Assembly: GCA_048365975.1 (NCBI GenBank)
Contig: DBFOUY010000213.1
Span: 1-41,710 of the forward strand
DNA length: 41,710 nucleotides
Reading direction: 5' to 3'
Source of the DNA: Eubacterium sp.
GTDB taxonomy: Bacteria > Bacillota > Clostridia > Oscillospirales > Acutalibacteraceae
Shown: in pieces, positions 1-41,710 of the stretch
Layout: every line of letters starts with the position of its first letter
Position numbering within the stretch: position 1 is the first letter of the stretch
Notes under the pieces: model-generated
The model's database searches: none
The model's input: the letters and a program-made list of their open reading frames with translations, nothing else
What the model was told of the DNA's origin: nothing
Program-made: the position numbers and the translations under genes

Positions 1-874
1 CAACAGGAGCTTTAGCTGCTCTGTTATTTCTTCTGTGACCGCCGTTATCTTTCACGCCGCCAACCGGTTCAATAAGAACTCGTCTGTCCACACCTGAGCC
101 GACTGAACGTGATGTAACACCCTCGATTTCCTGAACTGTGGTGTGAATGATTCTTCTTTCATATGGATTCATTGGTTCAAATCCATATCTTCTGCCTGTT
201 TTTAAAACATAATTAGCATTTTTTTCTGCCAATGCTCTGAGAGTTTTCTCTCTCTTGTCGCGGTAGTTGCCGACATTTACGATTACTCTTACATAAGTGT
301 CGGTAGTACGCTTGATAGCCAGGCTGATTAAATACTGAATTGCATCAAGTGTTTCACCGCGGTGACCAATGATGATGCCGATACTCTCAGTCTGAATATC
401 AATTTCAACAACATCATTTTTTAATGCAGCTTCAATTTTTGCATCGTCAATCTTAAAGCCGTCAAGTATGGTTTTAAGATAGCTTGTTACATAGTCTAAA
501 TCTATATTGATAGAACTATCGAGCTTGTATTCCTGATGTACCTTTTTAGGTTTCTGCTCCTGAACAGGCTTTGCCTTTTTGGGTTTCTGCCTGTCCTTTT
601 CCTGCTCCTCAGGTGATTTGCTGTATAACGGAACACGCTTGTCGTTCGGTTTTCTCGGAGCTTTGAAATTAGAAGTCTTTCTTTCTTTTCTGTTATCTTC
701 AAAGCTTGCTTTAACCTGTGCATCGCTGCCGCCGAATAAACCAAGAACCTTTTTCTTTGGCATAGCAACAATTTCAATCTTAACATCAGCAGTAATCGGT
801 GCATTAAGACCTGCTTTAGCAGCAAGAGTTGCTTCCTCGATAGTTTTACCGGTACCGATAAATTCCTTTATCAT
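1..874 (-). CDS. jag: Jag/EloR (KhpB) RNA-binding protein; 3' end runs off the window
   Basis: Absent from the ORF track because there is no stop in the window. Manual translation from ATG 874: MIKEFIGTGKTIEEA... (Jag N-terminus), KH motif IIIGHRGETLDAIQYL, R3H motif FEPMNPYERRIIH. GGAGG RBS upstream; follows yidC. Confidence 0.95.
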   Translation of the reverse strand, partial: MIKEFIGTGKTIEEATLAAKAGLNAPITADVKIEIVAMPKKKVLGLFGGSDAQVKASFEDNRKERKTSNFKAPRKPNDKRVPLYSKSPEEQEKDRQKPKKAKPVQEQKPKKVHQEYKLDSSINIDLDYVTSYLKTILDGFKIDDAKIEAALKNDVVEIDIQTESIGIIIGHRGETLDAIQYLISLAIKRTTDTYVRVIVNVGNYRDKREKTLRALAEKNANYVLKTGRRYGFEPMNPYERRIIHTTVQEIEGVTSRSVGSGVDRRVLIEPVGGVKDNGGHRRNNRAAKAPV

Positions 875-889
875 ATATTCCTCCGATAA

Positions 890-1963
890 TTATTTAATTT
901 TCTTAACATTTTCCTCTCGAGAACGACGCTCAATGGTGTTTTCAACCATTAATCTTGCTTGTGTCTTTCTTGGCGGATACTGTTTGAAAATAAAGAGTTG
1001 CTGCAGAATAGCAACAAGGTTTGAAATAATCCAGTAGAAACCTACTGCAGCGGGAACCTTGAATGCGATGTATAATGAGAAAAATGGCATCATTAACATC
1101 ATAAGCATCATCTGTGTTGCCTGCTGACCTGCCGCTGGATTATTTTTCTTTTGAATAAGTGTGGATATTAAGCTTGAACCCAAGGAGGTTACAAAGCTGA
1201 GGATAGGAATAATAACAATATTGTTAAAAGCACCATCCTCTGTTTTCCAATGTGGAAAAGCTGTCATATCAAGACCGAACAGGGTCATACCGCTTCGATA
1301 TGTTTCAATATCGGCACAAAGCTCATTGGTAAATATCTGTGGGAACTGAGCCTGGAGAGTTTCTCGATATGCATCAAAATTTTCAAGAATATTAAGCTGG
1401 AAATAGGTGATTTTTTCGCCCTCATGCCCTGTCATACTCTGGAATATAGGCAGAATTGTATCAACAATCGCCTGTGAGTTGGCAGTGAAGGGGGAATCAC
1501 CGATAAGCTGAGCAGCACCCAGTACATAAGAAATCGGGTAGTAAATGATACCGATAATACCCATTAGGAATATCATCTGGAAAAGCATCGGTCCGCAGCC
1601 CATCTGCATTGGGTTGTGTCCCTCGCGGCTGTAGAGATTCTGCATCTCTTCATTCATTTTCGTCTGCATTTTCTGACGCTCTCTGGGGTCATTGCCGCTG
1701 TAAGCATATTTCTTCTGAATTTTCTGAATTTTTGGCTGTAATCGTGTGGTTTTTGCCATTGTTTTTTGCTGCCTTACATTAATAGGCAAGAGTAGCAGTC
1801 GAGTTACAATGGTAAAAATTATTATTGCAATAAAATATTTGTTATTGAGCAAATCCATAAGGAAGTTCATACAAATACCGAACAACCAATAGAGAATCTT
1901 GAATACAGGGAAACCTTCAGATACAGTGTCACCCATTTTCAGTAAAAATAAACTACTATTCAT
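890..1963 (-). CDS. yidC: Membrane protein insertase YidC/Oxa1
   Basis: TIVTRLLLLP...LQPKIQKIQKKY, GCGPMLFQM, AVGFYWIISN motifs; canonical rnpA-yidD-yidC-jag order. Confidence 0.95.
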   Translation of the reverse strand: MNSSLFLLKMGDTVSEGFPVFKILYWLFGICMNFLMDLLNNKYFIAIIIFTIVTRLLLLPINVRQQKTMAKTTRLQPKIQKIQKKYAYSGNDPRERQKMQTKMNEEMQNLYSREGHNPMQMGCGPMLFQMIFLMGIIGIIYYPISYVLGAAQLIGDSPFTANSQAIVDTILPIFQSMTGHEGEKITYFQLNILENFDAYRETLQAQFPQIFTNELCADIETYRSGMTLFGLDMTAFPHWKTEDGAFNNIVIIPILSFVTSLGSSLISTLIQKKNNPAAGQQATQMMLMMLMMPFFSLYIAFKVPAAVGFYWIISNLVAILQQLFIFKQYPPRKTQARLMVENTIERRSREENVKKIK

Positions 1964-2199
1964 TATCTATCCTCGTTGTTAATTTTAGGGGGAACAGGGT
2001 CCCAGCCCCCTTTTGAAAAAGGGTTACACCTTAAAATCCTCCACACAGCTAAAAGACAGCCTTTGAAAATTCCGTGAACTTCAATTGCCTCTATCGCATA
2101 CTGCGAGCAGGTAGGATTAAATCTGCAACAGCCGTGTGCAAACCTCGGGCTGATTGTCAACTGATAGGTTTTTATAAAAAAAATCAATATCTTTTTCAA
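1963..2199 (-). CDS. yidD: Membrane protein insertion efficiency factor YidD
   Basis: [19 protein letters not shown]...[17 protein letters not shown] signature. Confidence 0.97.
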
Positions 2200-2528
2200 T
2201 CTATTGCACCTAATGCCTTAAGCTGTTCCTCCATCTGGGCCTTAACCTCCTGCATTTTAACCTGGCTTGTTCTCGTTCTTGCAACAAAAACAATATCGTA
2301 GCTGTTATTCAATCTGTGCTCAAGCGTCGAAAAGGCCGTTCTTATAAGCCGTCTTGCACGGTTTCTTTTAACAGCATTTCCGATTTTCTTGCCTGTGGTA
2401 ATTCCGTAAACGGTTTCACCGCTGCGGTTTTTCATAACATAGGTAACGATACAGGAAGAGGCTTTGTTTTTGCCTCTGTAATAAAGCCTGCGGAAATCCT
2501 TGTTTTGTTTTAAGGTTTTGCTTTTCAC
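2196..2528 (-). CDS. rnpA: Ribonuclease P protein component
   Basis: [17 protein letters not shown] (RNR motif); operon context. Confidence 0.97.
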
Positions 2529-2549
2529 CCAATCACTCCCAATCGGTAA

Positions 2550-2684
2550 TTAGTAAGAAAGCTTCTTTCTGCCCTTAGCACGACGGCGGGCAAGTACCTT
2601 TCTACCATTCTTAGTTGCCATTCTTTTTCTGAAGCCATGCTCTTTCTTAGCGTGTCTTTTCTTTGGCTGGAAAGTTCTTTTCAT
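2550..2684 (-). CDS. rpmH: 50S ribosomal protein L34 (44 aa)
   Basis: Manual translation [53 protein letters not shown]; below the ORF-track size cutoff. Confidence 0.98.
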
Positions 2685-2796
2685 TTTTTTCACTCCTATC
2701 AAAAGACTAAACTTGTCTTAATCTTTTATATTCTCTGTACGGGTATAGTACAGGCAGATTTTGTCGAAGAGATAAAACTCCACGTTAACGATAGGT

Positions 2797-2826
2797 ATTA
2801 TATATTAAAATATAATACATTGTCAA
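2797..2826 (-). promoter_or_regulatory. Sigma-A promoter of the rpmH operon
   Basis: TTGACA (2826-2821), 18 nt spacer, TATAAT (2802-2797). Confidence 0.7.
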
Positions 2827-2931
2827 CAAAAATTTGAATAAACTTGTATTTATTCTTTTTATATATTATAATAACACTATATATTGCGTAGGGCAGTTTT
2901 ATCAACACTAAAATGAAAGGGTGTAAATTGT

Positions 2932-3639
2932 ATGCTTGGTATAATCGGTGCTATGGATGTTGAGGTTAATTCCATAAAAAACAAAGTTACAGGAAAGACT
3001 GTAACTAAGAAAGCAGGTGTGGAATTTGTCTGCGGACTTATTGAAAATGTAATGGTTTGTGTTGCTCAGTGCTCACCGGGCAAGGTCAATGCGGCAATCT
3101 GCACACAGGTAATGATTGACAGCTTTGATGTTGATAAGATAATAAATGTTGGTGTCGGATGCTCGCTGTCCGATGATGTTGTAATTAAAAATGTTGTTAT
3201 TGCGACAGATGTCTGTGAGTATGATATAGATATTACCGCACTTGGTGAGCCGAGAGGCTTTATTAACGGTCTTAATGTTATTAAAATTGCTGCCGACAGA
3301 GAGCTGAGTGAAAAACTGTCTCGTGCCGCAATCGGCTGCGGTGAAAAAATACACCGTGGAACAATTGCCAGCGGTGATACATTTATTGCAGACAGCGGAC
3401 TTAAGGCGTTTCTTCGCAATGAGTTTGATGCTGTGTGCGGCGAGATGGAGGGCGGAGCAATCGGTCATACCTGCCTTGCCAACGGAATACCATTTGCGGT
3501 TATACGCTCAATCAGCGACGGCGGTGACGAAAGCTCACAGCTTGATTACCCTATATTTAAAAAAATCGCTGCAGATATTTCCACAGCGATAATTGTTGAA
3601 TTTATTAAATCTGAGCAGAATCAGTTTGCTCTTTATTAA
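2932..3639 (+). CDS. mtnN: 5'-methylthioadenosine/S-adenosylhomocysteine nucleosidase
   Basis: GIIGAMDVE, GKVNAA, SGDTFI, EMEGGAIG, RSISD motifs. Confidence 0.93.
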   Translation: MLGIIGAMDVEVNSIKNKVTGKTVTKKAGVEFVCGLIENVMVCVAQCSPGKVNAAICTQVMIDSFDVDKIINVGVGCSLSDDVVIKNVVIATDVCEYDIDITALGEPRGFINGLNVIKIAADRELSEKLSRAAIGCGEKIHRGTIASGDTFIADSGLKAFLRNEFDAVCGEMEGGAIGHTCLANGIPFAVIRSISDGGDESSQLDYPIFKKIAADISTAIIVEFIKSEQNQFALY

Positions 3640-4292
3640 TCAAGATAAAAGCTTGTGAGAATCTGTTCCTCGGCTCTGTTGATAAGATTGATAAATGCAT
3701 TGCTTTCGCACATATCATTGCCGTTTCTTGATTTATCTTCAATAAGACCGAATTTGGCATCCTCAACGGCAATGGCAGCATTTGCAAGCTCTCTTCCGAG
3801 ATTAAAATCAATTTTAAATATTTCCTTTGGAAGAATACCTGCTTTTGCCATTGTGAGTGCACCGCGATAAACGCAGAGTGCGTAGTAGTCATAGATATAT
3901 TTGACAGCCTGTGCATCCTTTGCAGATGAAATAATATCAAGCAGGAAGGTTGATGCCTGTGCAAGTGTACCTACACTTATTTCGCCGTTTTCATCAATAG
4001 GTGTGTCAATGTATGACGTATCAACACCGTTGCGGTTATCACTTACACCTAAAAGATAATCAGTTGTAACATTATAGTATTCACCGCATTTGATAACAAA
4101 GTCAAGTCCGCACTCTCTAATGCCCTTTTCATAGTGGCTTAGTAGTGCCTGGCTGATTCCCAAATCAAAAGCAGCCTTTTTCTGACTGATACCTCTTTCT
4201 TTGCGAAGCTGGGTTAACACCGCTGCAAAATTTGACAGCTTGTCAGTCTTTTGCTTTTTCTCATTCTTTTTTTCACCAATTTGATTTTCCAT
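3636..4292 (-). CDS. XRE-family helix-turn-helix transcriptional regulator
   Basis: LRKERGISQKKAAFDLGISQALLSHYEKGIRE HTH_3 motif; ATG 4292 preceded by GGAGG. Confidence 0.85.
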   Translation of the reverse strand: MENQIGEKKNEKKQKTDKLSNFAAVLTQLRKERGISQKKAAFDLGISQALLSHYEKGIRECGLDFVIKCGEYYNVTTDYLLGVSDNRNGVDTSYIDTPIDENGEISVGTLAQASTFLLDIISSAKDAQAVKYIYDYYALCVYRGALTMAKAGILPKEIFKIDFNLGRELANAAIAVEDAKFGLIEDKSRNGNDMCESNAFINLINRAEEQILTSFYLD

Positions 4293-4406
4293 AAAACCCT
4301 CCACATATTACAGATAGTATTATATCTTCAATATTACTATTTGTAAAGTGTGAATTTAACATTGTTAATTATTTGTAATATTTGGCTAAATAAGGAGCAT
4401 TTTGAT

Positions 4407-5042
4407 ATGAAATCATACACAGTGTATTTATTCCGTCACGGATTAACTAAAGGCAACTTAAACGCACAGTATATTGGGCATACTGATTTGCCATTAACTA
4501 CTGATAGTATAGCAAGCCTGAAATCAATCAAGGCGCACGAGCATTATCCGCGTGCTCAGGCGGTATTTTCATCACCGCTCAAGCGTTGTAAGGATTCTGC
4601 AAAAATTATGTTCCCTGAAAGCAATACAATCATAATAGATGATTTTATTGAATATAATTTTGGCGAATTTGAGCAGTGTACCGCTGAGGATTTAAATGAT
4701 AATGAAGAGTTTAAAAACTGGTTAAGAGGAGATATTAACGCACGACCTCCCTTTGGTGAAAGCAATGCTGAATTTGTCAGTCGTGTCTGCCTTGCCTTTG
4801 AAAAGGTTATTGACGGATGCATAAAAACAGGTACTGATAATATTGCAATTGTTGGTCACGCAGGTGTGCTTATGACAATACTTTCCTGTTATGGTCTGCC
4901 GGAAGCACCGATGGCTCATTGGCAGATGGACGCAGGCTATGGTTATAAGCTTCGTATAACACCTTCATTGTGGATGCAGGGCAGAAAGCTTGAGGTAATC
5001 GACACCTCACCCACAAGCATCAGTGATATGGAGATTAGTTAA
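4407..5042 (+). CDS. Histidine phosphatase family protein (CobC/phosphoglycerate mutase-like)
   Basis: RHG motif (LFRHGLT), SSPLKRC, EYNFGEFE, VGHAG; ATG 4407 after AAGGAG. Confidence 0.88.
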   Translation: MKSYTVYLFRHGLTKGNLNAQYIGHTDLPLTTDSIASLKSIKAHEHYPRAQAVFSSPLKRCKDSAKIMFPESNTIIIDDFIEYNFGEFEQCTAEDLNDNEEFKNWLRGDINARPPFGESNAEFVSRVCLAFEKVIDGCIKTGTDNIAIVGHAGVLMTILSCYGLPEAPMAHWQMDAGYGYKLRITPSLWMQGRKLEVIDTSPTSISDMEIS

Positions 5043-5048
5043 TATGTT

Positions 5049-5077
5049 AAAAGCAGTTCAAAAGAACTGCTTTTTTG
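5049..5077 (+). terminator. Rho-independent terminator
   Basis: AAAAGCAGTTC-aaaa-GAACTGCTTTTTT. Confidence 0.8.
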
Positions 5078-5120
5078 TTATTAATAATATTCTTCAATAT
5101 TTTGTATATATTTACTAAAA

Positions 5121-5174
5121 AATATATTTGTTGAAAAAAGTATTATTGACATATTGCCATATCCATGGTAACTT
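5121..5174 (+). promoter_or_regulatory. Conserved operator-like motif plus sigma-A promoter (copy 1)
   Basis: AATATATTTGTTGAAAAAAGTATT (5121-5144), TTGACA (5146-5151), 17 nt spacer ending in TGG (extended -10), TAACTT (5169-5174). Confidence 0.75.
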
Positions 5175-5275
5175 AGAATTGTAATAATTTAAAATTTATA
5201 AAGGAAGTGAATCCGATGTTTAGATTTTTATTTAGTTCGCTTTAGCAATAAATTAAAACACAAAGGGTTATAATT

Positions 5276-6375
5276 ATGAAAAGTACAAGAAAAATAATAT
5301 CTGTCATATTAGTAATAATTTTACTATTTGTCCAATTCCTCTATTAGTGTGCATGCTTCAGATAATAATTCGGATGTTGATTCAACATTATATATCTATT
5401 CAAAGGAATGTCCTGTTGATTATGTTGAATATGCAAAAAGACAATATTGAGCAATATTTCGGTGATATAGTTTTTGATTCTAATGAGGTATCGCTTGGTT
5501 ATCCTTTTACGTTTTCAAATTACGATTCAAATATATTTTATTTTCCTATAATTGATAATGGAAAAATCGCTATGCTTTTTAGGGTGTTTGAATCAGATGA
5601 AGGGTTAACAGGTGTTGGTTCAGAGTTTTTATGTGATGAATTACAAGATTTTTCAACAAAAACAACCGAAGAAAACCCTTTGAATTTATATGTTGACGGT
5701 AACGAGATAATTGCCGAAACATCATCAGGCAAAGAGATATTATTTGAATATCCTGAGGAAATGAATTTTGACGAAGAGCAAATTACAGGATATTCGTTAT
5801 ATACAGATAACGATAAGAATGATTTTGTTGTTGTAAATTTGTTTGATGAAAAAATTGATACTATTGAAGTGGGTATTTCGATACACGAGAGTATATCAAA
5901 TTATATTACTCTGAATTTAATGGAGTATCAAACTTCAGAACCTTGGTGTGCGGCGTATGCAGCATCCACGATAATCAGAACGATAAAGGCGGATACAAGC
6001 TGCATGGTTCGTTCTATAATGAATTATTATTATTCAAATCCATCGGGACAATCCGTTTCTAATCAACAGGTAAAGGATTTTGCCAAAAAGAAATATTCTT
6101 TGAAAGTTAAAGAAACCACTTCATTATTTGGAACTCAAGCAATAAAAGAGATTGATGCTAACAGACCTGTTTGGTATTGTATGAAAGCAGATGTAGGTTT
6201 GCATACAGTTGTTTTGCGCGGCTATCATGCCTCAAATGGAATTTATTCAATCTGGAATCCGTGGTTTAAATTTTATGAAACCTTTAAAATGGGTGGAACA
6301 TACTGTCCCACAAACTATACATCGAATTCATATAAGTTCAAATATTTTTCCGCAATATATAACTGGACAAAGTAG
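5276..6375 (+). CDS. Secreted staphopain-like (C47/papain-fold) cysteine protease precursor; two single-base frameshifts in the 5' part
   Basis: Catalytic motifs EYQTSEPWCAAY, GLHTVVLRGY, SIWNPW; pro-region FYFPIIDNGKI. The signal peptide MKSTRKIISVILVIILLFVQF-SISVHA is restored only if one base is removed at ~5339 and one at 5435-5439. Confidence 0.75.
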
Positions 6376-6813
6376 GTGTTTTCAATTAATGAGAAAAAAA
6401 TATATATAATATTATTTGCTGTTCTAACAATTGTGCTTTTGTTTGTTGGCTGCTCCGATAATAATGAGTATAATGTTGATGGAAACAATGGAGCATTGTA
6501 CGGTCCCTGTATTTTTTATAATGGAAATCAATATGTAACACCTCCCTATGAGAATATAAGTTATGAGCTTCCTGAGGATGTAAATTACTGGGGAACATCG
6601 TTCCAATACGGCAGCGAGCAGTATATAAATGGTGTTCTTGTTTGTGATGTTCATAATCTTAATACTAATGAGAATGTAAAGATAACCTGTATCAACGGAG
6701 GTCTTGAATTTTATAAATCAACAGATGAGAAAAAAGTGTATACCAAAAGCAAAGCCCCTGATGACAGTGATGCAGTACCTTACTATAGTTGCTATGTGAT
6801 GGTTGAAAATTAG
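6376..6813 (+). CDS. Putative lipoprotein, hypothetical (true start possibly ATG 6389 with a frameshift in the A7 run)
   Basis: KKIYIILFAVLTIVLLFVGC lipobox-like signal; abuts the protease stop codon. Confidence 0.7.
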   Translation: MFSINEKKIYIILFAVLTIVLLFVGCSDNNEYNVDGNNGALYGPCIFYNGNQYVTPPYENISYELPEDVNYWGTSFQYGSEQYINGVLVCDVHNLNTNENVKITCINGGLEFYKSTDEKKVYTKSKAPDDSDAVPYYSCYVMVEN

Positions 6814-6831
6814 TATTATGTAAAAAGCAGT

Positions 6832-6869
6832 AAAACACGTGCTACCGATTAAGGCAACACGTGTTTTTT
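6832..6869. terminator. Bidirectional terminator between convergent genes
   Basis: AAAACACGTG...CACGTGTTTT inverted repeat. Confidence 0.7.
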
Positions 6870-6874
6870 ATTAT

Positions 6875-8080
6875 TTACTGTTCTTTTTTCTTTGCAGCAA
6901 GTACTGCTAAGCCCGCACCTGCCATTGCAACTGACATAGCAATTGTTGCTGTGCCTGCACCGGTAGAAGGTGATTTTTTAGATGTATTTTTCTTTGTTTC
7001 AGTTGTTGCAGTATCATTATTCTGAGTAACAAGCGGTTTAATCTGAGGCTTAGTTATAGAATCAGGTTTATTGGTTGTTTCATCCTTCGGATTTTCAGGA
7101 TCGTCTGTCGGGTCATCTCCGTCAATCGGTGTGTCGATTAACTCCTTAAAGAAGAGCACATTGTTATATGCAGATAATCCGCGCAGAACATCGAAGGTTG
7201 CATAAGCATTTGGCTCTCCGCCAACATCGAATGAATATGCACCTTCTGTTGATGTTTTGAACTTAGCGAGCTGATTATAAATCTCGGTACTCTTGTCTAT
7301 ATTAATTGTTTCAGAATCTTCGTCAAAAAGAGATACTGTAAACTCGTACTCTGCATATGCCATAAGTGCAAGAGCTGTTGAATCTGCATTCAGTGTAGTT
7401 GTGTACTGGTTATCGCAGAAATATCCGCCCTCTGTTTTATAAGTGTCAAGCACCTTTATGGCATCATTAAGCTGTGTTATATATTCATCTGATGTATATG
7501 AGATTGCCGAAATGAAATAAGCAGTGTTGTCACAGCTATAACCCCAGTAGTTCATACCACTTCCCATTGTGTAATAAGTATCTACAAAGGTCTTGCTGAC
7601 CGTTTCTGCAAATTTTTCATCCTCTGCATAAATAAGTGCAGGAATTACTATGTTATAATAATATGGATTAATTTCTGAATCCGCAGGCATTGCACTGAAT
7701 GCTTTTGTCAAATCATAGCCTTCAAAATCCCATACATCAATATCGTTGCATGAAAGAATTTCAAGAACAGCGGCATAGGTTGCAAGGCTTTCGCCATATG
7801 TGCTCACAAGCTTGCCGTCATTTTCCTTAACATTTTCTTTAACGCTTGCAATGAATTTGTCATTGTATTTTGACAAATCTGCACCTGACTTTGTGAGATA
7901 ATAAAAATCAACGGCGTCATCAATAGTGTAGTCACCCTCTTTTTGTGAGGTGATGTAATTAACAATTTTGTTAATTTCTTTTTGCACATCTTCGCTTTTC
8001 GGCTGTGACTGTGCAAATGCTGTAATGCTTGCAGTGAGCATTACACAGATTGCAGTAATTACTGCTAAAAACTTTTTCAT
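6875..8080 (-). CDS. Cell-wall-anchored protein, prenyltransferase/alpha-alpha toroid-like, probably involved in B12 acquisition
   Basis: Signal peptide from ATG 8080; repeats DNTAYFISA, DSTALALMA, NAYATFDVLRGL; C-terminal SPSTG, hydrophobic stretch and KKKEQ form a sortase-type signal; downstream of the cobalamin riboswitch. Confidence 0.7.
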   Translation of the reverse strand: MKKFLAVITAICVMLTASITAFAQSQPKSEDVQKEINKIVNYITSQKEGDYTIDDAVDFYYLTKSGADLSKYNDKFIASVKENVKENDGKLVSTYGESLATYAAVLEILSCNDIDVWDFEGYDLTKAFSAMPADSEINPYYYNIVIPALIYAEDEKFAETVSKTFVDTYYTMGSGMNYWGYSCDNTAYFISAISYTSDEYITQLNDAIKVLDTYKTEGGYFCDNQYTTTLNADSTALALMAYAEYEFTVSLFDEDSETINIDKSTEIYNQLAKFKTSTEGAYSFDVGGEPNAYATFDVLRGLSAYNNVLFFKELIDTPIDGDDPTDDPENPKDETTNKPDSITKPQIKPLVTQNNDTATTETKKNTSKKSPSTGAGTATIAMSVAMAGAGLAVLAAKKKEQ

Positions 8081-8128
8081 ATTTTTTACCTCCAATATGA
8101 TTTTTATGATAACAAGGTAATCCCTGTG

Positions 8129-8839
8129 CTAACATACAAATGAAAAAACAATACTGTCACCTTGTGATACGATGTACTTATCACAGCTTTTTGGCGGTGA
8201 ACTGCCGTTAACGGTGTAAACCCAGCCGCTCTGCTTTCCGCAGTCGAATTCATCAATATTATTTAAGCCTTTTATGTATGTGCCATATACACTTTTCTGT
8301 GAATTTATAGTTACACCATTATTTGTACAGGCTGATTTTAATACATCGTAAACCGTATCGCCATTATCAACTGTAACTGTATGAGTGCTCATAATTATTC
8401 CGTTATCGGGGACAAAATCCTCGTGCCCTGCTTTGAGCTTGTCCATATTATTAAGGATTTGTTTACATTCAATCTCTATACTGCAGGTGACAGATGATGA
8501 GGTTGTTGTTACAGTGGTTTTGGCAGGCTTTTTAGTTGTTGTTTTATTTTCAGCCTTTTTTGTCGTGGTTTGCTTGGCGGTGGTTTTGTCGGTAGCTGAA
8601 GCAGTTGCAGTGCTGTAATTTTTATTATCCGTTTTTGCTCTTTTTGATGTTGCTTCTTTTTCGGTGCTTTTTGTGGTGCCAGATTGCTTTTCTGATACAT
8701 CATGTTCTCTTGATACCGAAGTGGTTATGTTGTCTGCTGTTGTTTCTTCAGGCACTATTTCACTGCTGCATCCGATAAATGATACACATATAAATATTAT
8801 AGTAATTAATATATAAATATATTTTTTAAAACTTTTCAA
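8129..8839 (-). CDS. DUF4430-domain lipoprotein (transcobalamin C-terminal-like, putative cobalamin binding)
   Basis: Lipobox FIGC, Thr/Lys-rich linker, GDTVYDVL...YIKGLNNIDEFDCGKQSGWVYTVNG signature; TTG start. Confidence 0.85.
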   Translation of the reverse strand: MKSFKKYIYILITIIFICVSFIGCSSEIVPEETTADNITTSVSREHDVSEKQSGTTKSTEKEATSKRAKTDNKNYSTATASATDKTTAKQTTTKKAENKTTTKKPAKTTVTTTSSSVTCSIEIECKQILNNMDKLKAGHEDFVPDNGIIMSTHTVTVDNGDTVYDVLKSACTNNGVTINSQKSVYGTYIKGLNNIDEFDCGKQSGWVYTVNGSSPPKSCDKYIVSQGDSIVFSFVC

Positions 8840-8868
8840 AAAAACACCTCTGTTTTTGGGCAGAGGTG
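8840..8868 (-). terminator. Riboswitch expression-platform terminator overlapping the RBS
   Basis: CACCTCTG-cccaaaaa-CAGAGGTG followed by a T run directly into the TTG start. Confidence 0.8.
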
Positions 8869-8923
8869 CAGAAGGTTTTTAATTCATTTGCCTTTCCACT
8901 TGCCCAAAAGCTGAATAAAATTT

Positions 8924-9085
8924 TCGGCAGGTATCCCGACTTATGATATAGAAATTTTAAGAACTTCGCTTGATACACCAACTTAAAGTGTGTCTTTCGT
9001 CAAATACGGTAATGGCGGTTGCTTAGGATTCTAACCTAATTCCCTTTTAATTTCGGCTTGTTGGACTGAAAACCGAGTAGCTATT
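8924..9085 (-). ncRNA. Cobalamin (B12) riboswitch
   Basis: GGTT...TTAAAAGGGAATTAGGTTAGAATCCTAAGCAACCGCCATTACCGT core and B12 box AAGTCGGGATACCTGCC; promoter TTGACA (9129-9124) / TATAAT (9105-9100) upstream. Confidence 0.9.
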
Positions 9086-9129
9086 TAATTTACAAGTTGA
9101 TTATAACATTAATAGACTGTTGTTGTCAA

Positions 9130-9672
9130 TTAGTTATTTTCATATACTTCACGTCGCAGAACGCCGATATATGGCAGGTTGCGGTAATACTGATTATAAT
9201 CAAGACCATAGCCTACAACAAATTCATTAGGAACGTCAACTCCTACATAGTCAGCCTTGATATCGGCGACACGTCTTGACGGCTTGTCAAGCAGAGTGAT
9301 AACAGAAATTGATTCAGGATTTCTTTCTGCCAGCATATCGCAGATGTGTTTTAAGGTTCTTCCTGTATCAAGAATATCCTCAACAAGCAGAACATTGAAA
9401 CCGCTTAAATCCTCAGCAATATCCTTGATGATTTTTACTGTTCCGCTTGATTCAGTGCTTTCACCATAGCTTGATGCCTGAATGAAATCAAGCTGACAGG
9501 GCAGATCAATATGTCTTGTCAAATCGGTGAGAAAGTAAATTGAGCCTTTTAACACACCGACAACAAGCAGTTTTTTACCTGCATAGTCCTTTGTGATTTT
9601 TTCGCCGAGCTGTTTTGTGATTGAGTAAAGCTCCTCCTCAGTAACGAGGATTTTTTCAACATCCTTATTCAT
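9130..9672 (-). CDS. hpt: Hypoxanthine phosphoribosyltransferase
   Basis: VGVLKGS, LLVEDILDTGRTL PRPP-binding motif, FVVGYGLDYNQYYRNLPYIG. Confidence 0.97.
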   Translation of the reverse strand: MNKDVEKILVTEEELYSITKQLGEKITKDYAGKKLLVVGVLKGSIYFLTDLTRHIDLPCQLDFIQASSYGESTESSGTVKIIKDIAEDLSGFNVLLVEDILDTGRTLKHICDMLAERNPESISVITLLDKPSRRVADIKADYVGVDVPNEFVVGYGLDYNQYYRNLPYIGVLRREVYENN

Positions 9673-9814
9673 AAATATTCCCCTTGAATTTTAAACATAT
9701 ATATCACTGTTCTTAGATTATAACATCACGCGGTTACAAAGTAAAGAAAAGCCTTGTGTTTTAATCATTGTTTTGTTATATTAAATTCAGTAGAATGTAA
9801 AAGGAGTTTTTTAT

Positions 9815-10417
9815 ATGACTGAATTTGAAAAAATGGAAAAGGGTCTGATTTATGACTGCACTGTTGATGAAATTATGTCTGTGCAGACAGGCTGTGTAAA
9901 GCATATGAAGGAATATAACACCCTCGGGCTCGGTGATGATAAGAGGATGGAAGAATTAATGAAGCTTATGTTTGCAGAGGTGGGAGAAGATACCTTTATC
10001 CAGCCGCCGTTTTATGCAAACTGGGGCGGTGCACACGTTCACCTTGGTGAGAGCGTTTATGCAAATTTCAATCTCACTCTTGTTGATGACGGTCATATTT
10101 ATATCGGTGACAAAACGATGATTGGACCTAATGTTACAATTGCAACAGCAGGTCATCCCATATTGCCTGAGCTGAGAGAAAAGGCACTGCAGTTTAATGT
10201 TGATGTGCATATAGGCAGAAATGTATGGATTGGTGCAGGTGCAGTAATTGTTCCCGGTGTAACAATAGGTGATAATTCCGTTATTGGTGCAGGCTCAATT
10301 GTAACAAAGGATATTCCTGCAAATGTTGTTGCAGTTGGTAATCCCTGCCGTGTTATGCGTGAAATCAGTGACCACGATAAAGAATTTTATTATAAGGACA
10401 AAAGAATTAATTATTAA
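9815..10417 (+). CDS. Sugar O-acetyltransferase (maltose/galactoside acetyltransferase, Maa/LacA family)
   Basis: Hexapeptide repeats; IQPPFYANWG, WIGAGAVIVPGVTIG, VAVGNPCRV. Confidence 0.92.
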   Translation: MTEFEKMEKGLIYDCTVDEIMSVQTGCVKHMKEYNTLGLGDDKRMEELMKLMFAEVGEDTFIQPPFYANWGGAHVHLGESVYANFNLTLVDDGHIYIGDKTMIGPNVTIATAGHPILPELREKALQFNVDVHIGRNVWIGAGAVIVPGVTIGDNSVIGAGSIVTKDIPANVVAVGNPCRVMREISDHDKEFYYKDKRINY

Positions 10418-10426
10418 TTTTTAAAT

Positions 10427-10467
10427 AATAACCCCCTGCAGTTCAAAATTCTGCAGGGGTTGTTTTT
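10427..10467. terminator. Bidirectional terminator
   Basis: CCCCTGCAG...CTGCAGGGG hairpin between convergent genes. Confidence 0.75.
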
Positions 10468-11851
10468 ATATATGAAGAATTGCTGAAGCAAAGCCGAAAT
10501 AAATAAGCAAACAAAGTGCATCAATGATTGTTGTAATAAATGGTGATGACATTACAGCAGGGTCAAGTTTCAGCTTTTTGGCAAAAATCGGGAAAACACA
10601 GCCTACGATTTTTGCAAATATTGTTTCAATAAAGAGAGTAAGACTTATTACAAGGTCAACCTTTACTGTGATTTCATCCATGCCCAAAAGCATTTTGTCA
10701 ATGAACCATATTTTAACAAAATTGATTAACGCAAGGGTGAGTCCGCAGTTAAAGCCCACACGCAACTCTTTCCACACTACTTTAGCTGTATCTTTAAAAT
10801 CAATTTCATTCAGTGACAGCGCACGGATTACAACGGCACTTGACTGTCCGCCTGAGTTACCGCCCGTACCCATAAGCATAGGTATAAAAGAGGTCAGAAT
10901 AATGAGCGAAGACAGCTTATCCTCAAATGCATTTAAAATCATACTTGTGAATGTTGCACTTACCATAAGGAAAAGCAGCCAGGGAATACGCGTTTTCCAG
11001 GTTTCAAAAACGGTCATTTTAAGGTAGGGCTTTTCGTTCGGAACGATAGCATTCATCTTCTGAATATCCTCGGTGTTCTCGTCAACAAGGACATCCATAG
11101 CATCGTCAACTGTTATGATACCAACAAGCCTTTGCTCCATATCAACAACCGGCAGTGCAAGAAAGTCGTATTTGCTCAGAAGATTTGCAGCAGTTTCCTG
11201 ATCATCGTGTGTGTTAATATATATGATGTTGGTTTCCATCAAATCTTCAATTTTATCGTCATTGTCGTGAAGCAGAAGCTCTTTTACGGTTATAACGCCT
11301 ATAAGATGACGTGATTCGTCAGTTACATAGCAGGTGTAAATAGTTTCCTTATCAACACCTGTTCTTCGGATTCGTTTAATAGCATCCTCAACAGTGTTTG
11401 TCTTTTTTAAGTCAACAAACTCAGGAGTCATAATTGAGCCTGCACTGTCCTCAGGATATTTCAGCAGGGTATTAATTGACGCTCTTGTCTGACTGTCGGT
11501 ATTTTTCAGAATACGTTTAACAATGGTCGCAGGCATTTCCTCAATAATATCAACTGTATCATCAAGGTAAAGCTCATCAATAACCTCACGCAGCTCGTTA
11601 TCGGAAAAAGCATGAATCAGCATTTCCTGTGCATCATTGTCAAGCTCAACAAAGGTTTCAGCCGCTTCCTCTTTAGGCAGCAGGCGGAAAAACAAATTTC
11701 TTTGCTCGGCACTGAATTCGTCAAAAATTACAGCAATATCTGCGGGGTTAAATTCAGTAAGTATTTTTTTTATTTCAGAATAGTTTTTACTCTTGTAAAG
11801 AGATGAAAGCTTTTCTATGATTTCTTCAATCTGAATTTCTTCAAGATTCAT
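10466..11851 (-). CDS. mgtE: Magnesium transporter MgtE
   Basis: MgtE_N, CBS pair (YPEDSAGSIMT), RIPWL, GTGGNSGGQS, DPAVMSSPFITTIID. Confidence 0.96.
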   Translation of the reverse strand: MNLEEIQIEEIIEKLSSLYKSKNYSEIKKILTEFNPADIAVIFDEFSAEQRNLFFRLLPKEEAAETFVELDNDAQEMLIHAFSDNELREVIDELYLDDTVDIIEEMPATIVKRILKNTDSQTRASINTLLKYPEDSAGSIMTPEFVDLKKTNTVEDAIKRIRRTGVDKETIYTCYVTDESRHLIGVITVKELLLHDNDDKIEDLMETNIIYINTHDDQETAANLLSKYDFLALPVVDMEQRLVGIITVDDAMDVLVDENTEDIQKMNAIVPNEKPYLKMTVFETWKTRIPWLLFLMVSATFTSMILNAFEDKLSSLIILTSFIPMLMGTGGNSGGQSSAVVIRALSLNEIDFKDTAKVVWKELRVGFNCGLTLALINFVKIWFIDKMLLGMDEITVKVDLVISLTLFIETIFAKIVGCVFPIFAKKLKLDPAVMSSPFITTIIDALCLLIYFGFASAILHI

Positions 11852-11874
11852 AATATCATCTCCTTTATAATTTA

Positions 11875-12714
11875 TTATTCAACGCTGCTGTAAAATGGCT
11901 TTTCCTCCTTGTCATAAGGATTAACTGCAATTCGCTTTGTAACAGCAAACATTATCATTATTAAAACCAATCCGCATGAAGCAGCACATACAATCATTAT
12001 AAATTCGGGCTTTTCAAAAAGGCGTGTGCCTTCAACAAAAGAAACATAGTCAGGCTGCTGCATTTCAGCTTTTACCTGCTCAGTTGTTTTGCTGACTCGC
12101 TTTATATTTATTGAATAATTCTTTTTGCTTCCGTCTGAGGCGGTGCAGGTAAGTGTGATTTTCGGTGCCTGATCAGCAGACAGCTTTAATGTAATCGGTG
12201 CACAGTAAGCATTTATGTCACTTGTAACAGGGGTAATAGTCAGCTCTGTTAAATCAGATGGGATATACAGCTTATAAACTGTATCGCTGTCATTTAAAGA
12301 CGGGGATAATTCACTGTATGGCGAATATATTGAAGATAAGCTGTTGTTATTATTCTGAACATAATCAGCAGGGTTTGAATATGTAAAGGTATAAATTTTG
12401 CTGCCTGTATTATATTGCAGTGTTGCAGTCAGACCTGTCTGGTGGTTGGTTTCATCATAAAGGTAATTGATAAACAAATCAGCATCACCCTTAAGTGCGT
12501 ATCTGTCAAGTGTAGGTGTGGCAGAATTGTCATTTAAGGTTATGGAGTATTCCTGAATATTATGATTGAAAGCAGTGTCGAATTTTGCATTTTTAAAGTT
12601 GATATCAACAAGAATGGGGGTATCGCTGTCATCAGCTGATGCTGTTGCAGGAGCAACAATAAATGCAAAAGAAATCAGCATAAGAATAAAAGCTGCAGAA
12701 AGCTGTCTTTTCAT
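11875..12714 (-). CDS. Membrane-anchored surface protein with cadherin-like beta-sandwich domains
   Basis: Signal peptide, NNNSLSSI...CTASDGSKKNYSINI pattern, C-terminal TM segment. Confidence 0.65.
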   Translation of the reverse strand: MKRQLSAAFILMLISFAFIVAPATASADDSDTPILVDINFKNAKFDTAFNHNIQEYSITLNDNSATPTLDRYALKGDADLFINYLYDETNHQTGLTATLQYNTGSKIYTFTYSNPADYVQNNNNSLSSIYSPYSELSPSLNDSDTVYKLYIPSDLTELTITPVTSDINAYCAPITLKLSADQAPKITLTCTASDGSKKNYSINIKRVSKTTEQVKAEMQQPDYVSFVEGTRLFEKPEFIMIVCAASCGLVLIMIMFAVTKRIAVNPYDKEEKPFYSSVE

Positions 12715-12723
12715 AAAATCACC

Positions 12724-13773
12724 TCATTCAGAAATAATATAGTTTGTAATGCCTTTACTGTCCAGATACTGCTTTGTAATAATGGGATTTTTTGCAGTAA
12801 TATGAAATACGCAATTGCTGTTATCAAAGGAAAGCTTTTCGGTTTTCTCCTGCCATTCCTTTTCAACAGATTTGGCATTATCAGATGACAGATTAAGGTC
12901 AATTGCTTTAAGAAGCTTTATATTGTCATTAAAATCAGCATAAAGCTTTTCTGCAAGTCTGTCAAAGCCACTGTTGTCGGTCTGTACTGCATTTTCGGGC
13001 AAATCATAGTTGTCAAGAACGAAAACGTTAATGCCCATTCCTGCTGCTTCATCAATTATACTTTTGATATAATTATAAGTACTTTCTGAATCGGGGTTAA
13101 GATAGGTATTGCCGGCATTGTCCTTGAATGGACTTCCGCCGTTAAAGAGCGCAAGACTCGGGTCAGCAGCAGGTGCAACATTATCCTTGTAGCATGAAAT
13201 TATTCCTACAGGCAGTACGTCGTTTTCTTTAAGAAGATTTGCAGATGCCTTTAAATCGCTTGACGGTGATGATATTGCTCCGAAGCTTGAGATGGTTGCA
13301 AGTGAAGAATTATAGCCTATTGTTCCGTCATTTCTTTTTAAATCAAAGGCAAGTGATGTGTAGCCGTTGTCTGCCGCTGTGTCAATAACCGCACTGAGCA
13401 TAAGACCGCCGTCAAGTGAAAGTGACTGGCAGCCGCTGCCCTTAATGCTTATGTTAATGTTGTTTAAATTTGCGGTGTTATTTTCGTCGTTTTCAACAAA
13501 TGGCATAGAATGGCGGTCCATATGCACATCCATTATAGTATAGCCTGTTCCCACAAGTGCTATTGATGCGATTGTAACAATTAAGCCCTTTAAAATTTTT
13601 TCACGGCGTGCTCTTGTAAAAAATGGTTCTTTGGCACGCTTTTGCTTAATCTGTTCAGTGGTACCCTTTGGAGCATCAATATATTTATCTGCAAAATATA
13701 TCTTTCTCCCTGTGGGCTGCTCGGTCCATTTCTGATTTCTGTCTTTGTTGTTGTAAAAGCGTTTTTTCTTCAT
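12724..13773 (-). CDS. Membrane-anchored putative glycoside hydrolase (DUF4015-like)
   Basis: N-terminal TM; AFDLKRNDGTIGY, GIISCYKDN, YLNPDSESTYNYIKSIIDEA. Confidence 0.6.
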   Translation of the reverse strand: MKKKRFYNNKDRNQKWTEQPTGRKIYFADKYIDAPKGTTEQIKQKRAKEPFFTRARREKILKGLIVTIASIALVGTGYTIMDVHMDRHSMPFVENDENNTANLNNINISIKGSGCQSLSLDGGLMLSAVIDTAADNGYTSLAFDLKRNDGTIGYNSSLATISSFGAISSPSSDLKASANLLKENDVLPVGIISCYKDNVAPAADPSLALFNGGSPFKDNAGNTYLNPDSESTYNYIKSIIDEAAGMGINVFVLDNYDLPENAVQTDNSGFDRLAEKLYADFNDNIKLLKAIDLNLSSDNAKSVEKEWQEKTEKLSFDNSNCVFHITAKNPIITKQYLDSKGITNYIISE

Positions 13774-13776
13774 ATT

Positions 13777-14424
13777 TTAACACTCGGCATTTTCTTTTAA
13801 AAGTTTTATTGTTGCAGCAGGGTCATCACTTTTGAAAACAGCAGAGCCTGCAACAAAAACATTAGCACCTGCATTTCCTGCAATTTTTATGGTTTCGGCA
13901 TTAATTCCGCCGTCAACCTGAATATCAAGCTCAGGGCATTTTAATCTGAGTTCTTTGATTTTCGGCATAGTGCTTTCCATAAAGCTCTGACCGCCGAAGC
14001 CCGGCTCAACAGTCATAACAAGCACCATTGATAATTTGCCAAGGTAAGGATAGACTGCATCAATCGGTGTGTTCGGTTTTACAGCAAGGGCAGCCTTACA
14101 GCCTGCATTAACAATTTTATCAATAGTTTTTTCAATGTCACTTTCACATTCAACGTGAAATGTTATTATATCTGCCCCTGCTTTCACAAAGTCGTTAATG
14201 TAAAATAATGGATCTGAAATCATAAGGTGAACATCAAAAGGCGTGTCACATACCTTGTCAAGTGCTGCAATAACAGGTGCACCGATTGAAATGTTAGGAA
14301 CAAAGTGACCGTCCATAACATCAAGATGAATAAGCTCTGCACCGCCGTCACTGCATTTTTTCAGCTCAGCCTCAAGGTTTGCAAAGTCGCTTGCCAGAAC
14401 AGATGGTGAAATTTTGATGTCCAT
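13777..14424 (-). CDS. rpe: Ribulose-phosphate 3-epimerase
   Basis: HLDVMDGHFVPNISIG, DVHLM, MTVEPGFGGQ, VDGGIN. Confidence 0.98.
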   Translation of the reverse strand: MDIKISPSVLASDFANLEAELKKCSDGGAELIHLDVMDGHFVPNISIGAPVIAALDKVCDTPFDVHLMISDPLFYINDFVKAGADIITFHVECESDIEKTIDKIVNAGCKAALAVKPNTPIDAVYPYLGKLSMVLVMTVEPGFGGQSFMESTMPKIKELRLKCPELDIQVDGGINAETIKIAGNAGANVFVAGSAVFKSDDPAATIKLLKENAEC

Positions 14425-14605
14425 ATTTTTTCTCCTTTAATAACAGGGGTGTTCAGCGAAATTTTAAAAATTATCAATTCGCATATTTATAATATTATAA
14501 TATGTTTCTATAATAAAATCAACTTTTACTTGTTTTTAAATTGTTTATGTAGTATTATAGGGTGACAAGGCTAAACTATGTTTTATCGAAAGGTAAGTGA
14601 ACTAT

Positions 14606-16213
14606 ATGATTCAGGCAAGCAATATAACTGTTCAATTCGGCGGAAGAGCGCTGTTTGAAAGAGTTAATGTTACCTTTTCAGCAGGTAACTGTTATGGAAT
14701 AATCGGTGCTAACGGTGCAGGCAAGTCAACCTTTTTAAAGGTTTTGTCAGGTGAGCTTGAGGCACAGAAGGGCGAGGTTTTCATTACTCCGGGTGAAAGA
14801 CTTTCTGTTTTAAAGCAGGATCACTTTGCATTTGATGAGTATGATGTTATCCGTACTGTTTTAATGGGTAACCCAAGGCTTATTGAGGTTATGGAGGAAA
14901 AGGATGCCCTCTATATGAAAGAGGATTTCACTGAAGAGGACGGTATTAAGGCAGGCGAGCTTGAGGCTGAGTTTGCTGATATGGACGGCTGGAATGCTGA
15001 AAGTGATGCTGAGTTTATGTTAAATAAGCTTGGTGTGTCTGACGAATATCATTATCTTAAAATGGCAGAGCTTCCGTCAGACCTCAAGGTTAAGGTGCTT
15101 CTTGCCCAGGCACTTTTCGGTAATCCTGATATTCTTCTGCTTGACGAGCCTACTAACCACTTGGATTTGTCAGCTATCCGCTGGCTTGAAAATTTCCTGC
15201 TGGATTTTGAGAACACTGTTATCGTTGTATCACACGACAGACATTTCCTCAATAAGGTCTGCACTCATATCTGCGATGTTGACTTCGGCAAAATTCAGCT
15301 TTATACAGGTAACTATGATTTCTGGTATGAATATACTCAGATGCGTCAGCGTCAGGCAAGAGATCAGAATAAAAAGAATGAGCAGAAGATTAAAGAACTT
15401 CAGGAATTTATTCAGCGTTTCTCAGCAAATGCTGCTAAATCAAAGCAGGCAACAAGCCGAAAGAAACAGCTTGATGCCCTTGAAATGATTGAAATGCCTG
15501 TTTCAAGCAGACGTTTCCCATATGTTGATTTTAAGCCTGACAGAGAGTGCGGCAATGATTTGCTCAGAGTTGACCACCTTACTAAAACAATCGGTGACAG
15601 AAAGGTGCTTGACGATGTTTCTTTCGTTATTCATCCGAGAGAAAAGGTTGCATTTGTCGGCAGTGACGTTGTTGCAAAAACTACCCTTTTCAAAATTATT
15701 ATGGGTGAAATGGAGCCTGATGAGGGTGAGTTCAAATGGGGAGTTACCACAAGTCAGAGCTATTTCCCAAGTGATAACAGCCCATATTTTGACGGCGTTG
15801 ATTTAACACTTGTTGACTGGCTCAGACAGTATACAACCTATACTCTTGAGGCTGATATTCGTGGCTGGCTCGGCAGAATGCTGTTCTCAGGCGACGAAGC
15901 ACTCAAAATGGCCAATGTTCTTTCAGGTGGCGAGCGTGTGCGTTGTATGCTCTGTAAAATGATGCTTTCAGGTGCTAATGTTCTTGTACTTGACGAGCCT
16001 ACGAACCATTTGGATCTGGAGTCAATCACTGCACTCAATAATGGTCTTATACGTTATCCTGAAACAATTCTCTTCACCTCTCACGACCATCAGTTTGTGC
16101 AGACTGTTGCTGACAGAATTATCGAGATTTCAGGCAATACTGTTCTTGACAGAAAGGGCACATATGACGAGTTCCTCGAGGATTTCAATGAAGAACAGCT
16201 TAAAAAGTATTAA
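14606..16213 (+). CDS. ABC-F family ATPase (YbiT/YkpA subfamily)
   Basis: Two ABC domains with no TM segment; GANGAGKST, LLLDEPTNHLD, linker RFSANAAKSKQATSRKK. Confidence 0.92.
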   Translation: MIQASNITVQFGGRALFERVNVTFSAGNCYGIIGANGAGKSTFLKVLSGELEAQKGEVFITPGERLSVLKQDHFAFDEYDVIRTVLMGNPRLIEVMEEKDALYMKEDFTEEDGIKAGELEAEFADMDGWNAESDAEFMLNKLGVSDEYHYLKMAELPSDLKVKVLLAQALFGNPDILLLDEPTNHLDLSAIRWLENFLLDFENTVIVVSHDRHFLNKVCTHICDVDFGKIQLYTGNYDFWYEYTQMRQRQARDQNKKNEQKIKELQEFIQRFSANAAKSKQATSRKKQLDALEMIEMPVSSRRFPYVDFKPDRECGNDLLRVDHLTKTIGDRKVLDDVSFVIHPREKVAFVGSDVVAKTTLFKIIMGEMEPDEGEFKWGVTTSQSYFPSDNSPYFDGVDLTLVDWLRQYTTYTLEADIRGWLGRMLFSGDEALKMANVLSGGERVRCMLCKMMLSGANVLVLDEPTNHLDLESITALNNGLIRYPETILFTSHDHQFVQTVADRIIEISGNTVLDRKGTYDEFLEDFNEEQLKKY

Positions 16214-16228
16214 TATGTTTTCATAATT

Positions 16229-16266
16229 AAAGCCTTGCAATCACACGATTGCAAGGCTTCTTTTTT
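16229..16266. terminator. Terminator of the ABC-F gene, potentially bidirectional
   Basis: AAGCCTTGCAATC-acac-GATTGCAAGGCTT followed by a T run. Confidence 0.85.
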
Positions 16267-16269
16267 ATT

Positions 16270-16570
16270 TGTTATGTATAAAAAATATGGGGAATGACTT
16301 GTTAAACCTCAAAATTGCGAATAATGATGAAAGAGTTATGGCTTTCATAAAAGGTTTAAGTTTGTCATTCCCCTGATTGAAGGCTTGCTTAGCAGATACA
16401 AGCCGACAAAACGAAAAAATTTTTTAGTGCAGTGCACCTCATTGAAGATTTATCGAATATTATTAGATTTTATAAACAAATTATAAACTTAATAGAACGA
16501 TTTTATTTGATTTGCTTAGTTTTTTTCAATAACCTTCAGAAGATTTCTGTTTGTTGAGGTAAATCTCCTA
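16270..16570 (-). ncRNA. Candidate structured non-coding RNA, unassigned
   Basis: ORF-free region downstream of an intact promoter; nested stems 16289-16298/16364-16373, 16302-16309/16352-16359, 16327-16333/16342-16348; hairpin 16382-16404. Confidence 0.4.
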
Positions 16571-16575
16571 AAATA

Positions 16576-16628
16576 AAGATACCATATTTTATATTATTTG
16601 TCAACAATATATTTGCAGAAAAAGTATT
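16576..16628 (-). promoter_or_regulatory. Conserved operator-like motif plus sigma-A promoter (copy 2)
   Basis: Motif AATATATTTGCAGAAAAAGTATT (16606-16628, + strand text), TTGACA (16604-16599), 17 nt spacer ending in TGG, TATCTT (16581-16576). Confidence 0.8.
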
Positions 16629-16667
16629 ATTTTATGAAAAATAAAAGAAAAAGCACGAATAAATTCA

Positions 16668-16853
16668 TTATTTATCCTTGTGGAACAAACCTGCAATGCA
16701 GAGAATGATTCCGATAAACGGAGCGAATATACCGATAAAAAGAATAACTCTCGAAGCAAAGTCTTCGCCTCCGGAAAATCCAAGAGCAAATACTGCATAT
16801 ACAAGCAATCCTATTCCTAAAAGCTGTAATTTAATTCCTAAATTCTTACTCAT
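16668..16853 (-). CDS. Small two-TM membrane protein (paralog of 17102-17290), candidate immunity protein
   Basis: MSKNLGIKLQLLGIGLL...GIILCIAGLFHKDK; purine-rich RBS upstream. Confidence 0.75.
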   Translation of the reverse strand: MSKNLGIKLQLLGIGLLVYAVFALGFSGGEDFASRVILFIGIFAPFIGIILCIAGLFHKDK

Positions 16854-16875
16854 CTAACACCAACCCCTTTTTGCG

Positions 16876-17040
16876 TTAATAGCCTATTACAAATAATCTG
16901 ATTACGATAATCGCTAACAAAAGGATTATAATAAATATGTTGCAATTATATAATTTCTTCTGATTAAGCATTATTTCTTTTAGATATTTTTCATAAGGAA
17001 GAGGGGTTTTGTTTTTTTGCTCTTTATTATCGCTATCCAT
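16876..17040 (-). CDS. Small C-terminally anchored membrane protein (54 aa)
   Basis: Manual translation MDSDNKEQKNKTPLPYEKYLKEIMLNQKKLYNCNIFIIILLAIIVIRLFVIGY; fills the gap between two co-oriented genes; below the ORF-track cutoff. Confidence 0.6.
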   Translation of the reverse strand: MDSDNKEQKNKTPLPYEKYLKEIMLNQKKLYNCNIFIIILLLAIIVIRLFVIGY

Positions 17041-17101
17041 ATTATAACTGCCTAACTTTTAATTGTAATATCGGAACATTTTTTCAGCAAAGCAACTGCA
17101 A

Positions 17102-17290
17102 TTACTTATCCTTGTAAAACAAGCCTGAAATGCAGAGAATTAAACCTGCGAATTTTGATAAATAAACACTGTGAACAATCAGACCATTCCAAAATCCGTG
17201 TGGACCTGAACCATATGACAGTGAATAAAAGGAAAATATAATTAGTGCAATGCCGAATAATTGCAGTTTTATTCCAAGATTTTTTTTCAT
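17102..17290 (-). CDS. Small two-TM membrane protein, candidate immunity protein
   Basis: MKKNLGIKLQLFGIALII...GLILCISGLFYKDK; AGAGG RBS. Confidence 0.75.
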   Translation of the reverse strand: MKKNLGIKLQLFGIALIIFSFYSLSYGSGPHGFWNGLIVHSVYLSKFAGLILCISGLFYKDK

Positions 17291-17318
17291 AGCAATACCT
17301 CTAATTTAGATTTTATAA

Positions 17319-18359
17319 TTATATAGCTGTAAATGAGAATTTATCTGCTCGATATTCGTCGAGAGCGGTCTTGGGACTCAGCGATAAACTAACTCCACCT
17401 TTTGATGCGCTTATTCCTATACTGCCAAGCGAAATCGTTTTATGACCATAAATACCTTGTATTACGCAATCTTCTTTCGATGGCACTTTAATGCCATAGC
17501 TCATATATGCTAATATATCAGCTACAACTCGCGCATGATTATTAATTGTTCTTGGGCAGGTGTAAATTGCTGCACTTCTAAGTTTAAAGCGAATGCCTTG
17601 AGCGTTTCCTACGAGATTGTCAACAGTAACATTTTTGTTTGTGTGGTAATCAGGTTTGTCAGCTGTTTTCCAAACTTGTGTTTTGTATTTGTAATTATAA
17701 GTACAGCAAGTGACAGTTTCTTCTAATTTTCCGTAAACCTCATGATTTGGATCATAAGATCCGCAGTCAAAGTAGAGAGCTAATACATCTTCAAAATGAC
17801 ATAAAGGCATTTTTAACCAATGTGCATACACAGCAATTTGATAGCCGACCTTCTTGTTGCTTAATATGCCTGTTTCTCTGGAAACAACATGCTTCATTTT
17901 CATATAACCATTATTAGATGTTGAAGGATTTGCTAATGGTGAAATTCCATAATCATCCCTGAACATTACTACTGTCATTTCATCTTCTGTCATTGATTCG
18001 GTATTTCCGTCTGCATCTACCTTTATGTAATTGTCAGATACAATGATTTCTTTAAAACCTAAATATTTTAATGCCTCTTCATCTTCTATATCAAATTCAT
18101 CTTGACCTGTGTAATCAACAATGAAATTGGCAAGTTCCAAATCATCAATATCCGGTATCTGATTGCGGACTTCGGTAACAAATTCTTCTATATTATTATA
18201 TGTTATTATTGGATTTTCCTTTGAATTATCTGTTGTGATTTCGATTATATTGTTTGCTATGCTTTCTAAAGCAGGTGCTTCATCAGCAAATATTTGCATA
18301 GGAAATGCAAATACAAATGCAAAAAGAACAGCAAAAACAGCAGAAAGTGATTTTTTCAT
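17319..18359 (-). CDS. Secreted pre-pro-protein, hypothetical (candidate effector A)
   Basis: Signal peptide ending ...QIFA; acidic region up to GISPLA, then a basic domain with HWLKMP...EDVLALYF and YGHKTISLGSIGISASKGGVSLSLS; AAGGAG RBS. Confidence 0.8.
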   Translation of the reverse strand: MKKSLSAVFAVLFAFVFAFPMQIFADEAPALESIANNIIEITTDNSKENPIITYNNIEEFVTEVRNQIPDIDDLELANFIVDYTGQDEFDIEDEEALKYLGFKEIIVSDNYIKVDADGNTESMTEDEMTVVMFRDDYGISPLANPSTSNNGYMKMKHVVSRETGILSNKKVGYQIAVYAHWLKMPLCHFEDVLALYFDCGSYDPNHEVYGKLEETVTCCTYNYKYKTQVWKTADKPDYHTNKNVTVDNLVGNAQGIRFKLRSAAIYTCPRTINNHARVVADILAYMSYGIKVPSKEDCVIQGIYGHKTISLGSIGISASKGGVSLSLSPKTALDEYRADKFSFTAI

Positions 18360-18475
18360 AACTTTATAACTCCTTTTAAAGTAAATTATTAAATCAAAAT
18401 TCTATATGCTGTCTGAATGCTCCATTGGAATCACATCCCTGCGTTACAAAAATTGGGCTCAATATCCCTAAATTA

Positions 18476-18528
18476 ACAATACCACAAATGTTATTATCTG
18501 TCAACAATATATTTTCAGAAATAGTATT
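18476..18528 (-). promoter_or_regulatory. Conserved operator-like motif plus sigma-A promoter (copy 3)
   Basis: Motif AATATATTTTCAGAAATAGTATT (18506-18528), TTGACA (18504-18499), 17 nt spacer ending in TGG, TATTGT (18481-18476). Confidence 0.8.
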
Positions 18529-18543
18529 GTTTTGAAAATATAT

Positions 18544-18576
18544 TAAGGAATGACCTGAAATAATGGTCATTCCTTA
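18544..18576. terminator. Hairpin separating the two secreted-protein cassettes
   Basis: TAAGGAATGACC-N9-GGTCATTCCTTA, a perfect 12-bp stem. Confidence 0.7.
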
Positions 18577-18610
18577 TGTTTTTGTATTTTATTTTCGGTT
18601 TATTATCTTG

Positions 18611-27502: not shown

Positions 27503-28501
27503 ATGGCAGTTAAAACAAAAACAAAAGGTAAAAAAGCGATTAAGGTGCTGGCTATAATTATTGCTGTTATTGCGGTAATTGCTGTTCTTATGACGGTGGC
27601 AGGAAAGCATAAGTCAGATCCGAATCTTGTTAAGCAGTATGATACCAAGAATCCTTATATTCTTGCCGAAACTGATATTTCTGCCCACAGAAGCGGCGGA
27701 GGTATCGCCCCTGAAGAATCAATGATGGCATTTAAAAACTGTGCCGAAAATGATGCTTTTGCCATTGATGTTTTTGAATTTGATTTACATATCACCAAGG
27801 ACGATGTTTTAGTTCTGCTGCACGATGACACCCTTGACAGAACTTCAAATGTTGAAGAGGTTTTTGGTGAAACAGATGTAAGACCTGAAACCAAAACATA
27901 TGAAGAATTAAGACAGCTTAATATCGGTGCAAAATTTGTTGACCCTGACGGGAATATGCCTTTTGCCGATATGAGCGAGCCTACAGATGATTTGAAAATT
28001 CTGAGAGTTGAGGATGTTCTTGACTACCTTAATTCAAAGGGTGATTATAAATATATTATTGAAATCAAGAACAGTGATGATTTAGGCAAAAAGGGTGTAG
28101 ATATTCTCTATAAGCTTCTTGTTGAAAAAAATCTGCTTGACCGTGTTATTTTCGGCACATTCCACGCAGAGGTCAGTGAATATGTTGACGAAAATTATCC
28201 TGATATGGCAAGAAGCACAGGTATAATGGAAGTGCTTAAATTCTGGTTTGCTGCAATCACAAACAGTAAAAGCTATGAGCCGCCTTGCAACGTGCTCCAG
28301 ATTCCTTATGGTGCACCATTCAATACCTTTGGTCTTAATACAGGAACAGCACAGGTTATCAACTATGCACACGAGCACGATATGGCAGTGCAGTACTGGA
28401 CTATAAATGATGAAGAAGATATGGAGTACTTAATCAGCATAGGTGCAGACTGCATTATGAGCGACTACCCTGATGTGCTTTATGATGTAAAGAACAAATA
28501 G
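27503..28501 (+). CDS. Glycerophosphodiester phosphodiesterase, membrane-anchored
   Basis: N-terminal TM; SAHRSGGGIAPEE, EFDLHITKD, HDDTLDRT, IEIK, WTIND, IMSDYP. Confidence 0.92.
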   Translation: MAVKTKTKGKKAIKVLAIIIAVIAVIAVLMTVAGKHKSDPNLVKQYDTKNPYILAETDISAHRSGGGIAPEESMMAFKNCAENDAFAIDVFEFDLHITKDDVLVLLHDDTLDRTSNVEEVFGETDVRPETKTYEELRQLNIGAKFVDPDGNMPFADMSEPTDDLKILRVEDVLDYLNSKGDYKYIIEIKNSDDLGKKGVDILYKLLVEKNLLDRVIFGTFHAEVSEYVDENYPDMARSTGIMEVLKFWFAAITNSKSYEPPCNVLQIPYGAPFNTFGLNTGTAQVINYAHEHDMAVQYWTINDEEDMEYLISIGADCIMSDYPDVLYDVKNK

Positions 28502-28515
28502 AAAAGAGCACACCT

Positions 28516-29091
28516 GTGAAATTGCATTATAAAGGTAAATATGATTTGAATCCTGACTCACTGCCCCACAATGAACATAAACCAAATGCTGTGGCTTTTA
28601 AAGAGGCAAAGGACACAAAAACGCTGGCGGTTATAGCAAATGTGCTGTCGCTTTTTCTGCTTGTCGTGCTGGCGATACCTGCGGTTGTAAGGGGCAGAGA
28701 ACACTTTGATTATATTCAGCTTATGGCAGGATGTGTTTTGCCTATGCTTACACTGTTCTCTCATGAACTGCTGCACGCAGTCTGCTTTAAAGAGGACGTT
28801 TATCTATATACTAACTGGAAGCAGGGGATGCTTTTTGTAGTAGGACCTGAGTCTATGTCAAAGAGCAGATTTATATTTATGTCACTTCTGCCGAATATTG
28901 TTTTCGGTTTTGTGCCATATATAATCGGTATGATATTTCCGCAGCTTACATTTTTGCTGGCATTCGGTACTATTTCAATCGGCATTGGTGCAGGCGATTA
29001 TTATAATGTTTTTAATGCAGTAACCCAGATGCCGAAAGGCGCAAAAACATATCTGTATAAATTCAATTCATTCTGGTATATGCCTGAATAA
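28516..29091 (+). CDS. DUF3267-type membrane metalloprotease-like protein
   Basis: HELLH (HEXXH) within a TM context; GAGDY motif. Confidence 0.75.
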   Translation: MKLHYKGKYDLNPDSLPHNEHKPNAVAFKEAKDTKTLAVIANVLSLFLLVVLAIPAVVRGREHFDYIQLMAGCVLPMLTLFSHELLHAVCFKEDVYLYTNWKQGMLFVVGPESMSKSRFIFMSLLPNIVFGFVPYIIGMIFPQLTFLLAFGTISIGIGAGDYYNVFNAVTQMPKGAKTYLYKFNSFWYMPE

Positions 29092-29104
29092 GTATAATGT
29101 GATA

Positions 29105-29138
29105 AAAAGACACCCGAAAATTTTTTCGGGTGTCTTTT
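29105..29138. terminator. Bidirectional terminator
   Basis: AAAAGACACCCGAAAA...TTTTCGGGTGTCTTTT. Confidence 0.8.
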
Positions 29139-29160
29139 AAATATGTGTATTACAAAGGAT

Positions 29161-29559
29161 TTAATTTAATGGTGAGGTTTCCTTCTGTTCGTTAATTCTT
29201 ACAGTTTCCTTATTGAGCTTCATAATCGGAATCATAAGCCCTGGCATACCTGTGAATGCGGTTATGGTATGCACAATCTGTCTTACAAATGGGAATAGCT
29301 GGTCGAATGAGCCTGTGTGAATTTCAGGCTTTTCATCCTCAGCACCATAGTTAAATTCTGCAACCATTTCGATTTTAATTTCAAACGGATTAAGGTCGGC
29401 GTCAGCGACTCTCAGCTCCATAATACCGATACAGGTTTTATTGTCATCAAGATAGTTGACATTATATTTAAGCTGATTTTGAAGCTTAAGCTGTGTGCCT
29501 GGTTTCACCTTGTTTTCAATTTCAAGCTTATTAACCTTGTAGCCCTTTAGTTCTATCAT
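29161..29559 (-). CDS. SecB-like chaperone family protein
   Basis: FEIKIEMVAEF...QLFPFVRQIVHTITAFTGMPGLMIP matches the SecB pattern LFPxxR...T...GxPxLxxP. Confidence 0.7.
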   Translation of the reverse strand: MIELKGYKVNKLEIENKVKPGTQLKLQNQLKYNVNYLDDNKTCIGIMELRVADADLNPFEIKIEMVAEFNYGAEDEKPEIHTGSFDQLFPFVRQIVHTITAFTGMPGLMIPIMKLNKETVRINEQKETSPLN

Positions 29560-29570
29560 ATCTGAACTCC

Positions 29571-30938
29571 TTATTTTACATTTTCAAATTTGAAATCATC
29601 AACACTCGGGTCAACAGCATGGCCGTCGAAACGAATGAGTGACAGATTTTCAACATTTTCAGCGTCGATTGCGTGCTTGTAGCTGTCACAGAGCTTACCC
29701 CAGCGTGTTTTTGTTTTTTCGATAGTAACGTTTTTAGCCCAGCGGATGAAAAATGCTGAGTTGTCAAAGCTTTCAACACCATAGTCAAGGCACGGGCGCA
29801 GGTCATAAAGACCGCACTGCCATTTGCTCGTTTTTGTCAGCTCAACACGGCAGTTTTCAAAGGTGATGTCCTCAATTATATTGTCCTCGTTGCCGTGAAT
29901 CAATACACCGTTTTCACCTTTTGTTGTAACATTGAAGAATCGGATGTTCTTTATAGTTCCGCTTTTGGTGTTTTCATCACGATTAAATGTAGTAATAACA
30001 ATCGGCTCAGCAGTGCCCCACCAGTCAGGGCAGAAACGGCGAGTTTCAATAATAATGTTCTGATAGGTGACGTTTTCTACATTTCCTCCGTCACGAATCT
30101 GGATTGAAAGACCTCTGTTTGATTTGCTGATTACGCAGTTTGAAACAATAACATTTCTGAAATCGCCCACACCCTCAGTGCCGATTTTGATAGCGGCAGA
30201 GGTTGAGATAAGAGTACATCCGTCAATAACTATGTTTTCACAAGGTCCGTATTCACTGTTGCCCTTTGATGCCTTAAGGCAAATACAGTCGTCTGCACAG
30301 GTAACGTGACAGCCGAGTATCCTTACATTTGAGCAGTGGTCAGGGTCAATGCCGTCACTGTTTGCTACATCAAGATCGTTGAGTATTCTGATTTTATCAA
30401 TAAGCACATCATCACAGCCTGCCGGGTGCAGTGTCCAGAATGGTGCGTCAATAACAGTGAAATCCTTGAATGTAATATGGTTGCTCTTTTCAACATACAT
30501 TACTGTTGGTCGTGGATAAAAATCACCTGTTACGTAATACTGGTCCTTTCTTGCAACAAAAGCGTGACCGTTGGCATCAATAGTGCCCTCGCCGCTGATT
30601 GTGCAGTGGTCAGCCTCATATGCATAAATGAATACAAAGCTCGGCTTGCCTGTGACAGGGTTGCCGATTAATGCGGTTTTGGGATCGTTAATCAGCTTGT
30701 TTGGTCTGATATATCCGTCAATGTTGCTTGTTGCCTTTATAGTTGCACCCTTCTGAATGTGAAGGTCAACATTAGTCCTCAGTCTGATTGAGTCGCTGTA
30801 AAATACACGTCCGCTTGGAAGCACTACCTGACCTCCGCCGTTTTTGCAGCAGTCGTCAATTGCGTGCTGAATTGCAAAGGCGTCGTTTGTTTTGCCGTCG
30901 CCCTTTGCTCCGTATTGCATAACATTATAAATTTTCAT
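29571..30938 (-). CDS. Glycoside hydrolase family 28 (polygalacturonase-like), no signal peptide
   Basis: YGAKGDG, NSDGIDPD, ADDCICLK, IKIGTE; ATG 30938 after AGAGG. Confidence 0.92.
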   Translation of the reverse strand: MKIYNVMQYGAKGDGKTNDAFAIQHAIDDCCKNGGGQVVLPSGRVFYSDSIRLRTNVDLHIQKGATIKATSNIDGYIRPNKLINDPKTALIGNPVTGKPSFVFIYAYEADHCTISGEGTIDANGHAFVARKDQYYVTGDFYPRPTVMYVEKSNHITFKDFTVIDAPFWTLHPAGCDDVLIDKIRILNDLDVANSDGIDPDHCSNVRILGCHVTCADDCICLKASKGNSEYGPCENIVIDGCTLISTSAAIKIGTEGVGDFRNVIVSNCVISKSNRGLSIQIRDGGNVENVTYQNIIIETRRFCPDWWGTAEPIVITTFNRDENTKSGTIKNIRFFNVTTKGENGVLIHGNEDNIIEDITFENCRVELTKTSKWQCGLYDLRPCLDYGVESFDNSAFFIRWAKNVTIEKTKTRWGKLCDSYKHAIDAENVENLSLIRFDGHAVDPSVDDFKFENVK

Positions 30939-31048
30939 ATATAAATCCTCTGAAAATAATTTTATTGTATCTATCATATCATAAAAAAATATTCAATACA
31001 ACATCAATAATAACTAAAATTTTATGCTTTTATATGTTAATAATTTAA

Positions 31049-31077
31049 TTGACAATATTTGCACTCTATAATATAAT
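31049..31077 (+). promoter_or_regulatory. Consensus sigma-A promoter of purA
   Basis: TTGACA (31049-31054), 17 nt spacer, TATAAT (31072-31077). Confidence 0.85.
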
Positions 31078-31083
31078 TAACTA

Positions 31084-31283
31084 TGGACTGCTAAGTCCTA
31101 TTACAAACAAATTAGGAGAATTAGTGTGATTCACACACTAATTCGATTTTGTTGCCCTCAAAATTTGCCTGTGGCATAATTTTGAGATGGCTGAATTTCC
31201 ATTATACGCCTTGTCCGGCTACAACAATGCGTATATGTAATTTTAATTTATTATTTGTAGCCAGAAAGGCTATGGAAATTAGT
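31084..31283 (+). promoter_or_regulatory. Long structured 5' leader of purA (candidate cis-regulatory RNA)
   Basis: Four local hairpins plus alternative long-range pairings around the RBS. Confidence 0.55.
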
Positions 31284-32564
31284 ATGGTTAGAGCTATTGT
31301 AGGCGCAAACTGGGGCGATGAAGGCAAGGGCAAAATCACTGATATGTTTGCCGGTCAGAGTGACATTGTTGTAAGATTTCAGGGTGGTGCTAATGCGGGG
31401 CACACCATTATCAATGAGCACGGACGCTTTGCTTTTCATTTAATGCCGTCAGGTGTGTGTTATGACCACACTACCTGTATTATAGGAAATGGTGTTGCAC
31501 TTGACATCAACAAATTTCTCAACGAGCTTGAGGATGTTAAAAAGGCAGGACTTAATCCTAATCTTCTTGTCAGTGAAAGAGCACAGATTCTTATGCCTTA
31601 TCACATTCTGCAGGATGTTTATGAGGAGGAAAGACTCGGCAAAAATGCATTCGGCTCAACAAAGTCAGGCATTGCACCTTTCTTCAGTGACAAGTATGCA
31701 AAAATCGGCATTCAGGTCAATGAGCTGTTTGACGATGAAACATTAAAAGCAAAAATCAATAATATCTGCACATTAAAAAATCTAACCTTTAAGTATGTAT
31801 ATAACAAGCCTCTGCTTGATGAAGAGGAGCTTTATAATACCTGTGTTGAATACAGGGAAAAGATTGCACCTTATGTGTGCGATACTCATACTTACCTTGC
31901 AAATGCACTCAAAGAAGGCAAAAATATTCTTCTTGAGGGTCAGCTCGGTACACTTAAGGACCCTGATTTCGGTATTTATCCTATGGTTACATCATCATCA
32001 ACTCTTGCAGGCTATGGTGCAGTAGGTGCAGGACTTCCGCCTCACAGCATTGAGGATATTGTTGTTGTAACGAAGGCTTATTCATCAGCAGTTGGTGCAG
32101 GTGAATTTGTAAGTGAAATTCTTGATGAGGATGAAGCACAGGAGCTTCGTATTCACGGCGGTGATAAGGGTGAGTTCGGTGCAACAACAGGCAGACCTCG
32201 CCGTGTGGGCTGGTTTGACTGTGTGGCTACACGCTATGGTGTTGAGTGCCAGGGAGCAACTCAGGTTGTAATGACCGCACTTGACTGCCTTTCATATCTT
32301 GAAGAAATCAAGATTTGTGTCGGCTATGAGGTTGACGGTGAAATTATTAAGGATTTCCCAACAACTCCTACTCTTAAAAAGTGCAAGCCTGTTCTTAAAA
32401 CAATGAAGGGCTGGCACTGCGATATAAGAGGTATTCGTGACTACAACGAGCTTCCGCAGGAAACAAGGGACTATGTTGAATTTATTGAGGGTGAGCTTGG
32501 CTATCCTATTACAATGGTTTCAAATGGACCTGAAAGAGAAGCTATTATTTACAAAAACAAATAA
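31284..32564 (+). CDS. purA: Adenylosuccinate synthetase
   Basis: GANWGDEGKGK, RFQGGANAGHT, EFGATTGRPRRVGWFD. Confidence 0.98.
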   Translation: MVRAIVGANWGDEGKGKITDMFAGQSDIVVRFQGGANAGHTIINEHGRFAFHLMPSGVCYDHTTCIIGNGVALDINKFLNELEDVKKAGLNPNLLVSERAQILMPYHILQDVYEEERLGKNAFGSTKSGIAPFFSDKYAKIGIQVNELFDDETLKAKINNICTLKNLTFKYVYNKPLLDEEELYNTCVEYREKIAPYVCDTHTYLANALKEGKNILLEGQLGTLKDPDFGIYPMVTSSSTLAGYGAVGAGLPPHSIEDIVVVTKAYSSAVGAGEFVSEILDEDEAQELRIHGGDKGEFGATTGRPRRVGWFDCVATRYGVECQGATQVVMTALDCLSYLEEIKICVGYEVDGEIIKDFPTTPTLKKCKPVLKTMKGWHCDIRGIRDYNELPQETRDYVEFIEGELGYPITMVSNGPEREAIIYKNK

Positions 32565-32574
32565 AATAAAGAAC

Positions 32575-32604
32575 AAAACCGCTGTCCTCGGACAGCGGTT
32601 TTTT
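32575..32604. terminator. Terminator after purA
   Basis: AAAACCGCTGTC-ctcg-GACAGCGGTTTTTT. Confidence 0.85.
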
Positions 32605-32617
32605 GTGTGTTGGAGTT

Positions 32618-33466
32618 TTATATTTTTATAAATTTCTTCACTCTGTCAATATTGTATTTCCCTTGGTAGTAGCCGAGGTTATAAATGTCCCTTTGCTGAT
32701 CCTGAGTTACATTCAGTGTTCCGCAGTGGAGTGGTTCTTCAGGGCAGATAACAAGTGCCCTGCCCAGCCTTTGCTGTTCAAACACATACTCCCTTTGTGC
32801 ATTGTACATATTGTGGCGGTTGAGTATTGCTTCTGCCACAAGCGGATATTTTTTCATTACCTTTTTTATTGCAGTTGAATGACCCATTGGCTGTTTTACA
32901 TAGTTTTTATCCTGGGTAAGAATAACTACACATTTTTCACAGCCATCCTCAAAGGCTCTTTTGAGCGGAATTGAGTCGGTAACACCGCCATCACAATAGA
33001 AGTCCTTGCCGATTTGCACAGGCTTTGAAGCAAGAGGGAGAGCACAGCTTGCTTTTAATTCTTCACAGCCGTTGCGAAAATCAGTAGGGTAGAAATATTC
33101 AGGCTTGCCTGTCAGTGCATTTGTAGCAACTGCACACATTGTTGCATTAGAGTTTTCATATGCTTCATAGTCAAGGGGATAAATGTCATAGGTGAGTTCA
33201 CCGAATATCCAGTTCATATTAATATATTCACCATTTTTAAACATTGAATTAATGCTCATATAGCGTTTGTCACCTGAATATTTAATATATATATCCTTCA
33301 TTCTGTGAAGGTTTTTGCCTAAATAAGACACACCATTACAGCATCCTGCCGACACACCTATTACATATGGGAATTCAATGCCATTTTCCATAAAGGCATC
33401 AAGGACACCGCTTGTATAAATTGCACGTATTCCGCCGCCCTCTAACACTAATCCTGTTTTATACAT
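32618..33466 (-). CDS. Patatin-like phospholipase
   Basis: LEGGGIRA, GVSAG nucleophile elbow, DGG. Confidence 0.92.
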   Translation of the reverse strand: MYKTGLVLEGGGIRAIYTSGVLDAFMENGIEFPYVIGVSAGCCNGVSYLGKNLHRMKDIYIKYSGDKRYMSINSMFKNGEYINMNWIFGELTYDIYPLDYEAYENSNATMCAVATNALTGKPEYFYPTDFRNGCEELKASCALPLASKPVQIGKDFYCDGGVTDSIPLKRAFEDGCEKCVVILTQDKNYVKQPMGHSTAIKKVMKKYPLVAEAILNRHNMYNAQREYVFEQQRLGRALVICPEEPLHCGTLNVTQDQQRDIYNLGYYQGKYNIDRVKKFIKI

Positions 33467-33521
33467 AATATCACCACCATATTTTAATATTATAAACAAA
33501 ACTTTTTATTTTTATATATGA

Positions 33522-33701
33522 TTAATTTTGTTTTCTGACAATATCATATTCACTGCCATCAGGACGAAAATATCGGCAGGTTTTATTTTTATCCTGCATT
33601 AGACGAACATATTCATCCTCGTCAAGAATAAGCGAGCAAAAGGACTCGTCAGTTTCTTCATCGTATTCGTTATACCAGCATTTTTCACACAGATTGTCCA
33701 T
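33522..33701 (-). CDS. Small acidic Cys-rich protein (59 aa, DUF6472-like)
   Basis: Manual translation MDNLCEKCWYNEYDEETDESFCSLILDEDEYVRLMQDKNKTCRYFRPDGSEYDIVRKQN; AGGTGA RBS; below the ORF-track cutoff. Confidence 0.8.
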   Translation of the reverse strand: MDNLCEKCWYNEYDEETDESFCSLILDEDEYVRLMQDKNKTCRYFRPDGSEYDIVRKQN

Positions 33702-33724
33702 TTTCTCACCTGCTTTAAATTATT

Positions 33725-33752
33725 CTACCCACTACGATGACGTAGTGGGTAG
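33725..33752 (-). terminator. Hairpin after purH
   Basis: CTACCCACTACG-atga-CGTAGTGGGTAG. Confidence 0.65.
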
Positions 33753-33758
33753 TGATTT

Positions 33759-34934
33759 TTAGTGATGGAACAGGCGAATACCTGTCATTGCCATTGCCAT
33801 ACCAAAGCTGTCACAGCATTCAATAACTGCCTGATCTCTTACTGAACCGCCCGGCTGAGCTATATACTTAACACCTGAACGTGCTGCACGCTCAATGTTG
33901 TCTTCAAACGGGAAGAAGGCATCTGAGCCAAGGGCAACATCTGTCATCTTTTCATGCCAAGCCTTTTTCTCCTCAGCAGTGAATGGTGCAGGGCATTCTG
34001 TGAAATATCTCTGCCATACTCCGTCTTTGAGTAAATCCTCATATTCATTGCTGATGTAAAGGTCGATTGCATTGTCAGCATCGCATTTTCTTATGCCGTC
34101 GATAAACGGAAGATTAAGCACCTTCTCATTCCTTCTGAGCCAGAGCATATCTGCCTTGTTTCCTGCCATACGTGTGCAGAGGATACGGCTCTGCTGACCT
34201 GCGCCGACACCGAGTGTCTGACCGCCTTGTGCATAAACAACAGAATTTGACTGAGTGTATTTTAATGTAATCATTGAAATGAGCAAGTCAATCTTTGCAA
34301 TTTCAGGAATATCCTTAACCTTTGTAGGCATATCGTTGAATAAATCCATAGTGATTTTTGCATTGTTGCGCTTCTGCTCAAATTTAATTCCGAATACCTG
34401 CTTTGTTTCCATTTCTTCAGGAGCATAGTCAGGGTCAATCTGAATTACAAGGAAATTGCCTCTTCTTTTTGCCTTGAGGATTTCAAGTGCCTCATCAGTA
34501 TAGCCCGGTGCGATGATACCGTCGCTTACCTCTTTCTGAAGGAATTTTGCAACTGATGCATCACATATGTCTGAAAGAGCAGCAAAATCACCGAAGGATG
34601 ACTGTCTGTCACAGCTTCTTGCTCTTACATATGCCTCGCAGATAGGTGAAAGCTCTAAGTCCTCAGGGACCATACAAACCTTTCTGTCAATGTCGCTTAA
34701 TGGCTGAGCAACAGCAGCACCGGCAGGTGAAACGTGCTTGAAGGATGCAGCACTCGGAAGACCTGTTGCCTCCTTAAGCTCCTTTACAAGCTGCCATGAG
34801 TTGAATGCATCAAGCAGATTGATATAACCGGCAGCGCCGTTTAAAATAGTGAATGGCAGCTCTTTGCCATCCATATGTATTCTTGCAGGATTTTGGTTTG
34901 GGTTACAACCATATTTTAATTTATATTCTGTCAT
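33759..34934 (-). CDS. purH: AICAR formyltransferase (short PurH form lacking the IMP cyclohydrolase domain)
   Basis: LKYGCNPNQ at the N-terminus, SFKHVSPAG, GAGQQSRI, GSDAFFPF, QPGGSVRD, RLFHH. Confidence 0.92.
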   Translation of the reverse strand: MTEYKLKYGCNPNQNPARIHMDGKELPFTILNGAAGYINLLDAFNSWQLVKELKEATGLPSAASFKHVSPAGAAVAQPLSDIDRKVCMVPEDLELSPICEAYVRARSCDRQSSFGDFAALSDICDASVAKFLQKEVSDGIIAPGYTDEALEILKAKRRGNFLVIQIDPDYAPEEMETKQVFGIKFEQKRNNAKITMDLFNDMPTKVKDIPEIAKIDLLISMITLKYTQSNSVVYAQGGQTLGVGAGQQSRILCTRMAGNKADMLWLRRNEKVLNLPFIDGIRKCDADNAIDLYISNEYEDLLKDGVWQRYFTECPAPFTAEEKKAWHEKMTDVALGSDAFFPFEDNIERAARSGVKYIAQPGGSVRDQAVIECCDSFGMAMAMTGIRLFHH

Positions 34935-35031
34935 AACTTGCTCCTTTCAACTGTTAAATAATAAAAATAGATAAGAGTATTTTATACTATTAGATTGAAA
35001 AATGCAAGTGTAAATGCTACAATATGTAATT

Positions 35032-35850
35032 ATGAATGGAATTTTGTTGGTAAATCATTTTTTGAATAGTGAAAAATTTAATGAGCTGCACAGCCATTTA
35101 GTCAAAAGTGCCAAAAAACAAAATATTAATTTGTCGGTAAAGACTAATCTTGAGCTTGCAACAGATAAAGTTAATACTGATTTTGTGCTTTTGTGGGATA
35201 AGGATATTAACCTTGCACGCAGGCTTGAAAAAAGCGGTGTGCCTGTTTTCAATTCCTCATCAGCTGTTGCAATGTGTGACGATAAGGCAAGAACATATAT
35301 TGAACTGTCAGGTGTTGTTCCGCAGCCTGAAACACTCATTGCACCAAAAACCTATTTTAATGCTGATATGAGCGATTTTGTTGATACTGCTGTTAAACGT
35401 CTGGGTTTGCCCCTTGTATTCAAGGAGTGCTTCGGCTCATTTGGTGAGCAGGTGTATCTGTGCAAAACTCGTGATGAAATAATGAGCCATATCAGCGTAA
35501 AGCCTTTTGTTTTGCAGAAATTTATTTCAGATAGCTCGGGCAGTGATACACGTATTGAAATTGTGGGCGGCAAATTTGTCAGTGCAGTTAAAAGAAATAA
35601 TTCTGATGACTTTCGTTCAAATGTTACTAATGGCGGCATAATGACCGCTGTTACACCTGATAGTAATATGATAGAAACAGCAGTCAGAGCCTGTGACGTG
35701 TTGGGTCTTACTTTTGGCGGAGTTGATATTCTTGATAACGGAATGGTGTGCGAGGTTAATTCAAATGCACATATTATCAATATAATGAAAGCAACAGGAA
35801 TAGATATTGCTCCTGTAATTTTTAATGAAATTATGGAGCAGTTAAAATGA
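35032..35850 (+). CDS. RimK-family ATP-grasp amino-acid ligase 1
   Basis: CDDKART, GSFGEQV, DFRSNVTNGG, GVDIL...CEVNSN. Confidence 0.88.
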   Translation: MNGILLVNHFLNSEKFNELHSHLVKSAKKQNINLSVKTNLELATDKVNTDFVLLWDKDINLARRLEKSGVPVFNSSSAVAMCDDKARTYIELSGVVPQPETLIAPKTYFNADMSDFVDTAVKRLGLPLVFKECFGSFGEQVYLCKTRDEIMSHISVKPFVLQKFISDSSGSDTRIEIVGGKFVSAVKRNNSDDFRSNVTNGGIMTAVTPDSNMIETAVRACDVLGLTFGGVDILDNGMVCEVNSNAHIINIMKATGIDIAPVIFNEIMEQLK

Positions 35851-36584
35851 GCGGTATTTTAATTTATACTAAAGAGGAAGCGGAGAGAAACCGCTTTGCC
35901 GTAAATAAATTCAAAGAAAAGCTTGATGTAGTGCTCGTTGACGAAGGCTATAAGGGCAGTGCCGACTTTGTTATTAACAGAACTAATGATTATAAGGCGG
36001 CTGAGTATTTTGAGCAAAGGGGTATCAGGGTGTTTAATCCCTCGTCACTGTCAAGGCTTGCAAACGACAAACAGCTTTGCTATGAATTTATGGCAGAAAA
36101 CGGTATTGAAATTATGCCTGTTAATTATAAAGGTGTTCCTGTTGTTAAAAAGAAAATTGATGGTCACGGCGGTACTGAGGTTGAAATGCTCACAACTGCC
36201 GAAGAATTTCAAAAGGGCTATGTTTATCAGAAGCCCTGTGATACTCTTGGCAAAGATTTGCGAGTGTGGGTGCTTGGCGGTGAAATTATTACCGCAATAC
36301 TGCGTGAAAGCAAGACGGATTTTCGCTCAAATTTCTGCCTTGGCGGAATGGCGACACCTTATAAACTGAGTAGCGATGAAAAAAAGCTTGTAAAAAAAAT
36401 AACCGCTCTTGTAAAAAGCGATTATATAGGAATTGATTTTATTTTTAACGGCGGAAGGCTTGTTTTTAACGAAATCGAGGACACTGTGGGCGCAAGAATG
36501 GTTTATGACAAAACAGATATTGATATTATTTCACTTTATTGTGACTATATAAAAGAAGAGTTGAAAAATGAAAAAAGTAATTGA
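35847..36584 (+). CDS. RimK-family ATP-grasp amino-acid ligase 2
   Basis: ANDKQLC, GHGG, DLRVWV, DFRSNFCLGG, GIDF...FNEIED; ATGA overlap with ligase 1. Confidence 0.85.
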   Translation: MSGILIYTKEEAERNRFAVNKFKEKLDVVLVDEGYKGSADFVINRTNDYKAAEYFEQRGIRVFNPSSLSRLANDKQLCYEFMAENGIEIMPVNYKGVPVVKKKIDGHGGTEVEMLTTAEEFQKGYVYQKPCDTLGKDLRVWVLGGEIITAILRESKTDFRSNFCLGGMATPYKLSSDEKKLVKKITALVKSDYIGIDFIFNGGRLVFNEIEDTVGARMVYDKTDIDIISLYCDYIKEELKNEKSN

Positions 36585-36963
36585 AACTGCCGATACCGAA
36601 ACGCTTTTTGAAAAGCTGACGGATGATCCGCTTTTCAGCACCGAAAAATCAACGTCAGGGCTGAATTTAAGGTATAATGCGGTATTCACTGTTATCGGTA
36701 ATCCTAAAATAAATTTAATAAAACTGTCTGACACAGAGGTGAGAGTTGATATTCTGCCTAATGTGCTTATGCTTTTGCTGGCAGCAGCAATAACACTTTT
36801 TTTCTGGGTGATTGCAATTCTGGGCATTTTAAAAGATGGCTTTCCCATAGGCGGAATAATCACCGCCTTTATTGCACCTGTGTTTATGTGGGTGCTGGAA
36901 TATGTTTTCACCTCAAAAATATCTGAAATGATTATTGAAGAAATAGAAAAACGCAATAATTAA
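36568..36963 (+). CDS. Hypothetical membrane protein (two C-terminal TM segments)
   Basis: Overlaps the upstream gene; hydrophobic segments. Confidence 0.7.
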   Translation: MKKVIETADTETLFEKLTDDPLFSTEKSTSGLNLRYNAVFTVIGNPKINLIKLSDTEVRVDILPNVLMLLLAAAITLFFWVIAILGILKDGFPIGGIITAFIAPVFMWVLEYVFTSKISEMIIEEIEKRNN

Positions 36964-36964
36964 A

Positions 36965-41710: not shown

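Follow-up and report, generated by a model that had tools for sequence, protein, structure and literature searches.

Several described systems resemble parts of the locus analyzed here. ANTAR proteins act on targets made of two short stems, with hexaloops carrying A1 and G4, upstream of a terminator, as set out in the available part of the source on the eut leaders (PMC3369931). Structured mRNA leaders of secreted toxins are opened by small RNAs in S. aureus, where the pairs are hla/RNAIII and lukAB/SSR42 (PMC12153306), and in C. perfringens, where VR-RNA opens the colA leader (PMC3328962). HAAS-PadR pairs have been proposed as alternatives to two-component systems (PMC11237479). These accounts and one further source (PMC6794450) are used here as far as their available portions extend. 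Judged by titles and the openings of abstracts, the literature held nothing relevant that describes the present element, and its three bulge strings were not found in those supplement files of PMC8040213 that were searched, although two other files may hold alignments.

The present study analyzes a window, i.e. the whole 41,710-nt stretch listed last in Table 1, from an assembly of 1.93 Mb (genome 90.6% complete; referred to as G000). The interval between an ABC-F gene (14597-16213, +) and padR (20049, +) is an array of minus-strand cassettes encoding signal-peptide proteins of 315 and 346 aa with small membrane proteins behind each, and the promoter copy at 16628 has about 340 nt downstream of it without a credible gene. 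A first-pass annotation had proposed that this second promoter copy points into a gene-free stretch, and this was borne out: TTGACA-17-TG.TATCTT is present, and on inspection none of the minus-strand open reading frames of at least 20 aa in the interval (23, 30 and 27 aa) had a Shine-Dalgarno sequence at working distance. The remaining promoter copies of the array are each followed by a leader and then a secreted-protein cassette. Patterns detected are consistent with an attenuator-like 5′ leader of a PadR/HAAS-linked secreted-protein cassette, whose gene was probably deleted here so that the leader is now orphaned, an explanation to which we give about an even chance.

Table 1. Positions of the features discussed, numbered along the window
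Feature	Position	Strand	Remarks
Sigma-70-type promoter TTGACA-17-TG.TATCTT	16576-16604	-	-35/extended -10 match; start probably near 16569
Conserved motif upstream of -35 box	16605-16628	-	Likely PadR operator/UP element
5′ hairpin	16538-16569	-	Present in G000, not conserved
AT-rich middle of leader	16410-16520	-	74-83% identity to relatives
Core hairpin 1 (GGCUUG/CAAGCC)	16382-16409 (stem 16404-16382)	-	5′ flank UUUGUC is part of a predicted antiterminator
Nested three-stem domain	16289-16373	-	Outer stem 10 bp, terminator-like; inner hairpin lost in G162
Unpaired bulge	16310-16326	-	Candidate factor-binding site
U-rich tail after outer stem	16279-16288	-	Putative termination site, probably leaky
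Likely scar: last codons and stop of lost 339-aa-type gene	16265-16276	-	Local alignment with L066/L068
Terminator hairpin common to convergent ABC-F	16230-16259		Same type ends 339-aa gene in filled alleles
Paralogous 61-62-aa membrane proteins	17102-17290, 16668-16853		Downstream of 346-aa gene
346-aa secreted protein	17319-18359	-	Paralogue of lost 339-aa protein (about 37-40% identity)
Short cassette-end hairpin with GGAATGAC/GTCATTCC arms, as in element's outer stem	18545-18575	-	
PadR (PF03551) and DUF6120/HAAS-like genes	20049-20806	+	Divergent from first promoter copy
Source stretch (the window)	41,710 nt		Eubacterium sp., GCA_048365975.1, contig DBFOUY010000213.1; own genome is G000

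The promoter had also been described as belonging to a regulon, and here the data point elsewhere. Allowing up to 7 mismatches, the 33-nt motif ending in the TTGACA box has three copies in the whole assembly, at 16628, 18528 and 19989, all within 3.4 kb, and because elsewhere in the genus this motif is found immediately upstream of a divergently oriented padR (13 of 13 loci listed, L027-L039), the supposed regulon is a tandemly duplicated padR-divergent promoter with every copy local. Among the loci listed, this padR-divergent motif precedes variable secreted-protein cassettes, and motif and -35 box were retained in all 10 of the promoter-bearing loci of the element. The first gene of the divergent pair in the window matched PadR over the cut-off, and its downstream partner matched DUF6120 over the cut-off; against HAAS the partner scored 21.7 bits, under the cut-off of 27. 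From their position, the promoter copies would be controlled by PadR. The arrangement is like the HAAS-PadR dyad, as far as the available part of PMC11237479 describes it, in having PadR followed by a DUF6120/HAAS-like membrane protein and VanZ-like genes in the array, and unlike it in that the contexts described there are PspC/Toastrack ones without an RNA element. Leaders behind the promoter motif also include many in which a Shine-Dalgarno-like run and then a conserved YCCRATG precede a tiny open reading frame (L027, L031, L035, L039, L041, L052, L081 and others); that in the window is MEHSDSI at 18440-18400 (-). Such frames, of 2-12 codons and about 60 nt ahead of the real gene, occurred in 14 of 34 distinct leaders, a count made without a shuffle control on loci that are related and not independent, and they could act as a ribosome-binding mRNA stabilizer or as a uORF switch.

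All hairpins named in the first-pass annotation are found where it placed them, and folding of the stretch beats shuffled sequence (z -6.57 for 16222-16569, 0 of 100 shuffles as good; -40.9 kcal/mol and z -7.10 for 16270-16420, which leaves out the ABC-F terminator, 0 of 200 shuffles), but the 5′ hairpin, at -6.1 kcal/mol, is weak, and 4 related lineages, in which 23-27 of 48 nt were identical, do not retain its pairing. The RNA had been thought to end at the ABC-F terminator. There is a hairpin at that site, called on the plus strand only by the terminator scan, but the outer stem of the element has its own U-rich tail, and the RNA may end there, about 50 nt before the ABC-F terminator. The outer stem has 10-12 bp and a U-rich tail in all loci, with a spacer of 3 nt and a loop of 65 nt; it was not called by the terminator scan, which cannot call a 65-nt loop. 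Its arms recur in short cassette-end hairpins in G000, G027, G069 and G093, and a terminator origin is therefore favored under any reading of the element. No Rfam 15 family matched the element at gathering threshold, the comparison that the first reading had proposed: all 23 matches in 16150-16750 were weak and below gathering, the best (26.1 bits) falling on the ABC-F terminator. Elsewhere in the window, cobalamin and FMN riboswitches scored above Rfam gathering at 8909-9092 and 40359-40478, and elsewhere in the assembly a second copy of the terminator hairpin of the ABC-F type was seen (G000:C262:663-702).

The element is a genuine RNA structure of the minus strand that is under selection and has a narrow range. 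Homologues were sought with blastn and with a covariance model built from five sequences, which match it by construction. Within the genus the element occurs in 5 of 145 genomes, its own included (G000, G027, G069, G093 and G162), and it was absent from 150 other genomes of the family searched with the covariance model (R1). One 24-bit model match among 150 genomes of the order was rejected as lying inside a coding gene. A pattern scan of metagenomes gave 17 loci, 6 of them true and 11 due to chance; a scan of a genome collection gave 13 matches, of which 3 were true but had the same model scores as G027, G069 and G162 and were counted once. Viral contigs gave 0, 0 and 1 chance match to the element and contained no relative of the secreted protein, while blastn against plasmids and phages returned short AT-rich matches only. 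Further copies of the core were not found in the own genome by blastn or covariance model, and with the core single there a repeated element was ruled out. Since the 11 loci are all adjacent or close to the same ABC-F gene and represent about six lineages, they are not independent.

Within these limits the core is far better conserved than its surroundings. In nine close loci the 122-nt core (16289-16409, -) was identical to G000 at 115-118 of 122 positions (94-97%), as compared with 62-70% at four-fold sites of the ABC-F gene (Fisher p 8e-9 for G027 and 2e-12 for G069), with 48-56% over the first 48 nt of the leader, and with the AT-rich middle. As this excess over synonymous sites holds in gene-less loci too, it supports a function for the RNA. 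G162, which is as distant by its ABC-F gene, has a core only about 76% identical, yet it keeps hairpin 1 and the outer and middle stems and 16 of the 16 compared nucleotides of the bulge. Because the plus strand of the G000 core also folds well (z -4.61), the minus strand was settled by relatives and not by the G000 sequence: the G162 core folds to -43.8 on the minus strand vs -29.9 on the plus strand, and 7 of 35 pairs are Watson-Crick in some loci and G-U in others when read on the minus strand, with 0 showing the A-C type expected of the plus strand, for which the binomial value of 0.016 is optimistic given that the structure was chosen on the minus strand. Pairs were broken in 5 of 35 cases, all in G162 and some through alignment register. 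Covariation, which had been put forward as a check, was not significant, with two-sided changes in 0 of the 35 pairs of the main structure. A protein on either strand of the element was rejected since frames differ among relatives.

What the element belongs to was indicated by its relatives. Three of the 11 loci (L066, L068 and L076) are filled alleles, in which promoter and core are followed by a gene for a 339-aa secreted protein that is intact and 98% identical between lineages; their leaders are 315-317 nt, with a good Shine-Dalgarno sequence and an ATG 36 nt past the outer stem, and no sigma-70-like site of at least 9/12 was found between core and ATG. Seven of the 11 have no gene behind the core, and their 3′ junctions are of three kinds, one being the window's own and two others being divided among the other six empty loci; one gene-less 3′ end is common to three lineages. 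No stem-breaking change was present in the core of any of the seven. The 5′ regions of L066 and L076 are those of the empty G027 and L070, and that of L068 is that of the empty L075, with 0 differences, so that gene-less alleles can be recent, and from the sequences gain or loss of the 339-aa gene is a polymorphism within lineages. Past the U tail, the window sequence can be aligned to the 3′ end of the 339-aa gene in L066 and L068 (last codons and stop) and on into its terminator, a terminator of a type absent both from 18 other ABC-F ends in the genus (L003-L020) and from the other gene-less alleles shown. We infer that the window allele arose from a filled allele by loss of about 1 kb; the two 3′ ends of the other six empty loci could be ancestral or could be separate losses. 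The first-pass suggestion of a remnant of a deleted third cassette thus stands in so far as the 339-aa gene is found in 3 of 11 loci and its terminator and last codons are shared, but the element is not decaying in the way a remnant would, as its core is far better conserved than synonymous sites. That annotation had reckoned as evidence against a regulatory RNA a protein gene at this place in relatives together with stems that do not covary, and this turned out half so, in that relatives do carry a protein gene and covariation is not significant.

Promoter, leader, stem with U tail and a competing helix make up an anatomy that fits an attenuator with termination as its default. Transcription would start near 16569, and the outer stem and U-rich tail would stop most transcripts after about 290 nt, unless polymerase were let through into the gene by an alternative UUUGUC/GACAAA pairing or by a factor binding the invariant bulge; this layer of control would add to that of the promoter, for which the neighboring PadR/HAAS pair is the likely regulator. 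In G000 either outcome would yield only a non-coding RNA of about 290-340 nt. The predicted antiterminator is a 6-bp helix between the 5′ flank of hairpin 1 (UUUGUC) and GACAAA in the 5′ arm of the outer stem. Before the 3′ arm of that stem is made, the G-run is predicted to pair with the hairpin 1 flank, and once the 3′ arm is made the outer stem is predicted to form, with U residues following. The helix is paired in 8 of 8 rows of the alignment, with one two-sided change (U-A to C-G in G162), but this is equalled by 69 of 500 shuffles, the helix is worth only about -6 to -7.5 kcal/mol, and holding the 3′ arm open costs 13-16 kcal/mol in folding energy. The order promoter, element, gene, with no second promoter between, was found in 3 of 11 loci, G000 not among them.

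Comparison with known leaders helps to place this arrangement. Judged from the available part of PMC3369931, it is like the eut leaders in its promoter, long leader and G+C-rich stem with U-rich tail before the Shine-Dalgarno sequence and in having a helix that overlaps the stem at its 5′ arm and competes with it, and it is unlike them in lacking an AxxGxx dual hairpin or Rfam aptamer, in its folded 65-nt loop, and in the absence of the regulated gene from 7 of 11 loci. An ANTAR protein is encoded in the own genome, in which a search for antiterminator proteins gave one NusG match only and no CAT_RBD; G000, L068 and G162 had 0 ANTAR-type hairpins, and each of the 4 remaining rows had no more than 1, well away from the core. 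The hla, lukAB and colA leaders, as presented in the available parts of PMC12153306 and PMC3328962, likewise are long folded leaders before a secreted protein, and the likeness extends to the weakly haemolysin-like predicted fold of the 346-aa paralogue and to the start region of the filled allele, which is predicted to be mostly paired; the difference is that the present element would be the leader and not the activator. If it is an attenuator, then the HAAS-PadR systems, which have been little studied, and a secreted-protein family that has no name and may form pores would gain an RNA switch, and the natural filled and empty alleles with identical promoters provide a ready comparison. The general importance of the element is limited by its confinement to a single clade of a single genus.

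An alternative explanation, which we hold as a tentative possibility, is that the core is itself the product, a small RNA of 290 nt (or about 130 nt if processed) induced together with the secreted-protein cassettes and acting through its bulge, with the 339-aa gene an optional passenger reached through a leaky terminator. This would account for a core that is 95-97% conserved in gene-less loci of five lineages while flanks differ by 17-54%, for the gene-less 3′ end that three lineages have in common, and for an outer stem with the arms of cassette-end hairpins, as expected of a 3′-terminal element. G162 also fits, since its homology starts exactly at the 5′ edge of the core, its bulge is unchanged, and its copy ends another operon: it lacks the promoter-proximal 180 nt and is placed 15 nt past the end of an unrelated operon for a secreted protein and an ABC exporter, the next gene, 220 nt further on, being VanZ-like and having its own promoter-like site. 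The first reading had likened the element to effector RNAs such as RNAIII and VR-RNA, and it does share with them a copy of the promoter of its signal-transduction locus, a stable fold and secreted-protein genes alongside. It departs from them in its restriction to one clade of one genus, in the protein gene behind it in some strains, and in its targets: the best bulge duplex over 1560 start regions reached -20.4 kcal/mol in a crude screen without an accessibility term, and 6 of 20 shuffles were as good or better, so no target stood above background. Presence in 5 of 145 genus genomes and 0 of 150 others of the family also weighs against a small RNA. Moreover, cassettes move between lineages (G000 and G069 have 315-aa genes that are 94% identical, although ABC-F four-fold identity is 64%) and sequence at the 3′ end of the core tracks the filled allele from lineage to lineage; such exchange can inflate the conservation of the core. 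A trans-acting role is conceivable because gene-less copies are kept as well as filled ones, and if the gene-less RNA is functional it would show a leader in the course of becoming a small RNA. Along the same lines, but in our view doubtful, the element could be a portable structured RNA cassette of about 125 nt, shuffled among the secreted-protein cassettes of PadR/HAAS loci and kept with or without a gene, serving as a trans-regulator or as a decoy for an RNA-binding factor, with interbacterial haemolysin-fold proteins in gut-type Clostridia as its proposed targets.

Recombination could also explain the likeness among copies with no switch at all, if the element were a more elaborate form of cassette-end terminator that also anchored, by homology, the swapping of cassettes. 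Its arms do match the short hairpins that end other cassettes in G000, G027, G069 and G093, the G162 copy fills a cassette-end slot before the next promoter, and allele mosaics break inside the core; however, this leaves hairpin 1, the invariant bulge and the structure-keeping divergence of G162 unexplained, and a plain terminator would silence a 339-aa gene that is intact and nearly identical between lineages, and we consider it improbable. It is very improbable that a leader peptide is the sensor, with translation of a short open reading frame from 16348 (MKAITLSSLFAIL...) bringing a ribosome to open the outer stem: in G162 the frame is preserved, the differences being a 3-nt gap, two synonymous changes and two conservative ones, and in L066 the end of the frame overlaps the gene start, but a Shine-Dalgarno sequence is lacking up to 20 nt from the ATG, which itself pairs in the inner hairpin, the loci differ in the length of the frame (13 to 52 codons), and one divergent sequence gives no statistical power. 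Type I toxin mRNAs have a sequestered Shine-Dalgarno sequence near a conserved small hydrophobic open reading frame and an overlapping antisense RNA, and this identity was rejected, as the G-run of the element is sequestered but lies 0 or 20 nt from two ATGs and the length of the frame is not conserved.

Under the orphaned-leader explanation, the regulated product would resemble the 346-aa protein of the neighboring cassette. The 339-aa protein has relatives at 60-67% identity, the range over P0004-P0010 being 60-78%; the 346-aa protein had no match in Pfam, 117 relatives at E of at most 0.001, and unnamed Bacillota clusters in the Atlas. Its structure model (pLDDT 79.6) was topped by haemolysin/leukocidin structures in both searches, but weakly: the best Foldseek match had E 5.6e-6 but TM 0.26 and rmsd 23.8, and VIA gave Z 9.4, rmsd 3.6 and 159 aligned residues, tied with pilin domains at Z 8.8. 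The model thus weakly suggests a haemolysin/leukocidin-like beta-sandwich, and one guess would be a secreted antagonist with the small membrane proteins as immunity-like partners. The interval from ABC-F to padR (16214-20048) appears as a cassette hot spot, also in L021, L052, L053, L055, L066, L068 and L075, with secreted proteins, small membrane proteins, VanZ-like genes and ABC-exporter genes swapped between lineages. Outside this interval, at 5097-5147, the promoter motif had a fourth, weaker match (E 4e-4), upstream of a gene for a secreted C39-like peptidase (5347-6375) and a lipoprotein-like gene.
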